Source of the DNA: Candidatus Omnitrophota bacterium
GTDB lineage: Bacteria > Omnitrophota > Gorgyraeia > Zapsychrales > Zapsychraceae
Assembly: GCA_023247445.1 (NCBI GenBank)
Contig: JAHFGL010000005.1
Location: 11,087 to 75,086 of the forward strand
Length of the DNA stretch: 64,000 nt
Direction: 5' to 3'
Shown here: positions 1 through 64,000 of the stretch, piece after piece
Position numbering within the stretch: the first letter of the stretch is position 1
Layout of the letters: each line of letters begins with the position of its first letter
The notes under the pieces: model-generated
Databases searched by the model: none
What the model saw: only the letters and a program-made list of their open reading frames with translations
Told to the model about the DNA's origin: nothing
Made by a program: the position numbers and the translations under genes

Positions 1-715
1 GATAATTCTGTTCAATATAATTACAAAAAATTTCAACGCTTGGTGTATGTCGTAGATCTAATCCATAAATATGCAACCGATCCGCCCACTTTGAAAAATC
101 ACTTTCACGGGCAAACCGAAGCGCTGAATCAACAGGAAATCGTGTCGTCGCAATAACGTGAGCTCCCGCGCGTAACATCATGAGTGTTGACTGATAACCG
201 ATTTTAAGACGTGATCCCGTAATAAGCGCTACTTGTCCATCAAGGGGTGCTGTTTGAAAACGTTTTGCGTAATTTAACTGCGCGCAAGATGGACACATCG
301 CATCATAAAAATGATGCAACTGTGTAAACTCTGCCTTGCAGATATAACAATTGCGAGGCGTTTTTAACTCGATAGTCTCTCGTTTTAAATCAGCGTTAGC
401 ATCTGCAATCCGTAAAGGAGCAGTAAAAACCGTGGCTTCACGGGCACTGCGGATTCCGGTTGCGGCCCGAGCGCGCCGTTCGAAATTATCAACTTTTTGA
501 CGCTCAAGTTTTCGATTATCTCTTTTTCTTTTTCGCAGTTCATCACGATGAGGACGGGAGAGTTGTCCGGTGGCGATAATTAAAGCTGTTCTTTGCTGCG
601 CAGATAAATGAGCAAGCTGTTCGCTATTCTGAACTAAATCTTCAAGGAGAGAAATACATGCCTGAATTTCTTCTTCTGTATATTTTGCTGCGGCAATTTG
701 CTTGGCTGGATGCAT
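1..715 (-). CDS. SDR-family oxidoreductase, N-terminal part (gene continues beyond window start). CxxC...CxxC segment precedes the Rossmann GxxxGxG-like '[11 protein letters not shown]'
   Basis: Hand translation of minus strand from ATG at ~713-715: ...[22 protein letters not shown]...[33 protein letters not shown]. The reading frame is open to the window edge. Confidence 0.6.
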
Positions 716-742
716 TACTTAAATATTCTACCGATCGTTTAG

Positions 743-1021
743 TTAACTTCTTTTTGTAATCTCAATTAAATGATATCCAAATTCTGTCTTTACTGGGCCA
801 TGAACTTTCCCGACAGCATCTTTAAAAACAACTGTATCAAATTCTTCAACCATCTGACCTGGTTCAAACTCACCAAGATCACCACCATCCTCCGCGGAAG
901 GACATTGCGAATGGGCCTTCGCCACTTCTGCAAAATTCTTTCCTGATTCAATTTCTTTTTTTAACTTTAAACATTCAGTTTCCGTTGAAACTAAAATATG
1001 TCGCGCACTGGCTTTTGTCAT
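743..1021 (-). CDS. ppiC: Parvulin-type peptidyl-prolyl cis-trans isomerase (PpiC-like)
   Basis: 92 aa. ARHILV...CPSAEDGGDLGEF..GQMV..F....GPVKTEFGYHLIEI matches the parvulin rotamase signature. AGGAGAAG SD lies upstream. Confidence 0.85.
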   Translation of the reverse strand: MTKASARHILVSTETECLKLKKEIESGKNFAEVAKAHSQCPSAEDGGDLGEFEPGQMVEEFDTVVFKDAVGKVHGPVKTEFGYHLIEITKRS

Positions 1022-1152
1022 ACTCTTCTCCTTTAATATTTATGATGGCCTCTAAACTGTGGGACATTTTAGACAAATTCTAGCCGAAACTCAACAAATT
1101 ATTAGCCAAGCAAACTCAATAGGCTTACCTAACAATTTTCTTAAAAGTAATC

Positions 1153-1386
1153 TTAATAATTAAAAAGGTCCTTGAGGGTAATAGAATTTTTGGGGTGGGC
1201 GGCAATAATGGCAGAAAAAATTTTATTCTGTACATTAACCGTGAGTTTTCTTCCTTTACATCCTTTGGCTACCATTTTATACGTTAGTTGATTACTTGAT
1301 GCGGCGACCAGATCATGACTTGTTAAATTCAGCCGGGCCATTACCGCCACCAGCGGCTGTGGCCCAAAATCACGCGACTCCGTCAT
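1153..1386 (-). CDS. Small putative HTH DNA-binding protein (weak Ner/Nlp-like resemblance)
   Basis: 77-aa ORF in operon-like tandem with a small Cys-rich ORF and ppiC. The assignment is weak. Confidence 0.4.
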   Translation of the reverse strand: MTESRDFGPQPLVAVMARLNLTSHDLVAASSNQLTYKMVAKGCKGRKLTVNVQNKIFSAIIAAHPKNSITLKDLFNY

Positions 1387-1408
1387 AAACGTATTCCTTT
1401 AATGTCAT

Positions 1409-1564
1409 CTAATCTCGTTTTATCGCGGCGGCACTTCGTTGATCTTGTGATATATGACTAGAATGCAGGTGGCAATAAGCCTCATGATTATAAATGCTTA
1501 AAATCTGTTTGCAGCGAAACTGCTTACACTTTCGTCCTTTATGAGAGGTTATTATTTTTTTCAT
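1409..1564 (-). CDS. Small Cys-rich (CxxC...C.H) hypothetical protein, 51 aa
   Basis: Not in the ORF track because it is under 60 aa. MKKIITSHKGRKCKQFRCKQILSIYNHEAYCHLHSSHISQDQRSAAAIKRD. AAGGAG SD is 5 nt before the ATG, directly upstream of the 1153..1386 ORF. Confidence 0.4.
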   Translation of the reverse strand: MKKIITSHKGRKCKQFRCKQILSIYNHEAYCHLHSSHISQDQRSAAAIKRD

Positions 1565-1766
1565 ATTACTCCTTTTGAAGATCCAAAAAAAGTGGCAAAG
1601 GTTAGTGCTCTTCTTTGCAACTTGAGATCTTCTAATTTGTTTTCAGTATATCAGATAATATGTTAATACACTCGATTAAAATAATTGAAATAACTTAATG
1701 ATCTTAGTTGTGCTGTGCTATTATATGTACAAATAAAGCAGCAACTTTATAAAGGAGGAATTAAAA

Positions 1767-1814
1767 ATGGCTACAAAAAAGAAAGCAAAAAAGAAGACAG
1801 CAAAAAAGAAATAA
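1767..1814 (+). CDS. Tiny lysine-rich peptide MATKKKAKKKTAKKK (15 aa)
   Basis: Strong SD AAAGGAGG lies 7 nt upstream. A promoter-like TTGTGC...TATTATAT precedes it. An intrinsic terminator follows immediately. Confidence 0.3.
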   Translation: MATKKKAKKKTAKKK

Positions 1815-1837
1815 TTTTTACGATCATAAATAAAAAA

Positions 1838-1869
1838 CCCTCTGCGGTATTTCTCAGAGGGTTTTTTAT
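1838..1869 (+). terminator. Rho-independent terminator (ccctctg...cagaggg + T6)
   Basis: 7-bp GC-rich stem followed by TTTTTT. Confidence 0.7.
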
Positions 1870-1906
1870 TTGTAGCAAATAAATTTCGCTGCCAAAACAA
1901 ACAAAT

Positions 1907-2248
1907 TTATGCCCGAATATTTAATAACTTCTTAAGTCGACTGATTGAACCATCATCCATCTTCATAAAATAGATCGCAATCCCTTCCCCAACAGCAATC
2001 CGAGAAACACGCGCTGAGCCTTGCACAACTTCCTTAGCATTAGTTGCCGAACAATAAATCGTAAAATCAAGCTCATCGTTGATTTGCAAATAAATACTAT
2101 GTTTAATTTTAATAAATGCACTTTTAAAGGAAAGATCCTTAAGCTGTCCTTTCAAAGTAATTTGTGGACCTAAGCTGATTTCAATCGACAAATTAAGCGC
2201 GAATCGTTGAGCTTCTCGCTGGTTGTTATTAAAAGATCCTGGTGGCAT
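1907..2248 (-). CDS. PilZ-domain protein (c-di-GMP binding candidate)
   Basis: QREAQR (RxxxR) followed by DLSFKSA (D-x-S-x-x-G-like) motif. Confidence 0.55.
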   Translation of the reverse strand: MPPGSFNNNQREAQRFALNLSIEISLGPQITLKGQLKDLSFKSAFIKIKHSIYLQINDELDFTIYCSATNAKEVVQGSARVSRIAVGEGIAIYFMKMDDGSISRLKKLLNIRA

Positions 2249-2268
2249 CCCTCATCCCTTTCTCTATA

Positions 2269-2673
2269 TTATTCATCCCAAGCGGTCGAGTTTGCCGGTT
2301 GAGCATCTTGAACAACTTCTGCCTCAGAGGTAGATTGTCCACCGGACTCCGCTCTTTTAGGTAAAAAATGAATATTATCAGCGGTGATTCTAACACGGCT
2401 TTGTGTCTTGCCGTCTTTTTCCCAACGATCTTGTTTTAAGCGACCTTCAACAATAATTCCACTTCCTTTTTTCAAATATTTAACGCAATTTTCTGCCGTT
2501 GGTCCCCAAACTTCCACATCAAAATAAGATACTTCCGTAACCTTCTCACCTTTACTGGTATAAACGCGATTGTTGGCAATCGAAAGACTGCAAACTGATT
2601 TTCCCGATGGCGTATACTTTAATTCTGGATCTCTCGTCAAGTTTCCCATAATGTTGACACTGTTTAGACTCAT
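2269..2673 (-). CDS. ssb: Single-stranded DNA-binding protein
   Basis: MSLNSVNIMGNLTRDPELKYTPSGKSVCSLSIANNR...VEGRLKQDRWE is a typical OB fold, with an acidic C-terminal tail. AAGGAGAAA SD lies upstream. Confidence 0.9.
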   Translation of the reverse strand: MSLNSVNIMGNLTRDPELKYTPSGKSVCSLSIANNRVYTSKGEKVTEVSYFDVEVWGPTAENCVKYLKKGSGIIVEGRLKQDRWEKDGKTQSRVRITADNIHFLPKRAESGGQSTSEAEVVQDAQPANSTAWDE

Positions 2674-2764
2674 TGCTTTCTCCTTGAATAGATTGTTAAG
2701 TTTGACAAATTTATTTTTTGTTAAATATTCTTTCTTTTAGGGCTCTAGCTTAGCATAGACTTAT

Positions 2765-3523
2765 TTAAACGTCTGCTATCTTTTTCGCCGCATAGATGCC
2801 TTGCAACATCTGATGTTTTCGGCCAAAACCTTTGGTCTTAGTCATGCTAAATCCTTTTTGCGCTAAACCGCGACGGACGTGGCCAGCGACAGTAAAGGTG
2901 GCCACTGTCGTCCCCGCACGACTTAACGCCGCCATTTGTTCAAAGACCTCCGGCGACCACATCTCTGGATTTTTAGAAGGCCCAAAACCGTCAAGGAACC
3001 AGGCATCAACCGCGTATGACGCTTGGCGCATCTGGGCCAGCGCGCTTAACACATGATCAAAAATTAAAGTCAACTTGATTCTTCCACCAACAAAAATAAT
3101 ATGTTGAGATTCGATATTAATATTTGGATATTGAACAGTAAGTTGTGTGGAATATTCCTGCAGTTGCGGCCAAAGATTTAGCGCTTTGATTAAATCGTCA
3201 GCGCTTAGCGGAAACTGATCAAGGGAAATATAATGAAGCTTTGCGGCCGTCGGTGCACATTGTTCGAAGAGTTGCCAAGCGCATAAGAAATTAAGTCCGG
3301 TGCCAAAGCCTGTCTCAGCAATGACAAAGGAATTGGAATCCTGGGCAGAAAGATTTTCAAAACGTTCTTTTAACTGATTACCGCCACAAAAAATATACTG
3401 TGACTCATCGTACCCGTTATCCTGACAAAAATATTTATCATCAAAGGCCGTCGAATGCGGCAGGCCCTTCTCATCCCAACGAATTTTAGTATAAGTTATT
3501 TCTTTGACGGATTTAGTGGTCAT
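2765..3523 (-). CDS. MnmC-type SAM-dependent methyltransferase domain protein (tRNA mnm5U34 methyltransferase-like, stand-alone)
   Basis: ETGFGTGLNFLCAWQLF motif, characteristic of the MnmC methyltransferase domain. Confidence 0.65.
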   Translation of the reverse strand: MTTKSVKEITYTKIRWDEKGLPHSTAFDDKYFCQDNGYDESQYIFCGGNQLKERFENLSAQDSNSFVIAETGFGTGLNFLCAWQLFEQCAPTAAKLHYISLDQFPLSADDLIKALNLWPQLQEYSTQLTVQYPNINIESQHIIFVGGRIKLTLIFDHVLSALAQMRQASYAVDAWFLDGFGPSKNPEMWSPEVFEQMAALSRAGTTVATFTVAGHVRRGLAQKGFSMTKTKGFGRKHQMLQGIYAAKKIADV

Positions 3524-3891
3524 TAAAGCTTATTATATTTCGTATGTTTGCCTTTTGATTTCTCGATTGGATATTTAAGCGCATTCTTCTTCATTTTCAC
3601 ATCAATGGCGGCAAGTAAATCAATTTCTAAATTATCCGCAAGCTCAAATAAAAACATTGCCACATCAGCTAGCTCATCGGCGATTTCATCTTTACACTCT
3701 GCGCCATGCGTTTCCACCTCAGCCAGCGACTTCCATTGAAAATGCTCGAGCACTTCTGTCGCCTCTAAGACCAAGGACAACGCCACATCCTTGTGATTAT
3801 GAAACTGTTTCCAATCACGCTCGTCTCTAAATTGTTTTATCTTTTGGGTTATTTGTTTTATGTCTGGCATAAGTTCCTCACTTTGATCCAA
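3523..3891 (-). CDS. MazG-like nucleotide pyrophosphohydrolase
   Basis: EATEVLEHFQW...EIADELADV are MazG NTP-PPase helices. Confidence 0.75.
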   Translation of the reverse strand: MDQSEELMPDIKQITQKIKQFRDERDWKQFHNHKDVALSLVLEATEVLEHFQWKSLAEVETHGAECKDEIADELADVAMFLFELADNLEIDLLAAIDVKMKKNALKYPIEKSKGKHTKYNKL

Positions 3892-3989
3892 GTTTAACCA
3901 TTAACTTAAAATAAGTAAAATCCTTATTTTTTGCTCAAAAAAATAGGACAGACACTTTTAAAATGTCTGTCCTATTTTCTACACTTTAC

Positions 3990-5747
3990 CTACTTAATAT
4001 CGTAGGCGACGATTGTCTTTTTCCCTTTAAAGAAATAAACCCGTCCACCCGGATGATCAACCGTATACTCTGGTTCTTTTTCATTAAATATAAATTCACC
4101 GTCAGTATTTCCCGTTGCTAAATTAATTGCGAGGATCCCAATCCCACTGCCTTCCTCTCCTGTAACTTTCGTCAGAATAAAGGCATGCTCTTGACCACTT
4201 TGCGATTTAGAATAACGTTTATCCATATATCTATCCATACGGGCGAATGTGCTGGTAATATTCTGTGAAGCTCCTGACATCGAAGATTGTCCCGTTGCAT
4301 ATTGCATTTGATATCCTAAAGCAGCAAACGCCGAAACACCAACCATCAGCGCCGTGCCTAAAGTCGATGGCCCTGGTGATGGATAATACAACGACCAATT
4401 GATTTCTTTTGTATCTGGAGCAAACGAAAGAATATGCTGACGTCCACGAATAACAACGGCCCCATTATCTTGACCAGAAATCGAGACAGGAGGATCTTCC
4501 CGTTCCTTCCCAACAGCCATTTTCGCTCCAGCTTTTAGAAGACCACCCAACCCTCCCGTTAATGCCTTAACTCCGGCGGAAGCGACATCGGTCGTCCCAA
4601 TGCTGCGTTTAAATTCTAAAGGAGTTTTAAATGCTTCTTTAACCTTACCTTTACTTTGGCTATCAATCCCGATTAAACTTTTTGCATCAGCCAACATAAC
4701 GGTGTGTAGCGCTGGCAAATAAACCAAATTTGTTAACCCACCACTAGCACCGGTATATTCCCACAAAGCTGATCCATCGGTCTTGTTATACGATTTAACG
4801 GCTAAAGGTTTGTCCAACAAGAAATCCTTAGCGCCTGGACTAAAAAAGTTTCCACCAATCTTAGCTAACACCATTTCATCGGCAACGATTAACTGTGAAA
4901 TAAGTCCAGAACGAACTTTCTCACTTTTCCATTTCACCTCGCCCGTATTTTTATCAACCGCATAAACTTCTCCATTACCAGTGGCATACACAACATCTCC
5001 CTCGATAATCGGTGCCGCATAAGATTTTTTATAAGTTTTATCGGCCGTTGGAAATTCAACACCCCAAAGAATATTTCCTGTGGTCACATCCACGCAGTGC
5101 AGTCCAGCAATAGAAAAATAAGCGTTATTGCCGTCGAAAACAGGATCTTGATAACCGCCCAAATCAAGTGTCACACTAAACATCCCAGAATTATCCGCGA
5201 CATAAAGTGGAATTTTCTTTGGATTGACCGGAAACGGCGATTCCCATTTTTGCTCACCGGTCACCGCATCAAAGGCCAAGAGATAAATCCCAGGATCTTT
5301 ATTTTTGTCCGTATAAACATTGGAAACAAAGATAGTCATGGTTTTATCAGGAACTGTATAAATCCCAAGAGGTGCGCCAAACATTTTATCCGTCTTCCAT
5401 TTTGTCTGGCCAGAACCCATATCAATAGCTTCGATAATTGATTTACTCCCTGCAATTCCCGTGCTTTGCACAACAATAAGAATCGGGTATCCCGAAACTT
5501 CGCGAACCTCATACGGCGCCAAATTCGAAAAGTCTTCACGCGTCCACATCACTTCGCCGGTTTCTGGATTGTAGCTCGAAAGCGATCCCTTCGCTCCGAT
5601 GAGCAATGTTCCATAAACAGTCGTTCGCCCCCAGAGAATTTTATCTTTGACAGGCTGTTGCCAAACTTCTGTTGAAGCCATCGCTAGGGGTGAAAAGTTA
5701 AGCGTAATAAACGTTAAAAGTATTAAACAACTGATCACTCTTCTCAT
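3990..5747 (-). CDS. Secreted PQQ-like beta-propeller repeat protein
   Basis: Signal peptide MRRVISCLILLTFITLNFSPLAMA. Repeated TG(E/N)xxW blades follow. Start chosen at internal Met; the track ORF extends to 5798. Confidence 0.65.
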   Translation of the reverse strand: MRRVISCLILLTFITLNFSPLAMASTEVWQQPVKDKILWGRTTVYGTLLIGAKGSLSSYNPETGEVMWTREDFSNLAPYEVREVSGYPILIVVQSTGIAGSKSIIEAIDMGSGQTKWKTDKMFGAPLGIYTVPDKTMTIFVSNVYTDKNKDPGIYLLAFDAVTGEQKWESPFPVNPKKIPLYVADNSGMFSVTLDLGGYQDPVFDGNNAYFSIAGLHCVDVTTGNILWGVEFPTADKTYKKSYAAPIIEGDVVYATGNGEVYAVDKNTGEVKWKSEKVRSGLISQLIVADEMVLAKIGGNFFSPGAKDFLLDKPLAVKSYNKTDGSALWEYTGASGGLTNLVYLPALHTVMLADAKSLIGIDSQSKGKVKEAFKTPLEFKRSIGTTDVASAGVKALTGGLGGLLKAGAKMAVGKEREDPPVSISGQDNGAVVIRGRQHILSFAPDTKEINWSLYYPSPGPSTLGTALMVGVSAFAALGYQMQYATGQSSMSGASQNITSTFARMDRYMDKRYSKSQSGQEHAFILTKVTGEEGSGIGILAINLATGNTDGEFIFNEKEPEYTVDHPGGRVYFFKGKKTIVAYDIK

Positions 5748-5865
5748 CGATGATCCTTTCATTAGTATCTTGTTGTACGATAAAATTTTTCGGGTCATTA
5801 TAGACTAGGGATTATTATTCAGGCAAGGAGTTTTTAGATCTCAAGAATTTGGCAGGTAAAATTTA

Positions 5866-6105
5866 TCAAGGGGATGTAAACTGCTTGGCATAACGATCCA
5901 CCAGTTCACGGATCATTCTCTGATATTTGATATTATTCTTTTGTGCTTGTCGTTTGAAAAAGTCCAGACTAGTCTTAGTCAATGATAAGGTAACCTTAAC
6001 GGTTTCATCTGGCATAATCAACTGGTGAGGCGGGGGAAGAAAATCCTTAACCTTTGTTAATTTACCAACAGGTTTGTCGTTATTTCTTTCAATCTTTCTT
6101 ATCAT
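5866..6105 (-). CDS. brnA: BrnA antitoxin (RHH/CopG-like)
   Basis: 79 aa, overlapping the upstream BrnT (DUF497) gene. Confidence 0.75.
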   Translation of the reverse strand: MIRKIERNNDKPVGKLTKVKDFLPPPHQLIMPDETVKVTLSLTKTSLDFFKRQAQKNNIKYQRMIRELVDRYAKQFTSP

Positions 6106-6373
6106 AGTAAGAGACTCCTTTGCGCCAATAACCAGCGCCTATAATTCTAACTTTCCCATCACGATAAATAAAACGAACAGTGATGATTCTAGTTTCAACT
6201 TGTCCAATACAGAATAAACGTTCTTCCTGCTGGTTATGTCTTGCGTCAACATAGATCTTTCTTTTCGGATCTCTAAACGCCTTTGCTGCCGTACGAAAAT
6301 CAACCCCATGCTTTTTAATATTAATTTCTTCTTTCACAGGATCCCATACAAAATCAGATTCATGTTGCCTCAT
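6089..6373 (-). CDS. brnT: BrnT toxin (DUF497)
   Basis: FVWDPVKEEINIKKHGVDF N-terminus is typical of BrnT. Confidence 0.8.
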   Translation of the reverse strand: MRQHESDFVWDPVKEEINIKKHGVDFRTAAKAFRDPKRKIYVDARHNQQEERLFCIGQVETRIITVRFIYRDGKVRIIGAGYWRKGVSYYDKKD

Positions 6374-6592
6374 ATCAAGTATACCTCAAACATATTATTT
6401 AGCAATATTTCTATACATATATTAATATGGTCTATTGTAAACATAAAACACATCTTGCCCAAAAAATAAAAACCCGCTCTTTTCCGCTTGGGGATAAGAA
6501 CGGGTTAAATTGAACTACTTATTAAAAGTTATTTTATCGTGCCTTCGCTTAATTGCAACTTTTTATTTTATTGACCACAAACCTATTCGAGA

Positions 6593-8506
6593 TCAACCAT
6601 TTTTTCGGGAGTCTTCGAGGAATTCCCAACGTTCAAAGACTTTCAGAAGCTCGTCTTCAATTTGCTCGAGTCTACTTTTCGTTTGAGCGATTTCTTGAGA
6701 AGCTTTCTTAAAGAAAGCGGGATCGAGCATCAATGTATAAAGTTCATCTTGCTCGAGTTCGAGTTTTTCGATTTTGGCAGGAAGGGCGGCCAGCTCTTGT
6801 TCTTCTTTAAACGATAGTTTGTGAGGCTTTTGTTTTTCCGTTTTAACAACTTGTTTAACTTCTGGCTTCTCTTCTTTATTTAAATCCTTTTGTTTCGCTT
6901 CCTTAATATTAGCTTCACGCTGAGTTAACCAATCATCATAGCCGCCAACATATTCATTAACGACACCTTCGCCTTCTAAAACAATCGTGCTCGTAACCAC
7001 ATTATTTAAAAACGCGCGGTCGTGACTGACTAAAAGCAGCGTTCCAGAATAGTCGAGTAACAATTCTTCCAAAAGTTCTAACGTTTCCACATCCAAATCA
7101 TTGGTGGGTTCGTCCATAACCAAAACGTTCGATGGTTTAGTAAATAATCGCGCCAGGAGCAATCGATTGCGTTCACCGCCGGAAAGAACCTTGACCGGCG
7201 TGCGCGCACGATCCGGTGAGAAAAGAAAATCCTGCATGTAACCAATAATATGCCGCGGCTTGCCATTAATCATGATTGTGTCGCTATTGCCGCAAATATT
7301 TTCGATAACGGTCTTCTCTTCATCCAACTGTTCACGCAATTGATCGTAATAAGCAATTTCGATATTGGTTCCTAACTTCGCCTTGCCTTGGATAGGCGCC
7401 AGTTTTCCAAAAAGAATACGAAGAAGTGTTGTCTTTCCTGAACCATTTGGACCCAAGATTCCTATCTTGTCGCCGCGCATGATGTTTGTTGAAAAATTCT
7501 TAATCAAACATTTCTCATCATACCAATAACCTAAGTTGGCAGCCTTAACGACCAAATGTCCAGAGCGTTCCGCTTCTTGCGCCAGCATATTAACTTTGCC
7601 GACTTCTTTACGCTGCGCTTTTTTGACTTCGCGCATGCGCTCAAGCGCCTTCACTCGGCCTTCATTACGAACACGACGAGCTTTAACGCCTTTACGGATC
7701 CAAATCTCTTCCTGCGCTAAACGCTTGTCAAACTCACGCTGCTGAACTTCTTCATTTTCAAGCGCCATTTTTTTGCGCTGCAAAAATGTTTCATAATCAC
7801 AACTCCAGCTAAAAATCTTGCCGCGGTCCAGCTCAACAATCCGCGTGGCTAAATGTCGCATAAACATACGGTCGTGAGTAATAAATAATACTGTCCCGGA
7901 ATAATTCTTAAGAAATCCTTCCAGCCAATCGATGGATTCAATATCTAAATGGTTGGTGGGCTCATCCAAGAGAAGAATATCAGGTTTAAGAGCCAAGGCT
8001 CTGGCTAAAAGCGTACGGCGCTTTTGCCCGCCGGATAAATGTTCAAAGTTTGCTTCCGGATCAAGCTTCATGTGCTCAATCACCAGTTCAACTTCACTAT
8101 TAACATCCCAACTGTCAGTGCGCGTTAATTCTTCTTGAACATTATCAAGCTGGCGCAAGAGTTCTGGCGTGTGCTCGGTATGCAAACGATGACTAATGTG
8201 GTGAAAATCTTTCAGAAGCTCGCCGCGTTTACCTAAACCAGAGGCGACGATATCAAAAACGTTTCCAGTAACCCCAGGTGGAATTTCCTGCGGCAGGTGA
8301 GTAACGGTCACGCCTTGTTGACGGACAATCTCGCCCTCATCAGGCCCAAATTGACCAGCGATAAGTTTCATTAAAGTCGTTTTACCAGCACCGTTACGCC
8401 CCAACAAAGCGACACGTTCGCCTGGCTCAAGCTGCAAGCTTAGCTTATCGAAAAGTAACGGCCCGCCGAAGGCGACGGATATTTCTTGTAAACTGATCAA
8501 AGCCAT
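6593..8506 (-). CDS. ABC-F family ATPase (Uup/EttA-like), two ABC domains plus C-terminal coiled coil
   Basis: Two Walker A motifs (GRNGAGKTT, GPNGSGKTT), two LSGGQ/LSGGE signatures, and a charged linker. No obvious SD before the ATG. Confidence 0.9.
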   Translation of the reverse strand: MALISLQEISVAFGGPLLFDKLSLQLEPGERVALLGRNGAGKTTLMKLIAGQFGPDEGEIVRQQGVTVTHLPQEIPPGVTGNVFDIVASGLGKRGELLKDFHHISHRLHTEHTPELLRQLDNVQEELTRTDSWDVNSEVELVIEHMKLDPEANFEHLSGGQKRRTLLARALALKPDILLLDEPTNHLDIESIDWLEGFLKNYSGTVLFITHDRMFMRHLATRIVELDRGKIFSWSCDYETFLQRKKMALENEEVQQREFDKRLAQEEIWIRKGVKARRVRNEGRVKALERMREVKKAQRKEVGKVNMLAQEAERSGHLVVKAANLGYWYDEKCLIKNFSTNIMRGDKIGILGPNGSGKTTLLRILFGKLAPIQGKAKLGTNIEIAYYDQLREQLDEEKTVIENICGNSDTIMINGKPRHIIGYMQDFLFSPDRARTPVKVLSGGERNRLLLARLFTKPSNVLVMDEPTNDLDVETLELLEELLLDYSGTLLLVSHDRAFLNNVVTSTIVLEGEGVVNEYVGGYDDWLTQREANIKEAKQKDLNKEEKPEVKQVVKTEKQKPHKLSFKEEQELAALPAKIEKLELEQDELYTLMLDPAFFKKASQEIAQTKSRLEQIEDELLKVFERWEFLEDSRKNG

Positions 8507-8532
8507 AAGGCCCTAGTATACACGGAGGAATA

Positions 8533-8676
8533 ATTTAGACAAGAGAGAAATTGCGGAGCAAACTCTTAACAAGTTAGCAAGACTAATGGAAGTGAATTTC
8601 CGTTCGAGTTTCCTTCATTCTATTTAGAAAGACGAAGAACGGATGAACGACATTAGTCTTGCTAACTTGTCTAAAT
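8533..8676. repeat. Long inverted repeat: 26-bp arms (atttagacaag...ttagcaagactaatg / cattagtcttgctaacttgtctaaat), 5' arm interrupted by ~27-nt insertion
   Basis: Reverse-complement match read directly from the sequence. A nested ccgttc/gaacgg hairpin sits in the loop. Confidence 0.7.
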
Positions 8677-8678
8677 GA

Positions 8679-8873
8679 TTATTTCACCATCATAAAAAGA
8701 AAAGATACCAAGACTAACAATACAACCGCGATAATAATTATCTTTGGCTTTGAATATTTGATCTTCCCCATAAAACCTGTGCCGCGGCGAAGGCTTTCGC
8801 CGCAAAAATGACATAACAACGCTTCGTCATCAAAAATCGGATTCTTACAATGTGGACAGAGATATTCTGGCAT
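8679..8873 (-). CDS. Small zinc-ribbon protein with C-terminal transmembrane helix
   Basis: CPHC...CHFC followed by IIIIAVVLLVLVSFLFMMV. Confidence 0.55.
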   Translation of the reverse strand: MPEYLCPHCKNPIFDDEALLCHFCGESLRRGTGFMGKIKYSKPKIIIIAVVLLVLVSFLFMMVK

Positions 8874-8922
8874 AGCAAAAATTGTGAATAAAAATATTTT
8901 GATGTTGTGGTATTATACCGTC

Positions 8923-9117
8923 ATGCCAATCGATGAAAATTTCGATTTTGATTGTCCTCACTGCGGTAGCGCCAATTCACTGCCGATTGATATTACCGGT
9001 GGATCGCGCCAAAGTCTTGTTGTTGATTGTGAGACCTGCTGTGCGCCAATTATCGTGCGATTACGCCTGTCTGGAGATGAAATAGTTAGTGTCGATGTCA
9101 GAAAAGAAAATGAATAG
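8923..9117 (+). CDS. CPXCG-motif cysteine-rich protein
   Basis: FDCPHCGSANSLPIDITGGSRQSLVVDCETCCAPI matches the CPxCG small-protein family. Start placed at internal Met of track ORF 8884..9117. Confidence 0.7.
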   Translation: MPIDENFDFDCPHCGSANSLPIDITGGSRQSLVVDCETCCAPIIVRLRLSGDEIVSVDVRKENE

Positions 9118-9120
9118 TGT

Positions 9121-10332
9121 CTACGGCAGCACACCCGTTTTAGAAACCTGGCCCAATTTCTTTGCACTTTCCTTAACCGTTCTCTTCTGCGTTTTATAAT
9201 CGATGTCAATCAAGCCAAACCGCGGACCAAAACCTTTGTCCCATTCAAAATTATCTAACAGCGACCAATAAAGATAGCCCTTCACATTAACGCCTTCTTC
9301 CATCGCACGATGAATACTCTTTAAATGATCAGACACAAATTCCCATCGCAGATTGTCGTCAGCAGTGCAAATCCCATTTTCGGTGATAAGGACCGGGAGA
9401 TTATATTTCTTGAGCTTTAAAAGAATCTGATACAGCCCCTCTGGATAAATATCCCAACCCAAGGAATTCTTCTTAACCGGATCATGATTCTTTTTGCAAA
9501 CGTCCCACAATAGACTTCCAATCCACCAACTTTCTGTATCGACTAATTGCCGCGAATAATAATTGAGTCCAATAAAATCCATACTGTGTTTTATTTTGTT
9601 CAAAATCTCAAAATTATATAACCAATCACGCAGGTAAACGGCAAAACGATTTCGCGCACTCGACAAACATGGAACAAGCGCCGAGATATGTTGGGCGATA
9701 CTAACAGCTGGTTTTCCCAAGTTTGATTCTTTATAAATTTTATGAATGAGCGCATAAGCTTTAATGTGAGCCACAATAAGATGATCATGAACCGCCCGCG
9801 CCCGCCAATTCGACTTTGCCTGCGGCGGCCAAAAGCCAAACATGTACGAATGGGAAATAAATATCGTTGGCTCATTAATTGTCATCCAATAACGAACATA
9901 AGGAGCTAGCGCCCGTGTCACAACATCGCAATACCGTAAAAAACAATCAACAGACTTCTTGTTTTCCCAGCCGCCCAACTTACTAAACCAAATCGGATTC
10001 GTAAAATGATGCAGCGTAACCATCGGCTCGATGTTTCGTGCACGCAACGCTAAAATGACATCGATATAATGTTTTATTTCTACTTCTGAAAACTTTCCTT
10101 CCTCCGGTTCGATGCGGCTCCATTCGATGGAAAGCCGATGAGCATTGTGATTGAGTTCTTTGGCTAAATCAAAATCCTGATTATACAGTTCGTAGTGACG
10201 GCAGGCCTCCCCGGAATTGACATGTCCGACCTTCTTTTCCCATGGCCACCAATCAGCGTTAGAATTATTTCCTTCGACCTGATAAGAAGAAGTTGCAGCG
10301 CCCCAAAAGAAATCTTGCGGAAATTTAAACAT
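9121..10332 (-). CDS. GH1 beta-glucosidase
   Basis: FPQDFFWGAATSSYQVEG N-terminus and ITENG nucleophile motif. Confidence 0.9.
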   Translation of the reverse strand: MFKFPQDFFWGAATSSYQVEGNNSNADWWPWEKKVGHVNSGEACRHYELYNQDFDLAKELNHNAHRLSIEWSRIEPEEGKFSEVEIKHYIDVILALRARNIEPMVTLHHFTNPIWFSKLGGWENKKSVDCFLRYCDVVTRALAPYVRYWMTINEPTIFISHSYMFGFWPPQAKSNWRARAVHDHLIVAHIKAYALIHKIYKESNLGKPAVSIAQHISALVPCLSSARNRFAVYLRDWLYNFEILNKIKHSMDFIGLNYYSRQLVDTESWWIGSLLWDVCKKNHDPVKKNSLGWDIYPEGLYQILLKLKKYNLPVLITENGICTADDNLRWEFVSDHLKSIHRAMEEGVNVKGYLYWSLLDNFEWDKGFGPRFGLIDIDYKTQKRTVKESAKKLGQVSKTGVLP

Positions 10333-10448
10333 AGCAAATTATAACATCACCCAAAAGAAATCTGCCAAAATATATTTATTTAAGTCGAGAGAAAGTGTAA
10401 GTTATATGTATAAGATTTTTAATAAGACTTATTCAGAAAACTTACCAG

Positions 10449-11111
10449 ATGGTTGAGCCCCAAGAGAGCAAAGCAGTCATGAAGAATGTTGCTTCTCTTT
10501 CATGGCTACAAGTCATAACGTATCTGTTGCCGATTATCATCCGGCCCTATCTTTTTAGAACAATCGGGGCAGAAAAGCTTGGACTTTTGACCAACAATAC
10601 GCTCACAGGATTCTATTGCAGAAAGAATTGCCAATGCCGTCTGGACATTTCGCTAACGGCTTTTTCCCAAGCGATTTTTCCACGCTTAAGTAAAATGTTT
10701 CACAAAAACAAAATGCTGGCGTTAAAAATTATGCAACAAATCCAACTAATCACGATCATTATCTCTTTAATTTTCTTACCACTAATCTTTATCTTTGCAG
10801 ATTTCGTTGTCAAGGCTATCTGCGGTAAGGATTACCCTACGACCGTTTTATCCTTGAGACTTTTACTAGTCTCTGTATTTTTTATTAACTCCAATGCCTT
10901 TCGTGTACAATTTTTATTGGTAGCGGGCAAGACACATACCTATTCCAATATTCATATCATGATGGCCATGATCGGTCTTCCCTTAATATTTCTCTTAATA
11001 TATTCTTATTCTTATATTGAGGCAGGAATTTTTACGATGACCTATTTTGCGGTAAGAAAACTGACCTTCCAAATGGAGCCCACAGTTAAAGCTGTGGCAC
11101 CTTCTAAATGA
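10449..11111 (+). pseudogene. Truncated Wzx-like polysaccharide flippase fragment (C-terminal ~5 TM only)
   Basis: 220-aa ORF resembling the middle/C-terminal TM region of oligosaccharide flippases. Only ~115 nt lie upstream before the GH1 gene, so the N-terminal half is absent. Confidence 0.4.
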
Positions 11112-11225
11112 CCCATCTTCGCTCCAACAGTTTTGTTTAGGAGCTTCGCCGGGTTCATCCGCCTTTTTTAAATAACGGCGAACATCCGCCGTAGCCAAAC
11201 GTAGAAACATTTTGGCAAAGGCGGA

Positions 11226-11256
11226 TGAAAAAGCCTGATCTTTATAGATCAGGCTT
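11226..11256. terminator. Bidirectional hairpin aagcctgatc-tttata-gatcaggctt
   Basis: Perfect 10-bp stem, T-rich on both sides. Confidence 0.5.
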
Positions 11257-11304
11257 ATCTAAGCTTTGTTTCTTTTACCTTATCTCGACTTATAATCAGG
11301 GCGG

Positions 11305-11414
11305 CATCAATTTTCCTTATTACAAACAGTTATAATTGATACTGCACTCACTTCTTCTAATAAGATCAAATTGATGCAGTACTCACTACCTTAAAAAGTT
11401 AAGGAGAGTGAGTG
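11305..11414. mobile_element. ~110-nt 'gtcaat' element, copy 1 (divergent): ...attgatactgcactcac...ttctaataag...attgatgcagtactcac + terminal hairpin cactcac/gtgagtg
   Basis: Shares half-sites, spacer and hairpin architecture with copies at 25942-26050 and 39368-39482. It contributes the last 6 codons of the helicase gene. Confidence 0.5.
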
Positions 11415-12637
11415 CGACGCTTATTCCCAGGCTTCAAAAAACTAAATTTATTTTTTGGCCGATGTGGTCCGGATGATGAACTATGGGAGGCTTCTACATT
11501 AGGAACAAACTGATTATTGGGAAATTCTGGACTTTTCGATCTAGGCAAAGACATCTTCATTAGTTTTTCAATCTTCTCAACATCTTCACTTTGAAGAGGT
11601 GTGGCCAGCGTCACTGCGTGTCCAGCACATCCCGCGCGTCCCGCACGACCAATGCGGTGCACATAGTTTTCACTATCATCGGGAATATCATAGTTGATTA
11701 CAAGCTCAATCATGCTCACATCAATGCCTCGGGCAGCGATGTCCGTTGCAACCAAGACTCGATAACGTCCGCGCTTAAAACCTTCCATGGCATCACCACG
11801 CTGACCCATCGAACGATTGGAATGAATCTCGGTGACCTTTTCTCCCATCTGCGCAATACTCCTCGCCACTCTTACGGCTTTTATTTTAGTGCGTATAAAA
11901 ACCAAAACCGGACCGCGATATTTTTTCAAAAGCATTCTCAAGACTTTAACTTTAACCGATTCTTCGACGATAAAGAGTTCCTGACTCAAAGCTTTGGGAG
12001 CCGTTCCAGGCGGGGCCACTTCCACATTAATAGGCATCTGCATATGTGCGGTTGCAAGTTTTACGATATCAACCGGCATCGTTGCTGAAAAAAGCATGGT
12101 CTGTTTTTTCCCGGTCAAGCAACTAAGAATCTTATCAACCTGCGGGGCAAAACCCATATCGAGCATTCGATCAGCTTCATCAAGAACAAGAATTTTAATA
12201 TCGCCAAGATCAAATGTTCCTTGATAAATATGATCAAGTAAACGTCCAGGAGTTGCGATTAGTATGTTTGGATTCTTTCTAAGATCAGCAAGCTGCGGAG
12301 AAATACTAACGCCACCAATTAAAACAACACTCGACATTTTGAATGGACGCAAGATATCTTTGATCGCCTCATGAATTTGAATAGCGAGCTCACGTGTTGG
12401 CACAAGAACCAGCGCCCGTCCACCTTCAGCGGCAAGTCGCTGCACCATCGGGATACCAAACGCTAATGTTTTACCGGTCCCTGTTTGCGCGATGCCGACA
12501 ATATCTTTTCCTTCAAGCGCCAAAGGAATCGCCTTGTGCTGAATTGGCGTCGGGACAACAAACTTCATGCGTTCAAGGACGCTAAGCATATCCGGCGCAA
12601 TTCCTAAATGATAAAAACTTAAATTTGAATCAAGCAT
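11399..12637 (-). CDS. DEAD-box ATP-dependent RNA helicase
   Basis: Q-motif, AQTGTGKT, DEAD, SAT, HRIGRAGR motifs; basic C-terminal tail. Confidence 0.9.
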   Translation of the reverse strand: MLDSNLSFYHLGIAPDMLSVLERMKFVVPTPIQHKAIPLALEGKDIVGIAQTGTGKTLAFGIPMVQRLAAEGGRALVLVPTRELAIQIHEAIKDILRPFKMSSVVLIGGVSISPQLADLRKNPNILIATPGRLLDHIYQGTFDLGDIKILVLDEADRMLDMGFAPQVDKILSCLTGKKQTMLFSATMPVDIVKLATAHMQMPINVEVAPPGTAPKALSQELFIVEESVKVKVLRMLLKKYRGPVLVFIRTKIKAVRVARSIAQMGEKVTEIHSNRSMGQRGDAMEGFKRGRYRVLVATDIAARGIDVSMIELVINYDIPDDSENYVHRIGRAGRAGCAGHAVTLATPLQSEDVEKIEKLMKMSLPRSKSPEFPNNQFVPNVEASHSSSSGPHRPKNKFSFLKPGNKRRTHSP

Positions 12638-12812
12638 AATAATTTTCCTATTAACAATTAAAAGGTTCTTTATTATAGGGATAGAGGGCTGTTTGACCTA
12701 ATGAAATTTTGTTTGGATAAAATAGGATACGTATCTTTTCTAAATCTTAACTATTAACGAGGCAAGTTAACAAAACTACTGGAGATAAATTATCTAAGAA
12801 TTTTCATAATTT

Positions 12813-14033
12813 TTAAAGCCCTTCGGTATAATCCAAATCTTTACCGTGGGTTTCGGCAAGACCAATCAAAGCCAAAAGAGCAACAACAACACAAAATAAC
12901 GCAACGATCCAACCGGCATTAATAATGCCATACGAAACTTTTAAGGATTGAAAGCTTAAGGTAAGCGGCACAACCGATCCGCGAACAAAATTGGGAACCG
13001 TTGTTGCCACCGTTGAACGGATATTCGTCCCAAACTGTTCCGCCGCGATTGTGACAAACACCGCCCAATATCCACTGGCTATTCCAAGCCCTAAACAAAA
13101 TAAATAAAAAATCTCCAAACTTGGCTGGGGATAAAATAAGTACAAGCCCATAAACATAACATTTAACAACATAAAAACAAGAACCGCTTTTTTGCGACTC
13201 CCCCAGATCTGCGACAACGATCCGCTGATTAAGCCTCCCAGTGCAAGTCCAATATAAGCAAACATGACCGCCTTGCCAGCGACTGGCGGCTGCGGCATAT
13301 GCAGCGCCTTACCAAATTCCGGTGAAAAGGTGATCAAGATTCCAACCACAAACCAAAGCGGAATGCCGATTAAGATGCAGCGTAAATATTTTAAAATGTT
13401 GGGCCATGATTTGAAGATAAGCAACAAGCTGCCGCGACGAATATCTGTAGCGGCAACTTGCCGGAACATTCCAGATTCACTCGCTTTAATGCGCAGTAGT
13501 AATAATCCAATCCCCATGCCGCCACCGACAAAATAGGCTGTGCGCCAATCGAACAAATCGCCAACTAAAGCGGCAACGACCGCGCCCAAGATTCCAACGA
13601 CCGACACGACCATAGTTCCGTACGCGCGATTTTCTTTGGACATGACTTCAGAGACAAGTGTAATCCCAGCACCCAGTTCACCAGCTAAACCGATGCCCGC
13701 AATAAAACGTAGCACCGCGTAGGAAGTAACATCATTAACAAAACCATTGGCAATATTCGCCACTGAATACAAACAAATGGATCCTAGCAAAACCGAAAGC
13801 CGCCCGCGTTTGTCACCCAAGATGCCCCAAAAGATTCCACCCAAGAGCATCCCGCTCATTTGCATGTTTAAAAGTAACACCCCCTGCGACAAAAGATCCG
13901 CATCAAGCACGCCGATTGCTTTTAAACTCTTCACCCTCACAATACTAAAAAGGATCAAATCGTAGATATCAACAAAGTATCCCAGCGCGGCGAGAAGGAT
14001 GGATGAAGAAATGACGTTTTGTTTTTTCATCAT
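12813..14033 (-). CDS. MFS transporter
   Basis: 406 aa with the typical 12-TM topology. Confidence 0.8.
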   Translation of the reverse strand: MMKKQNVISSSILLAALGYFVDIYDLILFSIVRVKSLKAIGVLDADLLSQGVLLLNMQMSGMLLGGIFWGILGDKRGRLSVLLGSICLYSVANIANGFVNDVTSYAVLRFIAGIGLAGELGAGITLVSEVMSKENRAYGTMVVSVVGILGAVVAALVGDLFDWRTAYFVGGGMGIGLLLLRIKASESGMFRQVAATDIRRGSLLLIFKSWPNILKYLRCILIGIPLWFVVGILITFSPEFGKALHMPQPPVAGKAVMFAYIGLALGGLISGSLSQIWGSRKKAVLVFMLLNVMFMGLYLFYPQPSLEIFYLFCLGLGIASGYWAVFVTIAAEQFGTNIRSTVATTVPNFVRGSVVPLTLSFQSLKVSYGIINAGWIVALFCVVVALLALIGLAETHGKDLDYTEGL

Positions 14034-14060
14034 TTAATTTGAACCTTAACTAATCTCGAT

Positions 14061-14672
14061 TTATATTTTTTCTTTTATCTCTTTCGGTGCGATGATGCCA
14101 ACGGAAACAATCGCTTTTAAAGTTTCTTCGATCGTCCAGCCCGGATCGACCGTTTGAGAGGCTTTAACCACCAAAACAAAACCAGATCCCGGCGTTGGCG
14201 CCGTTGGAGCAAGAACAAATAAATACTCTTCTTTTGTTTTAGGGTCGATCAACGAATTCATCACAAAAGCAGGCACCATAATTCCGGTATCATTAAGTTT
14301 AACCAAGACAGCTTTTTTAAAAGCCTGTTTTTCTGAATCAACGGCCGAAAGACCATGTGACAATTGTTTACCTATTCCATAAATTGTCTTAATAAGCGGA
14401 ATCCGCTGACTTATTCCGTCAATAAATCTGAGAAACTGACGGCCAACGATGTTACTAAGAATCAAGCCTAAAAGATAAAGGAAAATCAGAACCAACAAAA
14501 CACCTAATCCTGGGATGTGACGAACTTGAATAAAATTATTCAAAAATCCCACAATTCTTTTATCAATTAATACATACAGCAGTTGAAGGGCAAAGGCACA
14601 CAACAAAATAGGAATAATACCAATCAACCCACGAAAGATGTACATACGTGCATGTGTAATAAAATTTTTCAT
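14061..14672 (-). CDS. DUF502-family membrane protein
   Basis: N-terminal TM helices and PTAPTPGSGF motif. Confidence 0.6.
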   Translation of the reverse strand: MKNFITHARMYIFRGLIGIIPILLCAFALQLLYVLIDKRIVGFLNNFIQVRHIPGLGVLLVLIFLYLLGLILSNIVGRQFLRFIDGISQRIPLIKTIYGIGKQLSHGLSAVDSEKQAFKKAVLVKLNDTGIMVPAFVMNSLIDPKTKEEYLFVLAPTAPTPGSGFVLVVKASQTVDPGWTIEETLKAIVSVGIIAPKEIKEKI

Positions 14673-14679
14673 TTTCTCC

Positions 14680-15225
14680 TTATCTCCTCATAGTCGATGT
14701 TGTTTCCACCAGTGATTTTAATTGCGCCAGACCCTTCTCAAATTGGTCGCCGACCATTTTTTCGCAGTTCATAAATAAACCGATGGCCTTGGCCATAAAA
14801 TTATTTTTGCCGGACATTGTCCATGTCACAACCGTTTGATTTCCTTCCGACTTAAACGTAAACAGCGTATCGTTTGTGGCGGTAAAAGGCTTGATAAATT
14901 CAAGTTTAATTCGGATGAGCTCACTACCCATACTTTCTGTAATTGTCATGCGTCCCTCACCGATCTCGTTATTCCCAACCCAAGAATAGATAGCTCCAAC
15001 ACCCAAAGGCGCACCCTCGAAACTTTTTTTCATCGCCGGATCTATTTTCTCCCACGGGGACCATTGTGCCCAATGGCGAAAATCATTAACCTGGGCAAAT
15101 ACAGTCGGTGCCGCAGCAGCAATCGTAATACTTCGCTCTACCTTAAACTCCGATGGTTGCATGGAAACAATAACACTAAAAATAATAACAATGGCGACAA
15201 AAATGATAAAAAATTTTTTAAGCAT
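14680..15225 (-). CDS. SRPBCC-fold (polyketide cyclase/AHSA1-like) protein with N-terminal TM/signal
   Basis: 181 aa; weak family-level resemblance. Confidence 0.5.
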   Translation of the reverse strand: MLKKFFIIFVAIVIIFSVIVSMQPSEFKVERSITIAAAAPTVFAQVNDFRHWAQWSPWEKIDPAMKKSFEGAPLGVGAIYSWVGNNEIGEGRMTITESMGSELIRIKLEFIKPFTATNDTLFTFKSEGNQTVVTWTMSGKNNFMAKAIGLFMNCEKMVGDQFEKGLAQLKSLVETTSTMRR

Positions 15226-15548
15226 AATAATTTTTCTCCCTTATATGTTCTTATGTAATTATTCGACAACAGTGATTGGCACAGATGGGATTATAACAAA
15301 GGTCTTAAAATTGGGAAGGAGAAATTAGTTACACACTTAGCCTGTAACAATCCTCACGCTGTTATGGCAACTAAAAATATAAAGAACGGCCTTCGTTCTG
15401 ACTCAGCTAACTGGTTGTGCACTTGGAGGGCAAAGGAGAACTGGTTGCCCTCACGCTCTTCTTTAGTAGCGAATGCTGGGATTTCGATTTTGGTTGCGCA
15501 CTTGGTTTTTCTTTTATCTTTGGAAACCAAGTACTGCAACCAGCTTCT

Positions 15549-15597
15549 CTAAAAAGGAAAAGGGACGTTATCCATGATAACGTCCCTTTTATTGAAG
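15549..15597. terminator. Bidirectional intrinsic terminator (agggacgttatc-cat-gataacgtccct) 3' of tRNA-fMet
   Basis: 12-bp stem flanked by T-runs on both strands. Confidence 0.75.
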
Positions 15598-15598
15598 C

Positions 15599-15675
<77 letters not shown>

Positions 15676-15833
15676 CAATATGTGCTTCTTTAAGTAAGAA
15701 GCAAAAATATCTATTCCGGGGAAGCACATATTGCGCGGGACTATTTTCTGAAACCTTCGTTTTCAGAAAAGTTGCCCCGCGGCTCTATTTGCTTCTTTGG
15801 AATTAGAAAATTTATTTAAAGAACAATTAATTT

Positions 15834-16109
15834 TTACTTCGTCGCATTGGCTGGTGACATGCGATAAATCATTTCGCCTTCTTTAATAAGCCCCATCTTC
15901 TCCCGCGCAACCTTCTCGACATACGCGGGATCATTATCTAACCGATATTTCTCAACCAGAAGCTCATTATTTTTTTGCTTTAGATGCTTAATCTCTTCTA
16001 AATATTTTCTGTTCTTTTCCTTCAAATCCTGCATCTGCGTAAACGACGGCAGAAAATATAACAACACCAAAAAACAAATTGTGAACAACCCGATTGCGTT
16101 CTTAATCAT
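15834..16109 (-). CDS. ftsB: Septum formation initiator FtsB/DivIC-like
   Basis: N-terminal TM followed by a coiled coil (LKEKNRKYLEEIKHLKQKNNELLVEK). Confidence 0.75.
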   Translation of the reverse strand: MIKNAIGLFTICFLVLLYFLPSFTQMQDLKEKNRKYLEEIKHLKQKNNELLVEKYRLDNDPAYVEKVAREKMGLIKEGEMIYRMSPANATK

Positions 16110-16124
16110 TCTAGAGTTTAGGGT

Positions 16125-17423
<1,299 letters not shown>

Positions 17424-17622
17424 TTAATCTGATGTAAAAGATTAGTCGCCAAATTAACATAGTTTATCTCTAAAGTCAAGCGCCAAGACTTAGATGCTGT
17501 GCAAGTTAAGACAAATTTGCCGCCAGCCGCTATATTCAAGAATTTATGATATACTTTACTCTAGTATCATGATAAATTATGAAATTAATTGAACAGCTAA
17601 TAATTTAAAGAAAGAATAAAAC

Positions 17623-20600
17623 ATGCAAAAGATTATTATTTGGCTCAAAATTAATTGGTTAAAAATCCTTCTAATCGTCCTCTTTACCCTACTTCTCGCC
17701 AGCCTTATTGCCTATTGTACCTATATCTACCAAAGCTACCTTGGCCTTGAAAATTTTACAAAAAAACAAGTCGCGGGTACGCAGGCGATGTACATGCCGA
17801 TGATGGTGTTTTCTCAACTTCTTACGCTTCCTTTTGTCTTTGCGATGTATTACTACATCATGACGGGCGGCGGCGCTGGAACGTTTAAAAAACCCGAAGT
17901 TTCTAAAATGAATGTCAAATGGAGCGACATTATTGGCATGGAAGAAGCCAAAAAAGATGCGCTAGAAGTTATCCGATTTCTTAAAGATCACTCGATGCAA
18001 AAGGCTATTGGTGGAAATGTTATCAAGGGAACCATTCTTCTTGGACCTCCAGGTTGCGGGAAAACATATTTGGCCAAGGCGATCGCCACCGAATGTGGAC
18101 TTCCCATGATCTCAGCGACAGGAAGTGATTTTGTGGCGATGTATATGGGTCAAGGGGCCGCAAGAATGAAATCCCTTTTTAAGCAGGCCCGCTCTGAAGC
18201 TAAAATCCATGGCGGATGTATTATTTTTATCGATGAAATCGATGCCTTTGCCCGTCCCCGCCAGCAAGAAATGGGCGGTGGGGCAACAACATCCCACAAT
18301 GCCACCATCAATCAATTTCTAACTGAATTTGATGGGTTACGCAAAAAAGAAAATAACATTATTGTTCTGGCCGCCTCCAATGTTGAAGAAGATGAACTCG
18401 ACCCAGCGATTATGCGATCCGGTCGCTTTGATCGAAAAATTTATGTTGAGAAACCAAACGCTCGAGAACGTGAAGCCTTAATCAAATTTTATCTTTCGAA
18501 AGTTGAAGCAGATAAAAATCTTGATATTGGATTGTTTGCCGAAAAGGCGCAATGGTTCTCCCCTTCCGATATCTATAACATGATTCGAGAAGCCGGAGTC
18601 ATTGCCATTAGAAATAATCATAAAGCTATTGCCAACGAAGATTTAAATGCTGGTCTACAGCGTGTCATATCCTCAATTGAAAAAACTGGTGGAGCAAAAA
18701 TCCTAAGCCAGAAGGTCAATATTAAGTGGGATCAATTAATTGGCATGGAAGAAACAAAAAAGGATGCGTGGGAAATTGTAGAACTTTTGCGTGATCGCCA
18801 TCGCTTAAAAGTGATCGGCGGCCAAATTATTAAAGGTGTCATCATGATCGGCCCGCCGGGATGCGGCAAAACTTATTTGGCTAAGGCCATGGCGACCGAA
18901 TCAGGTTTTCCCTTTATGACCGCCACAGGTGGAGAATTCACAGGCAAATATTGGGGTTCTGGCGTTGAAAGGATTAAAGAATTATTTAAAGAAGCCCGTA
19001 AACTGGCCAAGACCGAAGGCGGATGCATCATCTTTATCGATGAGATCGACGCGCTCATTCGTCCGCGCGAGCAAAAAGGAGTTGAACCCGGGGGTGATCG
19101 TCATTCCAACGCTACCGTCAATCAGTTTCTATCAGAAATGGACGGTCTAAAAAATATGGATGAAGGAAATGTCGTTGTCTTGGCGGCAACTAACGTCGAT
19201 GAAGGAAATCTTGATGAAGCGGTGCTGCGCTCAGGACGATTTGATCGCAAGATTTATTTCAGCAAACCTTCTTCAAAAGACAGAGAAAAATTACTCCAAT
19301 ATTATCTTTCTAAAATAAAAACAGATGAAACCGTAAATATTCCCCACCTTGCGGATAAAGCCAAATGGTTTTCAGCCGCTGATATTAATAATATGGTCAG
19401 AGAGTCCGGCATTTTAGCTTTACGAGAAAAACGAGAAATTATCTCAATGGACGATTTAGAAAAAGCGCTGGATCGTGTCATGATATCGATTGAACACACG
19501 GGTGAAAATAAAATCCTTGGCAACAAAGTCAATGTTAAGTGGGATGAAGTCATTGGCATGAACGATGCCAAAGAAGAAGCCTGGGAAATTGTTAAATTAC
19601 TTAAAGACCGAAATATGGTCAAAGCCGTCGGAGGAAAAATCGTTAAAGGTGTCATTATGTTTGGTCCTCCCGGCTGCGGGAAAACATATTTGGCTAAGGC
19701 CATGGCGACAGAAGCTGGATTTCCATTTATGACTGCCCAGGGAAGCGATCTTGTTGGTGTTTGGGTGGGTGAAGGCGCCAGAAAGATGAAAGATATTTTC
19801 AAAGAAGCTCGAGCGATGGCCCGCGCCGAAGGCGGATGTATCATCTTCTTTGATGAAATAGATTCTTTCGCAACCCCGCGTGGAAAAGATATGGGCGGCG
19901 GCGGAATGACAAGTCACAACGCCGCGATCAATCAATTCTTGACAGAGCTCGATGGGTTAAGACAGCAGGAAAATAATATTTTTGTTTTAGCGGCCACAAA
20001 TGTGAAAGAAAAAGATCTCGACCCTGCTATCTTAAGGGCCGGAAGAATTGAAAGAAAAATTTATATCAAACGCCCCAACCTCCAAGAGAGAACAGATTTG
20101 CTCAATTTTTATTTGGCTAAAGTAAAAATTAATGCGGGTGTCGAGGCAAAAGCCTGGGCACGGATTGCGGTTGGATTTACACCGTCTGAAATTGATAATT
20201 TAATCCGTGAGGCAGGACTTTTGGCTTTACGCAACAATAGGGATACTATCAACCAAACCGATATGACGGAAGCTTATGATCGAATTACAATCGGGTCATT
20301 ATCCAACGCACGTTATTCGGAAAAAGAAAAAACCATGACGGCCTATCATGAAGCCGGGCACGCCATCATGACCTATCTCATCCATCCTACCGACGAAGTC
20401 ATCAAAGCAACCATTAGGCCTCGCAAGGATTACTTGGGATACATTTATTATCGTCAGGCGGACGATTTTGAACCAGGAGCTTCCAATATAGAAGAAGAAC
20501 TCGCTAAAATTAAAATTTCTATAGCTGGTTATGCTGCTGAAAAAATTGTTTATGGAACAGTGACCACAGGTGTTTGGGGCGATTTCCAACATATCATGCA

Positions 20601-20913
20601 ATATGCGCATCGTATGGTCTGGGAATTAGGCATGGGTAAATCTGGATTTCTTGGCAACTTTCTTTCCATTGGCTCACAACATGGAGAGCTTTATATGTCT
20701 GAGAAAACAAAAGAGACATTGGATAATGATGTGCAACAAATATTACAATCAAGCCTCAAAGAAACGATGGACATTCTGACCAAACATAGAGATCTGTTGG
20801 ATTATTTTACTCAAGAACTTTTGAAAAAAGGTGATTTGCAATATGACGAGATCGTTGCCATATTTGATAAATTTGGATTAAAGCCGCTGACAAGACCACC
20901 CAAGGTCTCGTAA
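17623..20913 (+). CDS. FtsH-like membrane metalloprotease with three tandem complete AAA+ modules and one M41 peptidase domain (HEAGH)
   Basis: 2 N-terminal TM helices, no periplasmic domain. Three ~250-aa modules each carry Walker A GPPGCGKTYLAKA, Walker B IIF(I/F)DEID, an aromatic pore loop (MYMG / KYWG / VWVG) and an SRH/arginine finger (SGRFDRK x2, AGRIERK). The C-terminal part has HEAGHAIM. A TTCAAG...TATACT promoter lies upstream. Confidence 0.85.
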   Translation: MQKIIIWLKINWLKILLIVLFTLLLASLIAYCTYIYQSYLGLENFTKKQVAGTQAMYMPMMVFSQLLTLPFVFAMYYYIMTGGGAGTFKKPEVSKMNVKWSDIIGMEEAKKDALEVIRFLKDHSMQKAIGGNVIKGTILLGPPGCGKTYLAKAIATECGLPMISATGSDFVAMYMGQGAARMKSLFKQARSEAKIHGGCIIFIDEIDAFARPRQQEMGGGATTSHNATINQFLTEFDGLRKKENNIIVLAASNVEEDELDPAIMRSGRFDRKIYVEKPNAREREALIKFYLSKVEADKNLDIGLFAEKAQWFSPSDIYNMIREAGVIAIRNNHKAIANEDLNAGLQRVISSIEKTGGAKILSQKVNIKWDQLIGMEETKKDAWEIVELLRDRHRLKVIGGQIIKGVIMIGPPGCGKTYLAKAMATESGFPFMTATGGEFTGKYWGSGVERIKELFKEARKLAKTEGGCIIFIDEIDALIRPREQKGVEPGGDRHSNATVNQFLSEMDGLKNMDEGNVVVLAATNVDEGNLDEAVLRSGRFDRKIYFSKPSSKDREKLLQYYLSKIKTDETVNIPHLADKAKWFSAADINNMVRESGILALREKREIISMDDLEKALDRVMISIEHTGENKILGNKVNVKWDEVIGMNDAKEEAWEIVKLLKDRNMVKAVGGKIVKGVIMFGPPGCGKTYLAKAMATEAGFPFMTAQGSDLVGVWVGEGARKMKDIFKEARAMARAEGGCIIFFDEIDSFATPRGKDMGGGGMTSHNAAINQFLTELDGLRQQENNIFVLAATNVKEKDLDPAILRAGRIERKIYIKRPNLQERTDLLNFYLAKVKINAGVEAKAWARIAVGFTPSEIDNLIREAGLLALRNNRDTINQTDMTEAYDRITIGSLSNARYSEKEKTMTAYHEAGHAIMTYLIHPTDEVIKATIRPRKDYLGYIYYRQADDFEPGASNIEEELAKIKISIAGYAAEKIVYGTVTTGVWGDFQHIMQYAHRMVWELGMGKSGFLGNFLSIGSQHGELYMSEKTKETLDNDVQQILQSSLKETMDILTKHRDLLDYFTQELLKKGDLQYDEIVAIFDKFGLKPLTRPPKVS

Positions 20914-21773
20914 TGAAACTAAACAGATCTTGCTATCTTCTATTTGTTATTTGTTTAATCAGCTTAACGGGCTGTTCAAAAAAGTCTCCTCCTCCCCCAA
21001 CATCATCTGAAGCGCATCAAAAATTAATTAAAATCTGTAAGGAAGAATTCAAGGAAAACATTACGTTAAAAGACGTGGGCAAAACACTCTGGATTTATTT
21101 TCCCATGAAAGAAAATATGTTTGAGATCAAAGCTAGCCGTCCATCGGAAGAAGAAAACAAAGATCCCAAAACTAAACAGGTCGTTCGTTTTATCGATGGA
21201 TCATTTAAAGACGAGAGCTTCCACATTAAATACGATATTATCTCTAACAAAATTTATAGCAAAAGTTATGGCTATGCGTCCTCTTATTCAGAAATTTATC
21301 AACGAAAACAGCGTCAAATCTTCGATGCCTTTTCGCGGGCTTATTTGGAGGCCAATCCTGGGCCAGAATTTATTGTTTTTGTCATCGCAGATATCACCAA
21401 CGGTGTTGAAAGTGAAAATATTCTATATTTCAAAGATCTGAAAGAATCTCTAACGGTCTCACCTGAAGAATATTTAAAGCGCGTCGTTTCTGACTTGCGC
21501 GGAAGTTTAGACATTATTAACGACACCACTGGGACACATTTAAAATATTTAGAGATCACGATGCCCAATTTTCTCGCTAAACAGATCATCAATCGCATCA
21601 ACTTTAAATATCAACGCAGTTCCTTCCCTCCCGAAAACGATCCCGTCACTGAAATCAAGAGTATCCTAAGTGAAACCTTCCAAGCTTATGAATTTCGCGA
21701 TTATCAATCGGTTGAGTTGGAAGATTTGGACAAGCTAAAGACGACAACAATTTTAAGGACAGAATTAAATTAA
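20913..21773 (+). CDS. Lipoprotein of unknown function, translationally coupled to the FtsH-like gene
   Basis: TAATG stop/start overlap. Lipobox LTGC after the signal peptide, followed by a PPPP linker. Confidence 0.7.
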   Translation: MKLNRSCYLLFVICLISLTGCSKKSPPPPTSSEAHQKLIKICKEEFKENITLKDVGKTLWIYFPMKENMFEIKASRPSEEENKDPKTKQVVRFIDGSFKDESFHIKYDIISNKIYSKSYGYASSYSEIYQRKQRQIFDAFSRAYLEANPGPEFIVFVIADITNGVESENILYFKDLKESLTVSPEEYLKRVVSDLRGSLDIINDTTGTHLKYLEITMPNFLAKQIINRINFKYQRSSFPPENDPVTEIKSILSETFQAYEFRDYQSVELEDLDKLKTTTILRTELN

Positions 21774-21834
21774 CGACCTGGAGAAATACTTTTTACAACT
21801 GCGAAAAAAAATCTGCCCTTAAGTTTCAATCGGT

Positions 21835-21903
21835 CGTCATCCTGAGCAAAGCGAAGGATCTCTTCGGAGATCCTTCAGTCGCTTTCGCTCCTTCAGGATG
21901 ACG
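21835..21903. repeat. REP-like palindrome, GTCATCCTGAGCAAAGCGAAGGATC...GATCCTTC...CAGGATGAC variant
   Basis: Imperfect inverted repeat between the lipoprotein gene and purN. Confidence 0.7.
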
Positions 21904-21906
21904 GTC

Positions 21907-22506
21907 TTATTCAACAGTAACTTTCCTTCCCTTAACCTTCAACTTCCCCTGGGCAAAGAGAGCAATCGCTTTAGGATAAATTTTGTGCTCAACACTGTGG
22001 ATTTTCTCGGCCAGAGATTCCAACGTTTCATCTTCGGCAACTTTGATGGCTTCCTGCATAATCATCGGCCCATGATCCATTTTCTCATCGACAAAATGAA
22101 TGGTCACGCCTGTTACCTTAGCGCCATAGGTAAACGCATCTTTGATTCCATCAATTCCTTTAAAAGATGGCAAAAGCGATGGATGAACGTTTAAAATCTT
22201 TTGCGGATATTCGCGGATAAAAAATGGTGTTAACAATTTCATATAACCTGCTAATACAATAAAATCAATTTTTGCTTCTTTTAAATGAATAACAATAGCC
22301 CGTTCGTAGCTTTGCGGCGTGGCGTAATGTTTGGGATCAACAAAAAGCGTTTTGATGCCTGCCTCCTCGGCCCGCTTTAAAGCATAGGCCTTTCTATTAT
22401 TAGAGAAGACAAGCACTAGCTCGGCCTTAATCTCTGCCGCTTTAACGCTATCGATGATTGCTTGTAAGTTGCTTCCGTTTCCGGAGGCGAAAACTGCGAA
22501 ACGCAT
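21907..22506 (-). CDS. purN: Phosphoribosylglycinamide formyltransferase
   Basis: 199 aa; FASGNGSNLQAI N-terminus; the formyl transferase fold pattern. Confidence 0.9.
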   Translation of the reverse strand: MRFAVFASGNGSNLQAIIDSVKAAEIKAELVLVFSNNRKAYALKRAEEAGIKTLFVDPKHYATPQSYERAIVIHLKEAKIDFIVLAGYMKLLTPFFIREYPQKILNVHPSLLPSFKGIDGIKDAFTYGAKVTGVTIHFVDEKMDHGPMIMQEAIKVAEDETLESLAEKIHSVEHKIYPKAIALFAQGKLKVKGRKVTVE

Positions 22507-22533
22507 TTCGTAAAGCTCCTTTATTCATTTTAT

Positions 22534-22723
22534 CGTCATTCTGAGCAAAGCGTACTGACTTTGCCATATTTATATTTAGATGAAGTCAGTACGTACCAAC
22601 TTCATCTAAAATATTTAAAGGAAAGTTGGTGCGAAGAATCTCTATACACTCAAGAAACTCGGAGATCCTTCGTCCACCTCTGGTGGACTCAGGATGACTT
22701 AGTAAACGTATACGTTTACTAAG
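22534..22723. repeat. Composite nested palindromic element: GTCATTCTGAGCAAAGCG...GGACTCAGGATGAC arms enclosing several internal hairpins, followed by a perfect 30-nt palindrome gacttagtaaacgta|tacgtttactaagtc
   Basis: Read directly: arms at 22534-22552 and 22685-22698. Internal hairpins are gtactgactt/aagtcagtac, ccaactt/aagttgg and tccacc/ggtgga. Confidence 0.7.
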
Positions 22724-22739
22724 TCAATTATGCCATGTT

Positions 22740-24011
22740 CTATTGCGAGAAAGCAAATCCACCTTTTAGCTTCGCAATAATAAAACCAATAATTCCCACC
22801 AAGGCAAAGATAATCCCAACGCCAATTAAAATCCAAACACACCCAACAAATTTTGATAGCCATGAACTTAAAAACATCGATAGCAAAAACGCCAGATGAA
22901 TAATAACCTCAAGCGCACTAAAAACCTTCCCGCGCATAGACTCATCGCTGACAATTTGAATCGTCGTGTTAGTCGCAATAAAAATAGGTCCAACAATTAA
23001 CCCCAACAAACCAGAAAGCACCATCGCCATTTTAATATTAGGATAGTGCTGTACAAAATACGCAAAGAAAACCAACATGCATCCACCAAAAATAAGACAA
23101 AAGAAAATGGTGTTATACCATTTAAACTTTTTACCATACTTTCCATAAAGGATTGCGCCCAAAAATAACCCTATGCCCAAACACACCGCTAAGACACCTA
23201 AATCTTTCGTTACACTCTTAAAAGATTCTTGAATAAAAACAATCAACACCACGTAAATGGCCCCGGCGGCAGCGAACAAAATTGATAACATCACAATAAT
23301 TAAACGGATATCTTTGTGCTGAAACAGATACGCTAATCCTTCTTTAAATTCATCCCACAATGATCTTTTGATAGTTCCCAACATTTCTCGTCCACGACTC
23401 AGAATCTGTTTTCTATTAAGCCTCCACTTTAGTGGCATATCAATAGAGAAAATAAGTGCGCCTGAAATTAAAAAAGTAAAAGCATCAATAATAAAACCGT
23501 TTCTGGCCCCAAATTTATCAATCAAAAATCCACCGAGTGCACAACCCATTACAAAAGCGATCATCCCCGTTGTTGTTACTAAAGAATTAGCCGATAATAA
23601 ATTATCTTTAGTAACCAAATCAGGAATAATGGACATTTTCGCCGGAACATAAAAACGACTGAAGGAAAAAATTAAAAAAACTAAACAATAAATCGGAACC
23701 ATCGAAGTTTTATAAATGAAAACAAATGGAATAAGAAGAACAAGCGCGCAGCGAATAAGATCACAAACAAAAAGAGTTGTCTTGCGGTCCCAGCGGTCGA
23801 CAAAAATACCCGCGATCGGTTGGATAAAGAAAACGGGAATAATCGTACAAGCCATTAATTTTGCCAGCTCAATGCGCGAACCAGGAAAGCGTTCAGCCAT
23901 GAGTCCTACCAGCGCCAATTGATGAATACGATCGCCGAACTGAGAAATTACCTGCGCCAGCCAAAGCCGCAAAAAATTACGATTTTCATGATGAGTTAAA
24001 ACCTTAATCAC
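22740..24011 (-). CDS. MFS transporter (GTG start)
   Basis: 423 aa with 12 predicted TM helices. The start codon is GTG (top strand cac at 24009-24011). Confidence 0.8.
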   Translation of the reverse strand: MIKVLTHHENRNFLRLWLAQVISQFGDRIHQLALVGLMAERFPGSRIELAKLMACTIIPVFFIQPIAGIFVDRWDRKTTLFVCDLIRCALVLLIPFVFIYKTSMVPIYCLVFLIFSFSRFYVPAKMSIIPDLVTKDNLLSANSLVTTTGMIAFVMGCALGGFLIDKFGARNGFIIDAFTFLISGALIFSIDMPLKWRLNRKQILSRGREMLGTIKRSLWDEFKEGLAYLFQHKDIRLIIVMLSILFAAAGAIYVVLIVFIQESFKSVTKDLGVLAVCLGIGLFLGAILYGKYGKKFKWYNTIFFCLIFGGCMLVFFAYFVQHYPNIKMAMVLSGLLGLIVGPIFIATNTTIQIVSDESMRGKVFSALEVIIHLAFLLSMFLSSWLSKFVGCVWILIGVGIIFALVGIIGFIIAKLKGGFAFSQ

Positions 24012-24013
24012 AG

Positions 24014-25906
24014 TTACTTTTTTTCCTTTAGTTGTTCGCTTAAATCATCTGCCGATTTGTTATAAACTTTCGCCTGATCAAGAAAACCAAGCTGATGGTA
24101 GCTTTCTGCCAATCGCCGCAAAGCACGCTCATCAAGTTCATCCTTCTCTCCCTCTAATTTAACCATTCGTTCATAGTATTCAATAGCTTTCTGCCATTTT
24201 TCTTTCGAATCATAACTAGCGGCTAAATTAAACAATGCATTTTTGTAAAATGGGTCAAGGGCCAAGGCCTTCTCATACTGCGCCATTGATTCATCAAGAC
24301 GTTGGGTTTTCCAATACATAACTCCAAGGCTGTAATAAAGTCCGGCATTATCCGGTTCTGTTTTAAGACGATTCAAATATAGTTCAATAAGAATCTGGTA
24401 ACTTAAATTCAAATTGTTTTTAAGAATGTGTTCCAGTTCGCCGGCATTTTTAACATTCTCATACTCCTGAATTCCTTCCAAATACTTCCCTTGATCACAA
24501 AGAACCTTGCCCAAACCAATCCGGGCACGGGCATCCCAGGGATCTTTATCGATAGTATAACGAAAATGTTTCTTAGCATCCTCATAACGACCGCATAATC
24601 CGTAAGCCACCGCTAAAGAATTGCGTACGCGGGCGTTATTCTGATTATGTTCTAACGAATGTTCAAACATTGCGATTTGTTGTGTAGCATAAATATTTTG
24701 TTGAATCGTTGTCAGTGAAAGAAAAACATAAAAACCAATAATCAAACCTGTCATAAACGCTGTGCCGACAGTTTTTCTTTCCATTATCTTTGAAATAAGT
24801 TGTTGTGCGGCTAAAACTAACAAAACAAATATCCCAACAGAAGGCAAATACAAGAAATGATCGGCGGTTGAAATCCGGTCCCAAGAAACTTTGACGGGAA
24901 TTATTTGCGCGACCGGCAAGAGATTAATAACAAACCATAGAATAAAAAAACTTATCACAGCTGAAATTCGTCGTCTAAACTTTACAACCCATGTTCCTAA
25001 GGCCAACCATGCCCCTAATGCCGCAAGAAATTGGATATCAGCTAAATTTTTTAGAGTTGCCATCGATCGGTCATAATACATATCCACAGGAAAAATAAGT
25101 AATTGCAAATAGGTCACCGTTGCTTTTAAAAATGTTCCGATACCTAAAATCGTCACCATAATCAGTGGCCAATGAAAAACGGCGGTAATCCCCAATATCT
25201 TGCGCCAAACAAAGTAAAAAACAGTCGTGGCCACAAAAGTAAAAAATATTCCCCACTTTTGGCGTTGATTAACTTTAATTTCATCTTTAAAACAAACTAA
25301 ATAACTTAAGACAAGAAAGGGCAACATTACCGCAGACTCTTTGGATAAAAGACTAAACATATAAGAAATTAACGATAAAACTAGAAACGGAAGTTTCGTT
25401 CTCGTTGGTTCCAAAGATAAAAGAAAAAGATAGAACGCCCACAACATAAAGAAAGCACATAACAAAATTGCCCGGCCAGGAATATTGGCCACCGCCTCAA
25501 CATGAATAGGATGAATAACAAATAATATTGCCGTCAGTAAGGCCACGATGCGTCGGCCCTGAAGCTTCTCAATGATCAAAAAGACTCCAATTGAGCTCCC
25601 TACATGAAGCAAAACATTGGTTAAATTGTAAAAAAATGAATCAAGTTTAAAGAAATGATACTCAATCATAAAACTCAGATAAACCAACGGACGATAATAC
25701 GAGTTTTCTCCAAAAAAAGACGATCGTAATATTTCACCGACATACTGGAAACTTTTAATTTTGGAATTAAGAATGATTGCGTAATAATCATCCATCGTTT
25801 TAAACGGGGCATGAAGTATTAAACTATAAAGGGAAAATCCCAATATGCCGAGGATCAAAAAAATTGTAAGGTTGGATTTAAGGAGGTTGTTGAATAATTT
25901 ATTCAT
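24014..25906 (-). CDS. Polytopic membrane protein with C-terminal TPR repeats (PMT/DUF2723-like glycosyltransferase-type N-domain)
   Basis: ~11 TM helices then TPR-like repeats. The first 13 codons of the track ORF are translated from tRNA-like sequence, so the start was moved to MNKLFNNLLK. Confidence 0.6.
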   Translation of the reverse strand: MNKLFNNLLKSNLTIFLILGILGFSLYSLILHAPFKTMDDYYAIILNSKIKSFQYVGEILRSSFFGENSYYRPLVYLSFMIEYHFFKLDSFFYNLTNVLLHVGSSIGVFLIIEKLQGRRIVALLTAILFVIHPIHVEAVANIPGRAILLCAFFMLWAFYLFLLSLEPTRTKLPFLVLSLISYMFSLLSKESAVMLPFLVLSYLVCFKDEIKVNQRQKWGIFFTFVATTVFYFVWRKILGITAVFHWPLIMVTILGIGTFLKATVTYLQLLIFPVDMYYDRSMATLKNLADIQFLAALGAWLALGTWVVKFRRRISAVISFFILWFVINLLPVAQIIPVKVSWDRISTADHFLYLPSVGIFVLLVLAAQQLISKIMERKTVGTAFMTGLIIGFYVFLSLTTIQQNIYATQQIAMFEHSLEHNQNNARVRNSLAVAYGLCGRYEDAKKHFRYTIDKDPWDARARIGLGKVLCDQGKYLEGIQEYENVKNAGELEHILKNNLNLSYQILIELYLNRLKTEPDNAGLYYSLGVMYWKTQRLDESMAQYEKALALDPFYKNALFNLAASYDSKEKWQKAIEYYERMVKLEGEKDELDERALRRLAESYHQLGFLDQAKVYNKSADDLSEQLKEKK

Positions 25907-25916
25907 TGGGGAAAGA

Positions 25917-26090
25917 TGAAGCCGACGACCGGGATTGAACCGCATTGACTTTCCTTTAAAAATATTATTGTAGTCAATACGGCGTCAACTCATTCTAGAT
26001 AAAGTCAATGCAGTGCCAACTACCATAATCATTAATTAAAAGAAAGTTGGCGCCGGTGACCCACGCATTACACGGTGTATTGTTCTTAAA
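25917..26090 (-). other. Degenerate tRNA-Thr 3'-half remnant (T-arm/acceptor-like 25917-25941 + anticodon-arm-like 26051-26090) split by a ~110-nt element
   Basis: gccgacgaccgggattgaacc aligns to tRNA-Thr gctggcgacaggaattgaacc. gacccacgcattacacggtg aligns to gacccgcgcattacgaatgcg. Confidence 0.5.
25942..26050. mobile_element. ~110-nt 'gtcaat' element, copy 2 (inserted in tRNA remnant), terminal hairpin ccaact/agttgg
   Basis: cattgactttcc...agtcaatacggcgtcaac...ttctagataa...agtcaatgcagtgccaac + hairpin. ~75% identical to copy 3. Confidence 0.55.
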
Positions 26091-26091
26091 A

Positions 26092-26164
26092 AGCTGGCGA
26101 CAGGAATTGAACCTGCGACCCGCGCATTACGAATGCGCTGCTCTACCAACTGAGCTACGCCAGC
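26092..26164 (-). tRNA. tRNA-Thr (CGU)
   Basis: Reverse complement is GCTGGCGTAGCTCAGTTGGTAGAGCAGCGCATTCGTAATGCGCGGGTCGCAGGTTCAATTCCTGTCGCCAGC. Confidence 0.9.
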
Positions 26165-26406
26165 AAGAATTTTCAAAAAAAACAAATCTTATATTGAGGA
26201 AAAATTCTTGCCGTCCTGACTTCCATTAAAAAATTTAGAAAAGCCAGGGCGGCGCAATAAAAAAGGCCTCTTACTGGCTCATGTTATTACTTCTTGTCTT
26301 TTTAATAACATCATCAGAACCGTTAAGAAACCTGAGAAAAACATTAAAAAAAGGTGGTGCCGCATTGCTGCTACTAAATCAATCTTTTCTTTAAAAAAGC
26401 GTGTCC

Positions 26407-26616
26407 TTATCCCACTTTCAAATATCTTTCAAAACTTAAAGCAATTTTTTTATTACTAAATGAAATATATGTTTCAATCTGCCAGGGAGAAAACTTTCTG
26501 GTATAACCAATAGAGTTTGTATTATGCTCCGTTAAACGTTGATTCAGATTTGTTGTAAATCCAACGTAATGTTTAGTGGAATCCTTTTTACTAGTTAAAA
26601 TATAAACATAATACAT
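26407..26616 (-). CDS. Stand-alone GIY-YIG nuclease-family protein (short; possibly C-terminally truncated)
   Basis: MYYVYILTSKKDSTKHYVGFTTNLNQRLTEHN is the GIY-YIG core. It lies between two tRNA genes. Confidence 0.7.
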   Translation of the reverse strand: MYYVYILTSKKDSTKHYVGFTTNLNQRLTEHNTNSIGYTRKFSPWQIETYISFSNKKIALSFERYLKVG

Positions 26617-26664
26617 TTTATAATTTTGTGCTCTACTTCGCCAAATAGCTTCCGCGGTTGGCTT

Positions 26665-26771
26665 CCGCGTTTGGCTTCGTAGAGCATTCTACTACGCCCT
26701 CATCTTTCAAAGACATAATAGAATGCATTCTACGAAGCCCAAAGCGAAAGCATTTGGGCGTAGTAGAATGC
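26665..26771. repeat. 16-bp perfect inverted repeat (gcattctactacgccc / gggcgtagtagaatgc) enclosing the palindrome tagaatgcattcta and direct repeats; 3' arm abuts tRNA-Phe 3' end
   Basis: Read directly from the sequence. Confidence 0.7.
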
Positions 26772-26841
26772 CGAGACCCAGAATTGAACTGGGGACGCAA
26801 GGATTTTCAGTCCTTCGCTCTACCAACTGAGCTATCTCGGC
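26769..26841 (-). tRNA. tRNA-Phe (GAA)
   Basis: Reverse complement is GCCGAGATAGCTCAGTTGGTAGAGCGAAGGACTGAAAATCCTTGCGTCCCCAGTTCAATTCTGGGTCTCGGCA. Confidence 0.9.
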
Positions 26842-26930
26842 GAGAATTTTCCACTAAAAACCATTAAGAAAAAATTCTTGCAGTCCTGTCTTCTATTCAA
26901 AACTTCTAGAGAAGACAGGGCGGCAAATGT
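26842..26930 (-). promoter_or_regulatory. tRNA-Phe upstream module, paralogous to the tRNA-Thr upstream region (26165-26260)
   Basis: Shared ...cagggcggc...gaaaag.cag..cttc.att.aaaa...gcaagaatttttc...gaaaattct immediately 5' of both tRNAs. Confidence 0.5.
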
Positions 26931-27030
26931 ATTCCACAATCAAATTTAAAAGACCAATTCCCCTCTCAACAAATGCCCCATTTTATATAAGCGTCTATAA
27001 AATGTCAATTGAATCTATTTGGGTTAATCG

Positions 27031-27432
27031 TTATTCATTAAGGTGGGTCATGATCTTGACAAATACATCTTGGGCAATAGAAATCTTTGGCAAGAACGAC
27101 TTACGTGCTTTAACCGTTAGCTTAATATTCGATTGATTAATCGAAGAAATGGTCACCGTGACTTTTGCCCCCTGAACATGGGCAATGATAATCCCGGCCT
27201 CTTGCTGCTGTTCACTAATTGTTCCCATTATCGAAATTACATCAACCGCCGCATCCCAAGCCGCTGAAGCTTCATTATTGGAAACACCCTCAACCGTATC
27301 CGGGCTAACCACATAGCCTCCCAGCGCCCCTATTCCACCAATAATCATATAAACACATCCGGAGGAAGAGAGCACCAGCAAAGAAAATAATGAACATTTA
27401 ATAAATCTATCCCACGACCTTAAAAAATTCAC
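27031..27432 (-). CDS. Lipoprotein of unknown function
   Basis: Signal peptide with lipobox LSSSGC. Confidence 0.6.
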   Translation of the reverse strand: MNFLRSWDRFIKCSLFSLLVLSSSGCVYMIIGGIGALGGYVVSPDTVEGVSNNEASAAWDAAVDVISIMGTISEQQQEAGIIIAHVQGAKVTVTISSINQSNIKLTVKARKSFLPKISIAQDVFVKIMTHLNE

Positions 27433-27458
27433 GTTAACCCCTCACTAAGAATTAAAAG

Positions 27459-27542
27459 TTAACCTAGGTTTCCCTTCTTACCATGATTAGCTTTCTTGGA
27501 TCTCCAGCTTAACTTTCCTCGTCGTTTTCTTTTTTTACTCAT
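27459..27542 (-). CDS. 27-aa basic peptide MSKKRKRRGKLSWRSKKANHGKKGNLG, candidate ribosomal protein bTHX
   Basis: Not in the track because it is under 60 aa. AAAGGA SD lies 8 nt upstream. Resembles the Thermus/Bacteroidetes THX core (GKGDRRTRRGKIWRGTYGK). Confidence 0.4.
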   Translation of the reverse strand: MSKKRKRRGKLSWRSKKANHGKKGNLG

Positions 27543-27622
27543 CTAAATATCCTTTCTACAACTACCCGTTGGTTTCAATGGCTAAATTATACATGATTTA
27601 GCTTTTAGTTCTAGCGAAGAAT

Positions 27623-28288
27623 TCAAAAATCTATCTTTTGTAACACGCCTTCTATTGCGCCAATCGAATTGATAATCTTAAAGGGTTTAAACGAAACAAC
27701 CTCTTTTCTAAAACTCGATCCGGTTACGACCGCCACCGTTTTAATACCCGCCTTCTGACCAGCCTGTACATCAATGGTCATATCGCCAACATATAACGCT
27801 TCATGGGGTTTTAACAATAATTTCTTTAAAATTTCCTTTAAAATATCGCCAGCAGGTTTGCCACGCTTAACTTGATCAGCACAAATAACGCATGAGAACA
27901 AAGACGAAATATTAAGATGTTTAAGAATAATTTTTGTATAAAAACTAGGACGGTTGCTGGCGATCGCCAATCGATAACCATTCTTCTTAAGTTTAAATAA
28001 TAGCTTTTTAGCGCCAGGTAGAAACTTTGTCCCTGTTTTCAAAGATTTTTTATGATGTCGGCGGTAAATGGCTAAAACCCCATCAACATCTGTAGGGGTT
28101 ACAAATCGACTGATAAGGTTTTTATCACCCCAACCGACACTTCGCTTAATCGTTTCATCAGTCAGCGAAGGATATCCCATTTTTTTCAAAGAAAAATTTA
28201 CACTTTGCGCAACGGCCTTATAAGCATTAACTAGCGTCCCATCCAAATCAAAAATAACGAGCCTAATCTTAGCTGCCATGCTTAGCAT
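27623..28288 (-). CDS. HAD-superfamily hydrolase (phosphoglycolate phosphatase-like)
   Basis: FDLDGTL motif I; the C-terminal motif GD..DV. Confidence 0.85.
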   Translation of the reverse strand: MLSMAAKIRLVIFDLDGTLVNAYKAVAQSVNFSLKKMGYPSLTDETIKRSVGWGDKNLISRFVTPTDVDGVLAIYRRHHKKSLKTGTKFLPGAKKLLFKLKKNGYRLAIASNRPSFYTKIILKHLNISSLFSCVICADQVKRGKPAGDILKEILKKLLLKPHEALYVGDMTIDVQAGQKAGIKTVAVVTGSSFRKEVVSFKPFKIINSIGAIEGVLQKIDF

Positions 28289-28448
28289 CTTTCATCATAT
28301 AAAGAATAACCAGTCCAGCTAAAGCCAGAACCATCCCCACCACTCCGCGAAATAAAATAACGACATCCTTCCACCAGACTAGAACCAGACTGATGCCTAG
28401 TATGAGAATGGCAAAACCTAAAATAAATTTTAAAGATTTGTTAAACAT
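28269..28448 (-). CDS. Possible 59-aa two-TM membrane peptide
   Basis: MFNKSLKFILGFAILILGISLVLVWWKDVVILFRGVVGMVLALAGLVILYMMKDAKHGS. Overlaps the HAD start by ~20 nt. Not in the track because it is under 60 aa. Confidence 0.3.
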   Translation of the reverse strand: MFNKSLKFILGFAILILGISLVLVWWKDVVILFRGVVGMVLALAGLVILYMMKDAKHGS

Positions 28449-28457
28449 AATTTAAGG

Positions 28458-28535
28458 GGCTATCAGTCTTCAGCTTTCAGCTATCAGTAGCTGAGCAGCT
28501 TTCTGATAACTGACGACTGAGAGCTGACAGCTGTT
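28458..28535. repeat. AGCT-rich palindromic repeat (copy 1)
   Basis: ctatcag...cagctatcagtagctgagcagct...ctgagagctgacagctg, related to 52746-52826. Confidence 0.6.
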
Positions 28536-29451
28536 AAGACGGCGGCTGACTCTTCCATCGCCTGTGCATCCATCCCCATTCCTGAGGATACCGGCGAACA
28601 TAGTCTTCAATAACCTTAGTAATTTTTGCTGTGTTAACGGTAAGTGCTTCTTTATCATCCGCGTGTTCTTCTAAAATGAGCGGTGGCTCAATGATAATTT
28701 TATGCGTATCATCTTTTTGACGGATGATAAACATCGGGATAAGTGGAGCGCCTGTGCGTCGGGCAAAGGTGATTGGCCCTGTTGCTGTCGCTGCCTTTTG
28801 ACCAAAGAAATCAACAAACACGCCGCCGCCGCTGCCAAAATTTTGATCCAAAGGAATAAAAAGAAGCTGATTTTCACGCAAAACTTTAATCGAAGTATTA
28901 ACACACTCTGAACGTGGATGGCTGTAAACCGTGTTTAACCCTAATCGCGTTCGTTGCGCTTGAAAATGTTTTTCAATAATCTCATCACGGGTTGCCCGAA
29001 TGATCGCATTAGTTTTATATCCTTCTTGCGCGCATCGAATGAGCATTAAAGGGAAATTGCCAAAATGCGCGCTGACCGCAATGACACCCTTGCCTTCCTT
29101 AAAAGCCTTATCCAAATTTTCTTTGCCTTCGAAAACAACACGCTCTTTAATCATCGCTGGATGATCCATAAAATAAATGAGCTCAATCATCCCTCGTCCT
29201 AAATTCTCAAAACAATTTCGAGCGATTTGTTCAACCTCCTGCGGACTTTTTTCTTTACCAAAGGCAATGTTCAAACTTTCAAAAGCAATCTTTCGTTGCC
29301 TAATCGCGACGCGATAAGCTATGGCGATGAATCCATTCGCAAGGCTCGAGACAAAAGAATAGGGTAAGCAATTAAACAGCCAGGAGAAGGTAAAAAGACT
29401 ATTGCGGGCAATGGTGCGTTTAAACTTTTTTAGACGATCATGAAAGCTCAT
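28534..29451 (-). CDS. Lysophospholipid/lipid A acyltransferase (LpxL/HtrB family)
   Basis: 305 aa; N-terminal TM; PF03279-like pattern. Confidence 0.75.
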   Translation of the reverse strand: MSFHDRLKKFKRTIARNSLFTFSWLFNCLPYSFVSSLANGFIAIAYRVAIRQRKIAFESLNIAFGKEKSPQEVEQIARNCFENLGRGMIELIYFMDHPAMIKERVVFEGKENLDKAFKEGKGVIAVSAHFGNFPLMLIRCAQEGYKTNAIIRATRDEIIEKHFQAQRTRLGLNTVYSHPRSECVNTSIKVLRENQLLFIPLDQNFGSGGGVFVDFFGQKAATATGPITFARRTGAPLIPMFIIRQKDDTHKIIIEPPLILEEHADDKEALTVNTAKITKVIEDYVRRYPQEWGWMHRRWKSQPPS

Positions 29452-29511
29452 AATAATGAAAAAGAAAACACATTCTATTTTATGTTCTGAAGAAAAGAAT
29501 GTGTCTTGGAG

Positions 29512-30237
29512 CTAATTTAATATTTGTTTTATCGTTGAGATTAATAATTTGGGATTAACTGGTTTGGTTAAATGACTAACAGCCCCGACCTCTATCTCAG
29601 CCTGAATATCATCTTGGGAATCTTTCGATGTCAGAAAAACAACAGGAATATTCTTTGTTGAAGGATCATTCTTAAGGCGTTTACAAACTTCTCGTCCTTT
29701 AATCCCTGGCAAAATTACATCTAAAAGAATCAAATCGGGTTTTTGTGCCTTAGCAATCTGTAAACCATATTCTCCGCTTGGCGCGCTTAAAACAGCATAT
29801 CCACTGGTCATCAAAATAGGTCGAATCGTTTTAATATGAATTTCGTCATCATCAACAATCAAAATGCTTCGCCACTCTTTTGTCGTTTTGTCATGAAATT
29901 GTATTTTGACTTTTTCCTGACTGAAATACAAAAAAACCACAATGTTCATAAAAACAAAATAAATGGGAATTATATGAAGTTTCGGGATATACGGTGTAAT
30001 CAAACTAAAAAACATAATAATATTTAAAATGACAATTAAGCGTCTACCCCAGTCTTTGAGAGAAATGACGGCTAGAGAACAGATAAATAAAACGGCAGAA
30101 AGTACAATGTAGACAAAAGTACGTAGGTGATCATCTCCGGGAACGCGAATCGCGCCTAAGAAAACAAGCAGAGAAACCCCGTAAAGAATGGTTAAGGCGA
30201 ATCCAATAATTTTTAAATCAGGAAGAATTCTTTTCAT
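29512..30237 (-). CDS. Membrane-anchored response-regulator receiver (REC) protein
   Basis: 3 TM helices then ILIVDDDE...LLDVILPGIKG...TKP receiver motifs. Confidence 0.8.
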   Translation of the reverse strand: MKRILPDLKIIGFALTILYGVSLLVFLGAIRVPGDDHLRTFVYIVLSAVLFICSLAVISLKDWGRRLIVILNIIMFFSLITPYIPKLHIIPIYFVFMNIVVFLYFSQEKVKIQFHDKTTKEWRSILIVDDDEIHIKTIRPILMTSGYAVLSAPSGEYGLQIAKAQKPDLILLDVILPGIKGREVCKRLKNDPSTKNIPVVFLTSKDSQDDIQAEIEVGAVSHLTKPVNPKLLISTIKQILN

Positions 30238-31735
30238 GTCGTCTCGTTTTTAAAACCGCCAGTAGTATACATCCAAAACAAAAATATGTAAAAATATCTC
30301 CAAATTTTGTGTAAAAGGTTTTTTCAGAATTAAGCTGAGCATGGGCAACAGCATAATTAATGACAAATGTTTTCTTATGATGAGTATCTTCCACATATTT
30401 AGTAATATGCCCAAAGCGGTCAATAAAACAGCTGACGCCTGTGTTGGCCGCACGAATAAGATCCCGTCTGTTCTCAACCGCTCGAAAGACAGAGCTTTGC
30501 AGATGCATAAATGGCTCTTTACTATCTTTAAACCACGCATCGTTTGTAATGTTAATCAACAATTGTGCTCCTTGATTAACGAATTTTCGGGCGAGTGCAG
30601 GAAGTGTATCTTCAAAACAAATTAATGTAGAAAACCTTAGTGGTGAGCTTGTCGAACCATTAGCTTCTCTTACTGAGGGAAATGAAAAGATTGTATGCTT
30701 ATGGCCTGCCGTAAAATCGGCGATGGGAACAATAAACTGTAAAGCGGGAAATGTATGACGAAAAGGAATAAACTCTCCAAAAGGAACCAATCGAATCTTG
30801 TCATAACGATCAACTACCTCTCCTCTATTTGATAAAAGAACTGCCGAATTATAATAAGCATCATCTTCCATAAGCACTGAACCAAAAAGAAGAGGAATCT
30901 TGACCCCTCTTACAAAATCCTGTAATTGCGCAAATAATCCTTCGTCCTCTCCAATAATATCGGGAAAAGATGTCTCGGGCCAAACAATAAGATCGGGTTT
31001 CTCTTGCGCGGCTAATTCTGTGAGCGTTTGGTGATCATTTAAGATTTTTGAGTACAAAGATTCAACCCATTTCATTTCTTGCGGGATGCTTGCCTGAACA
31101 ACAGCCACAGACATTTGCGGTAAATTTTCTTTCGTCTGATTTAAACGAAAAAATCCGTAAGAAAGGACTATCCCCAACACAAGAAGAACAACAATCGCTG
31201 ATTGATATATTTCTTTTTTAAGAAACCGCCCATTAAAAAATTCTTTTAGCAAAACATTGACCATAACAATTAGAAACGATAAACCATAAATACCGGTAAT
31301 ATCGACGATTTGAATAAGCGGCAATGCCTTCGATTGCGATTCCCCAAGTGCCGCCCAACCAAATCCGCTAAATAAATGCGCTCGTGTATATTCTAAAGCA
31401 ACCCACAAACTGGGAATGACAATAATCTTAAAAAAAATATTTTGTTTGGAAAAATACTGATATCCGAGGGCAAAACAACCAAAGTAGATAGCACAATAGA
31501 GGCTTAAGAGAATTGTGCCAACAACCGTCACATTCGTTAACCAAAAAAATGATATGAAGAAAAAAATGAATCCACTCAAAAATCCAAAACTACCCGCTTG
31601 CTTATAATTTTGTTTATCAAAAAGACAAAATAAAGGAACAAACCCTATCCAAGCTAAAATCCAAATATTTGTTTGGGGAAAAGTTAAGGCGAGTAGGACC
31701 GCTGAAAGTAACGACAGAAAATAATTTAAGATCAT
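30218..31735 (-). CDS. lnt: Apolipoprotein N-acyltransferase
   Basis: Polytopic N-terminus plus CN-hydrolase domain (LIVWPETSF). Confidence 0.9.
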   Translation of the reverse strand: MILNYFLSLLSAVLLALTFPQTNIWILAWIGFVPLFCLFDKQNYKQAGSFGFLSGFIFFFISFFWLTNVTVVGTILLSLYCAIYFGCFALGYQYFSKQNIFFKIIVIPSLWVALEYTRAHLFSGFGWAALGESQSKALPLIQIVDITGIYGLSFLIVMVNVLLKEFFNGRFLKKEIYQSAIVVLLVLGIVLSYGFFRLNQTKENLPQMSVAVVQASIPQEMKWVESLYSKILNDHQTLTELAAQEKPDLIVWPETSFPDIIGEDEGLFAQLQDFVRGVKIPLLFGSVLMEDDAYYNSAVLLSNRGEVVDRYDKIRLVPFGEFIPFRHTFPALQFIVPIADFTAGHKHTIFSFPSVREANGSTSSPLRFSTLICFEDTLPALARKFVNQGAQLLINITNDAWFKDSKEPFMHLQSSVFRAVENRRDLIRAANTGVSCFIDRFGHITKYVEDTHHKKTFVINYAVAHAQLNSEKTFYTKFGDIFTYFCFGCILLAVLKTRRHEKNSS

Positions 31736-31761
31736 ACGATCAACCCCGAACCCGTTGATTT

Positions 31762-31912
31762 ATCCCAAATTTTGCACGCACACATAATTTATGCACAAAA
31801 ATGTGCGTTCAAAATTATGGGATTACCCCGCCAAAGTTGTCGATATCTCCAACGGCATCAACTTTGTCGGCCCTTTGGGCGGATTTTGCTATTGCAAAAT
31901 CCGGGTTTATTA
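31762..31912. ncRNA. ~150-nt structured element, copy A (unknown family)
   Basis: 95% identical to 61232-61382. Helices present are acgcaca/tgtgcgt, a long ccgccaaagttg..catcaactttgtcgg hairpin, gccc-ttt-gggc, and a perfect 10-bp cggattttgc-tatt-gcaaaatccg hairpin followed by ggtttatt. Confidence 0.5.
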
Positions 31913-31942
31913 GAAGACTACTGGCCTTTTGATTGTAGATCT

Positions 31943-34930
31943 TCATTGACCACAGCATTTCTTATATTTCTTTCCACTCCCGCATGGGCATGGATCATTG
32001 CGGCCAACTTTAGGACCTTCATTGCGCATCGGTGCTGAGCTGGACACGGGAACAGATTGAGGAGCTGACGGAGGAACTTGTCCTTGGGCTTGAGCTTGCT
32101 GCATTAAAGCAGCATTGGATAAACCAGAAATTTCATCATGGACTAATTTTTGTGGCAATGAACTAAAGACGCCTTTAATTTTACTTTCTTTTTCAGCAGG
32201 CTGAATCTTAAATATCATTTCCGCCACTTCTTGATTGATCGATGAATACATCACCTGAAACATCGCAAAGGCTTCTTTCTTATACTCAATCAAAGGATCA
32301 CGTTGACCATAAGATCTAAGGCCAATTCCTTCTTTTAATTGATCCATCGCATACAAATGATCTTTCCATTTTGAGTCAATGGTGTGAAGCATAAACATCC
32401 GTTCCAGATGTCGCAAATGGATTGGATCAATATCTTTTTCTTTTTGATTATATATTTCATTAACTTCTTTAATAATAAAATCAGACGCCTCTTGTTGCCC
32501 CATGCTTTTTAATTTTTCTTTATGCGACGTAACATCATAATTAAATGTCGTCTTTAAATAAACGGCCAATCCTTCAACATCCGGCTCAACGCCTTCTTTC
32601 TCTGAAACCAAATATTGGGCAACCGCGGCATATAATGTATCGCCCACCGCCTCAACAATAAGATCTTTCACATTATCTGTTTCTAAAATTGATCGACGCA
32701 AACTATAAATAACCTCACGCTGGAGATTCATGACGTTATCGTATTCCAAAAGATGTTTACGAATCTCGAAGTTATGTGTCTCAACACGTTTCTGCGCTGT
32801 TTCAAGCGCCTTACTTAACCACGGATGTTCCAGCGCCTGACCTTCGTCCATTCCCAAACGCTCCATAAGTCCCATGATTCGATCCGAAGCAAAGAGTCGC
32901 ATTAAATCATCTTCCAAAGAAACATAAAAGCGCGAAGAACCTGGATCACCTTGACGTCCCTGACGACCGCGCAGCTGATTATCGATCCGTCTCGATTCAT
33001 GACGTTCCGTGCCCAAGACATGTAACCCACCAGCAGCGACAACCTTGTCATGCTCTTCTTTAACTTGCTGACGGAATTGTTCAATAAACTTCTGGACCAA
33101 TTGAGCCTGCGCATCTTTATCTTGTGAATCTTTTGATTTTTCTTCAGCCAATTTCTTTGCCAAATATTCTGCATTTCCTCCCAAAACAATATCCGTTCCA
33201 CGTCCGGCCATATTGGTGGCGATTGTGACCGCCCTATACCGGCCCGCTTGCGCGATGATGTGCGCTTCCATCTCGTGATACTTAGCATTTAATACTTGAT
33301 GCGCAATCCCTTTCTCTTTAAGCATCCGAGATAAAAGTTCCGACTTCTCAATAGAAATTGTACCAACCAAGGCCGGTTGTCCACGTTTATGACAATCTTC
33401 AATTTCCGTTACAACAGCCGTAAACTTTTCTTTTAACGATTTATAAATACAATCGGCATGATTAACACGTTGAACTTTTCTATTTGGTGGAATAACAATA
33501 CAGTCGAGATTATAGATTTGTTTAAATTCGTTAGCTTCTGTTTCGGCGGTACCCGTCATCCCCGCTAATTTTTCATACAAACGGAAATAATTTTGGAAGG
33601 TAATCGTCGCTAGAGTCTGATTCTCACGCTCGATCTTAATTCCTTCTTTAGCCTCTACCGCTTGATGCAGCCCATCCGACCAACGTCGGCCCGGCATCAA
33701 ACGCCCGGTAAATTCATCGACAATAATAACCTCGCCGTCATTGACGACATAATCAACATCAATCTTAAAAAATTCTTTTGCTTTTATAGCTTGCAGAATA
33801 TGATGGCGATATTCAATTGTTTCCATGTCATGCATATTCGGTATGCCAAAAAGCTGCGCCGCTTTCGTTTCACCTTCTTCGGTCAGCGAAATCGATCGAT
33901 TCTTTTCATCCGCTAGATAATCATATCCTTTGGCTAAATCAATCTCTTTGTGTTTTGCCTCAATTTGATCATTTTCCGTAATCCGTCGACCTTTAAGTTG
34001 TTTACAAATCACATTGGCCTTGTAATACGTGTCGGTCGACTCTTCTGCCGGGCCAGAAATAATAAGCGGGGTGCGAGCTTCGTCAATTAAAATACTATCA
34101 ACTTCGTCAACAATCGCAAAATGGTGAGCACGCTGCACCATGTCTTCCTTATAGTTGACCATGTTGCTGCGCAAATAATCAAAACCAAATTCATTGTTAG
34201 TTCCATAGGTAATATCACATCCATAGGCCGCTTGACGCGAAGGAGGATCCATATCGTGTTGAATAACACCAACAGTTAATCCAAGCGATTCATAAATAGG
34301 ACCCATCCAATTGCGGTCACGATTAGCCAAATAATCATTAACCGTGACCACATGAACGCCATCGCCGGTTAACGCATTTAGATACGCCGGCAATGTGGCC
34401 ACAAGTGTCTTTCCTTCCCCCGTCGTCATCTCCGCGATATTGCCGCCATGCAAAACCATTCCACCAATCATCTGCACATCAAAATGCCGCATGTTTAAAA
34501 CACGCTTGCCCATCTCTCGAACAATGGCAAAGGCCTCCGGCAAAATTTTATTTAAAAAATCTCCTTTAGCCTTCTTTAAAATTTCTTTAGCCTTCTCTAC
34601 TTGTAGATTAATTTCTTCTTTACCTTCTCCCTCGGGAGCTTTTCTATAAAGCTCTAAAATACGATCATATTCCTGTCTCTCTTTTTCAACAGCCTTTTGA
34701 TATTGAGCCTTAAATTGTTCTGTTTTAGCGCGCAACTGATCGCTAGTTAATTGGCTGATTTGAGATTCAAGACTGTTAATCTTAGAAACAGTTGCTGACA
34801 TTTTTCTAAGTAGCGCAATGGAAGGTAAAAGCAAATCTGGTGGGACGTGAATATCCACCTTAGGATTTAATTGATCAATAAATTTTTGTGCACCGCTGAC
34901 AATGGTATTTCGTATTAAAAAATCAAACAT
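31943..34930 (-). CDS. secA: Preprotein translocase ATPase SecA
   Basis: 995 aa, DEAD-like motor motifs, C-terminal zinc finger CPCGSGKKYKKCCG. Confidence 0.95.
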   Translation of the reverse strand: MFDFLIRNTIVSGAQKFIDQLNPKVDIHVPPDLLLPSIALLRKMSATVSKINSLESQISQLTSDQLRAKTEQFKAQYQKAVEKERQEYDRILELYRKAPEGEGKEEINLQVEKAKEILKKAKGDFLNKILPEAFAIVREMGKRVLNMRHFDVQMIGGMVLHGGNIAEMTTGEGKTLVATLPAYLNALTGDGVHVVTVNDYLANRDRNWMGPIYESLGLTVGVIQHDMDPPSRQAAYGCDITYGTNNEFGFDYLRSNMVNYKEDMVQRAHHFAIVDEVDSILIDEARTPLIISGPAEESTDTYYKANVICKQLKGRRITENDQIEAKHKEIDLAKGYDYLADEKNRSISLTEEGETKAAQLFGIPNMHDMETIEYRHHILQAIKAKEFFKIDVDYVVNDGEVIIVDEFTGRLMPGRRWSDGLHQAVEAKEGIKIERENQTLATITFQNYFRLYEKLAGMTGTAETEANEFKQIYNLDCIVIPPNRKVQRVNHADCIYKSLKEKFTAVVTEIEDCHKRGQPALVGTISIEKSELLSRMLKEKGIAHQVLNAKYHEMEAHIIAQAGRYRAVTIATNMAGRGTDIVLGGNAEYLAKKLAEEKSKDSQDKDAQAQLVQKFIEQFRQQVKEEHDKVVAAGGLHVLGTERHESRRIDNQLRGRQGRQGDPGSSRFYVSLEDDLMRLFASDRIMGLMERLGMDEGQALEHPWLSKALETAQKRVETHNFEIRKHLLEYDNVMNLQREVIYSLRRSILETDNVKDLIVEAVGDTLYAAVAQYLVSEKEGVEPDVEGLAVYLKTTFNYDVTSHKEKLKSMGQQEASDFIIKEVNEIYNQKEKDIDPIHLRHLERMFMLHTIDSKWKDHLYAMDQLKEGIGLRSYGQRDPLIEYKKEAFAMFQVMYSSINQEVAEMIFKIQPAEKESKIKGVFSSLPQKLVHDEISGLSNAALMQQAQAQGQVPPSAPQSVPVSSSAPMRNEGPKVGRNDPCPCGSGKKYKKCCGQ

Positions 34931-34957
34931 AATTCTCCTCGATATTGTTTATAATTC

Positions 34958-36053
34958 CTAACTACTTGCCTTCATCTTAAGAAACGCCTCAATGAAAAGA
35001 TCAATTCCCCCATCCATCACCTTCGCAACATTGCCCGTCTCTGCGTCGGTGCGATGATCTTTAACCATGGAGTACGGATGCATGACATACGATCGAATTT
35101 GACTTCCCCACTCAATCTTTTGTTTGGCCCCATGTTCTTTCGCGATCTGCTCTTCCTGCTCTTGTTCTTTTAATTCATATAATTTCGCGCGTAAAATCTT
35201 CATCGCGGTTTGCCTATTTTGTAACTGTGAACGTTCATTTTGACAAGCCACAATTATACCTGTGGGCATGTGCGTAATGCGAACAGCGGAATCCGTTGTG
35301 TTAACACTTTGTCCGCCAGGCCCCGAAGAACGATAAACATCAATACGCAAATCTTCTGAATTAACAACGATGACAGAATCATCCTCAATTTCCGGAATAA
35401 CACTAACCGACGCAAAAGAAGTATGTCGACGCTTGTTAGAATCAAAAGGCGATATGCGCACCAACCGATGAACGCCCTTTTCCGTCTTTAAATATCCGTA
35501 GGCCATCTCTCCTTCGATATGAATCGTCACGTTCTTAATCCCGGCCTCTTCACCCGACAAAATATCAATGACCTTGACCTTCGCTTTATGTTCATCCGCC
35601 CAACGGCTATACATCCGAAGCAGCATACTCGCCCAATCACACGATTCTGTTCCGCCCGCTCCAGCATTAATACTTAAAATCGCATTGCTTCGATCGAATG
35701 GTCCAGCTAAAAGCGTTTGAAGCTCAAGCGCACTAGTTTCTTTATCCAACTCATTTAATTCCTGCTGAATCTGAATGAGAAATTCAGCCTCGTCTTGCGA
35801 AATCGTTGCCAACTCTTTAATATCATCCAATTTTTTGACACCACCCAAAAAAGGCTCAACACATCCTTTTAAATATTTCAACTCCCTCATTAGCTTATTG
35901 GATTCCGTCGAATTGTCCCAGAAATTGGCCAAAGTCATTTGCTCTTGAATAGCCTTAATGCGCCCTTCTTTTTGCGGCAGGTCAAAGAAACCCCCTGAGA
36001 TCTTGAATTTTTTTCTCGAGTGCAATTATTTTCTTTTGAATGTCGTCTAGCAT
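34958..36053 (-). CDS. prfB: Peptide chain release factor 2 with programmed +1 frameshift
   Basis: Short upstream frame MLDDIQKKIIALEKKIQDLRGFL ends at the canonical AGGGGG-TTT-CTT-TGA-C site (~35981-35987). It continues in the +1 frame into the 355-aa ORF containing SPF and GGQ. Confidence 0.9.
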
Positions 36054-36125
36054 AGAAAAGTGAGTATAGCATAATCCATTTTAATATCAACCATCAGGAA
36101 TTCTTAGACCGTAACCCAATTTATA

Positions 36126-36548
36126 TTATTTTGCATCTTCTACCCAAATAAGCTTCTTACCAATCGCTTCCTTGCGCATTGATTCATAAAATTTTCGGTC
36201 GGCCGTCACTAAAGAACATCCATGCCCAATCGCCAGCGCAAGATACAAACTATCGTAGACACTTACCTTGTACTCGATGGCTAAACTCCATGCTGCATCA
36301 AGCAAACCTTTGGTTCTATAGATTTGCAGAGGAAAACGCAAGAAATCCTTGAGAATGCCGCTAGATTCTTCAGTTGTAATTTCTTTTCGGAGAATTTTCT
36401 TCCAAAGTGTATTGCCAACCTCAGCCCAAATAAGATCAGGGGCCAGAAGTTTTTGTCTGGCTTCTAAAATCTTCCCTGCAGCTTCTGAATGTATTTCGGG
36501 AAGGAACCACTTGACAGCCACGCTGGCATCAACAACACAGGCGTTCAA
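36126..36548 (-). CDS. vapC: PIN-domain toxin VapC
   Basis: VVDASVAVKWF...D.SVYDSLYLALA are PIN acidic motifs. Confidence 0.85.
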   Translation of the reverse strand: MNACVVDASVAVKWFLPEIHSEAAGKILEARQKLLAPDLIWAEVGNTLWKKILRKEITTEESSGILKDFLRFPLQIYRTKGLLDAAWSLAIEYKVSVYDSLYLALAIGHGCSLVTADRKFYESMRKEAIGKKLIWVEDAK

Positions 36549-36775
36549 CGATTCCGGTCCTCACGAATAAGCGTGGAACTATCACTTAATTTTCGGCCGG
36601 AAAAGTTTTTATGCCATTTTGCAGATACCGACGCCGCTTCTCCCATCAAAAAAGATGCAGCTTCAGTCAAAATAGCTTTAATCTCCCCCTGTAAAGATCG
36701 CCCATGGCGCTTGGCAATGGTTTTTAATCTATTAACAATTTTAGCATCCAAATCTCTTACAAGAATACTCGACAT
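36545..36775 (-). CDS. vapB: RHH antitoxin VapB/FitA-like
   Basis: MSSILVRDLDAKIVNRLKTIAKRHGRSLQGEIKAIL has a 4-nt overlap with vapC. Start set at internal Met of track ORF 36545..36820. Confidence 0.75.
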   Translation of the reverse strand: MSSILVRDLDAKIVNRLKTIAKRHGRSLQGEIKAILTEAASFLMGEAASVSAKWHKNFSGRKLSDSSTLIREDRNR

Positions 36776-36851
36776 CGATCTCACCGTCCTTTTTTTAAAA
36801 TGATAGCAAAATGATAGCATGCTTAGAATATTCTGTCAAATTGGGCTCAGG

Positions 36852-37931
36852 TTAAGAAAAGTTACTTCTAATCCCCTTCATCGCCAAATCAAATTCGTCT
36901 TTACTGTCGGCAAGGCGCCTGGCTTCTTCCCTATCAACGATTCCATCCTTAACAAGCTTAACCAAGGATTGTTTAAACGATTGCATACCAAAAAGTTCAC
37001 CCTGATCAATAAAGCCTTGAATCTCTTGGACACGACCTTCACGAATAAGACGAGCAATTGTCGGCGTTACAACCATAGTTTCATAAGCGGGAATTCGGCC
37101 TGTGCCGTCTTTGCGCGTAAGTAGTCGTAAAGAAATCGTCCCTTTTAAAATCATCGAAAGCTGCATCCGAACTTCTTCATGTAAATGCGGCGGGAAAAAG
37201 TTAATAATCCGAATAATTGTCTGAACAGCATTGATCGTATGAAATGTACTCATGACGAACATCCCCAACTCGGTGGCCATAATCGCGGCGCGCATGGTGG
37301 CCTCATCACGGATGTTTCCAATAAAAAGAATATCAGGACTTTGCTGCGTCATGTGACTTAGCGCATCGGTATAGGTAGGAACGTCTAATCCCAATTCACG
37401 TTGATTAATAATGCTTTGCTTGTCTTGAAAAAGAAATTCAATAGGATCTTCTATCGTCAGGATATGTCGAGGAGCCGTTACGTTAACGTATTCAACCATA
37501 CTCGCAATCGCGGTAGACTTACCATTACCCGCTGGCCCACAAACCAAAAATAGTCCTTTAGATTCATCACAAAAGCTTTTAAATAAATCGGCAGGCAAAT
37601 CTAATTGTTCAAAGGTTCGGATATGGTAATGGACATGTCGAATGACAATAGATGGCGTGCCTCTTTGGATAAAAACATTTACACGAAACCGTCCAAGGCC
37701 TGTTTCTTCATGAATAAAGTCGATGTCTTTTTGTTCCAGCAACGTTTCTTGTCGCTCTTCGTTGGCTAAAAGAAAAAGGGTGATCGATTGCATCTCTTCT
37801 CGACTAATTATATCTGTGCTAATTGTTTCAATCCGACCGTTAATACGCGCGCGCACATAGGCCCGCGTACGTAGATAAAGATCAGACGCCTCTTTTTCAA
37901 CCATCATTTTTAGAAATTCTTGAATTCTCAT
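36852..37931 (-). CDS. pilT: Type IV pilus retraction ATPase PilT
   Basis: GPAGNGKST Walker A, with the PilT-type N-domain. Confidence 0.85.
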   Translation of the reverse strand: MRIQEFLKMMVEKEASDLYLRTRAYVRARINGRIETISTDIISREEMQSITLFLLANEERQETLLEQKDIDFIHEETGLGRFRVNVFIQRGTPSIVIRHVHYHIRTFEQLDLPADLFKSFCDESKGLFLVCGPAGNGKSTAIASMVEYVNVTAPRHILTIEDPIEFLFQDKQSIINQRELGLDVPTYTDALSHMTQQSPDILFIGNIRDEATMRAAIMATELGMFVMSTFHTINAVQTIIRIINFFPPHLHEEVRMQLSMILKGTISLRLLTRKDGTGRIPAYETMVVTPTIARLIREGRVQEIQGFIDQGELFGMQSFKQSLVKLVKDGIVDREEARRLADSKDEFDLAMKGIRSNFS

Positions 37932-38060
37932 ACGCTGCCTCTTTCTTTAATAAATATTTTCGGCCTCAATCTTATGCCGGCCATTTTACCTTTTTTTCCG
38001 CTGTTTAGCGATTATCTTTTCTTTTTCTCTCATAAGCCCAGAATGAGAGAGCAAACAAAG

Positions 38061-39296
38061 TTAATTGTGAAAGACATCCTTCTTTCTAAGAACCCGATGA
38101 TACGACACGGCAAACCGATGCGCCTCATCACGCACGCGTTGTAACAACTTCAGTCCCAACGAATCCTTAGCCAGTCGAGTCAAATTACGTTTATTCGGCA
38201 AGAAAACCTCCTCTTCGCGCTTGGCCAACGAGATAATCGGAATTCGAACATCCAATTTTTCCAACTCATCACACGCGGCGGCTAACTGCCCTTTGCCACC
38301 ATCGATCAAAATCAAATCAGGAAAAGATTTTGCTTCATTCTTTAAACGCAGATAACGCCGGCGAACAATCTCAGCAATCATCTTAAAATCATCAATGCCT
38401 TCAACTGTTTTAATTCGAAAACGTCGGTAGTTACTTTTATCGGGCTTACCTTGCGAAAAAGAAACCATCGATCCCACCGCCTGATTCCCCATAATGTTCG
38501 AAATATCAAAAGCCTCGATGCGCTCAGGCCGTCGCGAAAGATTCAAGGCCCGCTGCAGCTGCTCGGCCTCCTTATAATAATTAACATCTTTTGTCCCGGA
38601 ATAAAGAGCGCCGATGGCCTGAAGCTGGTTGCGAACCTTCGCCGCCTCTTCAAATTTCTGCGCCTTAACTAATGTCTGCATTTCTTCTTTTAAACTTTTA
38701 TAAAGAACATCTTTCTTTCCCTCAAGAATTAAAGAAACATTTCTAATATTCTTTAAATAATCTTCGCGGCTGATGTTGTCAATGCAAGGGGCATCGCAAA
38801 GACCCATATGATAATCGAGACATTCTTTTTTAGGAAATGGATCGCAGGTACGAAAATGAAAAATCTTACGGATGATCGTTAGCGCCTCACGGATTAACTT
38901 AGCATCAACATAAGGGCCGTAATATTTAGAACTCTTATTCTTTTCATGCGGGCGGGTTACGGATATCCGCGGAAACTTCTCTCCACTGATTTCAATATAA
39001 GGATAACTTTTATCGTCACGCAACTCAATATTGAACTTGGGATGATGTTCTTTGATCAGGCTTGCTTCTAAAATCAAGGCCTCAGCTTCGCTTGCGGTTT
39101 CAAGCGTCTCGATATCTTTTACTTCAGAAACGAGAAAATCTGTTTTGGAATGATGCTTGGCCTTACGAAAATACGACTGAACACGTTTACGTAAACTTAC
39201 CGCCTTGCCCACATAAATAATCTTTCCAACGGCATCTTTCATCAAATAAACCCCGCTTGTCGTTGGAATAACTTTTAGTTTTTGTTCAATGTCCAT
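38061..39296 (-). CDS. uvrC: Excinuclease ABC subunit C (short form lacking C-terminal HhH region)
   Basis: GIY-YIG N-domain (GVYLMKD...IYVGKA), UvrBC-interaction helix, RNase H-like endonuclease domain; 411 aa. Confidence 0.85.
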   Translation of the reverse strand: MDIEQKLKVIPTTSGVYLMKDAVGKIIYVGKAVSLRKRVQSYFRKAKHHSKTDFLVSEVKDIETLETASEAEALILEASLIKEHHPKFNIELRDDKSYPYIEISGEKFPRISVTRPHEKNKSSKYYGPYVDAKLIREALTIIRKIFHFRTCDPFPKKECLDYHMGLCDAPCIDNISREDYLKNIRNVSLILEGKKDVLYKSLKEEMQTLVKAQKFEEAAKVRNQLQAIGALYSGTKDVNYYKEAEQLQRALNLSRRPERIEAFDISNIMGNQAVGSMVSFSQGKPDKSNYRRFRIKTVEGIDDFKMIAEIVRRRYLRLKNEAKSFPDLILIDGGKGQLAAACDELEKLDVRIPIISLAKREEEVFLPNKRNLTRLAKDSLGLKLLQRVRDEAHRFAVSYHRVLRKKDVFHN

Positions 39297-39305
39297 TTAT
39301 CTTAT

Positions 39306-39502
39306 TGTCATCCCCGAATGCTTTAATCGGGGATCTTAATCACGGGGTAAACTCCTTTGGATGCCCGCATTGACTTACCTTAATATAAGTTTTGAGAAGT
39401 CAATACTGCACTGGTCTTTTCTAATAGAAAAAGTCAATGCAGTACTGGTTACAAAAATAAAAGTTATGGAAAACCAGTGCCGACAGAAACATTCGGGCAT
39501 AA
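39306..39502. repeat. Composite REP-like element: gtcatccccgaatgctttaatcggggatc + cggggtaaa + ggatgcccg...cattcgggcat, with nested 115-nt insertion
   Basis: Same architecture as the intact ~110-nt copy at 56411-56520. The insertion splits the atgcccg/cgggcat hairpin. Confidence 0.65.
39368..39482. mobile_element. ~110-nt 'gtcaat' element, copy 3 (nested in REP hairpin), terminal hairpin actggtt/aaccagt
   Basis: cattgacttacc...agtcaatactgcactgg-tcttttctaatagaaaa-agtcaatgcagtactgg-ttacaaaaataaaagttatggaa-aaccagt. Confidence 0.6.
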
Positions 39503-39525
39503 CAATTTTAAAAAAAATTCTATTG

Positions 39526-41127
39526 TCATTTTGTGTACTTCCCGCCGTTTTGGATAAAATGAGCAATTTTTTGTGCTTGCTCGACTTTCAAAGAAAGACA
39601 GACAAATTCATAAAAAACAAATCCCAAAGTTCCAATGATACATAATCTCAGAATTTGTCCATCAAACTGAATATAATGCCAGGCTAAATATTCCATAATG
39701 CCCGTGACAAAAGCAGCAAAAGTTACTTTAACAAAATAACCAAACAAATCTGATTTTAAGCCCCCCAATCGTTTATCAAGAATAAAAAACAAGATTAAGA
39801 AATCAATTGTTCCAGCAATCGAGCTCGCTAGCGCAATCCCTCCAACCTTAAGCGGCCACATCAAAATAAAATTAAGAACAGTGTTAATAACCAAACACAC
39901 CGCCGCAACGATAACCGGAGTTTTGGTGTCTTGCAGCGCATGAAAAACCGTAACCAAGATTTTAATCCCACCAAAACTAAACAGCCCCAACGAAGAAAAT
40001 AAAAGCGCTGAAGATGTAATTTGCGTTGAGTAAGCATCAAACTCTCCTCGCTCAAAAAGCGTCTGAATAATCGGTGTGGACAAAAGAACTAAAATAACCG
40101 TCGTTGGGCACATAACAAAGAAAATATTTTCCAAAGAAAAAATAACGGTTTTTCGCATCGATTCATAATCTTTTTTGTTAGCCAGCCCAGAAAATGTCGG
40201 CAGAACAGCTGAGGCAAGCGCCACACCAAAAATCCCCATAGGAAACTGAATAATACGATTGGCATAATAAATGGCCGAGATCCCACCGCTGCCCACAATT
40301 GATGACAACGATGCACAAAAAGTATCAATGAACACCGATATCTGATAAACGCCACCGCCGAACATTCTTGGAATAAGAAGTTTTCCAATTCTAATAGCCC
40401 CGGGATGATTTAATTTTTTTGGCCGCTCATAACGCATGCCAAAACTCATCATCGGCTTAAGCTGAAATAACAATTGAAGTAGTCCACCGACCAAAACACC
40501 AATAGCCAAGCCAAAGACAGGTTCTTTCATTGTTTTAAATGAAATAAGCGCGCTAATGATAACGGAGATATTAAGCAGGCAAGGGCTAAAAGCGGGATAA
40601 GCAAAAGAACGAAACGTATACAAAATGCCCATACTGTAGGCGGTTAATCCGATAAAAATTAAATAGGGAAAAATTAGCTTCGTTAAAGTAATCGTTAACG
40701 ATAATTTTTCTGGATCGGCAATAAATCCTGGGGCCATTAAACGAACAACCCAGGGGGCAAGAATAATTCCTAAGATTGTAATAACGCTCAAAAGAATCAA
40801 TCCCAGTGTAAAAACGATGCTGACAAAACGCCAAAACTCTTGGGGATCTTTTTTATCTCGATATTCAGCTAAAACAGGAACAACTGCGGCATTAGTGGCC
40901 CCTTCCCCCACAAGATCACGGAAAAGATTAGGAATTTTTTGAGCGACAAAAAAAGCATCCGCCCTAAACCCAGTCCCTAACAATTTGGCTAAAATAATAT
41001 CACGTATAAAACCTAGAATCCGCGAAGATAAGGTTCCCAGCGAAATAATCGAGGTTGATTTAATAATAGACCGATGAGAATCCTGGCTAAGAACAGCGTC
41101 TGGGTGGGGAGATTTATCAGTTGACAT
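39526..41127 (-). CDS. murJ: Lipid II flippase MurJ
   Basis: 533 aa, 14 TM, MurJ/MviN family pattern. Confidence 0.85.
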   Translation of the reverse strand: MSTDKSPHPDAVLSQDSHRSIIKSTSIISLGTLSSRILGFIRDIILAKLLGTGFRADAFFVAQKIPNLFRDLVGEGATNAAVVPVLAEYRDKKDPQEFWRFVSIVFTLGLILLSVITILGIILAPWVVRLMAPGFIADPEKLSLTITLTKLIFPYLIFIGLTAYSMGILYTFRSFAYPAFSPCLLNISVIISALISFKTMKEPVFGLAIGVLVGGLLQLLFQLKPMMSFGMRYERPKKLNHPGAIRIGKLLIPRMFGGGVYQISVFIDTFCASLSSIVGSGGISAIYYANRIIQFPMGIFGVALASAVLPTFSGLANKKDYESMRKTVIFSLENIFFVMCPTTVILVLLSTPIIQTLFERGEFDAYSTQITSSALLFSSLGLFSFGGIKILVTVFHALQDTKTPVIVAAVCLVINTVLNFILMWPLKVGGIALASSIAGTIDFLILFFILDKRLGGLKSDLFGYFVKVTFAAFVTGIMEYLAWHYIQFDGQILRLCIIGTLGFVFYEFVCLSLKVEQAQKIAHFIQNGGKYTK

Positions 41128-41164
41128 ATATAAGCCTATTTGCTATATTCTCCTACTTCGTAAA

Positions 41165-41215
41165 ACGTACCACGTGAAGCGTGAAACGTTTACGCTTCAC
41201 GTTTCACGAATAACG
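41165..41215. promoter_or_regulatory. Cluster of five CGTGAA(A/G)CG / CG(C/T)TTCACG half-sites in the murJ-rpsT divergent intergenic region
   Basis: cacgtgaagcgtgaaacgtttacgcttcacgtttcacgaataacgtttcacg. Confidence 0.5.
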
Positions 41216-41244
41216 TTTCACGTAACAAAAAAAGGAGATCAAAA

Positions 41245-41508
41245 GTGCCACAACGAAGAACAGCGATTAAAGATTTACGTACAAACCGTACGAAACACAT
41301 GCAAAATCTGAATATTAAGACTGAGCTTAGAAAAACTATTAAGAAATTTCTGACATCTGTCGAAAGCAAGAATAAAACCGAAGCTCAATCTCTTCTTCCT
41401 GTACTCTACAAAAAATTAGATAAAGCTTCTAAACGTAAAGTTCTGCATGACAACACCGCTTCCCGACGAAAAGCACGTTTCAGCAAATTGGTACAAAATT
41501 TATCTTAA
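41245..41508 (+). CDS. rpsT: 30S ribosomal protein S20
   Basis: 87 aa, a basic helical protein with bS20-like sequence. Confidence 0.85.
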   Translation: MPQRRTAIKDLRTNRTKHMQNLNIKTELRKTIKKFLTSVESKNKTEAQSLLPVLYKKLDKASKRKVLHDNTASRRKARFSKLVQNLS

Positions 41509-41524
41509 CGTCAGCTCAACATAC

Positions 41525-41587
41525 TGTCACCCCCCGAATGTTTTTATCGGGGGTCTAGATCCCCGCTTTAAACATGCGGGGATGACA
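41525..41587. repeat. Tandem REP-like hairpins (gtcaccccccgaatgtttttatcgggggtc + gatccccgctttaaacatgcggggatgac)
   Basis: Read directly from the sequence. Confidence 0.7.
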
Positions 41588-41598
41588 ATTCTTAGCTG

Positions 41599-42243
41599 TT
41601 ATAACGCGCATAGCTTCACAACCGCTACTTCTACCGCCTGTTGAGCAACTAAGCGACTACGTTTAATATTTAAATCGGCCTCTTGAAGAATCAAGAGGCC
41701 GATTTTGAATTGATCAGCAGACAATCGCCCACGATTCTTCCCCCAAAACCAAACAATCCCTCCCATAATTTGTAACGGATGACTCCCCTGATTTATCAGC
41801 TCTTCCAATATTCTTAACGCCTCCGTTGGATTGCGTAGACCAATGGCCTTGGTTATATCAAATACATTCTGCACCGAACCTTTAGAAAAATTAAAGACTT
41901 GCGCCTTAGGAGAAATCTTTGCAATAAAACTCTCAATGGCTTCGGGTTGATCAGCATCTAAAATAAGATCCAAATAATCTTGCTTTTCTTGGATAAAATC
42001 TAAAATGAGCTCTTTATTTTTGGCATCAAGTTTCTGAAGTATACGAATAAGAACTAATCTTTTTTTACTCAGGGCTGGTAAAGCAATCAGGGATTTCTTT
42101 AGGATGGCTGGATCTAATTTGAGGGCATGCAAAACTTCATAGTCAAAATCATAAGATTCTTTGGAGGTTAAAATCTTTTTTTTAAGCTCAGTGATCTTTT
42201 GATCTTTGGCCTGAGCATCCTCCCCGAGTAACAGATAAATCAT
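41599..42243 (-). CDS. holA: DNA polymerase III delta subunit-like (short)
   Basis: Weak HolA-like N-domain. It follows an LptE-like gene, as in the leuS-lptE-holA arrangement of E. coli. Start set to MIYLLLGEDAQ. Confidence 0.45.
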   Translation of the reverse strand: MIYLLLGEDAQAKDQKITELKKKILTSKESYDFDYEVLHALKLDPAILKKSLIALPALSKKRLVLIRILQKLDAKNKELILDFIQEKQDYLDLILDADQPEAIESFIAKISPKAQVFNFSKGSVQNVFDITKAIGLRNPTEALRILEELINQGSHPLQIMGGIVWFWGKNRGRLSADQFKIGLLILQEADLNIKRSRLVAQQAVEVAVVKLCAL

Positions 42244-42283
42244 GTTGATTCCTAATAAAGATAAACTGGTGGGCGTCGAACGA

Positions 42284-42811
42284 CTACCAATCCTCAACCG
42301 TTCTCTCAACAATACGGCGACCTAAGTCAACCATGGCATCTTGGACAGCCGCATCTTCTGATTTAGCTTGAGCCCCTACGACAAAAAAAGTGGCTTCGCC
42401 GGAAAAACTTGATTCCGACCACACAAGCTCTTGTTTCTTTCGATCCCATAATTCTAAAGAAACAGTAATCGTCACTCGATACTCTTCAACATCATCATTA
42501 TCGGTATATCGCAAAGCCACGCGTTCGTAATTCTTTAATTCTCCTTTTAAAATAAGATCAGCCTTATCGATATTGGCAATTTTTAAAGCGCCATCAAATA
42601 AAAATCGATTGATAACTTCATTTCTAACCTTTTGCTCCAAAAGTGGCAGATAAACATTACGACCACCCTCTTGATCATAGAGAACATTATTTTTAAATGG
42701 TTCCACATGAATTGTTCGTAGACTACTCGGCAAGGTTGACCGCGAGGTATACCCGCAGCTAATTGCGATAAAAGACAAAACTAATAAAATTAGACAAGAA
42801 TATCGTTTCAT
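42284..42811 (-). CDS. lptE: LptE-like lipoprotein
   Basis: Lipobox ISCG; size and context. Confidence 0.55.
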   Translation of the reverse strand: MKRYSCLILLVLSFIAISCGYTSRSTLPSSLRTIHVEPFKNNVLYDQEGGRNVYLPLLEQKVRNEVINRFLFDGALKIANIDKADLILKGELKNYERVALRYTDNDDVEEYRVTITVSLELWDRKKQELVWSESSFSGEATFFVVGAQAKSEDAAVQDAMVDLGRRIVERTVEDW

Positions 42812-43758
42812 TGAATTTTGGGACTAATTTCACGTAAACGCTCTAAGGCTTTACCAGCCCACTTGGAATCTTGATATTCATCAACGAGAGTTTGATAATA
42901 AATTTGCGCAGACTTATAATTCTTTTGCTTCTCGTAGAACTGTCCAACGATGAAATTATTTTCAGCTTCTTTATCTCTTAAATTTTGAACATGTTCCTTG
43001 GCTTTATCAGATAACTCGGCTTCTGGGTATTGTTTAACGAATTCATTAAACTCGGCCACCGCGGCCTTGGTAACCTTTTGATCATACTGAGAATCTGTTG
43101 AACGCTTAGAATCAGCAATCGCAATTTGATATTTGGCTGCCTTTGCCCATTCATTATCTGGATAATCATTAATAACCTTATCAAACTCGTCACGAGCTTC
43201 TTGATAAAGATGCTGTTCTAATAAATACAACCCAATTTTATATTGAGATGGAGCAGCTAACGGACCATATGGTGCATTTTTAATGACTGTTTTAAAAATA
43301 TCAATGATGTTGTAATTTGCTCCTGTTAAAGTCGACATAAACTCACTTTTATTCTCTCCATCTAAAAGTCTTTCACCAATAGCATACTCTTTTTTGACAA
43401 CTTCTGCGGAACGCTCACTAAAAGGATATTTATCAATGACAACTTGATAGCTTTTAAAGGCTTCGTAAAGCCGACCTTGCTCTTCTATGGACAAACCGAT
43501 GTAATATTGGGCTTCGGGAGCTTCACGGGCTTTAGGATAGTGGGTGATGAGCTTATTAAACTCACGAATGGCTTCTTTGTATTGTTTAGATTTATAAAAC
43601 TCTAAGGCAAAGGCAAGCTGTTCACTTGGGGTTTCTTTAACAGAATACTTGGGATTTTCCCATTTATTCGTTTCAGGCGTCCAAACCCAGAAGGCGAAAC
43701 TAGAAGCTGGAAAGGCAATGGATATTAAGAGAAATAATAGGAAGAATTGCTTTTTCAT
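42808..43758 (-). CDS. bamD: TPR lipoprotein, BamD-like outer-membrane assembly factor
   Basis: Signal peptide plus TPR repeats typical of BamD/YfiO. Confidence 0.65.
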   Translation of the reverse strand: MKKQFFLLFLLISIAFPASSFAFWVWTPETNKWENPKYSVKETPSEQLAFALEFYKSKQYKEAIREFNKLITHYPKAREAPEAQYYIGLSIEEQGRLYEAFKSYQVVIDKYPFSERSAEVVKKEYAIGERLLDGENKSEFMSTLTGANYNIIDIFKTVIKNAPYGPLAAPSQYKIGLYLLEQHLYQEARDEFDKVINDYPDNEWAKAAKYQIAIADSKRSTDSQYDQKVTKAAVAEFNEFVKQYPEAELSDKAKEHVQNLRDKEAENNFIVGQFYEKQKNYKSAQIYYQTLVDEYQDSKWAGKALERLREISPKIQ

Positions 43759-43790
43759 CTCGCAAACTTTATCATACTCTCTGTTTCTTG

Positions 43791-45362
43791 TCAATTAATC
43801 TGACCTAAATAGAGCTTAGAATCCCCCTCGTAAAAGATGCTTCTTTTATGATATAAAAAATATAAAACACTTATAAGAATTATATAGTAACCAGCCAATA
43901 ACCAGAGGTTTACATTTTTGATATAAAAGTAAGCCATTGGTATTTTTGCAAACAAATAGATACTTCCAACCAGTATATTCAACGTTAATTTGATACAAGC
44001 TGAAATTGGAAGAATCCACATAGGGAAAATGGCCCCTACCAACATTAAACTTAGGCCTAAGATAATTAAAAGTGAACTTAAAGGAACGACAATAAGGTTT
44101 GCCAAGATGGTAACCGGTGTCACGATATTAAAATAGAAGGCAATAAGACCCACAACCCCCAACCAAACCGCCATTGACAAACATATAGATTCAATACAAG
44201 GTCTCAGCAAGCTCTTGTGCTCGGTCTTGGGTGGCTTATCAAATAAACTTTTAAAAATTGGGTAAAACAAAATAATCGAAAGGACACAAACAAAAGATAG
44301 TTGAAAGCCCACATCAAACAAATTTAACGGATTAATCAATAGAATGATTAGAGCCGCTAAAGAAAGCGTATTAAGGGAATCGCCCTCACGCTCCAACATA
44401 AAACTTATCAAAAAAACGATCGCCATGATCGTTGCCCGCACAACCGATGGGCTTGCCCCGGTTAAAAGGCAAAATCCAACTAAAAGAAATATCGTTATTA
44501 AGAACTGAACTAACCGCGGTAAGGGAATAATTTTCAAAAATATAAGAAAAACAGCAGCAACAACACCAACATTCATCCCGCTAATCGCCAAAATATGCGC
44601 TGTTCCTGTTTGAACAAATAAGTCCCGAAGACGAGGCGAAATGTTGACTCTGTCTCCCAATAAAAAGGCCTGCATAAGACCAGCTTCATTAGGCGAAAGG
44701 CCTTGCGCCAACAGAAACTCCAACTTATTCTTAAATCTAATTGCACCTTCTAATAAAAAATTGGCCCGATGTGAATCCAAGATCTCAATAGGCGCATCTT
44801 TCTTTACACTTAAGATGGAATAAATACCTTTATTGCGCAAATAATCTCCATAAGAAAAATGTTCGTTGGTGGAAAAATTGTAGGGCTGATGGAGTTTTCC
44901 CTCGATCAGAATATAATCTCCATAAACACAATCGATATCGCGAAAGGCATTAACCAAGATTTCTCCCGACTTCTCCTGCCAGCCATAGGGCGTTTTTAAC
45001 ATTTTAATTCTTAACGTAAATGTTGAGTTTCGCCCCCTTCCAAAATTGCGCTTTTGCACATCGGAAACAATCACCCCCTTAACAATAAATGGTTGATGAC
45101 GATAAAACTTAACGACGCCCGCGATATGGTTTTTAGCCGGCATCATTCGACTTTGTGTATACGTGGCTCCTAAAAGAATAAATGTCACAAGCAGTGCTGC
45201 CACCGAAAGGGTTGATTTCTTTAAAACAACGATACTCATAATAAAAGAAAGCATTGATAAAAAACATAACCAAGCAAATGACATCGGAATAATCTGACTC
45301 ATGGCAATCCCAAGTCCGTAGAAAATGGTGATCCAAACGAGTGGACGATGAGTATAAATCAT
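43791..45362 (-). CDS. comEC: ComEC/Rec2 DNA internalisation channel (no C-terminal MBL domain)
   Basis: Competence-domain motif GTAHILAISGMNVG. Confidence 0.85.
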   Translation of the reverse strand: MIYTHRPLVWITIFYGLGIAMSQIIPMSFAWLCFLSMLSFIMSIVVLKKSTLSVAALLVTFILLGATYTQSRMMPAKNHIAGVVKFYRHQPFIVKGVIVSDVQKRNFGRGRNSTFTLRIKMLKTPYGWQEKSGEILVNAFRDIDCVYGDYILIEGKLHQPYNFSTNEHFSYGDYLRNKGIYSILSVKKDAPIEILDSHRANFLLEGAIRFKNKLEFLLAQGLSPNEAGLMQAFLLGDRVNISPRLRDLFVQTGTAHILAISGMNVGVVAAVFLIFLKIIPLPRLVQFLITIFLLVGFCLLTGASPSVVRATIMAIVFLISFMLEREGDSLNTLSLAALIILLINPLNLFDVGFQLSFVCVLSIILFYPIFKSLFDKPPKTEHKSLLRPCIESICLSMAVWLGVVGLIAFYFNIVTPVTILANLIVVPLSSLLIILGLSLMLVGAIFPMWILPISACIKLTLNILVGSIYLFAKIPMAYFYIKNVNLWLLAGYYIILISVLYFLYHKRSIFYEGDSKLYLGQIN

Positions 45363-45387
45363 AAAATATCATTCCTGTTCTACGTTA

Positions 45388-45454
45388 TGTCATGCCCGCC
45401 CCCGTGTTAGTCATCCCCACGAAAGCGGATATGACACGCAGGGCGGGGATGACA
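45388..45454. repeat. Nested REP-like palindrome (gtcatgcccgccc...gtcatccccacgaaagcggatatgac...gggcggggatgac)
   Basis: Read directly from the sequence. Confidence 0.7.
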
Positions 45455-45459
45455 GACAA

Positions 45460-45804
45460 TCAATTCACCCTAATCGTAATAAATCGTACAAATTTTTCAT
45501 AATTCTTTTCCTTCACTCCCCTGACCTGCTTGAGCTGATCTACCGATGTAAACGATCCCTTCGCTTTACGGTAATCGATAATTTGCTGGGCTGTGTAAGG
45601 ACCAATAAAAGGAAGCGCCAAGAGCTCATCATAAGAGGCTGTATTCAAATCAACTTTGGAATAGAGTTCATCCCCATCAATTAAATTAACAATATCATTT
45701 AACTGTGGATATTCTTTAAGGACATAGTGAATCATCGACCCAATAAAAATAATAAGGGCCAAGACCGACACAACAAGCCGTTCTTGTCGAGTAAAACCAA
45801 TCAT
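45460..45804 (-). CDS. comEA: ComEA, helix-hairpin-helix DNA receptor
   Basis: VDLNTASYDELLALPFIGPYTAQQIIDYR. Confidence 0.85.
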   Translation of the reverse strand: MIGFTRQERLVVSVLALIIFIGSMIHYVLKEYPQLNDIVNLIDGDELYSKVDLNTASYDELLALPFIGPYTAQQIIDYRKAKGSFTSVDQLKQVRGVKEKNYEKFVRFITIRVN

Positions 45805-45909
45805 AGTGGATAAATATTGGGGGGATCGAGAGAGACAACTACGTGGGTGAATTTATTTCTAACGCTAGTGTAGCTTTATAGTTCTAAACTGTAAATAAAA
45901 ATTTAGGCG

Positions 45910-47625
45910 CTACTTCAAAAGTTTTTGGACAATTGTTTCGGCTAAATTTTCTGCGATCAACAAATTTCCTTTACGCGTACAATGACCGAAATCGCCGGCA
46001 AAATTATCTTGAAAATAGTCGGCATAGCTTGATGAATGCAAGGCCTCTTCAAAATTTTTCTTATTTTCCAAAAATATAATTTTGTTTTTGTTAACAAAAG
46101 TTTCTTTCAAAGGATCCAACGCGCGCATAGGATATTGCATCACAATAACAGGAATATTTCTTTTTAAGATCTGATTAACCGTGTCATTATAATTTTGCAC
46201 TGTTTGCGGAAGATATCGTGAAGCAACAAATTCTTGCGACTTTTTCACATATTCCCCAGCGGCTTGAGTCTTCCCCTCTTTTTCTAAAACTTCGGCTAAC
46301 TTTTTGTACAATATCGGTCGTTGATAAGAAATTTCTTCCTTCTCATTTTTCTTAATAGCATCCTCCAACAGAGCCTGCGCTTCACTAAGTCGATTCTGCT
46401 GAATATAAATATCTCCCAGCCTATCATACGTAAGCAAATTGCCAGGACTGTTGGCCAAAACTTTTTTATAAGCCTGCTCGGCAAAGCTCCATAATTTCTT
46501 TTTGTCATACCACTGGGCAACTTCTAAATAAATCCAATCTTGCAGTCCTTCGGTATCTAATAATATTTTATAAGCCTTGGCCGTTTTTTCATAATCGCCA
46601 ATAGCCTCACAACTTCGACCCAACTCTAAAAAGGCATTTGGTTCTTGAGAAGTCATTTCAATAATTTTTAAAAATATAGCAATGGCTTTTTCGTAATGTT
46701 GCTGATCCTTATAAATTCTTCCTAACTCCAAATAGGCGGGAACCTTGTTCGGCAACAAGACAATGGCTCGCTCACAAAATTCTTGGGCTAACTGAAAATT
46801 TCCACGTTCTCGATTCCAAAATCCTGCCCCAACTAAATAAACATACAATCGCAAGCTAACAAAATATTGCTTCTTAGAAATATCTTGCGCTTCTTCGACT
46901 TTGCCAAGTTGATCAAGCTTCGCTTTTTCTAAAATCAAAACATTTCTTAATTGTTCAAAATCATGAATCTTTGAAATAGTTTTCTCATAAGGTTCTGAAT
47001 GTTTCTGCGTGAGATCTGCCCCACCCAACCCATGATTGGACATCTGCTGTTTAAAATCCTTCTCGGCCAAGGCATCATACTGAGCTTCATACGGAGTTTC
47101 GTAGTATTTTACGATCTTCATCTCATCAAGCTTATGGCGAAGGTGTGAAATCGACAGATTAAATAATTTATAAACTCTAAAATTCTCTAGAAAAATAGCA
47201 ACTCTCTGCCAGAGGGTAACTTTCAATTTCTTTGTGTGCCAATGATCATTAATCCCGATCATTGAAACCACTAAATCAGGTTTATAACGATCAAGATTGT
47301 CATTAATCTTATTTAATATCGTTTTGGAATTGATGGCCGGAATACCACGGTTGATGACCTTAAATTTCCGTGATAAGTTTTTTTGATTTAAAATTTGTTC
47401 AAGCTGGTAAGGATACGCATTCTCTCCACCAAGGGCTGTCGTCGATTCCCCCAAACACAAAATAATATAAGTATTATTGCGCGAGAACCCTTTTTGGTTA
47501 CGTTGTTCTTGAATAAACAAGAATAGGCCGGCGCCTAAACGAAGAAATATTTCTAAAACAATGAGGGTGAAAAGAATCCCCAGGCCAATCAATGCTAATT
47601 TCTGCTTTAACGTCGTTTTGGCCAT
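45910..47625 (-). CDS. Membrane-anchored SGNH/GDSL-like hydrolase with a large TPR insertion
   Basis: N-terminal block (ILCLGESTT...DLVVSMIGINDHW) and C-terminal block (DFGHCTRKGN) of the SGNH fold, separated by ~250 aa of TPR repeats. Confidence 0.55.
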   Translation of the reverse strand: MAKTTLKQKLALIGLGILFTLIVLEIFLRLGAGLFLFIQEQRNQKGFSRNNTYIILCLGESTTALGGENAYPYQLEQILNQKNLSRKFKVINRGIPAINSKTILNKINDNLDRYKPDLVVSMIGINDHWHTKKLKVTLWQRVAIFLENFRVYKLFNLSISHLRHKLDEMKIVKYYETPYEAQYDALAEKDFKQQMSNHGLGGADLTQKHSEPYEKTISKIHDFEQLRNVLILEKAKLDQLGKVEEAQDISKKQYFVSLRLYVYLVGAGFWNRERGNFQLAQEFCERAIVLLPNKVPAYLELGRIYKDQQHYEKAIAIFLKIIEMTSQEPNAFLELGRSCEAIGDYEKTAKAYKILLDTEGLQDWIYLEVAQWYDKKKLWSFAEQAYKKVLANSPGNLLTYDRLGDIYIQQNRLSEAQALLEDAIKKNEKEEISYQRPILYKKLAEVLEKEGKTQAAGEYVKKSQEFVASRYLPQTVQNYNDTVNQILKRNIPVIVMQYPMRALDPLKETFVNKNKIIFLENKKNFEEALHSSSYADYFQDNFAGDFGHCTRKGNLLIAENLAETIVQKLLK

Positions 47626-47665
47626 AAGGATTTAACAAAATCGTTTCTAGTACACTGTATTTTTA

Positions 47666-47740
47666 TGTCATACCCGCGAAAGCGGGTATCTAAAATCAGC
47701 GCCTCCCCAAGATCCCCGATTAAAGCATTCGGGGATGACA
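47666..47740. repeat. REP-like element pair (gtcatacccgcgaaagcgggtatc ... gatccccgattaaagcattcggggatgac)
   Basis: Second hairpin is the exact reverse complement of the 39307-39335 hairpin. Confidence 0.75.
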
Positions 47741-47760
47741 GACACAACAGTCCACCAGTT

Positions 47761-50301
47761 TTACACAACCAAATTCGCAATTTTCCCGGGGATATAAATA
47801 AATTTCTTTATCGGCTGGCCGGCAAGAAACTTTTGGATGGTTACATCAGCCAGAATCATTTCTTTTAACTGGGCTTCACTAATATCGACAGCAACATCAA
47901 ACTTGCCGCGCAGTTTGCCGTTGACCTGCACGACAACTTGAATCAAATCTTGTTTAATCGCGGTCGCATCAAAGCTCGGCCAAGAAACGTTGGCCACACT
48001 TTTTTCTTTACTACCAATCTTCTGCCATAACTCTTCACAAATATGCGGCGTAAAAGGCGCCAGAAGTAAAACAATTGATTTAATCGTGCGGTTAAGAATC
48101 GCTTGTTTGGTGGAATTGCTTTCTTCACCTTTATATTTATCAAGTCGGTTCATCAAAATCATCAAACTACTAATCGCCGTGTTAAACTTAAAACCGTCAG
48201 CGATATCTTCCGTTACCTTTTTGATCGTTAAATTACGTTCGCGTTCTAAATCCTTATCCTCTTGATCCATTTGATCCGCCAAAATTTTATCTTCTACGAA
48301 ACGATATCGTTTTTGTGTCAGATTCCAAACTCGATTTAAAAATCGCCACGAACCGTCGATGGCATTATCGTTCCATTCCAATTGATCTTCAGGTGGGGCA
48401 GCAAACAAAATAAAAAGTCGAAGCGAATCCGTGCCATATTTTTTTATAATCTCATCGGGATCAACAGTATTGCCTCGAGATTTTGACATAACTTCACCAT
48501 CTTTTAGAACCATCCCTTGCGTTAAAAGTCGCGTGAAGGGCTCATCAAAATCAATCATGCCCAAATCTTTAAAAAACTTTGTAAAAAATCGCGAATACAA
48601 AAGATGCAAGATCGCGTGCTCAATCCCGCCGATGTATTGATCCACCGGCATCCAATATTTAGCGTCCGCTTGATCAAATATTTTTTTATCGTTAGTTGGT
48701 GAACAAAAACGTAAGAAATACCACGATGAATCAAAAAATGTTGCCATTGTGTCCGTCTCGCGTTTAGCTGCGGCGTTACACTTCGGACATTTCACATTCA
48801 CAAATTCTGAAACATAATTTAACGGACTTCCCCCCTGGCCTGTGATCTGAATATTTTTCGGCAAGGCCACCGGCAGCTGATCTTCGGGAACAGGAACCGT
48901 TCCGCATTTTGGGCAATAAATAAATGGAATAGGCGTTCCCCAATATCGTTGACGAGAAATGAGCCAATCACGCAAACGCCAATGGATCGTTACTTTGCCA
49001 ATGGCCGTTTCTCCCCGCCAAAAATCTTTCATTTTTGGCGAGGTCTCGCCACTCCACGGAGCTGGAGTGGCGGACATCCATTTTCCAATTTCCTCAATCG
49101 CTTTTTTATTATTCAATCCATTAAATTGCGCTGAATTAATTAAAACGCCTTCGTCTTCATAAGCAGCTTTCATGTCTTCGGCTCTTTGCGCTGGATTTTT
49201 TGGATCGGAAATAACAATACGTAGCGGCAACTGATGATCTTTGGCAAAAGAAAAATCACGCTGATCATGCGTCGGTACCGCCATGATCGCACCAGTTCCA
49301 TATTCCATCAAAACATAATCGGCAATATAAATGGGAATCTCTTCATTATTAACGGGATTAATGGCAGTGCGGCCAATCGACATCCCTTCTTTACGTTTAT
49401 CCCCGGACATGCGCAAACTCTTACTTTCATTAGCGACCTTCTCAATGAAAGTTTTGATCTTTGATTCTTCTTTTGAACCGGCGATTAATTTCTTAACCAA
49501 AGGATGTTCGGGGGCTAAGACAACGTAGGTTGCGCCAAAGATTGTGTCCGCGCGCGTGGTAAAAACCTTAATAATATCGTCACTGCCTTTAACCTTAAAA
49601 TTAATTTCAACGCCAAAGCTTTTTCCAATCCAATTTTCTTGCATCGCTACAACACGACTCGGCCAATTCGTTAACTGCTTTAAATCTTCCAAAAGTTTTT
49701 CACTGTAAGCTGTAATTTTTAAATACCATTGATCCAATTCCTTTTGCTTCACTTCCGACTTACACCGCCAACATTCGCCATTAATTACCTCTTCATTAGC
49801 CAAGGTTGTGTCGCAACTTGGACACCAGTTGACTGATGACGCTTTCTTATAAGCCAAACCCTTTTCGTACATCTTTAAAAATATCCACTGATTCCAGCGA
49901 TAATATTCTGGATCGCACGTGGCCAGCTCGCGATCCCAATCATAAGAAAATCCCATGTGTTTTAATTCTGTGCGCATTTGATCAATACAAGAATAGGTCC
50001 ACTCGGCAGGATCAACTTTGCGTTTAATGGCGGCATTTTCCGCCGGCTGGCCAAAGGCATCATAACCCATCGGATGAAGAACATTAAAGCCCTGCATCAT
50101 CTTAACCCGCGCAATCACATCAGCGATTGTGTAGTTACGCACATGACCCATGTGAATCTTTCCAGACGGATAAGGAAACATCTCCAAGACGTAATACTTC
50201 TTTTTCTTGGCATCGATGGTGGCTTTAAAGACCTTCGCCTCTTCCCAAACCTTTTGCCACTTTGCTTCGATCGTGTGAATATTTTCTATTGAGTAATCCA
50301 T
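47761..50301 (-). CDS. leuS: Leucyl-tRNA synthetase
   Basis: HMGH, KMSKS (VMSKS); start set at MDYSIEN (the track ORF has a 24-codon upstream extension). Confidence 0.95.
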
Positions 50302-50332
50302 ATTTTTAACCTTTGATCCTCGTCTTAATGCA

Positions 50333-50368
50333 AAGAGGGAATAACTTTTAGCAAACGTTATTCCCTCT
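50333..50368. other. Strong hairpin agagggaataac-N12-gttattccctct between speH stop and leuS start (terminator or leuS leader structure)
   Basis: 12-bp perfect stem with no clean U-tract. Confidence 0.4.
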
Positions 50369-50391
50369 TTCAACGGAAGCTTCCCTCTAAT

Positions 50392-50883
50392 CTATTTTAA
50401 CGCCAGCTGCGGTTCTTTTTTATCAATGGAAACTTCTGGATGCTTCTTGCCCTTCTTAACTGTCATCGTGTGGTATGTTGAATCTTCCTTATAATAATTC
50501 AACCCGCGCTCAATATATTGTGTATCCATTTTTTGCGGCGCAAAAAACTTCGCACAAAATTCTTTTGCCTTCTCTATTTCAAATGAACGGCAACAATAAA
50601 TATCAATAGTAATAAAATCTTTCGGAGAAAGGGTGTGAATAACAATAGAACTTTCAATTAATGGAACCCAGCCAGAAAGACCGGCTTTATCGGGGAACTT
50701 AACTTCATCACTACGAAAAATATTGGGGGGAGCTTGCTTCTCCATTCCCAGATAACCGACGATTTCATCGAGGAATTGATAGCAAAGGGTTAAATCATCA
50801 CAAACACCTTTTTTACAACCATACAAATCGAGTAACAATTGAAAACCAAATACCTGGGAACTGCCAGCAGCAGATTGACTCAT
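50392..50883 (-). CDS. speH: S-adenosylmethionine decarboxylase proenzyme (small prokaryotic class)
   Basis: FGFQLLLDLYGC N-terminus and a serine processing-site region ESSIVIHT. Confidence 0.7.
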   Translation of the reverse strand: MSQSAAGSSQVFGFQLLLDLYGCKKGVCDDLTLCYQFLDEIVGYLGMEKQAPPNIFRSDEVKFPDKAGLSGWVPLIESSIVIHTLSPKDFITIDIYCCRSFEIEKAKEFCAKFFAPQKMDTQYIERGLNYYKEDSTYHTMTVKKGKKHPEVSIDKKEPQLALK

Positions 50884-51133
50884 TTTTACCTAGCCTTTTT
50901 TAATGATGTTAAAAATAGCTAAACTTGAAATAGAATTGTTTGGTTCGGTTGGTATCCATAATGAAGTACATATATACTACAAATTTAAAAACATTTCCAA
51001 TATTATTTTTGGCTGTGAAAGTGATTTAATTATATATGAAATCTACTTGGGTTTAATATTTTTTTATAAATTCTTTAAATCCAAAACGCGCCCCTTGCGC
51101 GAATCTTCCCCTTCGCTTATAATCACGGCAATC

Positions 51134-52099
51134 ATGTCCAAAGCCCCCGCGCTAGCCAAATTCAACAAACTACTCGATGACATCGCGCGTATTTATACAA
51201 CAGCCCGGCAAGCGCAGGTGCGTTTCGCCTGGGAGCTGGGACGACGTGTTGTTGAGGTTGAGCAGGACGGCGACGTCCACGCCGCGTATGGCTCGAAACT
51301 GATCCCTAAAATTTCGAAAGAACTTACCAAAAAGTTTGGACAGGGGTTTTCTCCTGAATCGTTACGAAAGATGCGTCAATTTTATACGCTTAATCCAATT
51401 CAGCCGGCGCCGGCTAAATTGGACTGGACTGATTATGTCGAACTTTTGCCGATTAAGGATAAACAAACACGCACACGTCTGGAACAGCGCGCTGTTAAAG
51501 AAGATCTTAATACTCGCGAGATTCGCCGCATTGTTCAAAAGATCAATAAAACTCCCGCCGCAAAATCCGCCAAAGCACTTGCGCCCTTAAAGCGTCCGAT
51601 GGATCTTAAACTTAACACATTTGCTCGATCAAAATTAACGGCCAAAATTGACAAGGACTTTGTCCTTATTGACTGCGGATTTTTTGTCAACTGGCCTGTT
51701 AAAAAAGAATCTCTAACTGACCTCGTTATTAGCGACACTCCCTCCTACACCTACGCGGCCACCATCGACCGCATTGTCGATGGCGACACGCTGATTGTTT
51801 TAGTTGAGGTGGGTTTCGGCATTATCATGCACGACAAATTGCGGCTGCGCGGCATTGATTGTCCGGAGCTGGGCACCCCCGAGGGTGAAAAGGCCAAGCG
51901 ATATGTCACCAGCCTCCTGCCCGTTGGGTCAGCGATTGTTCTTAAATCCCACAAAACCCGTACTGATACCCACGGCCGGTTTGTGGCGGATGTATTCTTT
52001 AAAGTAAACCAAAACAACAACGATGAAATCATCCAAAGCGGAGTATATTTAAATCAGCACCTTCTGGATCAAAGCCTCGCGGTCCGGATGAAAGAGTAA
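51134..52099 (+). CDS. Putative nuclease: YhcG/DUF1016 N-terminal domain fused to a staphylococcal-nuclease (SNase/thermonuclease) domain
   Basis: FAWELGRRVVEVEQ...SKELTKKFGQGFSPESLRKMRQFY is DUF1016-N-like. VDGDTLIVLV...LRLRGIDCPELGTPEGEKAKRYVT...THGRFVADVFF is SNase-like. GC is noticeably higher than flanking DNA. A TATAAT -10 lies upstream. Start set at Met78 of the track ORF. Confidence 0.65.
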   Translation: MSKAPALAKFNKLLDDIARIYTTARQAQVRFAWELGRRVVEVEQDGDVHAAYGSKLIPKISKELTKKFGQGFSPESLRKMRQFYTLNPIQPAPAKLDWTDYVELLPIKDKQTRTRLEQRAVKEDLNTREIRRIVQKINKTPAAKSAKALAPLKRPMDLKLNTFARSKLTAKIDKDFVLIDCGFFVNWPVKKESLTDLVISDTPSYTYAATIDRIVDGDTLIVLVEVGFGIIMHDKLRLRGIDCPELGTPEGEKAKRYVTSLLPVGSAIVLKSHKTRTDTHGRFVADVFFKVNQNNNDEIIQSGVYLNQHLLDQSLAVRMKE

Positions 52100-52111
52100 T
52101 CCTATCTAATT

Positions 52112-52420
52112 ATGTCTGAACTTTTACCGATTATATTTTCACCACTCGCCGTACTTATCGGTTATCCCTATTTGGCGCTAATTCCTGCAATTTTTTTGGG
52201 TATCGTTTATTTTAAATTAAAAAAAAATATAGTCGGGATAACGGCTCTCTTGTGGATCATTTACTCTGTATACGAAACTCTTAATTTACTTAGAATTACT
52301 TGTTCTGGTGAATGTAATATTAGGGTAGATTTAATTTTAATATTTCCTTTTTTAACAATACTGACGTTAATATCTCTCTTTCAAATAATAAGGGCAGCTT
52401 TCGTCAAAAGATTACGTTAG
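52112..52420 (+). CDS. Small 3-TM membrane protein, unknown function, downstream of the nuclease
   Basis: 102 aa, hydrophobic, AT-rich codons. Confidence 0.5.
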   Translation: MSELLPIIFSPLAVLIGYPYLALIPAIFLGIVYFKLKKNIVGITALLWIIYSVYETLNLLRITCSGECNIRVDLILIFPFLTILTLISLFQIIRAAFVKRLR

Positions 52421-52539
52421 ATAGATTCGTAAGGATAAGAATTGGAGCATGACAATTTTGTCTCACATGAGACTATCGTTTGCAATTTAAACGGAATTAT
52501 TTTACAATGAGGCACTTCACTGGAGCCCGAAGAACATTC

Positions 52540-52740
52540 ATGAAAATTACAATTAATGGACAATCTAAAGAACTAAACGATCGATCCAGCTTGCACGAGA
52601 TCATTACTCAATTTTCCAAAGACTGCTCACGTGTCATCGCTGAGGTCAATGGCGAGATTGTTAAAAGCCCTGTGTGGCCTTCGACAACCATTAAAGATGG
52701 CGACACAATTGAACTAGTGACTTTCGTCGGCGGCGGATAG
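52540..52740 (+). CDS. thiS: Sulfur-carrier protein ThiS
   Basis: 66 aa ending in GG. Start set at MKITING; the track ORF begins at 52480. Confidence 0.8.
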   Translation: MKITINGQSKELNDRSSLHEIITQFSKDCSRVIAEVNGEIVKSPVWPSTTIKDGDTIELVTFVGGG

Positions 52741-52745
52741 TTTTA

Positions 52746-52826
52746 CAGCTACCAGCTATCAGCCTTCAGCTGCCAGCAGTCTTCAGCTGAAAGCTACTGA
52801 TAGCTGAGAGCTGAAGGCTGAAAGCT
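52746..52826. repeat. AGCT-rich palindromic repeat (copy 2) in the thiS-thiG intercistronic gap
   Basis: cagctatcagccttcagctgccagcagtcttcagctgaaagctactgatagctgagagctgaaggctgaaagct. Confidence 0.6.
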
Positions 52827-52830
52827 ATTT

Positions 52831-53628
52831 ATGAAAACAACACATACAAAAATGCACGACACACCCTTTGTCATCGCTGGCAAATCCTTTTCGAATCGCT
52901 TTCTTCTGGGCACAGGCAAATTTAAAAATAAAATCGATCTAGCCGAAAGTATCCTTGCTTCTGAAACCGAAATTGTCACCGTCGCCTTGCGACGAATTGA
53001 TTTAGAACGCCACGAAGAAAATATCCTCGAATATATTCCATCCAACGTTACGCTTCTGACAAATACTTCCGGGGCGCGTACTGCGAAAGAAGCCATCCGC
53101 ATTGCCCGATTGGCTAAAGAATCCGGCTATGGCAATTGGGTTAAAATCGAAGTCATCAATGACAGTAAATATTTACTCCCTGATAATAATGAAACGATTG
53201 CGGCCACCGAAGTTTTAGCCGCCGAAGGCTTTGTTGTTCTTCCCTATATGTATCCTGATTTGTATGCCGCGCGCGCGCTTGTTAAAGCGGGAGCCGCAAG
53301 CATCATGCCGCTAGGGTCACTTATTGGCAGCAATCAAGGATTAAAGGCAAAAGAATTTATTAAGATATTGATTCAAGAAATTAAAGACGTGCCCATTATT
53401 GTTGATGCCGGCATTGGCTCGCCTTCACAGGCTGCGCAAGCGATGGAAATGGGTGCCGATGCTGTGCTCGTTAATACCGCGGTTGCCACTGCTGGAGATC
53501 CAGCCACACTCGCTAAAAGTTTTTCCATGGCGGTTGCCGCTGGCCGCTTAGCTTATTTAAGTAAATTGCCGCAACAAAAAGATATCGCCACCGCTTCTTC
53601 ACCATTAACAGGTTTTCTTTACGAATAA
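52831..53628 (+). CDS. thiG: Thiazole synthase
   Basis: 265 aa ThiG TIM barrel. Confidence 0.9.
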
Positions 53629-53630
53629 CC

Positions 53631-54647
53631 ATGTTTACACTGACAGAAATTCAAAGCGCCTTAAACAATAATGATCCGCATTTCATTGAACAATTAGCTC
53701 AGAAGGCCAAAACAATTAAAGAACAATTTTTTGGTCGCACGATTGCTCTTTACGCCCCTCTTTATTTATCTAATTACTGCAGTAGTTATTGTACCTATTG
53801 CGGCTTTCACAGTCACAACCGCATTAAACGATTTAAATTAACCCAAAAAGAAATGCACCAAGAAATGAATTTCCTGGCCAAGCAAGGCATAGAAAATATT
53901 TTGCTTTTAACCGGCGAGTCCTACAACGTGACGCCGCTTTCCTATTTAAAAGAAGCCGTAAGCGTCGCCAAGCAATATTTTTCAAATATTAGCATTGAAG
54001 TTCATCCGATGGATGAGAATGATTACAAAGAACTCTTTGTCGCTGGGGTTGATGGTGTAACGGTTTATCAAGAGACATATGATCGCGTTCGTTACGCACA
54101 AGTCCATGTCAGTGGTCAAAAAGCGGATTATGATTATCGCTATGGGACGCCAGCGCGCGCCGCCAAAGCGGGTATTCGCAACATTTCGATAGGAATTTTG
54201 TTGGGGCTAGCCGATGTCGCGCAAGATCTTTTTGCACTCTACAGCCATCTGCATGACATGGAAAAAGATTATCCCGGCGTTGAATACAGCCTTTCTTTCC
54301 CTCGATTTAAAACCATCAAAGGGGAAGACTTTGCTCAATCTTACGTGGACGATAAAACGTTTATCAAGATTATTTGTCTAACGCGGATTTTGTTTCCTCG
54401 CGTTGGGATTAATTTGTCTACGAGGGAAAGTGCCCAGTTGCGCAACAACATCTTGGAACTTGGCATCACTAAAATATCGGCGGGATCAAACACATCTGTA
54501 GGCGGATATACACTTAAAACACCCGAAGAACAAGATCCCCAGTTTGACGTAGAAGATCATCGCTCCATTGATGAAGTCATTAAACTTTTGAAGAAACGCA
54601 ACCTCGATCCTGTCCTTACCGACTGGCGGCGCATTGAATTAGAATGA
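53631..54647 (+). CDS. thiH: 2-iminoacetate synthase (radical SAM)
   Basis: CSSYCTYCGF is a CxxxCxxC motif. It lies in a thiSGH cluster. Confidence 0.8.
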   Translation: MFTLTEIQSALNNNDPHFIEQLAQKAKTIKEQFFGRTIALYAPLYLSNYCSSYCTYCGFHSHNRIKRFKLTQKEMHQEMNFLAKQGIENILLLTGESYNVTPLSYLKEAVSVAKQYFSNISIEVHPMDENDYKELFVAGVDGVTVYQETYDRVRYAQVHVSGQKADYDYRYGTPARAAKAGIRNISIGILLGLADVAQDLFALYSHLHDMEKDYPGVEYSLSFPRFKTIKGEDFAQSYVDDKTFIKIICLTRILFPRVGINLSTRESAQLRNNILELGITKISAGSNTSVGGYTLKTPEEQDPQFDVEDHRSIDEVIKLLKKRNLDPVLTDWRRIELE

Positions 54648-55208
54648 AAGCATCTTGCTCTTAAAAGTTGATTTTAATTCTTCGAAACTTGGTCGATATT
54701 TATCAAAGTTTTCTGGATCCGTAATCATTTTAATTTCATAAAATATATTGTTCTCCGAAATCATATAAAAATCCAAAGTCAACTGGGCTGTTCCCATATC
54801 CTGATAAAGAACCCACTTCGATAATTGTTCGTTAATCTTGATTTCACCTTTTTGAATAATCCTAAATCCTTGATTGGTCAGCGCATTAATAATAAGAGGG
54901 AACTCATCTTCAATCCAAAAAGATCTTTCCAACTTCTTTGACGAAAGACTAATCGTCGTATTCGGGCCACCTTTGCGTGATTTTTGATCCACCGGGATAA
55001 GCACAATTGTTCTTGTCATGGTTTCTGGGTCGCTGTATTTGCCTTCATGACTTAACTCTGCACTTTTCTCCCAACCAGCTGGAATAACAAAAGTATACCC
55101 ATAACCTTTAACCTTGTCCGATTTAAATAACTTCGAATGGTTACAGCTATAAATAAAAACAACGGCCCCAATAAATATAATGAAAATATTCTTCACTGAA
55201 TCTGACAT
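54639..55208 (-). CDS. Lipoprotein of unknown function
   Basis: Lipobox IYSC. Confidence 0.5.
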   Translation of the reverse strand: MSDSVKNIFIIFIGAVVFIYSCNHSKLFKSDKVKGYGYTFVIPAGWEKSAELSHEGKYSDPETMTRTIVLIPVDQKSRKGGPNTTISLSSKKLERSFWIEDEFPLIINALTNQGFRIIQKGEIKINEQLSKWVLYQDMGTAQLTLDFYMISENNIFYEIKMITDPENFDKYRPSFEELKSTFKSKMLSF

Positions 55209-55374
55209 AAGCTGCCGCTCCTAAAAAATAATTAGTATGTGACTATTTGATCTAATATTACTTATAAATATCATGAGTACAACAATATTCATGACCTTTT
55301 TATTCTAGATAAAATAAGAGGGGACAAGTTAATTGTATCTTGTCCCCTTTTATCTCTAAAACCTAAACCCTATT

Positions 55375-56310
55375 TTATGTTCTAAATTCAGCAAATAGGT
55401 CTGTACTCAAATATCGTTCACCGGTGCTAGGAATAATAGCCACGATCAACTTACCTTTATTCTCTGGACGCTTTGCAACTTGCAACGCCGCACAAACAGC
55501 CGCACCAGAAGAGATCCCGCACAAAATGCCCTCTTCGCGGATAAGTCGTTTCGCATATTCAAAGGCTTCTTCATTACTAACTTGAATGATTTCATCAATA
55601 ATCTTTGTATTTAAAATACTTGGAACAAATCCAGCGCCGATCCCTTGAATCTTATGTGGCCCTGGTTGTCCGCCGGAAAGAACCGGAGAACCTTTGGGTT
55701 CAACGGCAATTGTTTTAAACGAAGGTTTTCTTTTCTTGATGACTTCAGAAACACCCGTGATCGTTCCGCCGGTTCCGATGCCAGAAATAAGAATGTCTGC
55801 TTTGCCATCGGTGTCATTCCAAATTTCTTCAGCGGTAGTCTTTCGATGAACTTCAGGATTCGCCAAGTTATCAAATTGCTGCGGAACAAAATAGTTTGAG
55901 TCAGATTCAGCTAATTCTTTAGCTTTCTTGATAGCCCCCTTCATCCCTTCCGGTCCAGGAGTTAAAATCAAATTAGCGCCTAAAGCTTTAAGTAAAGCCC
56001 GTCGCTCTAAACTCATCGTCTCAGGCATTGTTAAAGTTATCTTGTAACCTTTAACAGCGCAAACAAAAGCCAGCGCAATTCCCGTATTTCCAGAAGTCGG
56101 CTCAAGAATAACTGTTTTATCTTTTTTAATTTTCCCATCGCGTTCAGCGGCTTCAATCATCGCCAAACCGATTCGGTCTTTAACGGATCCTAATGGATTA
56201 TAAAATTCTAATTTTAAAACGACATCAGCAACACAGCCTTGTGTCAGTTTATTTAATCGCACCAGCGGTGTTTTGCCAATAAGTTCTGTAATATCATTCG
56301 CTATTTTCAT
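55375..56310 (-). CDS. cysK: Cysteine synthase (PLP-dependent)
   Basis: TPLVRLN...SVKDRIG...TSGNTGI; start set at internal Met; the track ORF extends to 56370. Confidence 0.9.
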
Positions 56311-56410
56311 TTTACTCTCCGTAGCTGTTGGTCCCATGTTTATCCTCCCTATTAAATTATTAACGGACAAAGATTTTAAATTGATAGTGCAATGTACCTT
56401 TGATCTCTTA

Positions 56411-56520
56411 TGTCATTTCCGCCCCGCGTTGTCATACCCGCGGAAGCGGGTATCTAAGCGGGGTAAATTCCCGCGGGAATCTAAATTTTGGATGCCCGAC
56501 AAAAACATTCGGGCATGACA
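56411..56520. repeat. Intact composite REP-like element (gtcat...gtcatacccgcggaagcgggtatc...cggggtaaattcccgcgggaatc...ggatgcccgacaaaaacattcgggcatgac)
   Basis: Reference copy for the 39306-39502 element. Confidence 0.75.
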
Positions 56521-56590
56521 GATTACTCGCTTAAAAATAAATACAAATTAAGAAGTTGAGGGGGATTATAACATCGGCAAAAATGATGTG

Positions 56591-58480
56591 TCAAGAAGTC
56601 GTTTCCTGCGATCTTCCTTCGCGGAGTTTCTTTAAATGAATCATCAAAATAGAAATTGCCGCCGGGGTAACCCCAGAAATACGATTGGCCTGGCCTAAAT
56701 TCATTGGGGAAAAGCGCTGCAGTTTCTGACGAATCTCGTGCGAAAGTCCGTGGATGACATCATAATTCATATCGCTAGGAATGCGGATATATTCAATGTG
56801 ACGAAAACGCTCAACTTCTTTTAATTGGCGAACAATGAATCCTTCATATTTAATTTCATATTCAACCTGATCAATCACTTCCTGGGGGAAATTTTTGAGC
56901 ATGCCATCGTAAGGCGCGATCATCGAGTAGCTTATCTCTGGTCGTCTTAAAATGTCGCTAAGCGTTGCTGGCTGGCGTAGCGGACTACTATTATATTTAA
57001 CCAATTCTTTATCCAAGTCACTGCCTGGATAAATTCGTGTCGTTCGCAAGTGTTCAATTTCTTTGTCGATAGCGATATACTTCTCTTCTACTTTCCGACA
57101 ATCGGCATCAGTTAATAAACCAAAATTTCGACCATGATGTGACAAGCGTTTATCGGCGTTATCTTCACGAACAATCAATCGATATTCAACCCGTGAGGTA
57201 AACATTCGATACGGCTCGTCTGTTCCCTTGGTTGTTAAATCATCGATCAAAACACCAATATAAGAATCTCGTCCTAAAATAAACGGTTCCTGATTTTTAA
57301 CCTTAAGCGCCGCGTTGATTCCCGCCACCAAGCCTTGCGCGCCCGCTTCTTCATATCCAGTTGTGCCATTGATTTGCCCAGCCAAATATAATCCCTGAAC
57401 TTTTTTAGTTTCCAAATAAGGTCGTAATTCCGTCGGCGGCACAACGCCATGCTCAATGGAATAACCATAGCGATTAATTTTTACTTTTTCCAAACCAACA
57501 ATGGAATGAACCATTTGCTCCTGGACTTCTTCGGGAAGACCCGTTGAAATTCCATTTGGATAATATTCATCTGTATCTAAACCTTCAGGCTCCAAGAAAA
57601 CATGATGACTGCCGCGGTCGGCAAACTTTTTTAATTTATCTTCAATGGAAGGACAATAACGCACACCCGTTGCTTGAATTTGGCCGGAATACATCGGCGA
57701 CAAATGCATATTCGCGCGAATAATTTCATGAGTTTGATTCGTTGTATGCGTAATATGGCAAGGCAAGAGCTTTTGCTCTTTGGGAATAAACGGTGTTCGA
57801 AAAGAAAATGGAATCGGCCGGTCATCGGAATGCTGAGCTTCTAGTTTGGAGAAATCAATTGTCTTTCCATCTAAGCGCGGTGGAGTTCCCGTTTTAAAAA
57901 ATAAAACTTCAAATCCTAAATCTTTAATATTATCAGCCAGGCGCGTTGAGTTGGGTTCACCAATACGACCGCCAGCTGTAATCTTCGTTCCAACATGCAT
58001 CCGTCCTTTTAAAAATGTTCCCGTCGTAACAATAACGCTTTGGCAACCAATCTCAACGCCAGATTCTGTTTTAATACCAACAACTTTGCCATTTGTAACA
58101 ACAATCTCTCCAACTTTATCTTCAAGGACAGTTAAGTTCGGTTGACTCTTAACAACTGCTTGCATGTAAAGCTTATATTGTTTGCGATCGGATTGGCAGC
58201 GTGAGGAGCGAACGGCCTGGCCTTTAGAGGCGTTGAGTTGACGAAATTGAATACCGGTCCGATCGGCCGCTAAACCCATCTCACCACCTAAAGCATCAAT
58301 CTCTTTAACCAATTGCCCTTTGCCAACGCCGCCAATAGCTGGATTGCAGCTCATTTGACCGATGGTGTCATAAAACAACGTCACCATAAGTGTTGAGCAA
58401 CCCATTCGGCTGCTGGCTAAAGCCGCTTCAACACCCGCATGACCAGCGCCGATGACAATACAATCGTAGTGTTTATTCAT
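56591..58480 (-). CDS. mnmG: tRNA uridine-5-carboxymethylaminomethyl modification enzyme MnmG
   Basis: N-terminal FAD motif DCIVIGAGHAG; 629 aa. Confidence 0.95.
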   Translation of the reverse strand: MNKHYDCIVIGAGHAGVEAALASSRMGCSTLMVTLFYDTIGQMSCNPAIGGVGKGQLVKEIDALGGEMGLAADRTGIQFRQLNASKGQAVRSSRCQSDRKQYKLYMQAVVKSQPNLTVLEDKVGEIVVTNGKVVGIKTESGVEIGCQSVIVTTGTFLKGRMHVGTKITAGGRIGEPNSTRLADNIKDLGFEVLFFKTGTPPRLDGKTIDFSKLEAQHSDDRPIPFSFRTPFIPKEQKLLPCHITHTTNQTHEIIRANMHLSPMYSGQIQATGVRYCPSIEDKLKKFADRGSHHVFLEPEGLDTDEYYPNGISTGLPEEVQEQMVHSIVGLEKVKINRYGYSIEHGVVPPTELRPYLETKKVQGLYLAGQINGTTGYEEAGAQGLVAGINAALKVKNQEPFILGRDSYIGVLIDDLTTKGTDEPYRMFTSRVEYRLIVREDNADKRLSHHGRNFGLLTDADCRKVEEKYIAIDKEIEHLRTTRIYPGSDLDKELVKYNSSPLRQPATLSDILRRPEISYSMIAPYDGMLKNFPQEVIDQVEYEIKYEGFIVRQLKEVERFRHIEYIRIPSDMNYDVIHGLSHEIRQKLQRFSPMNLGQANRISGVTPAAISILMIHLKKLREGRSQETTS

Positions 58481-58682
58481 AGTTCATAAAGTTAACGTAC
58501 AAATAAGACTTTGTCAAGAAAGCATTCTTTCACGAAATCCCAATATACAAATACCAAATACCAAACAATACACAAATTTCAATGACCAAAGTTCAAAATT
58601 ATTTGTTTGGTCATCATAATTTGTGTTGTTTGAGATTTGTGATTTATATATTGTTTGGAATTTGGTACTTGGAATGTGGAAT

Positions 58683-59687
58683 TTATTTTTTAGGAGGAGC
58701 GCAGGACTCGCGAATAACCAACTCCGGAGGCATGATAATATGTTTCTTCGTCTTGATCTCTCCGCTCATTAAGCTGCTTAACAAGCGAACAGATTCTTCC
58801 GCCATTTGAAACAAGGGTTGTTTAATCGTCGTTAAAGCAACTGATCCGTATAAACAGGCGGGGTTATCATCAAAACCAATAACGGAAACATCTTGGGGAA
58901 CTTTTACTTTCTTCTCTAAAAGAGCAGCGATAATTTCTAAAGCCATATCATCACTGGCGGCAAAAATTGCTGTTGGCGGCTCTTTAAGTTTTAAAAATTG
59001 TTCAACAGCAACCCGCGCACAACGCCTTGAATAATCTCCTTGATAAACATATTCCGTAGGTAAATTGACTTTTTTCTTTTGTAAATATTTCTTAAAACCT
59101 TCAAATCGTTCTAATCCCGATTGAGTATTAAGATTTCCTGTCACCGTGGCTATACGATTGTGTCCTAAGCTTACTAAATAATCAGCCGCAATCTCCCCCC
59201 CACGAGTATTATCAACAGCGATATAACTTACATCCAAATCTTCTACTTTATTATTGATAACAACTGATGATGTCCCCATCGCAAGGGCTGACTCCACTTG
59301 CTTACGATTTTCAATAATATCAGCAAAGATAACTCCCCCAACACTACTAGAATTAAGAGGATTAAATCCATTAGTAATGTGAAAAACCATATCCAGATGG
59401 GCCGTTTCACACCCATGGCCAACGCCACGGATTAATTCAATCGCATAGAAAGAATAAAAAATACCAGGATAGCCTGGCATTACCAAGCCAATAGAATTGT
59501 TAACTCCCTTAGCTAATCGTTGCGCACTGACATTGGGTTTAAACTTAAAAAAGGCAATAGCCTCTTCGACTTTAGTTTTATTTCTTTCAGAAACCGTTGG
59601 GAAGTTATTTAAAACGCGGGAAACTGTCGTAATAGAAACTTTGGCGCGGTGAGCAACATCAGTTATACTAACCTTTTTCGTATGCAC
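58683..59687 (-). CDS. LacI-family transcriptional regulator
   Basis: N-terminal HTH (VSITDVAHRAKVSITTVSRVLNN) and periplasmic-binding-protein fold. Confidence 0.9.
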   Translation of the reverse strand: MHTKKVSITDVAHRAKVSITTVSRVLNNFPTVSERNKTKVEEAIAFFKFKPNVSAQRLAKGVNNSIGLVMPGYPGIFYSFYAIELIRGVGHGCETAHLDMVFHITNGFNPLNSSSVGGVIFADIIENRKQVESALAMGTSSVVINNKVEDLDVSYIAVDNTRGGEIAADYLVSLGHNRIATVTGNLNTQSGLERFEGFKKYLQKKKVNLPTEYVYQGDYSRRCARVAVEQFLKLKEPPTAIFAASDDMALEIIAALLEKKVKVPQDVSVIGFDDNPACLYGSVALTTIKQPLFQMAEESVRLLSSLMSGEIKTKKHIIMPPELVIRESCAPPKK

Positions 59688-59710
59688 GTTTTTTAGCTTA
59701 CTTTTCTAGA

Positions 59711-60979
59711 TTATTGAATAATATCGCCAACCTGAATCTTTGACCATTGATCTTTGATATCAGCGGCGGAAATATCTTTGCGGATTTGAATTACTTGTAA
59801 ACGGGCGATATATTTAGAATCACGATACACGCTTAAAGTATCCCCCATACGAATTCCAGAATTTTCACCTAGATCAACAATAACAAAATTATTCTCTGTA
59901 TTAATACTAACAACTCGTCCGTTTAAGCCGGGCTTTTCTGATCCATTATTGAAATTTAATGCCTGTCCTTCTGAATTTACAACAATAGGGGGCAATTCCA
60001 CATCACCGCTCTTGCCAGGCACAGAATCAAATGTTCTATCTAACGTGTCTTTAATTTCCCATATCTCATCGATTTTGTTTTGAACCATCGTCTCAGTCTG
60101 ATCAAGTTTCTTTTCCATCGTCCCCTTGTCTTGAGTTAAACGAAGAACTGATTTCTCCAGGGCCCCTTTGGTTGAAACAAGACGTTTGATCTGTCCTAAC
60201 AATTCTTGATTATCTGATGATAACTTTGTTGCTTTATCAGATATAAATTTCTTTTCATTTTTTGTTCGCGCTAATTCTAAAGCCAAATTATTGGCTAAAT
60301 CACTTTTATATTTTATTTCTCGATCCAATGAATCTTTATCACTTTGCAAACTTGCCAACTTAACCTTTAGATCATCATTGCCTTGTTTTAACTCAACGAT
60401 TTCCACCGAGTTCTTAGACAAATCTTGTTTAAAATTTTCAATTTGAACTTCTAACTCTGCCTTTTCTTTCAAAATAGCGGCCCAATATTGTTCATTACCA
60501 ACACCTTGAATATTTGCTTGTTGTGCCGTTGGCGTTTCTTCTTGTTTAGGAGCAACCGGTTGTTCCTTACTTTTTAATTCTTCATCTTTTTTGATTGCTA
60601 ACTGTTCAGCCTCTTTAATCTTGAGCATAAGATCATCATTCTTTTTGACAATCTCATCAAATTGTATTTTTAATTTATCTTTTTTATCTGTTAAGTCTGT
60701 AACTTGGGCAAACAGATCATCTCTTTCTTTTTCAGTCGTTTTAATTCTGCCTTCCAGCTTGACTCGCTCAGCTTCACTTTTAGCCAGCGAATCTTTTAAT
60801 TTAGTATTTTCCGCAACACCCTTTTTTTCTCGATCCTGAGATTGACTAAGCTGTTGACTTAATCTTTCATTTTCTTTTTTAGCTTTATCTGTTTCTAAAA
60901 AATAATATCCTGCGCCACCAAAACTTAACAACACAAGAAGAATAAGTATAAAAACAATTAGCTTTGCAGCTTTAGACAT
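59711..60979 (-). CDS. Membrane-anchored coiled-coil protein with C-terminal small beta-barrel-like domain
   Basis: N-terminal TM, ~280 aa coiled coil, and C-terminus GRVVSINTENNFVIVDLGENSGIRMGDTLSVYR. Confidence 0.55.
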   Translation of the reverse strand: MSKAAKLIVFILILLVLLSFGGAGYYFLETDKAKKENERLSQQLSQSQDREKKGVAENTKLKDSLAKSEAERVKLEGRIKTTEKERDDLFAQVTDLTDKKDKLKIQFDEIVKKNDDLMLKIKEAEQLAIKKDEELKSKEQPVAPKQEETPTAQQANIQGVGNEQYWAAILKEKAELEVQIENFKQDLSKNSVEIVELKQGNDDLKVKLASLQSDKDSLDREIKYKSDLANNLALELARTKNEKKFISDKATKLSSDNQELLGQIKRLVSTKGALEKSVLRLTQDKGTMEKKLDQTETMVQNKIDEIWEIKDTLDRTFDSVPGKSGDVELPPIVVNSEGQALNFNNGSEKPGLNGRVVSINTENNFVIVDLGENSGIRMGDTLSVYRDSKYIARLQVIQIRKDISAADIKDQWSKIQVGDIIQ

Positions 60980-61231
60980 ATCTTCTCCTTAAAATATTAA
61001 TGACCCTGAGAGTCTCTTGTGTTTTGATTTTTACGTCGAGAATATTCATGCAAGGCAAAACATTGACATTTAATAATTTATAACTGTATAAAGTTACTAT
61101 GAATATAACAAAGGATTAATTTTTATACAAGAAGAAAACCTATTTTTTTGCTCTTAAATACAAATAAAAAATGGGACAAATGATTTGTCCCATGAGTAAA
61201 TTCACCAACATAGTAAATGCTTAAATTAATT

Positions 61232-61382
61232 ATCCCAAATTTTGCACGCACACATAATTTATGCACAAAAATGTGCGTTCAAAATTATGGGATTACCCCG
61301 CCAAAGTTGTTGATGTCTCTTACGGCATCAACTTTGTCGGCCCTTTGGGCGGATTTTGCTATTGCAAAATCCGGGATTATTC
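61232..61382. ncRNA. ~150-nt structured element, copy B
   Basis: 95% identical to 31762-31912. Central hairpin stem is perfect here (gttgatg/catcaac). Confidence 0.5.
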
Positions 61383-62057
61383 AAATCTGATCTCATCCAA
61401 ATAAAAAATACAGGATTCTTGATTAACATTTTCATTAGTTGTCCAAGCAAATCCTCCGCTAATATAGGAAAGGTCTTTCCCACGTAAATCGATCGTATAT
61501 TGTCGCCACTCAGAGGTTAAAATCACCGGACCAATAAGTGAGGTATCTGAATCCGGATAATTCCCAGAAATACCTCCTACGGTAAATTCTTCAATTTGCT
61601 CACCACCCTTATCTCCCCTGGCCCAAAAAGTTAATTTGGTTGCCCCTTTTAAGTTAAAACCACCCTTCTTTTGTCCCCAATTATTTGCCGGATTAAGCCA
61701 ATAAATACCCGCCCACTTTTGATCACGGCGTGAACAGTCAACATCATAATCAACGCGAATACATGTTTTGCCCGTATAACACTTTTCAACCCAAATATCA
61801 TTAAAGGCAATACATTTCCCATTAGGCATAAACCCCGATGGGACATAATGATTTTGCTTAGATTCTTTTTCCGAATAAACATAGAAAGGCGAAAAGGAAT
61901 TAAGATTAATGGAGGCCTTTTCAGAAGGAATATTACTCTGAGGAATTGTTGGTTCAACTTGCTCATTAGAAACAACGGAAGTCGCTTTAGCTGGAGCTCT
62001 CTGACATGAATAAAGGGGGAGTAAAACAAGAATCAACAAGATAGAAACGAATTGCAT
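61377..62057 (-). CDS. Lipoprotein with carbohydrate-binding-module-like domain
   Basis: Lipobox LYSC. Start set at MQFVSILL. Adjacent to glycoside hydrolase genes. Confidence 0.5.
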   Translation of the reverse strand: MQFVSILLILVLLPLYSCQRAPAKATSVVSNEQVEPTIPQSNIPSEKASINLNSFSPFYVYSEKESKQNHYVPSGFMPNGKCIAFNDIWVEKCYTGKTCIRVDYDVDCSRRDQKWAGIYWLNPANNWGQKKGGFNLKGATKLTFWARGDKGGEQIEEFTVGGISGNYPDSDTSLIGPVILTSEWRQYTIDLRGKDLSYISGGFAWTTNENVNQESCIFYLDEIRFE

Positions 62058-62199
62058 TCTAAGATAAACCTTTCTACAACAACATCTTTTAATCGGAAGT
62101 GATACTAAAATCATCGGGCCAAAAAGATTCGCCCCGATGATCATCGAGGCGAAAAAATAATAATTTAAAATTTCCTCTTACCCTCTACTCTAAAAACTA

Positions 62200-63060
62200 T
62201 TAAATATCTTCAAGTCCATCTAAAGCCTGTTGAGCGGCCTCTGAAGGTTTCCAAAACCATCCCTGAGGATCCCAGCATTGTGCATAAGAATATTCATCAA
62301 TTAATTTCTTATAAGCTTCTTTAGCTTCATTGGTCTGACCTGCTTTTTTATACGCCTCTCCCTCGATATATAGGGCGGTTCCTGTATCATTAAGAGCCCA
62401 ATAGCTAAAAATTTTATCTTTAGACTCCCAAGGATATTCTGTCAAAGATTTTTGCATATCTTTGCCTTTGTCAGAATAAAGTTCTAAAATTTTATTAACA
62501 TAGGTAACAACAGCATCTGTATTATTACTGGCTAAAGCTTTCCATGCCTGAGATGTCAGAAATGAAGAAGAATAATCACCAAAATCCAAATCAGAACCTG
62601 ATTCAAGCATGGCTAATTTCTCTTTAGCAGCATCCGCTGGTTTCCAAAACCAACCTTGAGGATCCCACGCTTGACCAAAAGAATAGTTATCAATGATCTT
62701 CTTATAAGCCGCACTGGCTTCATCATTCATCTTAGATTTGCGATACATCTCTCCCTGAATAAATAAACCTGTGGCCACATCATTTAATGCCCAATAGCTA
62801 AAAATTTCTTTATTTTCTCCCTTTGGATAATCGGTAAGACTGGCTTGCATTTTCTTAGCTTGTTCACCATAAAGCTCAATACATTTATTTGTATAAGCTA
62901 AGACGGCTTCCATATCATTATCTTGCATTGCCTTCCAAGCCTTTGTGATTAAAGTTTCCGAACGAAAGTCACCAAAATTATACGCGGCCATAACTCTCGT
63001 GGGAGAAACAATCATAAGGCTTGTCAATAAAATTGTTAATGTAAGAAATACTTTTTTCAT
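62200..63060 (-). CDS. Secreted protein with internal tandem duplication (two ~130-aa repeats)
   Basis: Repeats share ...AWKA...AV..Y.NK..ELY....K.MQ.SLT.YP....K.IFSYWALND.....I.GE.Y.K.....EA..AYKK.ID.YS..Q.WDPQGWFWKP..AA. Confidence 0.55.
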   Translation of the reverse strand: MKKVFLTLTILLTSLMIVSPTRVMAAYNFGDFRSETLITKAWKAMQDNDMEAVLAYTNKCIELYGEQAKKMQASLTDYPKGENKEIFSYWALNDVATGLFIQGEMYRKSKMNDEASAAYKKIIDNYSFGQAWDPQGWFWKPADAAKEKLAMLESGSDLDFGDYSSSFLTSQAWKALASNNTDAVVTYVNKILELYSDKGKDMQKSLTEYPWESKDKIFSYWALNDTGTALYIEGEAYKKAGQTNEAKEAYKKLIDEYSYAQCWDPQGWFWKPSEAAQQALDGLEDI

Positions 63061-63273
63061 AATAACTCCTCCGTTAGTCAATTATTTTTGTTCTATAAAG
63101 GTAAGTATACTCCACTTTCAAATTCTTTACCAATACCTGTTTCTCCTGCGGGATAATTTAAATAAATGATTAATATTAAAATATTTGATTTAAATTTTGG
63201 AACTGCTTATTCAAGGTAAAGGATAACATCTATTAATCTAAATTTCAATACGACAAACCCGTACAAACCCTCC

Positions 63274-64000
63274 CTAATTCCACAGCTCTTTATATAGGTA
63301 ATAACTCTTTCGTAAATGTCTTAAAAATGGACTTTGCGTACCATTCCCTTGACCTATCAGCCCAAACCACTCTTCGTGATAATATCCACCAGGAAATGGA
63401 CCGATAGCCGTTGATTTCCAATCATGTCGAAATGGCTCATATCCTTTCCACCATTCATCCATCCATTCAAAGACAACGCCGCCCAACGCATTACCAACAC
63501 CCCGGGAATGACCCGCCGTATTTTCTTCAATATCCAACCAATTCCCTCGTTGATATTCGGCCTGAGCATCTTCACCCTCATCAAGCGTTAAGTGCTGAGC
63601 AAATGCTGGACACCCATATTCTGTAATAAACGCAGGCTTACCACTGGCATCAAAAACCTGTTCCCAAAATGATCCAAATCCATAATCGCCACGATAAACA
63701 TTCGCCGCAAAAATATCAACATGAGGAGCGTATTTAGCAAAAATATCAAGATATAGTGTATCGCCGTTACCAATAGCTACAGGATGATTTTTATCCACCG
63801 ACTTAATCCACTGGGCAACTTCATCAATAAACTTAAAATAGCTCTCCGGCTTCTTATCGGCGTTACAACCAACCCCATAATTATTTTCATTACCAAGAAG
63901 CCACACTAAAACATAAGGCTCATCTTTATATTCCATAACCATTTGCTTAACTGATTCAAGCATGTTCTTACGATGTTCAGGATTATCATAATCCGCTCCT
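63274..64000 (-). CDS. Clan GH-A glycoside hydrolase (GH2/GH5-like catalytic TIM barrel), partial; N-terminus beyond window end
   Basis: LLGNENN (acid/base) and FITEYG (nucleophile) motifs. Confidence 0.65.
   Translation of the reverse strand, partial: GADYDNPEHRKNMLESVKQMVMEYKDEPYVLVWLLGNENNYGVGCNADKKPESYFKFIDEVAQWIKSVDKNHPVAIGNGDTLYLDIFAKYAPHVDIFAANVYRGDYGFGSFWEQVFDASGKPAFITEYGCPAFAQHLTLDEGEDAQAEYQRGNWLDIEENTAGHSRGVGNALGGVVFEWMDEWWKGYEPFRHDWKSTAIGPFPGGYYHEEWFGLIGQGNGTQSPFLRHLRKSYYLYKELWN

Follow-up and report, generated by a model that had tools for sequence, protein, structure and literature searches.

One gene in the 64,000-nucleotide window (the whole stretch of Omnitrophota DNA analysed here) encodes a 1096-residue protein that is best explained, judging from its sequence, as a zinc protease of the FtsH lineage that sits in the inner membrane, depends on ATP and has three AAA+ modules and one M41 domain per chain. 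The explanation of the whole that we favour, and hold to be probable, is a hexamer in which three coaxial AAA+ rings stand above a single M41 ring, with a lipoprotein as periplasmic partner. The protease gene and its neighbour are laid out as follows:

17623 to 20913, + strand: gene for the FtsH-like protease with a short loop and three AAA+ modules (1096 aa, from the ORF list)
17659 to 17727, + strand: TM helix 1, ~residues 13-35 (hydropathy windows; AlphaFold helix 2-40)
17728 to 17784, + strand: predicted periplasmic loop of ~20 residues (no PF06480 match; invariant columns in family alignment A1)
17785 to 17862, + strand: TM helix 2, ~residues 55-80 (hydropathy; AlphaFold helix 44-80)
17890 to 18696, + strand: AAA+ module M1, residues 90-358 (Walker A 141, Walker B 200, pore loop MYMG, SRH 265)
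18697 to 19509, + strand: AAA+ module M2, residues 359-629 (Walker A 410, Walker B 469, pore loop KYWG, SRH 536)
19510 to 20316, + strand: AAA+ module M3, residues 630-898, adjoining the protease domain (Walker A 681, Walker B 740, pore loop VWVG, SRH 805)
20317 to 20910, + strand: M41 zinc metalloprotease domain, residues 899-1096 (Pfam PF01434, E = 1.8e-36)
20911 to 20913, + strand: TAA stop codon of the protease gene
20911 to 20915, + strand: TAATG stop/start overlap between the protease and lipoprotein genes (read from the sequence)
20913 to 21773, + strand: gene (ORF) for the lipoprotein partner, 286 aa (LTGC lipobox with Cys21, nt 20964-20975)

The domain content is directly established. 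Pfam assigns AAA three times, AAA_lid_3 three times and Peptidase_M41 once (residues 898-1079), the three AAA stretches together matching AAA at E = 2.7e-114, while the NCBIfam model FtsH_fam (TIGR01241) scores 922.9 bits, over profile positions 154-598 only. All three modules have GPPGCGKT as Walker A, DEID as Walker B and an RxGRxxR SRH motif, and their pore-loop aromatics are Y in M1, Y in M2 and W in M3. These assignments bear out the three complete FtsH-type modules (Walker A/B, aromatic pore loop, SRH) that an earlier, sequence-only reading of this locus had described. Each module also exceeds 500 bits against a module HMM, a partly circular score since the HMM was built from the same three modules; the independent support for the modules is the Pfam AAA match. 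Chance falls far short of explaining the architecture. The single C-terminal HEAGH-type M41 domain of that reading is present too: HEAGH lies at residues 909-913 (nt 20347-20361), H909, E910, H913 and E973 are invariant in the family alignment, and E973 is likely the third zinc ligand. At the N-terminus, hydropathy shows only two hydrophobic segments (~13-35 and ~55-80). Between them E43 is invariant and F45 nearly so in the same alignment. FtsH_ext (PF06480), which all canonical FtsH proteins compared possess, is absent from the protein by Pfam; together with hydropathy, this agrees with the original description of two close TM helices and hardly any periplasmic domain.

The protein resembles FtsH, m-AAA and i-AAA proteases (MEROPS M41; TIGR01241) in its two N-terminal TM helices, its classic-clade AAA modules with FtsH-type pore loop and SRH, and its C-terminal M41 domain, in which a Glu follows downstream of HEXXH. 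It differs from them in having three AAA modules per chain rather than one, a ~20-residue loop where the canonical proteins carry PF06480, and an obligatory adjoining lipoprotein gene.

The three modules are contiguous, with no spacer between them. Codon alignment of M1, M2 and M3 with one another gives identities of 59-61% in DNA (38-43% at third codon positions) and 52-54% in protein; the nucleotide identity of ~75-80% given in the sequence-only reading was too high, the only point on which that reading was wrong. All modules descend from FtsH-type AAA, and their positional orthology across the family is clear: M1 and the first module of 2- and 4-module relatives are orthologs, M2 is sister to module 3 of 4-module proteins, and in all relatives the last module is the ortholog of M3. 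Motif integrity is equally plain. Of the 27 members of the main 3-module clade that were scored (the window protein among them), every one keeps the Lys of Walker A, the Asp-Glu of Walker B, the Asn of sensor 1 and both Arg fingers in each of its three modules, and the pore-loop aromatics are mostly retained. Every module and the M41 domain show pN of 0.05-0.11 against a saturated pS of 0.6-0.73, with M2 the most constrained module (pN 0.046 in the comparison with P0002). Positional orthology, catalytic residues and a pN far below pS support the view, already put forward in the earlier reading, that the triplication is old and under purifying selection. More exactly, the sequences support stepwise internal duplication, given a family whose orthologs have 1, 2, 3, 4 or 6 modules. 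The AAA+ module of an FtsH would have duplicated internally, yielding three catalytically competent modules in each chain followed by one M41 domain.

This range of module numbers is found at a single enolase-DivIC / PurN locus. Two and three modules are commonest in the family and six is an outlier (P0001, which includes a '2of4'-type module). One ortholog at the locus has a single module (L020); 4-module orthologs there fall into six independent clusters, including Mb-scale contigs; and the 3-module architecture of the window protein recurs with the same synteny in dozens of independent assemblies. Other Omnitrophota relatives are built as TM-AAA-M41-AAA-M41 or AAA-M41-M41-AAA-M41. The family is large and uncharacterised. 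Many multi-AAA FtsH homologs emerged from public databases under generic names, and labels that pipelines assign, 'AAA family ATPase' or 'FtsH', conceal their architecture. Neither full-text literature searches nor FtsH reviews yielded a description of a multi-module FtsH-type enzyme, in keeping with the earlier remark that the architecture is not known to have been described for FtsH. Of the prospect raised there that it might prove both common and characterised, the first half holds, in databases, but the second does not, as no literature on it was found.

Three stacked rings are the best-supported arrangement of the modules. We infer both the stacking and the activity of each ring: the hexamer would be held by its M41 ring, as in FtsH, and the three modules of each chain would go to three different AAA+ rings. 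These would be coaxial and separate the protease chamber from the membrane, much as in a type II machine of the p97/ClpA kind with a third tier added. Aromatic pore loops of successive rings may then grip the substrate along a long channel leading to the M41 chamber. Single-ring FtsH is a weak unfoldase. As a putative physiological role, the extra active tiers could offer more grip, less back-slipping and more force for unfolding or extraction than a single ring does.

Several comparisons point to such a stack. Residues 367-878 align colinearly with Cdc48 211-718, Cdc48, p97 and VAT chains span two consecutive modules, and the linker between tandem modules has a D1-D2-like length, with spacing as in Cdc48. 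In Foldseek, the AlphaFold model matched p97, Cdc48 and NVL D1-D2 protomers over ~560 columns at a target-normalised TM of 0.75-0.79 (for a module pair that is not specified), and in the same model M3 with M41 superposed on AFG3L2 at TM 0.80; M3 with M41 also aligns to FtsH 7zbh (E = 1.7e-83). A structure prediction of the monomer, as the sequence-only reading had proposed, gave two N-terminal helices and D1-D2-like modules, at pTM 0.51, with low-confidence linkers and from a 34-sequence alignment; because AlphaFold has seen p97, it may have learned this geometry instead of deriving it. That reading had envisaged three ATPase rings over one protease ring, the arrangement that spacing, model and 4-module orthologs fit best, which makes it probable rather than established.

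The type II hexamers p97/Cdc48/VAT, NVL and ClpA/ClpC consist of two stacked rings feeding a protease (20S or ClpP). They share tandem AAA modules in one chain with the window protein, but have two tiers where three are proposed for the latter and as many as six for its relatives, and their protease is a separate complex rather than part of the same chain. The window protein has a membrane anchor instead of an N-terminal domain of the p97/Cdc48 kind for binding cofactors or substrates, its N-terminus comprising the two TM helices only. Type VII secretion EccC carries three FtsK-like ATPase domains in a membrane-anchored chain and forms a stacked, multi-tier hexameric tube. EccC is alike in its anchor and its three tandem P-loop ATPase domains, but belongs to the FtsK/HerA superfamily rather than to classic AAA and is a secretion motor with no protease. 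The searches made brought up no AAA+ stack of three tiers, and none is known to us.

The modules of one chain might instead lie side by side, two chains closing a six-module ring as a pseudo-hexamer resembling dynein or midasin. Such a particle would hold two M41 domains, and 2-module relatives would be trimers and the 6-module relative a monomeric ring. We consider this unlikely. The commonest module numbers and the outlier all divide six, and the modules have diverged in a position-specific manner that includes the pore-loop flanks, as in heteromeric rings; the inter-module linker of ~14 residues might just reach a neighbouring module and would not strictly forbid such placement. However, since four does not divide a six-membered ring, the six clusters of 4-module orthologs misfit a single planar ring, and with a '2of4'-type module also present in the 6-module protein, discounting one module cannot rescue both four and six. 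The M41 domain is strongly constrained, and in FtsH it forms a closed six-fold chamber. The 1-module ortholog at the same locus implies continuity of an ancestral AAA-M41 hexamer, preserved while tiers were inserted above it, and relatives of the AAA-M41-AAA-M41 and AAA-M41-M41-AAA-M41 types are compatible with a vertical arrangement only. Model and sequence spacing match stacked D1-D2 modules. Dynein and midasin (Rea1) likewise join many AAA modules in one polypeptide, and P0001 equals their count of six; their modules, though, form a single planar ring, with several of them inactive, whereas here the count varies (1, 2, 3, 4, 6) at one locus, a ring-forming protease is attached, and catalytic residues are intact in every module of the main 3-module clade, also unlike most natural heteromeric rings.

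It is similarly doubtful that M3 and M41 form a canonical single-ring core to which M1 and M2 are attached as flexible, ATP-dependent arms for recruitment, regulation or spacing, closing no rings of their own. Inter-module linkers of low pLDDT and the pTM of the model are consistent with such arms, as are two departures from the intact pattern: a second 3-module clade tolerates a non-motor middle module, from which Walker B, sensor 1 and the pore loop are gone, and 4-module proteins have lost the pore-loop glycine in module 2. By contrast, all or nearly all of the 27 scored members of the main clade retain, in M1 as in M2, both Arg fingers and sensor 1 as well as pore loops that are hydrophobic or aromatic. 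These motifs function only in a ring around substrate, and the Arg fingers in particular argue for a ring interface, since they are meaningful only there. Moreover, no part of the protein is more constrained than M2, and classic-clade AAA modules would be expected to close into a ring when six copies are tethered to the same hexamer.

A repeat mis-assembly, or a recent non-functional duplication decaying as a pseudogene, is effectively refuted and has next to no probability: the exact 1096-aa product is absent from the public gene collection, which may reflect a different start call, but the modules share only ~60% of their DNA, the longest exact repeat within the gene is 23 nt, the frame is intact over 3.3 kb, dozens of independent assemblies agree in architecture and synteny, the 3' part of the gene, together with its overlap with the lipoprotein gene, is found again in an independent Logan contig, and purifying selection is strong. 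The sequence-only reading had dismissed an artefact as well, and the module identity, lower than it stated, makes one even less likely.

The pairing of the two genes is conserved. As first noted from the letters, the lipoprotein gene starts at TAATG, its ATG overlapping the TAA stop. Homologs of the lipoprotein lie directly downstream of every protease variant examined (E 1e-10 to 1e-83). At orthologous loci the junction lies between -1 nt (an overlap) and +6 nt; the exceptions are the 1-module locus (L020), where 55 nt separate the genes, and L023, where they overlap by 4 nt. The lipoprotein consists of a signal peptide, an LTGC lipobox (residues 18-21), a Pro-rich tether and an alpha/beta domain; the lipobox occurs in all copies, and its Cys is at least 90% conserved among 31 homologs. 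The protein has zero Pfam matches, and hence no SPFH/Band-7 domain, and its fold has no close PDB relative. Conserved pairing across variants supports a functional link between protease and lipoprotein. The earlier reading had offered the lipoprotein as an adaptor or modulator. A partner it may well be, but we reject a cytoplasmic substrate adaptor, because a lipoprotein should face the periplasm. The conserved ~20-residue loop would take the place of the canonical periplasmic domain of FtsH, and the co-translated lipoprotein would probably act in trans as a periplasmic partner or modulator, and may touch the protease. In the FtsH holoenzyme, membrane-anchored HflK/HflC contact the periplasmic domain of FtsH and modulate the protease from that side. 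Here, too, a periplasm-facing protein is genetically coupled to the protease, but it lacks SPFH/Band-7, and the protease lacks the domain that binds HflKC. The lipoprotein could represent a new class of FtsH partner.

The AAA+ unfoldases known so far have either one ring (type I) or two (type II), and the reason for a second ring is still debated for ClpA, ClpB, Hsp104 and p97. Omnitrophota is a phylum of ultra-small, poorly understood bacteria. In it, one protease gene carries from one to six intact motor modules, each strongly constrained, and the whole is joined to a protease of its own. Should the modules stack, they would provide a natural series of tier numbers in a simple homomeric system, a titration of AAA+ ring number for force, grip and processivity, and the enzymes would be the first AAA+ machines in nature to stack three or more rings; the textbook view of FtsH as a one-ring, weak unfoldase would be overturned. 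We give about even chances to a broader proposal, namely that the Omnitrophota enzymes are FtsH 'towers' in which the count of active coaxial AAA+ rings (1, 2, 3, 4 or 6, sometimes with interleaved M41 rings) is evolvable within one orthologous gene and a dedicated lipoprotein replaces the periplasmic domain. Similar tandem expansions have arisen independently elsewhere, for example in Thermoleophilaceae, and such expansion in other phyla suggests a general selective advantage.

The window holds a protease gene in an intact reading frame, followed directly by a second open reading frame whose ATG overlaps the TAA stop codon as TAATG:

17623..20913, + strand: ORF for an FtsH-type protease with three AAA+ modules, 1096 aa
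20913..21773, + strand: ORF for a lipoprotein, 286 aa

The protease belongs to the FtsH lineage. Pfam assigns it three AAA domains (PF00004), three AAA_lid_3 domains and one Peptidase_M41 domain (residues 898-1079), with FtsH_ext absent, and the NCBIfam FtsH model TIGR01241 scores 922.9 bits, its best stretch limited to profile positions 154-598. It departs from the family in carrying three AAA modules rather than one per chain and in lacking a periplasmic domain; its only hydrophobic segments (residues ~13-35 and ~55-80) lie ~20 residues apart. The modules, here M1 to M3, have the pore-loop motifs MYMG, KYWG and VWVG, respectively, and the remaining motifs are placed as follows:

residues 141, 410 and 681: Walker A, GPPGCGKT
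residues 200, 469 and 740: Walker B, DEID
residues 265, 536 and 805: second region of homology (SRH), RxGRxxR
residue 909: HEAGH of the M41 domain

The domain map of the sequence-only reading is thus borne out, with three complete AAA+ modules, a single HEAGH M41 domain, two close transmembrane segments and the TAATG overlap, but its estimate of 75-80% nucleotide identity among the modules was too high: they share 59-61% of DNA positions, 52-54% of protein positions and 38-43% of third codon positions. That low identity, a longest exact repeat of 23 nt, the intact frame and the recurrence of the architecture across many independent assemblies lead us to reject an assembly artefact, as the same reading had done in favour of triplication. 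An independent Logan contig carries the 3' part of the gene, the same 1-nt overlap and an identical lipoprotein gene. The exact 1096-aa product had no record in the public gene collection searched, in which the identical lipoprotein (P0121) lies on a contig of 94,493 bp; the missing record probably reflects a different start call, and in the source annotation the gene at 17623-20910 may be split or begin at another codon. A promoter and terminator scan of 17300-22000 found nothing exceeding shuffled expectation.

The gene is real and strongly constrained. Measured against the nearest ortholog (85% identical), pN is 0.105 in M1, 0.046 in M2, 0.074 in M3 and 0.110 in M41, against a saturated pS of 0.6-0.73; dN/dS is therefore well below 0.1 in every module and in M41. 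In all 27 scored members of the main three-module clade (window protein included), every module keeps the Walker A Lys/Thr, the Walker B Asp-Glu, the sensor-1 Asn and all three SRH arginines, in agreement with the proposal that the triplication is kept under selection. The pore-loop glycine is retained almost everywhere in these 27, and the aromatic mostly so (F/I/Y/L in M1, W/Y/F in M2, Y/F/W in M3). A second three-module clade comprises seven clusters at ~47% identity to the window protein (P0054, P0056, P0057, P0059, P0065, P0066 and P0070); its middle module keeps Walker A and has lost Walker B (now S-N), sensor 1 and the pore loop. Judged from these residues, this module is probably a non-hydrolysing, ATP-binding structural tier, resembling the inactive rings of some type II AAA+ proteins.

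The three-module FtsH with its lipoprotein partner is widespread in Omnitrophota. Among the best 120 database clusters, whose named matches are almost exclusively Candidatus Omnitrophota MAGs, 73 have two modules, 41 three, six four and one six; 34 of the 41 three-module clusters are complete with an HExxH-bearing M41, and most of the others are truncated. The module period is constant at ~270 aa, and consecutive modules abut without a spacer. The window itself is ordinary chromosome (LeuRS, SecA, MnmG, MurJ, Lnt and a BamB-like gene). Two-, three-, four- and six-module genes and a one-module gene (P0153, 564 aa) share a locus order: enolase and DivIC on one side, the protease gene, a 286-357-aa ORF without Pfam match and then, where the contig is long enough, PurN and in several loci also MFS and TPR genes. 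One of the four three-module loci examined (P0013) has different upstream neighbours. These are forms of a single orthologous gene that differ in module number, and the longest lie in the enolase-DivIC locus with one M41 each:

L003:8001-12110: P0008, four-module ortholog, 1369 aa, on a 2.0-Mb contig of GCA_020632495.1
L016:6001-11586: P0001, six-module ortholog, 1861 aa

In a neighbour-joining tree of 270 modules, orthology is positional: first modules cluster together, as do last modules, the middle module of the main three-module clade has module 3 of the four-module proteins as its sister, and module 2 of the latter forms a separate clade. The six-module protein, present in two assemblies, reads as a first module, one resembling module 2 of the four-module proteins, three of middle type and a last. 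Identity among its modules is 46-78%, and among the three middle-type copies 58-78%. When canonical FtsH and other tandem AAA proteins are included, every Omnitrophota module falls within one FtsH-type clade. The expansion is therefore an internal duplication of FtsH's own motor, and acquisition of the extra modules from a Cdc48-like gene is rejected.

When 1.84 billion representatives were searched exhaustively with HMMER, 9234 proteins matched at E ≤ 1e-30. Of the best 150, we classified 147; the remaining three are Omnitrophota representatives already counted among the 120 clusters. These 147 include 70 proteins with one module and M41, 29 with two modules and M41, 28 that lack M41 and carry three to six modules in tandem, and seven further proteins with three modules and M41, at ~37% identity to the window protein. 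Three-module proteins with M41 outside Omnitrophota are P0156, P0157, P0159, P0175, P0210, P0291 and P0158/P0305 (~1185 aa), a cluster from Thermoleophilaceae (Actinomycetota) annotated 'AAA family ATPase' or 'FtsH'. Modules of the distant proteins group within their own lineage; tandem expansion has therefore occurred repeatedly and independently, and a single ancient triplication common to the phyla is rejected. This grouping indicates that the three-module proteins outside Omnitrophota probably arose by convergent expansion. The M41-less tandem proteins (P0174, 2055 aa; P0160, 2124 aa; P0177, 1398 aa; P0211, P0264 and others) are metagenomic, of the classic AAA clade, and one is annotated 'SpoVK/Ycf46/Vps4 family'. 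In the full-text literature searched, whose coverage is partial and which includes recent FtsH reviews, we found no description of an FtsH-type protease with more than one AAA module or of a three-tier AAA+ machine; the sequence-only reading had likewise treated the architecture as not known for FtsH, and the sequences are plentiful in databases under generic names. There is no second ftsH within the 64-kb window, and the nearest canonical FtsH representative (P0169) is from Elusimicrobiota, not Omnitrophota.

Two arrangements are conceivable, a hexamer of coaxial stacked rings and a single planar ring of side-by-side modules. Cdc48, p97 and VAT chains align colinearly across a pair of neighbouring modules (residues 367-878 of the window protein with Cdc48 211-718), so the inter-module spacing is that of D1 and D2. 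At every junction the hinge that natively joins AAA lid and M41 (…RVxxSIExTG…) recurs, and KVNxKW, the N-terminal strand motif of the module that follows, comes straight after it. It follows that the chain exits each module at the protease position and enters its successor at the membrane-facing end. An AlphaFold2 model (pLDDT 77, pTM 0.51; linkers 356-364 and 627-630 below pLDDT 50) matches the D1-D2 protomers of substrate-engaged p97, Cdc48 and NVL at a target-normalised TM of 0.75-0.79 over ~560 columns, and AFG3L2 at 0.80, as a monomer prediction from a shallow alignment by a program that knows p97. The four-module orthologs also count for stacking, as four does not divide a six-membered ring. 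Given the one-module ortholog, the AAA-M41 hexamer would be ancestral and the tiers inserted between it and the membrane. Other Omnitrophota relatives, located after smpB rather than at enolase-DivIC, have the order TM-AAA-M41-AAA-M41 (P0103, L023:7001-10075; P0085, P0096, P0154) or, in P0053, AAA-M41-M41-AAA-M41; in most the internal M41 reads YEAGH, its first zinc histidine lost. As predicted from domain order, such chains can only be arranged vertically. The ring stack over one protease ring proposed earlier is thus favoured by spacing, junctions, model, one- and four-module orthologs and these vertical relatives, and we infer it for a hexamer from a monomer model.

In such a stack, the window protein would be anchored in the membrane as a hexamer. 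Its substrates, probably proteins in or close to the membrane, would enter the membrane-facing M1 ring and be passed by the pore loops of M2 and then M3 into the M41 chamber. FtsH is a weak unfoldase, and in ClpA, ClpB and p97 labour is divided between rings; extra active tiers may therefore give more grip, less back-slipping and a higher unfolding or extraction force. The description that suits the protein best is that of a multi-tier FtsH that has a lipoprotein partner of its own, apparently unstudied so far and of high interest for the AAA+ field.

The partner begins with a signal peptide whose lipobox reads LTGC, and a Pro-rich tether follows. Neither it nor its 32 database homologues, every one named 'hypothetical protein', contains a Pfam domain, and its only NCBIfam match is sub-threshold. 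A homologue lies directly downstream in every protease variant examined: beside one-, two-, three-, four- and six-module genes it matches the window's lipoprotein at E 1e-53 to 1e-83, the two genes overlapping by 1 nt at one extreme and lying 6 nt apart at the other (55 nt apart in the one-module locus L020), and in the AAA-M41-AAA-M41 class, at its separate locus, at E 1e-15 with a 4-nt overlap. Lipoproteins are oriented towards the periplasm, and three genes of the window are in keeping with a diderm envelope whose lipoproteins are triacylated:

30218-31735, - strand: Lnt (apolipoprotein N-acyltransferase)
3990-5798, - strand: BamB-like beta-propeller
31943-34930, - strand: SecA

The short periplasmic loop of the protease is conserved (E43 invariant, F45 nearly so). 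From this orientation, Lnt and the loop, the lipoprotein would therefore be a periplasmic partner in trans, and we infer that it takes the place of the FtsH periplasmic domain, absent here, and its modulators. Of the suggestion that it is an adaptor or modulator, the link with the protease holds through conserved pairing, and its periplasmic orientation argues against a cytoplasmic substrate adaptor. Downstream of a single-module short-loop FtsH (L018:7634-9682), a lipoprotein-like domain with the lipobox LLCSSC is fused to a long TPR region in a 682-aa protein, a hint that the partner may bind proteins.

Follow-up and report, generated by a model that had tools for sequence, protein, structure and literature searches.

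A structured intergenic repeat in Candidatus Omnitrophota as a probable member of a modular MITE family

Introduction

An intergenic sequence of approximately 150 nt that folds strongly and occurs twice in the same genome raises the question whether it is a duplicated gene for a small RNA or a piece of mobile DNA. The sequence discussed here is found in the window, i.e., the whole 64-kb stretch of Candidatus Omnitrophota DNA that was analyzed, and the earlier note on this DNA considered both an sRNA gene and the ends of a mobile element. As discussed below, the data suggest that both segments are independent insertions of a miniature inverted-repeat transposable element (MITE), which belongs to a modular family with a wide distribution in Candidatus Omnitrophota (probability roughly 90%).

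The two copies and their neighbors

The repeat is 152 nt long and is present at positions 31760-31911 (copy A) and 61230-61381 (copy B), both on the + strand, as identified by repeat search, blastn, and nhmmer. The copies differ at five positions, and the measured identity is 96.7%, compared with the 95% given in the earlier note. As direct repeats, they are spaced 29,470 nt apart, and the similarity between them starts and ends abruptly in the pairwise alignment. No third copy was detected within the 64-kb window by blastn or nhmmer; the count of two documented copies in the source genome refers to these 64 kb of sequence. On the basis of the terminal inverted repeat (TIR) motif and the flanking direct repeats (see below), the element proper is 142 nt long and spans 31764-31905 in copy A and 61234-61375 in copy B (both + strand). 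Within these bounds, there are four mismatches, all in the apical part of hairpin H3. The fifth (T at 31906 vs A at 61376) is located outside the element, inside the target-site duplication, and is paralleled by a T/A difference at the left flank (31759 vs 61229).

Copy A occupies the gap that separates the secA stop (31943) from the lnt start (31735). The secA gene (31943-34930, - strand; Pfam SecA domains) is located upstream of copy A in the direction of transcription and lnt, which encodes apolipoprotein N-acyltransferase (30218-31735, - strand; Pfam LNT_N and CN_hydrolase), is located downstream. Protein homologs of lnt are found in Omnitrophota/Omnitrophica, the closest one being only 60% identical. 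In the window, secA and lnt are separated by a spacer of 207 nt, and 147 nt of this length are taken up by the element and one duplication. Copy B lies between two ORFs, one of 255 aa with a lipobox-like LYSC (in LLPLYSC) and one of 422 aa with coiled-coil character. In this interval, it is placed between the stop codon of the 255-aa ORF and a terminator-like hairpin with a T-run (61171-61193, - strand; terminator scan), which is found 36 nt beyond copy B. Hence, the intergenic setting between minus-strand genes described in the earlier note holds, with secA and lnt both confirmed by Pfam as - strand genes. The ORFs that cross the copies, 31772-32038 in A and 61217-61390 in B, use different frames, and the lengths of the family members (see below) differ by non-multiples of 3. 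The element is therefore non-coding, as had been concluded before.

Termini and hairpins

Copy A starts with CCCAAATTTTGCA (31764-31776, + strand; motif search) and ends with TGCAAAATCCGGG (31893-31905), which reads CCCGGATTTTGCA on the - strand. Together these termini constitute an imperfect inverted repeat that matches at 11 of 13 positions. When the 64 kb was searched with the TIR pattern CCCRRATTTTGCA, allowing at most one mismatch, four matches were obtained vs 0.89 expected; all of them correspond to the four element ends and they are in inverted orientation. The TIR consensus across the family is CCC-RR-ATTTTGCA-WT-WG.

In both RNA and DNA folds, the left TIR is paired with an internal inverted copy (...TCAAAATTATGGG), forming hairpin H1 (31764-31821, + strand). 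A short ATTA linker joins H1 to a conserved 80-nt 3' module (31825-31905, + strand), which consists of stem P2, hairpins H3, H4, and H5, and a terminal GGG. Covariance model R1 identifies this module with 72.2 bits (E = 1.1e-13) in copy A and with 76.6 bits in copy B (61295-61375, + strand). In copy A, H3 is located at about 31828-31870, followed by H4 (31871-31879), a small GCCC-NNN-GGGC hairpin, and by H5 (31880-31903), a 10-bp perfect hairpin, CGGATTTTGC-TATT-GCAAAATCCG, whose 3' arm is the right terminus. The description of the segment as highly structured is borne out by its RNA fold, with z = -5.8 on the + and -5.3 on the - strand relative to shuffled sequences. Folded as DNA, the 142-nt core has z-values of -5.8 to -7.5 on either strand.

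A strong fold (z about -5.8) is also what speaks for a duplicated gene for a trans-acting sRNA, which would be expressed from its own + strand promoter, with the 10-bp hairpin and its U-rich tail as the terminator. Moreover, the hairpin with the adjoining GGTTTATTAG in copy A passes the terminator scan, and the covariation in the 3' module (see below) counts in the same direction. The sRNA gene is nevertheless very unlikely. The 10-bp perfect hairpin reported earlier is real, but its "U-rich tail" is the AT-rich target-site duplication, which is not the same in both copies and, in copy B, is not recognized by the terminator scan. In relatives, the element ends with GGGTTAAA and similar sequences and most of these fail the scan as well. 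A + strand promoter-like site is absent in both copies. The Rfam search suggested in the earlier note was carried out with the window (gathering threshold), the element (E<=10), and 20 related loci, and it returned only tRNAs, 6S RNA, and chance miRNA-like matches, i.e., no family that corresponds to the element. With respect to the neighboring genes, the orientation of the elements is unbiased (opposite/opposite 8, same/same 6, divergent 6, and convergent 2). The near absence of G-U pairs, the variable target-site duplications, of which each window copy has its own, and the presence of an empty site likewise argue against an sRNA gene (see below).

Target-site duplications and an empty site

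Direct repeats of 5 nt flank both elements: TTTAT in the case of copy A (31759-31763 and 31906-31910) and ATTAT in the case of copy B (61229-61233 and 61376-61380). The TAA stop codon of the 255-aa ORF (61377-61379, - strand) is contained in the right duplication of copy B. For the statistics across the family, redundant loci were dropped, leaving 30 elements, and only the TIR motif was used to define the left end, which avoids circularity. The earlier note had named further copies flanked by target-site duplications as the sign of a plain MITE, and these were found: the flanking 5-mers are identical in 18 of the 30 elements, compared with a mean of 4.2 (maximum 11 in 5000) when the right-hand 5-mers were permuted among elements. 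With up to one mismatch allowed, the number rises to 27, and the outward control, which compares the adjacent 5 nt beyond, gave 0 matches. The 5-mers are direct, not inverted, repeats and they vary among the elements (TTAAA 7, ATTAT 5, TTTAT 4, TTAAT 3, and ATAAA 3), with WTWAW as consensus; often they contain TTAA, TTAT, or TAA. The mismatches are concentrated at position 1 and the length of the duplication is therefore perhaps 4-5 bp.

The filled site at locus L009 reads TTAAT-(112 nt)-TTAAT. Its reconstructed pre-insertion site aligns unbroken to L049 (1823-1984; 81% over 165 nt), where the junction carries one TCAAT only. L009 and L049 are thus a classical filled/empty pair, the one orthologous empty site found. 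Short tandem repeats of the GATTACACAGATTA type are found in the flanks of both (about 2250-2300 in L009 and about 1860-1905 in L049) and are conserved between them. In a syntenic relative with the gene order prfB-secA-lnt-response regulator-lipid A acyltransferase, 25 nt separate secA from lnt, and no element is detected in this spacer by the family model.

The duplications also bear on the suggestion that the repeats are the ends of a mobile element. The mobile part of this suggestion holds. As direct repeats 29,470 nt apart, the copies could in principle be the terminal repeats of a single 29.5-kb composite mobile element or genomic island; however, each copy is complete, with two inverted ends and its own perfect duplication, and hence they are not the ends of such a composite. 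In addition, the outer flanks do not match (TTTAT vs ATTAT), the interval houses core genes (secA, a prfB-like release factor, and tRNAs), and the prfB-secA-lnt synteny runs across copy A in a relative. The likelihood of a composite element is therefore practically negligible.

Another alternative is a single-stranded DNA element mobilized by an HUH (Y1) enzyme, either a PATE derived from IS200/IS605 or a REP/BIME-like element that depends on a RAYT. The resemblance lies in small intergenic palindromic repeats with hairpins near both ends, in the ATTTTGC motif common to these subterminal hairpins, and in the TTAT-like tetranucleotide that adjoins both ends in the window copies. Families mobilized by HUH enzymes leave no target-site duplication, and their insertion point is located 3' of a fixed tetra- or pentanucleotide. 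In contrast, the 5-mers discussed here co-vary between copies (TTAAA, TTAAT, ATTAT, TTTAT, and ATAAA) and the empty site has a single 5-mer. REP/BIME and PATEs also lack TIRs, while the Omnitrophota element has true TIRs in addition to its duplications. Mobilization of this kind is extremely unlikely.

A family of elements in Omnitrophota

Related elements were searched for with the 22-mer GGATTTTGCTATTGCAAAATCC from the H5 hairpin, which identified 60 further loci, 39 in metagenomes and 21 in species-representative genomes. The genome matches are mostly labeled Omnitrophota/Omnitrophica; some, from third-party assemblies, are labeled "uncultured Planctomycetales", which is a label only. Among the metagenome matches are several assemblies with "Hain" in the contig names, taken to be Hainich groundwater wells. 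In one MAG, there are seven exact GGATTTTGCTATTGCAAAATCC matches, several of them at contig ends, and locus L021 (13.9 kb) appears to carry about three elements, judging from its matches to the TIR motif. Conservation detectable by blastn is limited to element positions of about 104-152.

The anatomy recurs across the family: a left end CCC-RR-ATTTTGCA-WT-WG, H1, and the 3' module, with AT-rich 5-mers on either side. In relatives, the 3' module follows the pattern ACCCCGAC...GTCGG-CCC-NNN-GGG-C-H5-GGG. The smallest elements, of 53 nt (L037/L042), comprise hardly anything beyond their inverted-repeat ends, i.e., the left repeat and the 3' hairpin that bears the right repeat, and the largest size is 233 nt. 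In the longest ones (L055 and L062), as well as in L043, the family model recognizes two copies of the 80-nt module, one at each end and inverted relative to each other.

The subfamily-specific 22-mer ATCCCAAATTTTGCACGCACAC from the left end gave no match in 185,579 species-representative genomes, so that the subfamily or the source genome is absent from the species representatives. Viral contigs searched with GGATTTTGCNNNNGCAAAATCC yielded two loci, neither of which is matched by the family model, and blastn of the element against plasmids gave only chance matches of 22 nt. MITEs of Omnitrophica/Omnitrophota are not described in the literature searched and, within this literature, the family is apparently the first one documented in this uncultivated phylum.

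Several loci show departures from the common arrangement. L013 (2937-3072) and L036 (1701-1836), and also L001 and L029, are identical in the left flank and in the element and differ in the right flank, which points to recombination among the copies or to an assembly that is chimeric at the repeat. In three assemblies (L010, 1543-1567; L044, 6742-6769; and L061, 2629-2656), H5 with AGG-TTTAT is present alone at the same site, directly after the terminator-like hairpin of a gene; these may be solo ends or truncated elements. L015 has a MITE copy 6 nt from a 6S RNA gene (385-548 and 555-707; Rfam RF00013, 57.4 bits).

Models for transposition and the candidate mobilizer

Small non-coding size, TIRs, target-site duplications that differ from copy to copy, dispersed copies, and filled/empty sites are the features by which a MITE is recognized, and all are found in this family. 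We propose that an autonomous IS, as the candidate source, would provide in trans a transposase of the DDE type, which would bind the termini containing ATTTTGC. The enzyme would cut AT-rich target DNA with a stagger of 5 bp, typically in an intergenic spacer or at a TAA stop codon, and insert the element there, and subsequent gap repair would generate the target-site duplication. In this model, H1 and H3-H5 would be palindromes at the DNA level, with each terminus paired with its own internal inverted copy. Copy A would have entered the spacer on the upstream side of lnt, 23 nt from the start codon, and a stretch containing GGGG would have remained before the ATG. Copy B would have inserted in the TAA stop-codon region of the 255-aa gene, with the duplication keeping the stop codon. 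Neither insertion would have altered a coding sequence. Both elements are predicted to be co-transcribed in antisense, A as part of the secA-lnt spacer and B as part of the 3' UTR of the 255-aa lipoprotein gene.

The most likely mobilizer would be an IS1380-family (piggyBac-related) transposase, which we regard as a lead and not as a finding. This type of enzyme is suggested because of the CCC...GGG termini in combination with a TTAA-like duplication of 4-5 bp. IS1380-family elements have CC ends and generate 4-5-bp duplications; for ISEcp1, the duplication is 5 bp and AT-rich. The MITE ends (CCC/CCT), the 5-bp duplication, and the position 1 at which the match is weakest all fit ends of the IS1380 type. 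The ends of ISEcp1, taken from pCTX-M3 (L063), are CCTAGATTCTACGT and CCTAAATTCCACGT, and like the MITE termini, which include CCTAAATTTTGCAT and CCTAGAATTTGTCA, they start with CC; CCYARATT is common to the ISEcp1 ends and several MITE termini. Unlike ISEcp1 and other IS1380 elements, the MITE has no transposase gene at its ends in the fetched loci, and the terminus similarity covers about 8 nt only. The IS1380 transposases are prokaryotic relatives of piggyBac, whose canonical ends are CCC/GGG and which duplicates TTAA (PMC10140906). The TTAAA and TTAAT duplications that are common in the Omnitrophota MITE resemble this target, while the length of 5 bp differs from the strict 4-bp TTAA of piggyBac.

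Autonomous elements were looked for as TIR pairs 0.5-4 kb apart with a matching target-site duplication, and no TIR-flanked ORF was found in about 400 kb of fetched loci. The sole candidate pair, in L058, proved to be a reversed MITE. Likewise, the ISEcp1 transposase, used as a tblastn query for the window and all of the loci, had no match in this small search space of about 400 kb.

Comparison with known bacterial elements

Correia (Neisseria), RUP (Streptococcus pneumoniae), and ERIC (enterobacteria) are bacterial MITEs, and Correia and RUP duplicate TA. Like these, the Omnitrophota element is a non-coding, multi-copy sequence within 50-250 nt that has TIRs and short AT-rich target-site duplications; it also forms strong hairpins, is mostly intergenic, and would likewise often be co-transcribed with its neighbors. 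As a MITE, it is selfish DNA of a common type, though with unusually many conserved hairpins. However, the sequence is unrelated, the host belongs to an uncultivated phylum, and, in contrast to the TA of Correia and RUP, the ends are CCC...GGG and the duplication is a 5-bp WTWAW. Another difference lies in the pairing of each terminus, whose partner is its own inverted copy inside the element instead of the opposite terminus; as a result, the 3' module resembles a four-way junction. Tn3-derived TIMEs carry inverted repeats of about 38 bp that start with GGGG, read from the outside in, and a 5-bp AT-rich duplication. This origin was considered and rejected: the duplication fits, but, in the same reading direction, the termini of the Omnitrophota element start with CCC, and its TIR has a length of about 13-17 nt only.

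Conservation of the 3' module

Covariation was tested in an alignment of 16 sequences of the 3' module. Paired cells amount to 94.7%, compared with 85.5% in shuffles and 28-54% in slid controls. Changes on both sides are seen in 12 of the 26 pairs, and one of 413 cells is of the G-U type. Almost no G-U pairs together with equal folding of both strands indicate palindromes at the DNA level, which would be unusual for a selected RNA. We therefore read the hairpins as inverted duplications of the predicted transposase-binding termini, together with other palindromes, in a modular DNA element.

L047 (4041-4185) and L059 (5792-5936) are orthologous filled sites with the same ATTAT duplication and their elements are identical at 144 of 145 positions. 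In contrast, the flanks are 84% and 79% identical over 600 nt on each side, and identity is 83% over the 2.2-kb alignment. The loci are from two species-representative MAGs of one study, and the search itself fixed 22 of the 145 nt. Selection, gene conversion, or a hot spot that received repeated insertions could have produced this identity, as could short-read assembly collapse of the 145-nt repeat. Considered together, the compensatory changes and the L047/L059 identity hint at constraint, concerted evolution, or collapse of the repeat during assembly; they are unexpected for a neutrally decaying MITE.

One form of constraint would be that the 80-nt module (P2, H3, H4, and H5) is a functional nucleic-acid structure, either a fold required for mobilization or one retained by the host under selection. 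In the former case, it would be a cis-acting DNA or RNA fold needed by the transposase, possibly IS1380/piggyBac-like, of Omnitrophota. A functional module would explain why compensatory changes across subfamilies are of the Watson-Crick type only, why 144 of 145 positions are identical in spite of flanks at 79-84%, and why some relatives carry the whole module at both ends. At present, we consider such a function possible but unlikely.

A related possibility is that the MITE has been exapted and that its hairpins act on the host transcript as an RNase III/RNase E site, a 3' stabilizer, or an internal promoter. This is compatible with the MITE reading since it only adds a function. Both window copies appear to be inside transcription units (the secA-lnt spacer and the interval between stop codon and terminator), and both carry on the - strand a promoter-like hexamer pair (31843-31814 and 61313-61284) with TCGACA or TCAACA, an 18-nt spacer, and CATAAT, which reads toward the downstream gene, lnt in the case of copy A. 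The preservation of the structure by compensatory changes and the 99% identity of the element at one orthologous site (L047/L059) would also be consistent with a host function. However, promoter-like matches occur at chance level (1 vs 1.1-2.0 expected), the orientation is unbiased, the scarcity of G-U pairs favors constraint on DNA over RNA, and the 99% identity may be due to the assembly collapse mentioned above. Judged from these sequence features, exaptation is doubtful.

Implications for annotation and transposition

Recognizing the repeat as a MITE removes a false sRNA candidate. In Omnitrophota MAGs, the family accounts for contig breaks and for spurious small ORFs, which is of use in assembly and annotation. 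The TIR consensus and the WTWAW duplication constitute a marker that can be used in finding the cognate transposase. Should an IS1380-like enzyme prove to be the partner, the CCC...GGG/TTAA-like signature would connect transposition chemistry of the piggyBac type with a bacterial MITE. Why the structure of the multi-hairpin module is maintained is a modest question. Only this maintained module and the potential IS1380/piggyBac link go beyond the routine.

Other repeats in the window

A second type of small intergenic repeat is present at 28452-28530 and 52748-52830. It consists of runs of degenerate 7-8-mers (CTATCAG, CTTTCAG, TCTTCAG, GCTGAGA...) that form long imperfect palindromes, and one of the two is located just downstream of the lipid A acyltransferase gene. 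Three 60-nt segments (17911-17970, 18718-18777, and 19531-19590) are 70-72% identical and about 810 nt apart, and these probably represent three tandem paralogous genes. The segments 26092-26235 and 26769-26905 each contain a - strand tRNA gene, at 26092-26164 and 26769-26841, respectively, adjoined by a related 43-nt sequence (84% identical), and a third, weak copy is found at 11359-11401. Finally, within a TPR-containing ORF (62200-63081), the segments 62209-62414 and 62602-62807 are repeats spaced by 393 nt that are 73-74% identical.

Follow-up and report, generated by a model that had tools for sequence, protein, structure and literature searches.

A repeat of approximately 110 nucleotides occurs at several places in a 64,000-nucleotide stretch of Candidatus Omnitrophota DNA (hereafter the window), and the copy at 39367 to 39480 raises the question of whether such an element is a structured RNA, a transposon derivative, or another kind of mobile DNA. 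A sequence-only reading had described three copies of a "gtcaat" element that end in a covarying hairpin, with one copy in a REP hairpin, one in a tRNA remnant, and one at the 3' end of a gene. All three were recovered at the places claimed, and with symmetric boundaries they are as follows.

Copy 1, 11304..11415, plus strand: composite type; address a is TCAAT/ATTGA and address b is CTCAC/GTGAG; segments L (11304-11314, GCATCAATTTT), M (11334-11352, AATTGAT-ACTGCAC-TCACT), central mini-palindrome (11353-11365), R (11368-11387, AAATTGAT-GCAGTAC-TCACT), and C (11407-11415, AGTGAGTGC).
Copy 2, 25942..26053, plus strand: composite type; address a is TTGAC and address b is (G/C)CAAC; segments L (25942-25952), M (25972-25990), spacer palindrome TTCTAGA (25993-25999), R (26001-26021), and C (26045-26053).
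Copy 3, 39367..39480, plus strand: composite type, the locus first noted; address a is TTGAC and address b is CTGGT; segments L (39367-39376, GCATTGACTT), M (39397-39415), mini-palindrome TTTTCTAATAGAAAA (39417-39431), R (39431-39450, AAGTCAATGCAGTACTGGTT), and C (39472-39480, AACCAGTGC).

Pairwise blastn was weak alone, aligning copy 2 with copy 3 at 72% identity over 78 nt (E = 4e-4) and copy 1 with copies 2 and 3 at E above 0.2. In leave-one-out nhmmer searches, a profile of two copies recovered the third at full length each time (E = 1.5e-9, 6.5e-9, and 3.5e-10), and the mean column identity of the copies was 75 to 77%. These E-values and the column identity establish that the match among the three copies is far beyond chance. 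Each copy carries two address pentamers, a and b, which are each present three times and vary in concert between copies. The terminal hairpin pairs in all copies with different sequences (ACTCACT/AGTGAGT, CCAACT/AGTTGG, and ACTGGTT/AACCAGT), so its description as classic covariation was well founded; the pattern is even stronger than described, being three-way within each copy and reaching the GTCAAT sites. The name "gtcaat" does not fit copy 1, which lacks GTCAAT and has ATTGAT at its three sites, or CATCAAT at the left end; these altered sites are themselves concerted variation. Likewise, the half-site heptamers are reverse complements in kind but not as quoted, and the exact pair is TACTGCA/TGCAGTA, with an offset of one base. 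Protein-binding GTCAAT sites were dropped as an explanation, as copy 1 changes all three complementarily and the arms of the other members are unrelated. Copy 1 covers the stop codon (11399-11401) and the five final codons of a minus-strand DEAD-box helicase ORF (11399-12637); the six codons credited to it are thus five sense codons and the stop. A promoter module was also dropped, since a reasonable sigma-70-like match is confined to copy 2 (minus strand) and the other copies have the wrong spacing.

The three copies of ~110 nt are real, but the family to which they belong is larger and includes other lengths. Behind the ~113-nt copies, a composite subtype, stands a simpler double-hairpin element, whose unit of ~40 nt consists of 5' GCAY, an arm (5-8 nt), TT(T)CC, an AT-rich loop of ~20 nt, the second arm (arm'), and RTAC 3'. 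Using a covariance model (R1) on the 64 kb with filters off, we detected 13 units with E below 0.01 and nothing else below 0.5. These units form seven elements within the window, which are intergenic apart from 17 nt that overlap the 3' end of the helicase; copies 1 to 3 and c4 are head-out inverted pairs. Four members lie beyond copies 1 to 3, and three of the four adjoin tRNA genes. They are listed here together with a possible relative, c8.

c4, 22552..22632, plus strand: simple double hairpin, GTACTGACTT..AAGTCAGTAC then GTACCAACTT..AAGTTGGTGC; model E-values 4e-7 and 2.5e-8.
c5, 26840..26921, plus strand: double hairpin, GCGAGAATTTT..AAAATTCTTGC-A-GTCCTGTCTTCT..AGAAGACAGGGC.
c6, 26163..26250, plus strand: double hairpin, GCAAGAATTTT..AAAATTCTTGC-C-GTCCTG..CAGGGC; repeat families D6 and D9.
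c7, 15491..15605, minus strand: L arm GCAACCAGC, equal to the tRNA-Met 3' end; terminator-like hairpin in loop 1; internal segment S is GCTGGTTGC-A-GTACTTGGTT; C arm AACCAAGTGC; unit at 15498-15534 with model R1 E = 0.0011; fold z = -10.
c8, 26684..26771, minus strand: possible relative, a double hairpin with identical 16-nt terminal inverted repeats GCATTCTACTACGCCC.

The GCA head of c8 is the tRNA-Phe 3' end. This element and a 19-bp perfect inverted repeat that takes in the first 6 nt of tRNA-Met look similar to the family, but model R1 is blind to both and they were left out of membership. Family members are 72 to 83% identical to each other, and given this identity nothing indicates recent activity. 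The 13 units have ~11 different arms (alignment A4). A two-hairpin scan returned 26 candidates against 5 to 17 in shuffles, which is weak evidence alone, and single 13-mers with 3 mismatches were no commoner than in shuffles; the motif alone is therefore not diagnostic.

What the members have in common is their architecture. When the two ends of an element are joined, their reverse complement is found inside it as segment S (a'-TGC-A-GTAC-b); in c4, 19 of 20 positions match. The composite copies contain S twice, as M and R on either side of a small palindrome, which explains why each address pentamer is found three times. Each copy matches its own reverse complement (E of ~1e-10 to 1e-6), and all members fold, with RNA as well as DNA parameters, into two neighbouring stems 0 to 1 nt apart (z = -2.1 to -10). 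Across 12 aligned units, compensatory (double-sided) changes occurred at 7 of the 10 stem pairs, with 23 compensatory cells against 6.3 in shuffles, and neither the covariation score nor the compensatory-cell count was matched in any of 500 shuffles. Paired cells amounted to 85.8% in these units, compared with ~40% when the partners were slid. At stem pair 2, 10 of the 12 units have a C.A mismatch, and copies 1 to 3 have a U.G at one fixed position of the R':C stem.

Strong stem covariation, significantly stable folds, and a U.G at the same position in three copies would all fit a structured cis-acting RNA, for example one that acts in the leader or trailer of a pre-tRNA, stabilises mRNA 3' ends, or signals processing, maintained by RNA-level selection and with the dispersed copies being paralogues. 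However, both strands fold equally well because of the two-fold symmetry, and neither is favoured, since each carries C.A in one unit and U.G in the other. The symmetry therefore favours a DNA-level element over a strand-specific RNA. Moreover, the composite copies have neither a promoter nor a terminator of their own, and no Rfam 15 family matched them: only three tRNAs reached the gathering score in the window, and permissive scans of copies 1 and 3 gave weak generic hairpin (miRNA-type) matches far below threshold. An intrinsic terminator or attenuator was dropped, as no stem is followed by a T-run.

The surroundings of the elements show how they came to their places, and four features are needed for the comparison.

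Split REP-like hairpin, 39359..39500, plus strand: repeat families D5 and D13, of the form GGATGCCCG[..]ACAGAAACATTCGGGCAT; left arm GGATGCCCG at 39359-39367, loop and right arm ACAGAAACATTCGGGCAT at 39483-39500.
Intact REP hairpin GGATGCCCGACAAAAACATTCGGGCAT, 56490..56516, plus strand: empty-site proxy for copy 3.
Intact REP GTCATCCTGAGCAAAGCGAAGGATC, 21836..21860, plus strand: empty-site proxy for c4.
tRNA-Thr-like 3' half, 25905..26091, minus strand: anticodon loop to 3' end, split by copy 2.

Copy 3 splits a REP hairpin whose paralogue is intact, in agreement with the earlier proposal that it arrived by insertion. The nesting of copy 2 in a tRNA remnant was also borne out: its joined flanks give a canonical T-arm (ACCGG-TTCAATC-CCGGT), and the remnant aligns to positions 34 to 73 of the neighbouring tRNA-Thr. 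Similarly, c4 sits within a REP-like hairpin, between GTCATTCTGAGCAAAGC and GAAGAATCTC. At the level of sequence comparison, insertion is thus demonstrated for copy 3, copy 2, and c4. Relative to the intact targets, the insert exceeds the symmetric element by 1 nt at copies 2 and 3 and by 0 nt at c4, and comparison of these three with intact paralogous targets revealed no target duplication of fixed length. The left flank and the right end both close in (S)CG or GC, no longer motif being conserved, and direct repeats near tRNAs measure 5 to 14 nt. The MurJ-UvrC gap is 229 bp here but 11 bp in the closest relative compared; it is likewise 229 nt in one ENA contig, which presumably also contains copy 3.

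A classical MITE, that is, a deletion derivative of a DDE insertion sequence with GCA..TGC (+ TTCC) terminal inverted repeats that moves by cut-and-paste and duplicates 2 to 3 bp at (S)CG, would account for several of these features. The element is small, AT-rich, and without an ORF; its ends are imperfect inverted repeats (11/16 to 11/18 in copies 1 to 3, and 16/16 in c8); and CG, up to 3 nt as SCG, can be read on both sides of copies 1 to 3, c4, c5, and c7. By contrast, the apparent SCG repeat is largely boundary ambiguity and variable in length, the extra DNA being just +1 or +0 nt. The only ends common to all copies are GCA..TGC and TTCC..GGAA, and the intervening 5 to 8 nt vary by end and by copy; the two ends of one element differ at 5 nt that a transposase would read, and the internal partners follow them. 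Nor is there a related insertion sequence or transposase within the window, and we consider a MITE quite unlikely. An invertible DNA switch was dropped, as the inverted repeats are just 20 to 55 bp apart.

Among the members beside tRNA genes, c5 adjoins the 5' end of tRNA-Phe (26769-26841, minus strand), the first two tRNA bases being common to both, and c6 adjoins the 5' end of tRNA-Thr (26092-26164, minus strand); c6 and c5 are 83% identical over 60 nt. A second GCAACCA after c7 (15491-15497) makes a 7-nt direct repeat. In two distant Omnitrophota MAGs, tRNA-Phe and tRNA-Thr have homologous double hairpins beside them, and matches to model R1 cluster around these two genes in two syntenic relatives, with zero matches in a Eubacterium control. 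The modules upstream of tRNA-Thr in the relatives align with c5 and c6 and differ in their arms while pairing is kept. The family is thus present in distant lineages, whose Lnt proteins are only 50 to 54% identical. In GCA_035453785.1 (L007), where an interrupted tRNA-Thr spans 19264-19545, the insert is a 192-nt tandem array of four hairpin units; tRNA-Thr becomes callable by ARAGORN once this array is taken out, and the element and the tRNA surroundings share a 13/14-nt repeat. No match to the copies was found in plasmids or phages by blastn or in metagenome contigs by pattern scans, and the sole genome-contig match to the three-copy pattern, in a Eubacterium coding region, was attributed to chance as it lacks the GTCAAT sites.

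The arms near tRNA genes copy the neighbouring tRNA end or trailer in c7, c8, and the L007 element. This copying, together with the 19-bp repeat at tRNA-Met, would be expected if template switching or fold-back synthesis at quasi-palindromes had made the tRNA-adjoining members in place, with only the composite 110-nt copies being dispersed. However, c5 and c6 have arms in common though they flank different tRNAs, the arms of c4 and the composite copies are unrelated to their flanks, and the punctuation GCA/TGC and the centre TGCAGTMC are common to all members and lineages. We regard a local origin as very unlikely. The tRNA loci also bear on a structured RNA. c5 lies between tRNA-Phe and an upstream near-consensus promoter (TTGACA-17-TAAAAT at 27008-26980, minus strand) and would be in the leader transcript; double hairpins with different arms occupy the same tRNA-Phe and tRNA-Thr places in three lineages; and the units resemble acceptor-stem minihelices, in that a single A follows a G-C closing pair. 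Against this, REP hairpins, a T-arm, and a D-loop are broken by members, and one ORF has its end replaced, which marks the members as insertions rather than conserved genes. On balance, we regard a structured RNA as unlikely.

In our best reading, the family is a new variant of REP/BIME-like selfish DNA in the uncultivated Omnitrophota, whose mobilising enzyme is so far only a candidate. That the elements are non-coding, palindromic interspersed repeats of the REP/BIME/REPIN kind that move as folded single-stranded DNA has, in our estimation, about an even chance of being right. Each element is built from two units that meet at, or close to, a single unpaired base. As S is the reverse complement of the joined ends, a single strand folds into two coaxial stems in which S pairs with the element's own ends. 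The 5' and 3' termini, and with them the flanking DNA, come together at one point, as in a nicked dumbbell; movement would proceed through this folded single strand. A trans-acting enzyme may read the shape together with a small set of fixed bases (G-Y-R-C at the foot of the stem, where a C.A mismatch is conserved); the likeliest one would be a RAYT- or IS200-type HUH/Y1 transposase whose gene would lie beyond the window. The associated transposase or recombinase that the sequence-only reading suggested looking for did not appear: a comparison of the ~30 window ORFs with Pfam yielded no RAYT, IS200 TnpA, or other transposase, and no ORF lies inside the elements. The preferred target would be GC-rich structured DNA (REPs and tRNA stems) in a genome of 40% GC, and the arms would be free to drift while pairing is kept; their diversity is hard to square with an enzyme specific for hairpin sequence. 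A simple REP-like model does not foresee the copying of tRNA ends, the 7-nt repeat at c7, or the 13/14-nt repeat at L007. The kept position beside tRNA-Phe and tRNA-Thr in three lineages could reflect a host function instead of repeated insertion.

The internal segment admits two further explanations. Site-specific or guide-assisted recombination would take the joined ends (J) as an att-like site with the core CG/GC(A) and would have S splint or guide the element's own ends, much as the donor-binding loop does in IS110 bridge RNAs. It draws on the match of S to the joined ends in every member and on end-target identities of 2 to 14 nt (GC at tRNA 5' ends, GCA at 3' ends, 7 nt at c7, and 13/14 nt at L007); in addition, the REPs and tRNA genes that received insertions are typical targets of IS110-family elements and integrases. 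However, there is no recombinase nearby, the element lacks a distinct part for target binding and falls far short of a bridge RNA in length, target identity is at most 3 nt for copies 2 and 3 and c4, and M and R both match the ends rather than the targets. We judge this mode of movement to be most unlikely. A slim chance is given to the units being mimics of the tRNA acceptor stem, their single A standing for the discriminator base, in a self-addressed mobile element, with an internal splint for both of its own ends, that moves without a sequence-specific transposase. This idea derives from the GCAACCA repeat at c7 and from the L007 tRNA-Thr being callable without its array. Such an element might pass in and out of tRNA D-loops, T-arms, acceptor ends, and REP hairpins by means of tRNA-processing or structure-specific nucleases and ligases, or, in RNA, as an intron-like insert, and the tRNA end displaced in the process would be rebuilt by the element.

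Returning to the REP-like reading, REPINs are symmetric and hairpin-forming, compensatory changes are common in them, and an IS200-like recognition of a "clover" form has been proposed (PMC3116915). The elements described here resemble REPs, BIMEs, and REPINs as short extragenic imperfect palindromes that occur alone, in inverted doublets, or as tandem arrays and are symmetric over their whole length. They also have alternative folds (two local hairpins or long-range pairing), compensatory changes that preserve the hairpins (PMC3116915), no constant target duplication, and a conserved tetranucleotide at the stem foot. By contrast, the foot motif is G-Y-R-C (GTAC/GCAC) and lies inside the stem, and the GT(A/G)G hallmark is absent. 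The stems are 8 to 10 bp with AT-rich loops of ~20 nt, whereas those of REPs are GC-rich with small loops, and stem sequences are nearly all different, whereas the REP sequence is near-invariant. The arms of the two halves are unrelated here, so the halves cannot pair together, and no RAYT gene is found among the ~30 window ORFs.

Mitochondrial repetitive hairpin and double-hairpin elements are intergenic and lie 5' of tRNA genes (PMC2800124), and the double-hairpin elements of Allomyces are described in that paper, which cites Paquin et al. 2000, as being without flanking duplications (PMC2800124). As in these elements (Allomyces double hairpins; fungal and sponge hairpins), two adjacent hairpins form the mobile unit, structure is more conserved than sequence, and insertion inside structural RNA genes also occurs. 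The mitochondrial elements, however, are organellar and show no demonstrable homology, the likeness being one of architecture alone; the host here belongs to a free-living or episymbiotic bacterial phylum, and its units are longer, with fixed punctuation (GCA..TAC, TTCC, and a single-base linker). Like PATEs of the IS200/IS605 group, the elements are non-autonomous, have subterminal hairpins at both ends, and show no constant target duplication. In IS608, short internal sequences pair with the ends (guide/cleavage-site pairing), a feature comparable to S. The hairpins of the IS608 type have short loops and a conserved sequence, however, and the guide pairing of IS608 is 4 nt and involves the left-side flank; no conserved tetra- or pentanucleotide target is found here past the terminal S or CG. 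With integron attC sites the elements share a substrate set by a folded single strand, little sequence conservation, and a conserved mispaired position. They are nevertheless dispersed and symmetric, without R''/R' core sites (RYYYAAC/GTTRRRY), a cassette array, or an integrase; attC was dropped as an identity, as the unit ends misfit these core sites and the neighbours are housekeeping genes.

These repeats would matter for annotation, since they break short-read assemblies, create false start codons (for example, the ATG of ORF 24014-25945 inside copy 2), rewrite gene 3' ends, as in the helicase, and hide tRNA genes from tRNA finders, as at L007. They would also provide a counterpart in bacteria to the double-hairpin elements of mitochondria and a natural test case of structure-guided versus sequence-guided DNA mobility. 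We know of no described repeat families in the Omnitrophota, an uncultivated phylum, and the family would give it a REP-like element in which little besides the shape and a few punctuation bases is fixed and which still inserts precisely into other hairpins and into tRNA genes.

The ~110-nt element that the sequence-only reading had seen in three copies was recovered as clearly related sequence at all three loci (copies 1 to 3), with a MAFFT mean column identity of 75 to 77% over ~115 columns. Given their short length and AT-rich composition, the copies were put to a leave-one-out test with nhmmer: in the 64-kb window, two-copy profiles found the third copy at full length with E = 1.5e-9, 6.5e-9, and 3.5e-10, and pairwise blastn among the three copies was far weaker than these profiles. 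The 13-mer motifs alone, with three mismatches allowed, were no more frequent than in shuffles; therefore, the family signal is the whole architecture. Two details of the motif needed amending: GTCAAT/CATTGAC stands in the other copies, but copy 1 reads ATTGAT/CATCAAT, and a complementary pair of half-site heptamers does exist, but the exact pair is TACTGCA and TGCAGTA.

Weaker matches of the three-copy profile were found at 22572–22633, 26189–26251, 26865–26920, and 15509–15580, and a simple scan for paired neighbouring hairpins flagged the same four places. These hold simpler members (c4 to c7) with a single internal splint, S. A separate GC-rich REP-like family, (T)GTCAT(C/A)CCCG..loop..CGGG(G/T)ATC, often forms three hairpins per cluster, and copy 3 and c4 are each inserted in one of its members.

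Members of the family and REP-like sites in the window
11304–11415, copy 1, composite; address a TCAAT, address b CTCAC
25942–26053, copy 2, composite; address a TTGAC, address b (G/C)CAAC
39367–39480, copy 3, composite; address a TTGAC, address b CTGGT
22552–22632, c4, simple; inside a REP hairpin
26840–26921, c5, simple; adjoins the 5' end of tRNA-Phe
26163–26250, c6, simple; adjoins the 5' end of tRNA-Thr
15491–15605, minus orientation, c7, simple; adjoins the 3' end of tRNA-Met
39306–39345, 41557–41587, 45409–45436, 47666–47740, 56411–56520, and 21836–21860, REP-like family sites

Every member is a pair of a ~40-nt unit that reads GCAY, arm, TT(T)CC, AT-rich loop, arm', RTAC. Stem covariation was computed on 12 readily aligned units with a 10-pair stem. 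In this stem 85.8% of cells were paired, against ~40% with the partners slid by one to three columns, a percentage that is partly built in because some units came from a hairpin-seeking search; copies 1 to 3, by contrast, were defined by sequence, and their double-sided changes are independent of that search. Two-sided changes occurred in seven of the 10 pairs, compensatory cells numbered 23 (6.3 in shuffles), and none of 500 shuffles reached the observed compensatory-cell count or covariation score. Pair 2 holds a C.A mismatch that is conserved in 10 of 12 units. R1, a covariance model built from the unit, was run over the whole window with filters off; it scored 13 units at E < 0.01 and found no further match below E = 0.5; the window thus holds seven elements.

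The composite copies run in the order L, loop, M, small palindrome, R, loop, C, where the ends are L (GCA then address a) and C (b'-GTGC) and the internal splints are M (a'-TAC-T-GCAC-b) and R (a'-ATGC-A-GTAC-b). Each copy therefore carries variable arm pentamers, or addresses, in threefold form (a once forward and twice complementary, b twice forward and once complementary), and since these change between copies, the covariation is three-way and acts at both ends. The composite element has two-fold symmetry, and on the other strand a and b swap roles; the opposite strand of each copy also hit the family profile (E 1e-10 to 1e-6), and both strands folded well (z −3.3 to −5.4). With RNA or DNA parameters, the minimum-energy fold has a long-range L:R helix, then one unpaired A, then the R':C hairpin, and L:M plus M':C is an equally available alternative. 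The joined ends of the element are the reverse complement of R, and likewise of M; therefore, an internal splint unites both termini in a single strand.

Uninterrupted versions of the targets were available for three insertions. Copy 3 splits the REP hairpin GGATGCCCG/CGGGCAT, as had been proposed, and the intact version lies at 56490–56516 in an otherwise similar REP cluster; the intact target for c4 is the REP at 21836–21860. Copy 2 indeed lies in a tRNA remnant, where it interrupts a canonical T-arm whose uninterrupted sequence was taken from the T-arm consensus; this remnant aligns to positions 34 to 73 of the adjacent tRNA-Thr and is therefore a 3' half. Together with the covariation in the 12-unit alignment, the intact targets bear out the reading of a covarying, inserted element. 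At the end of the DEAD-box helicase ORF, copy 1 supplies the stop codon and the five sense codons before it. The opening ATG of the ORF at 24014–25945 (TPR/PMT_2 protein) is the CAT of the copy 2 left end (25943–25945), so its annotated start is probably wrong; the minus strand of copy 2 (26019–25992) has a sigma-70-like match, TTGGCA-16-TAGAAT, directed at this ORF.

Up to 3 nt are legible on both sides of the insertions of copies 2 and 3 and c4 (CCG, CCG, and GCG), and CG is legible on both flanks in six of seven members. With symmetric ends, the DNA gained is the element plus 1 nt (copies 2 and 3) or plus 0 nt (c4). Because the termini are GC-rich, the apparent duplication is largely boundary ambiguity. 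No fixed-length target duplication was seen for these three insertions against their uninterrupted targets, which argues against a DDE-type MITE and led us to reject a typical MITE; its absence agrees with insertion by a single-strand (HUH-type) or recombination-type route. The MurJ-UvrC gap is 11 bp in the closest relative examined (UvrC 80% identical) and 229 bp in the window, where it contains REPs plus copy 3. Among ~30 window ORFs checked, no transposase, integrase, or reverse transcriptase was found, and the gene neighbourhood is housekeeping. We give about an even chance to mobility that would be single-stranded and structure-recognised, through an enzyme acting in trans.

Other features were observed in the window. 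The 1096-aa ORF at 17623–20913 consists of three tandem ~270-aa repeats (DNA 61–74% identical, spacing 807–813 nt) carrying GGCIIF(I/F)DEID-like motifs, which suggest a putative triple AAA+-type ATPase. An unrelated 152-nt repeat with several internal hairpins occurs in two intergenic copies, 97% identical (31760–31911 and 61230–61381), and low-complexity, partly palindromic CAGC(T/C)(A/G)TCAG-like words lie at 28452–28495 and 52748–52808, both intergenic.

By its UvrC and Lnt homologues, the window belongs to Candidatus Omnitrophota; it is part of a 94.5-kb MAG contig (P0121), and short contigs of the same organism are present in ENA and Logan assemblies. Strict patterns for the composite copies had no genuine match in the species-representative genome collection and none in JGI metagenomes; the composite subtype thus seems confined to its lineage, whereas the hairpin unit is not. 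Two distant syntenic relatives were compared, L005 (GCA_040960315.1, Lnt 54% identical) and L007 (GCA_035453785.1, Lnt 50% identical). R1 matches were grouped in three intergenic regions in L005, including the tRNA-Phe to tRNA-Thr interval, and lay only around these two tRNA genes in L007; the Eubacterium control locus had no R1 match. Members c5 and c6 align with L005 modules whose arms differ with pairing kept. Directly after tRNA-Phe, L007 has the same architecture, GCACTTGACTT..AAGTCAAGTGC-A-GTCCCGACC..GGTCGGGGC, with a centre, TGCAGTCC, that c5 shares exactly. A second tRNA-Thr(CGT) gene in L007 (19264–19545), just downstream of an intact paralogue, carries in its D-loop four units with single-A separators, a 192-nt array that splits the gene; deleting the array yielded a tRNA called by ARAGORN. 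A tRNA-Thr 5' fragment in L005 is interrupted at the same D-loop position.

The unit touching a tRNA is always of the perfectly closed GCA..TGC type, with GC(A) common to the acceptor-stem end, and its arm repeats tRNA or trailer sequence (7 nt, GCAACCA, in c7; 13 of 14 nt, CGGCACTT(G/T)ACTTC, in L007). Such copying could come from micro-homology at the integration site, from locally templated synthesis, or from selection favouring insertions that restore the tRNA end. A taste for GC-rich or CG-containing structured DNA in a 40% GC genome may alone explain the targeting of both REPs and tRNAs.

At 15670–15738, a perfect 19-bp inverted repeat, CCCGCGCAATATGTGCTTC .. GAAGCACATATTGCGCGGG, was not detected by R1; 6 nt of its left arm are the start of tRNA-Met, and a small second hairpin follows (15743–15769). 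Downstream of tRNA-Met, in minus sense, 15405–15503 contains the junction-like string CCAAGTGC(G/A)CAACCA twice in direct orientation plus a further GGGCAACCAG; these may have been left by earlier or tandem insertions at the 3' end of tRNA-Met. The duplicated tRNA-Thr-like 3' half (25905–26091) runs from the anticodon loop to the 3' end, and 26 nt separate it from the intact tRNA-Thr upstream; both tRNA-Thr paralogues are present in L007. Past integrase-mediated events at tRNA genes usually leave a duplicated 3' half of this kind as their footprint. A possible relative, c8 (26684–26771), is a double hairpin whose 16-nt terminal inverted repeats, GCATTCTACTACGCCC, are identical; it begins with the terminal GCA of tRNA-Phe and has a GC-rich terminator-like hairpin in its first loop; at the same place, L005 and L007 have a GCA..TGC hairpin with unrelated arms.

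By analogy, the closest functional counterparts are REP/BIME/REPIN sequences, with mitochondrial double-hairpin and repetitive hairpin-forming elements also close. REPINs are symmetric, form hairpins with compensatory changes, and have been proposed to take a "clover" form with IS200-like recognition (PMC3116915); the mitochondrial elements of fungi and sponges are intergenic and 5' of tRNA genes, and those of Allomyces lack flanking duplications (PMC2800124). Membership in the REP family proper was rejected on two tested features: GT(A/G)G is absent from the units, and their palindrome sequence, unlike that of REPs, is not conserved. The element belongs to no Rfam family, and an attC site was also rejected. 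The most apt description is a new form of palindromic interspersed repeat: a double-hairpin element, here bacterial, whose arms are hypervariable and co-evolve while its punctuation stays fixed. A tRNA-mimic or intron-like reading, if true, would make the finding of greater interest.

What the first reader, a model, noticed from the sequence alone, without database searches (positions are those of the whole stretch)
51134..52420. GC-enriched nuclease gene (DUF1016-N domain fused to SNase) with adjacent small membrane protein: candidate horizontally acquired or defence module
The coding region has visibly higher GC than its surroundings, and spurious ORFs appear in alternate frames, as expected for GC-rich DNA. 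The protein joins the N-terminal domain typical of YhcG-family PD-(D/E)XK nucleases to a thermonuclease-like domain instead. It is followed by an AT-rich 102-aa 3-TM protein. The pair is wedged between speH and the thiSGH operon, with a long AT-rich leader and a TATAAT promoter.
Basis: partly seen in the sequence, partly recalled or inferred. Interest (0 to 1): 0.6.

Follow-up and report, generated by a model that had tools for sequence, protein, structure and literature searches.

The report
Inserted stand-alone DUF1016_N–SNase nuclease gene
An Omnitrophota bacterium carries an extra, GC-rich gene for a two-domain nuclease (a probable DNA-binding head fused to a staphylococcal-type nuclease) that its relatives lack at this spot; it belongs to a large, uncharacterised, patchily distributed and often multi-copy family that probably acts in genome conflict, and the neighbouring small membrane protein is not its partner.

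Summary
Window 51134-52099 (+) encodes a 321-aa protein with a DUF1016_N domain (E 8e-24) and an SNase domain. The SNase fold is confirmed and the catalytic residues are intact. This gene has the highest GC and GC3 of 42 long ORFs in the window, and the excess lies in synonymous codon choice.

Twelve syntenic loci from Omnitrophota relatives, including the closest one (LeuRS 76%), have thiS only 240-520 bp from speH. None has the nuclease or the 102-aa ORF, so the DNA is extra here.

The protein is not a one-off fusion. Hundreds of about 320-aa homologues exist at 50-66% identity. They are mostly from Omnitrophota, but some are labelled Nitrospirota, Patescibacteria or Bathyarchaeia. Family members have no conserved neighbour, are often multi-copy or fragmented within one MAG, and sometimes carry their own promoter just before the ATG.

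The small membrane protein is a real conserved gene, but it sits elsewhere in relatives and is never linked to the nuclease.

A defence role is plausible but unproven. The N-domain hits PADLOC PDC-S02 models, and classical DUF1016 genes are enriched in R-M/BREX loci. However, the flanks here are mostly housekeeping genes or toxin-antitoxin islets.

Verdict: a horizontally acquired member of an undescribed nuclease-swapped sister clade of YhcG. Moderate interest.

The parts
51134..52099 (+). CDS of the 321-aa DUF1016_N-SNase nuclease (true start; the stop codon is included)
   Evidence: ORF. The start is fixed by the alignment with 28 homologues. There are 738 homologues at E<=1e-3, the best non-self at 66% identity.
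50903..51133 (+). Spurious 77-codon N-terminal extension in the public gene call (398 aa)
   Evidence: P0001 is called as 398 aa. No homologue aligns to this AT-rich stretch. It overlaps the ancestral speH-proximal spacer.
51188..51538 (+). DUF1016_N helical domain (aa 19-135), tentatively a ParB-like HTH DNA-binding domain
   Evidence: Pfam E 8.1e-24 and PADLOC PDC-S02 models down to E 1.5e-28. The AlphaFold models are all-helical. The top 12 Foldseek PDB hits are ParB/Noc DNA-binding domains, but they are weak (E 0.04-0.6, TM about 0.23). Weak HTH_ParB and Spo0J sequence hits agree.
51581..51748 (+). Conserved inter-domain region (aa 150-205) with near-invariant L152, D180-x-G182-F183 and Y207; role unknown
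   Evidence: These residues are invariant in A1 and at least 90% conserved in the 89-sequence alignment A3 at 30-56% identity. The model predicts short beta strands here.
51737..52084 (+). SNase (staphylococcal nuclease-like) OB-fold catalytic domain (aa 202-317)
   Evidence: Pfam SNase, PHROG 452 'endonuclease' at E 1.1e-21, and PDB thermonuclease HMM hits. Foldseek gives TM(target) about 0.67 and rmsd about 2.6 A to SNase. The catalytic and Ca-site equivalents D218(D21), R237(R35), D242(D40), E245(E43) and R282(R87) are conserved across the family.
51095..51123 (+). Promoter-like element TTGCGC-N17-TATAAT that ends 10 nt before the ATG (near-leaderless mRNA, no Shine-Dalgarno sequence)
   Evidence: Sequence. 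The same layout (TTGC.., 16-17 nt, TATAAT, about 8 nt, ATG) occurs in relatives L002 and L004. The consensus scan did not list it because the -35 matches only 3 of 6. Function is inferred.
51087..51101 (.). GC-rich hairpin CGCGCCCCTTGCGCG at the left edge of the GC-rich block, overlapping the -35
   Evidence: Listed as terminator-like on the minus strand. It marks the sharp AT-to-GC transition seen in the sequence. Its role is unknown.
52112..52420 (+). 102-aa small membrane protein; adjacent and also absent from relatives at this site, but not a partner of the nuclease
   Evidence: There are 20 homologues at 38-64% identity, with an invariant loop motif C64-x-G-x-C68-N-I-R-x-D73. Homologues lie in other contexts. 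In L161 the gene lies among genes that are syntenic to window 1-8500. Its GC is below expectation, 31.0% vs 35.4%.
50884..51070 (.). Ancestral speH-proximal part of the speH-thiS spacer (AT-rich), including the conserved motif at 50973-50987
   Evidence: The motif TATACTACAAATTTA is shared with the spacers of relatives.
52479..52508 (+). Conserved thiS promoter-like element (TTTGCA-N18-TACAAT), which marks the right-hand ancestral spacer
   Evidence: Promoter scan. The same TTTGCA...TAnAAT element is seen in nine relatives' spacers.

Best explanation
Shown:
- Window 51134-52099 is an intact, stand-alone accessory gene. It entered the speH-thiS spacer of this Omnitrophota lineage by horizontal transfer from a GC-richer donor, probably within the phylum.
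- It encodes a cytoplasmic two-domain nuclease. The C-terminal SNase-fold domain has a complete catalytic and Ca2+-binding residue set.
- The N-terminal DUF1016_N helical domain is the head domain of YhcG-type PD-(D/E)XK nucleases. The SNase-fused proteins form their own large clade.

Inferred:
- The N-domain binds DNA in the manner of a ParB-type HTH and positions or gates the otherwise non-specific SNase domain.
- The protein then degrades foreign DNA (phage or plasmid). It would be a single-protein conflict or defence nuclease, analogous to the candidate defence gene family PDC-S02 but with a different nuclease module.
- The gene appears to be transcribed from its own TTGnnn-N17-TATAAT promoter as a nearly leaderless mRNA.
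- The downstream 102-aa membrane-protein gene is an unrelated neighbour. It may be co-transcribed, since the gap is only 12 bp.
For: Architecture and active site:
- Domains. SNase fold.
- D218, R237, E245 and R282 are invariant in 29 close homologues and in at least 78 of 89 diverged homologues.
- There is no hydrophobic N-terminus (sequence).

Insertion:
- Nine relatives (L166, L167, L169, L173, L174, L185, L188, L189, L198) plus L248, L249 and L250 keep thiH-thiG-thiS <-> speH (most with cysK and/or leuS) with a 240-520 bp spacer and no nuclease.
- The ancestral spacer motifs are retained on both sides of the extra DNA.

Composition:
- GC 48.4% against 42.1% expected from the amino-acid content; GC3 z 2.65.
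- Family-wide GC3 excess of +6.2 points in 52 of 66 loci, p about 1e-8.

Host and distribution:
- The host is Omnitrophota. The closest homologues are also Omnitrophota, but some at over 50% identity are labelled Nitrospirota, Patescibacteria or Bathyarchaeia.

Accessory behaviour:
- No conserved neighbour.
- At least 14 MAGs hold two or more copies, and there are tandem and fragmented copies.
- Islets with BrnT/BrnA, Fic, AAA_14-DUF4143 and DUF6036 genes, and cassette order swapped between related genomes.

Distinct clade:
- 71 of 88 nearest N-domain relatives carry SNase and only 1 carries YhcG_C.

Defence link of the parent family:
- PADLOC PDC-S02 hits.
- DUF1016 genes are enriched 17-fold beside phase-variable R-M/BREX genes (PMC9881135) and are carried on mobile elements (PMC4316617).

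DNA-binding N-domain. Own promoter, also seen in L002 and L004.
Against: - No experiment shows defence for this family or even for YhcG (PMC1189080).
- The PADLOC hits cover the N-domain only.
- Immediate neighbours are mostly housekeeping genes, and no defence family occurs in more than 2 of 135 neighbours, so there is no clear defence-island signal.
- The ParB-like assignment rests on weak scores (Foldseek E 0.04-0.6, TM about 0.23; Pfam E 0.05).
- The relative domain arrangement in the model is uncertain (pTM 0.54).
- How a cytoplasmic non-specific nuclease is kept harmless is unknown.
- The transfer mechanism is unknown. There are no flanking repeats, recombinase genes or conserved end motifs.
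- Cross-phylum labels come from MAGs and could include binning errors.
Confidence: 0.55

Rival explanations
1. Selfish gene. The DUF1016_N-SNase gene is a self-propagating, homing-endonuclease-like or addictive single-gene element. Its DNA-binding head would direct a double-strand break at empty sites, and repair would copy the promoter-plus-ORF unit into intergenic spacers. That would explain the multi-copy, decaying and context-free distribution without any benefit to the host.
For: - The shared unit is gene-sized. Paralogous copies in one MAG share DNA only from about 30-100 bp upstream to about 10 bp downstream of the ORF.
- The gene has its own promoter.
- It is inserted in an intergenic spacer without recombinase genes or repeats.
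- At least 14 MAGs have two or more copies, with tandem copies (L034, L006) and fragmented copies (L019, L023, L026, L031, L073).
- About 18 of 80 matches lie within 500 bp of a contig end or are cut by it.
- The GC3 excess is systematic.
Against: - Copies within one genome are only about 80-90% identical, not near-identical.
- There is no conserved flanking or target motif upstream or downstream among 18 close loci.
- SNase chemistry is non-specific, and SNase is not a known homing-endonuclease fold.
- The window holds a single copy.
- The active site and the N-domain are under strong purifying selection across 30-66% identity, which suggests a function that is maintained by selection.
Confidence: 0.15
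2. Two-gene module. The nuclease and the 102-aa membrane protein work together, for example as effector plus membrane sensor, immunity protein or holin-like partner, and were acquired as one block.
For: - Both genes are absent from the speH-thiS spacer in all 12 syntenic relatives.
- They are co-directional and only 12 bp apart, with no terminator between them.
Against: - Homologues of the small protein never neighbour a nuclease. In L161 the gene lies among genes syntenic to a different part of the window.
- Among 71 nuclease loci, only 8 have any small co-directional ORF within 100 bp downstream. Only 2 of those have a hydrophobic segment, and none is homologous.
- The composition deviates in opposite directions: +6.3 points for the nuclease and -4.4 points for the small ORF against expectation.
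Confidence: 0.05
3. Phage-derived remnant or housekeeping nuclease. The gene is either a leftover from a prophage (SNase-like phage endonuclease) or an ordinary cellular nuclease for repair, competence or nucleotide salvage.
For: - The SNase part scores best against the phage family PHROG 452 (E 1.1e-21).
- More than 550 viral-contig stretches encode related SNase domains.
- Neighbours are often housekeeping genes.
Against: - The best 80 viral matches cover only aa ~160-321 (mostly ~205-317); none includes the N-domain.
- No phage genes flank the gene in the window.
- The gene is absent at the syntenic site in all relatives examined.
- It is patchy, multi-copy and often degraded, which does not fit a core housekeeping enzyme.
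Confidence: 0.1

Closest known systems
YhcG / DUF1016 family (Pfam PF17761 N-domain + PF06250 YhcG_C PD-(D/E)XK nuclease; COG4804)
   Same: - Shares the N-terminal helical domain (E 8e-24).
- Shares the overall layout of a head domain plus a C-terminal nuclease, at about 320-375 aa.
- Shares the genomic behaviour reported for YhcG: no conserved neighbours, paralogue clusters, and carriage on mobile elements (PMC1189080; PMC4316617).
   Different: - The catalytic domain is an SNase OB-fold nuclease, not a PD-(D/E)XK nuclease. No YhcG_C match was found.
- The SNase-fused proteins form a separate clade of N-domains: 71 of 88 nearest relatives have SNase and 1 of 88 has YhcG_C.
- YhcG itself is functionally uncharacterised.
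PADLOC candidate defence system PDC-S02
   Same: 24 PDC-S02 HMMs match the protein, with the best at E 1.5e-28. It is a single-gene candidate system built on the same N-domain.
   Different: - The matches cover only aa ~15-180 (the strongest aa ~19-136). The nuclease part of the longer PDC-S02 models is not matched.
- PDC-S02 is itself a computational candidate. I found no experimental validation in the papers searched.
Staphylococcal nuclease / thermonuclease family (PF00565; COG1525 YncB)
   Same: The fold matches (TM to target about 0.67, rmsd about 2.6 A). The catalytic and Ca2+ ligands D21, R35, D40, E43 and R87 are conserved.
   Different: - There is no signal peptide, and there is an added 200-aa N-terminal region. 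The protein is presumably cytoplasmic, whereas the classical enzymes are secreted or surface-bound.
- Sequence identity is only about 22%.
- NCBIfam equivalog models score far below their cut-offs: 32 vs 180 bits and 30 vs 250 bits.
Small phage SNase-like endonucleases (PHROG 452)
   Same: This is the best-scoring relative of the C-terminal domain (E 1.1e-21, aa 202-304). The domain is abundant on viral contigs at 29-38% identity.
   Different: The phage proteins lack the DUF1016_N head. None of the best 80 viral matches extends upstream of about aa 160.
ParB/Noc HTH DNA-binding domain
   Same: The top 12 structural matches of the N-terminal model are ParB/Noc. Weak HTH_ParB and Spo0J sequence hits agree.
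   Different: The scores are not significant on their own (E 0.04-0.7, TM about 0.23). There is no ParB N-terminal CTPase domain. This is a lead, not an assignment.

Membership tests
DUF1016_N-SNase fusion family (uncharacterised; named in databases as 'DUF1016 N-terminal domain-containing protein' or 'thermonuclease family protein') | End-to-end collinear similarity to other family members of about 320 aa | tested here: met
   The 119 best non-self hits are 49-66% identical, most over 97-100% of the query. The alignment A1 has 57% mean column identity.
DUF1016_N-SNase fusion family (uncharacterised; named in databases as 'DUF1016 N-terminal domain-containing protein' or 'thermonuclease family protein') | Both Pfam domains above their gathering scores, plus the conserved family motifs (GFS..L..MR.FY, D-x-G-F, DGDT, RLRG.D.PE, GRF) | tested here: met
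   for the domains. for the motifs.
YhcG / DUF1016 nucleases (COG4804) | N-terminal DUF1016_N domain | tested here: met
   PF17761, E 8.1e-24, 84.7 bits against a cut-off of 32.8.
YhcG / DUF1016 nucleases (COG4804) | C-terminal PD-(D/E)XK nuclease domain (PF06250, E-D-E(I/L/V)K motif) | tested here: not met
   There is no YhcG_C hit at E<=1. The C-terminus is an SNase fold.
PADLOC PDC-S02 candidate defence system | Full-length match to the system's HMMs | tested here: inconclusive
   There are strong hits, but they cover only aa ~15-180 (the strongest aa ~19-136). For the long models they align only to the first ~190 of up to 357 profile positions (e.g. positions 21-151 of 351).
PADLOC PDC-S02 candidate defence system | Demonstrated protection against phage | not testable with these tools
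   This needs an infection assay. No experimental report turned up in the literature searches.
Anti-phage defence genes in general | Enrichment in defence islands, next to known defence genes | tested here: inconclusive
   Among 135 immediate neighbours, no PADLOC family occurs more than twice (type I S subunit, PDC-S01, PDC-S13, mad5). Most neighbours are housekeeping genes. Toxin-antitoxin and Fic islets occur in some loci.
Staphylococcal nuclease (SNase) superfamily | OB-fold nuclease domain with D21/D40 Ca2+ ligands and R35/E43/R87 catalytic residues | tested here: met
Staphylococcal nuclease (SNase) superfamily | Ca2+-dependent hydrolysis of DNA and RNA | not testable with these tools
   This needs enzymology.
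Two-gene toxin/immunity or effector/partner module with the 102-aa membrane protein | Conserved co-occurrence of the two genes across genomes | tested here: not met
Insertion sequence, transposon or integron cassette | Terminal inverted repeats, target-site duplication or attC, and an associated transposase or integrase | tested here: not met
   No flanking repeats bracket the unit in the window. No recombinase family appears among the top neighbour families. There is no shared end motif. Copies in one genome are only 80-90% identical.
Homing endonuclease gene | Recognised homing-endonuclease fold and a conserved target site, with filled and empty alleles sharing exact junctions | tested here: inconclusive
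   SNase is not a known homing-endonuclease fold (my own knowledge). Empty sites exist, but the spacers are too diverged for base-exact junctions. No target motif was found.

The most novel reading that the evidence does not exclude
The DUF1016_N-SNase genes could be a previously unrecognised class of autonomous single-gene selfish elements. Each would be a promoter-carrying ORF whose ParB-like head directs the SNase domain to make breaks that promote its own copying into intergenic spacers. This would amount to a new homing-nuclease type, spreading across Omnitrophota and into other phyla. The same logic might explain the enigmatic multi-copy YhcG/DUF1016 genes of Rickettsiales and mobile elements.
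Probability: 0.1. Interest if true: 0.8.

Novelty: new variant of a known kind. Interest (0 to 1): 0.38.

Why it matters
YhcG/DUF1016 proteins have been flagged since 2005 as predicted nucleases of unknown role. They recur on mobile elements, in R-M/BREX loci and in candidate defence lists. This locus shows that their N-terminal head also exists in a large sister clade where the PD-(D/E)XK nuclease is replaced by an SNase nuclease. That is the kind of effector swapping typical of conflict systems, and it implies that the head domain is the specificity or sensing module. The window provides a clean natural filled site to compare with empty sites, an intact gene with its own promoter, and a compact 321-aa protein suitable for testing. 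Testing it could assign a function to the whole DUF1016_N superfamily, which has more than 7,500 cluster representatives. On its own, though, it is one more uncharacterised accessory nuclease in an uncultured phylum.

Tried and rejected
- Second copy or flanking similarity. tblastn found only one copy in the window. DNA similarity to other loci stops at the ORF ends.
- Repeats around the gene. No terminal inverted or direct repeats bracket the unit; only short chance matches were found.
- Rfam. No riboswitch or other RNA family lies at the locus; the window has only three tRNAs, elsewhere.
- Consensus promoter scan. It missed the TATAAT because the -35 matches only 3 of 6. I located it by hand.
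- Conserved neighbour search. Clustering 1,039 ORFs from 80 loci gave nothing present in more than 8 loci. Bulk Pfam and PADLOC scans of 135 immediate neighbours gave no family in more than 2.
- Viral origin. The viral-contig scan matched the SNase part only.
- Base-exact insertion junctions. Long-gap alignment of the empty spacers to the filled one was too noisy. Only approximate limits could be set: 51070-51085 on the left and 52420-52455 on the right.
- Closer relatives. L247 is the same population (99.95% identical) and so is uninformative. L246 breaks 64 bp upstream of speH.
- Downstream or target motif among close loci. None was found.
- Organism names by exact look-up. None were returned. 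Taxonomy came from LeuRS homologues instead.
Full report
**What is there.**
- The long ORF at 50903..52099 (+) is really a 321-aa gene that starts at ATG 51134. All 28 aligned homologues begin at the equivalent 'MP..PA..RF.KL'.
- The public 398-aa gene call (P0001) is therefore over-extended into AT-rich spacer.
- Pfam finds DUF1016_N (aa 19-135, E 8.1e-24) and SNase (aa 235-304, 26.5 bits against a gathering score of 21).
- The SNase assignment has independent support. PHROG 452 'endonuclease' matches at E 1.1e-21. A family-profile search of PDB sequences finds thermonuclease. An AlphaFold model (mean pLDDT 83.9) has a C-terminal half that superposes on staphylococcal nuclease (TM to target about 0.67, rmsd about 2.6 A).
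- The residues aligned to SNase D21, R35, D40, E43 and R87 are D218, R237, D242, E245 and R282. They are invariant in 29 close homologues, except that D242 is N in 13 of them. They are kept in at least 78 of 89 homologues at 30-56% identity, where D242 is D or N in 77.
- The enzyme is therefore very probably active. It has no hydrophobic N-terminus, so it is probably cytoplasmic.

**Composition.**
- The gene is the GC maximum of the whole 64-kb window: 48.2% against a mean of 39.8% with SD 2.7.
- It ranks first of 42 long ORFs for GC (z 2.5) and GC3 (51.4% against 37.3%, z 2.65).
- With host codon usage its amino-acid composition predicts 42.1% GC, so the excess is synonymous.
Their density is the same in leuS.

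**The DNA is extra at this site.**
- LeuRS homologues place the host in Candidatus Omnitrophota.
- A metagenome scan with the adjacent SpeH found nine relatives (SpeH 64-79% identical). Each keeps thiH-thiG-thiS divergent from speH (most also with cysK and/or leuS), and thiS lies only 240-520 bp from speH. None has the nuclease or the 102-aa ORF.
- The closest relative found (L248, LeuRS 76%) and L249/L250 (73%) are also empty.
- In the window the same gap is 1,665 bp.
- The gap still carries the ancestral signals at its two ends: the speH-proximal motif at 50973-50987 and the thiS promoter-like TTTGCA-N18-TACAAT at 52479-52508.
- The junctions could only be placed approximately, at 51070-51085 and 52420-52455.
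- The spacer is variably occupied in the clade. Five relatives hold a conserved 65-66-aa zinc-ribbon ORF there.
- The 'long AT-rich leader' is thus the old speH-side spacer. The nuclease's TATAAT (51118-51123) lies only 10 nt from the ATG, with TTGCGC 17 nt upstream. The same layout occurs in relatives L002 and L004. This suggests a self-contained, nearly leaderless transcription unit.

**The family.**
- The fusion is not unique. 738 proteins match at E<=1e-3. The 119 best non-self matches are mostly about 320 aa and 49-66% identical, most over nearly the full length.
- Where they are named, they come from Omnitrophota, with some labelled Nitrospirota, Patescibacteria or Bathyarchaeia.
- A scan of species-representative genomes found at least 347 stretches. 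Besides Omnitrophota, these include Leptospiraceae, Alphaproteobacteria/Rickettsiales and Myxococcota at 25-35% identity.
- An exhaustive search with the N-domain alone gave 7,545 cluster representatives. Of the 88 nearest full-length ones, 71 carry SNase and only one carries the classical YhcG PD-(D/E)XK domain. The SNase-fused proteins therefore form a distinct sister clade of YhcG.
- A conserved inter-domain region with a near-invariant D180-x-G182-F183 motif has no explanation.
- The N-domain folded alone (pLDDT 71.7) gives ParB/Noc DNA-binding domains as its top 12 PDB matches. These are weak (E 0.04-0.6). They agree with weak HTH_ParB and Spo0J sequence hits. I treat DNA binding by a ParB-like HTH as a lead only.

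**Genomic behaviour.**
- Across 80 genomic loci no neighbouring gene family is conserved. The largest neighbour cluster is present in 8 loci, and no Pfam or PADLOC family occurs in more than 2 of 135 immediate neighbours.
- Neighbours are mostly housekeeping genes. In some loci the gene lies in islets with BrnT/BrnA, Fic, AAA_14-DUF4143 or DUF6036 genes.
- In the related trio L001/L005/L006, the nuclease and a BrnTA cassette have swapped order between conserved flanks.
- At least 14 MAGs contribute two or more loci. There are tandem copies (L034, L006) and fragmented copies (L019, L023, L026, L031, L073).
- Same-genome copies are 80-90% identical in DNA. The shared block is the ORF plus a few tens of bases.
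- Family-wide the gene is GC3-richer than its neighbours by 6.2 points, in 52 of 66 loci (p about 1e-8). Gene GC still tracks host GC (slope 0.88, r 0.80).
- On viral contigs only the SNase part is found.
- I found no flanking repeats, recombinase genes or shared end or target motifs.

**The small ORF.**
- The 102-aa ORF (52112-52420) is a genuine conserved small membrane protein. It has 20 homologues, three hydrophobic segments and an invariant C-x-G-x-C-N-I-R-x-D loop.
- It is not a partner of the nuclease. Its homologues sit in unrelated housekeeping contexts.
- In L161 it lies among genes that are syntenic to window 1-8500. L161 comes from the same sample as the closest relative.
- No nuclease locus has a homologous downstream gene.
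- Its GC deviates in the opposite direction: 31.0% observed against 35.4% expected.

**Interpretation.**
- Shown: this is an intact accessory nuclease gene that is extra in this lineage, carries a foreign-looking synonymous composition, and belongs to a large, patchy, frequently multi-copy family.
- Inferred: the head domain binds DNA and targets or gates the SNase domain. The protein then acts in genome conflict, most likely as a single-protein defence nuclease.
- The defence inference rests on the parent family. The N-domain hits PADLOC PDC-S02 models. DUF1016 genes are enriched 17-fold next to phase-variable R-M/BREX genes (PMC9881135). They are carried on mobile elements and occur as paralogues in Rickettsia (PMC4316617; PMC1189080).
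- YhcG itself is uncharacterised, and the neighbourhoods here give no clear defence-island signal. I therefore put this explanation at 0.55.
- The main rival is a selfish, homing-like or addictive single-gene element (0.15). It fits the gene-sized unit, the gene's own promoter, the multi-copy pattern and the decay. It is weakened by the divergence between copies and the lack of any target motif.
- The two-gene module (0.05) and the phage-remnant or housekeeping readings (0.1) fit poorly.

**Novelty and score.**
- The architecture is already catalogued under generic names in public databases. I found no description or experiment for it in the literature searched.
- I rate it as a new variant of a known kind: YhcG-type nucleases with the nuclease module swapped.
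- It is a good test case for the function of the DUF1016_N head, but it would not surprise a specialist. Interest 0.38.

Noticed in passing
window 52747-52826: An 80-nt AGCT-rich imperfect palindrome fills the thiS-thiG spacer. As RNA it folds into a long hairpin of -42.9 kcal/mol (z -5.07 against shuffles). It is the only copy in the window. Its function is unknown; it could be an attenuator, a processing site or a REP-like element.
   Followed up: partly
L188 5535-6001, L189 5485-6001, L198 5578-6001, L249 and L250 6026-6468: In five relatives the speH-thiS spacer holds a conserved 65-66-aa ORF on the speH strand. It has a CPxC...CHFCG zinc-ribbon motif and a C-terminal hydrophobic tail. The same spacer is empty in L166, L167 and L248, and it holds the nuclease plus the 102-aa ORF in the window. 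The spacer is therefore a variably occupied spot.
   Followed up: partly
window 52112-52420: The 102-aa ORF belongs to a small unannotated family of membrane proteins (88-117 aa, 20 homologues). The loop between the second and third hydrophobic segments has an invariant motif, R61-x2-C64-x-G66-x-C68-N-I70-R71-x-D73. There is no Pfam match, and its genomic position differs between relatives.
   Followed up: partly
window 50903-51133: The public gene prediction for the nuclease (P0001, 398 aa) starts 77 codons too early, inside the AT-rich speH-side spacer. No homologue supports the extension.
   Followed up: yes
L034 4572-7376; L006 8974-9621; L013 9068-9370: Family members occur in tandem. L034 has three adjacent paralogues, one with much lower GC (0.40 vs 0.55). 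L006 has an extra 215-aa ORF, and L013 an extra 100-aa ORF, that also match the family profile and lie directly after the full-length gene.
   Followed up: no
L001 2330-4192 vs L005 7216-8981 and L006 7287-8981: In three related Omnitrophota genomes the nuclease unit and a BrnT/BrnA toxin-antitoxin cassette lie between the same conserved flanks but in opposite order. The two cassettes also differ in identity (94% vs 84%). This points to shuffling of independent cassettes in an accessory hotspot.
   Followed up: partly
window 52421-52548: No TPP (THI-box) riboswitch is detected upstream of thiS at Rfam gathering thresholds. Only a conserved promoter-like TTTGCA-N18-TACAAT element is present. 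The more permissive E-value mode was not tried.
   Followed up: no
L161 4621-12184 vs window 1-8506: A contig from sample SRR23592405, the same sample as the closest relative L248, is syntenic to the left end of the window. The ABC-F protein is 83% identical and a methyltransferase is about 64% identical, but the gene order is rearranged. This contig carries the small-ORF homologue that the window has beside the nuclease.
   Followed up: partly
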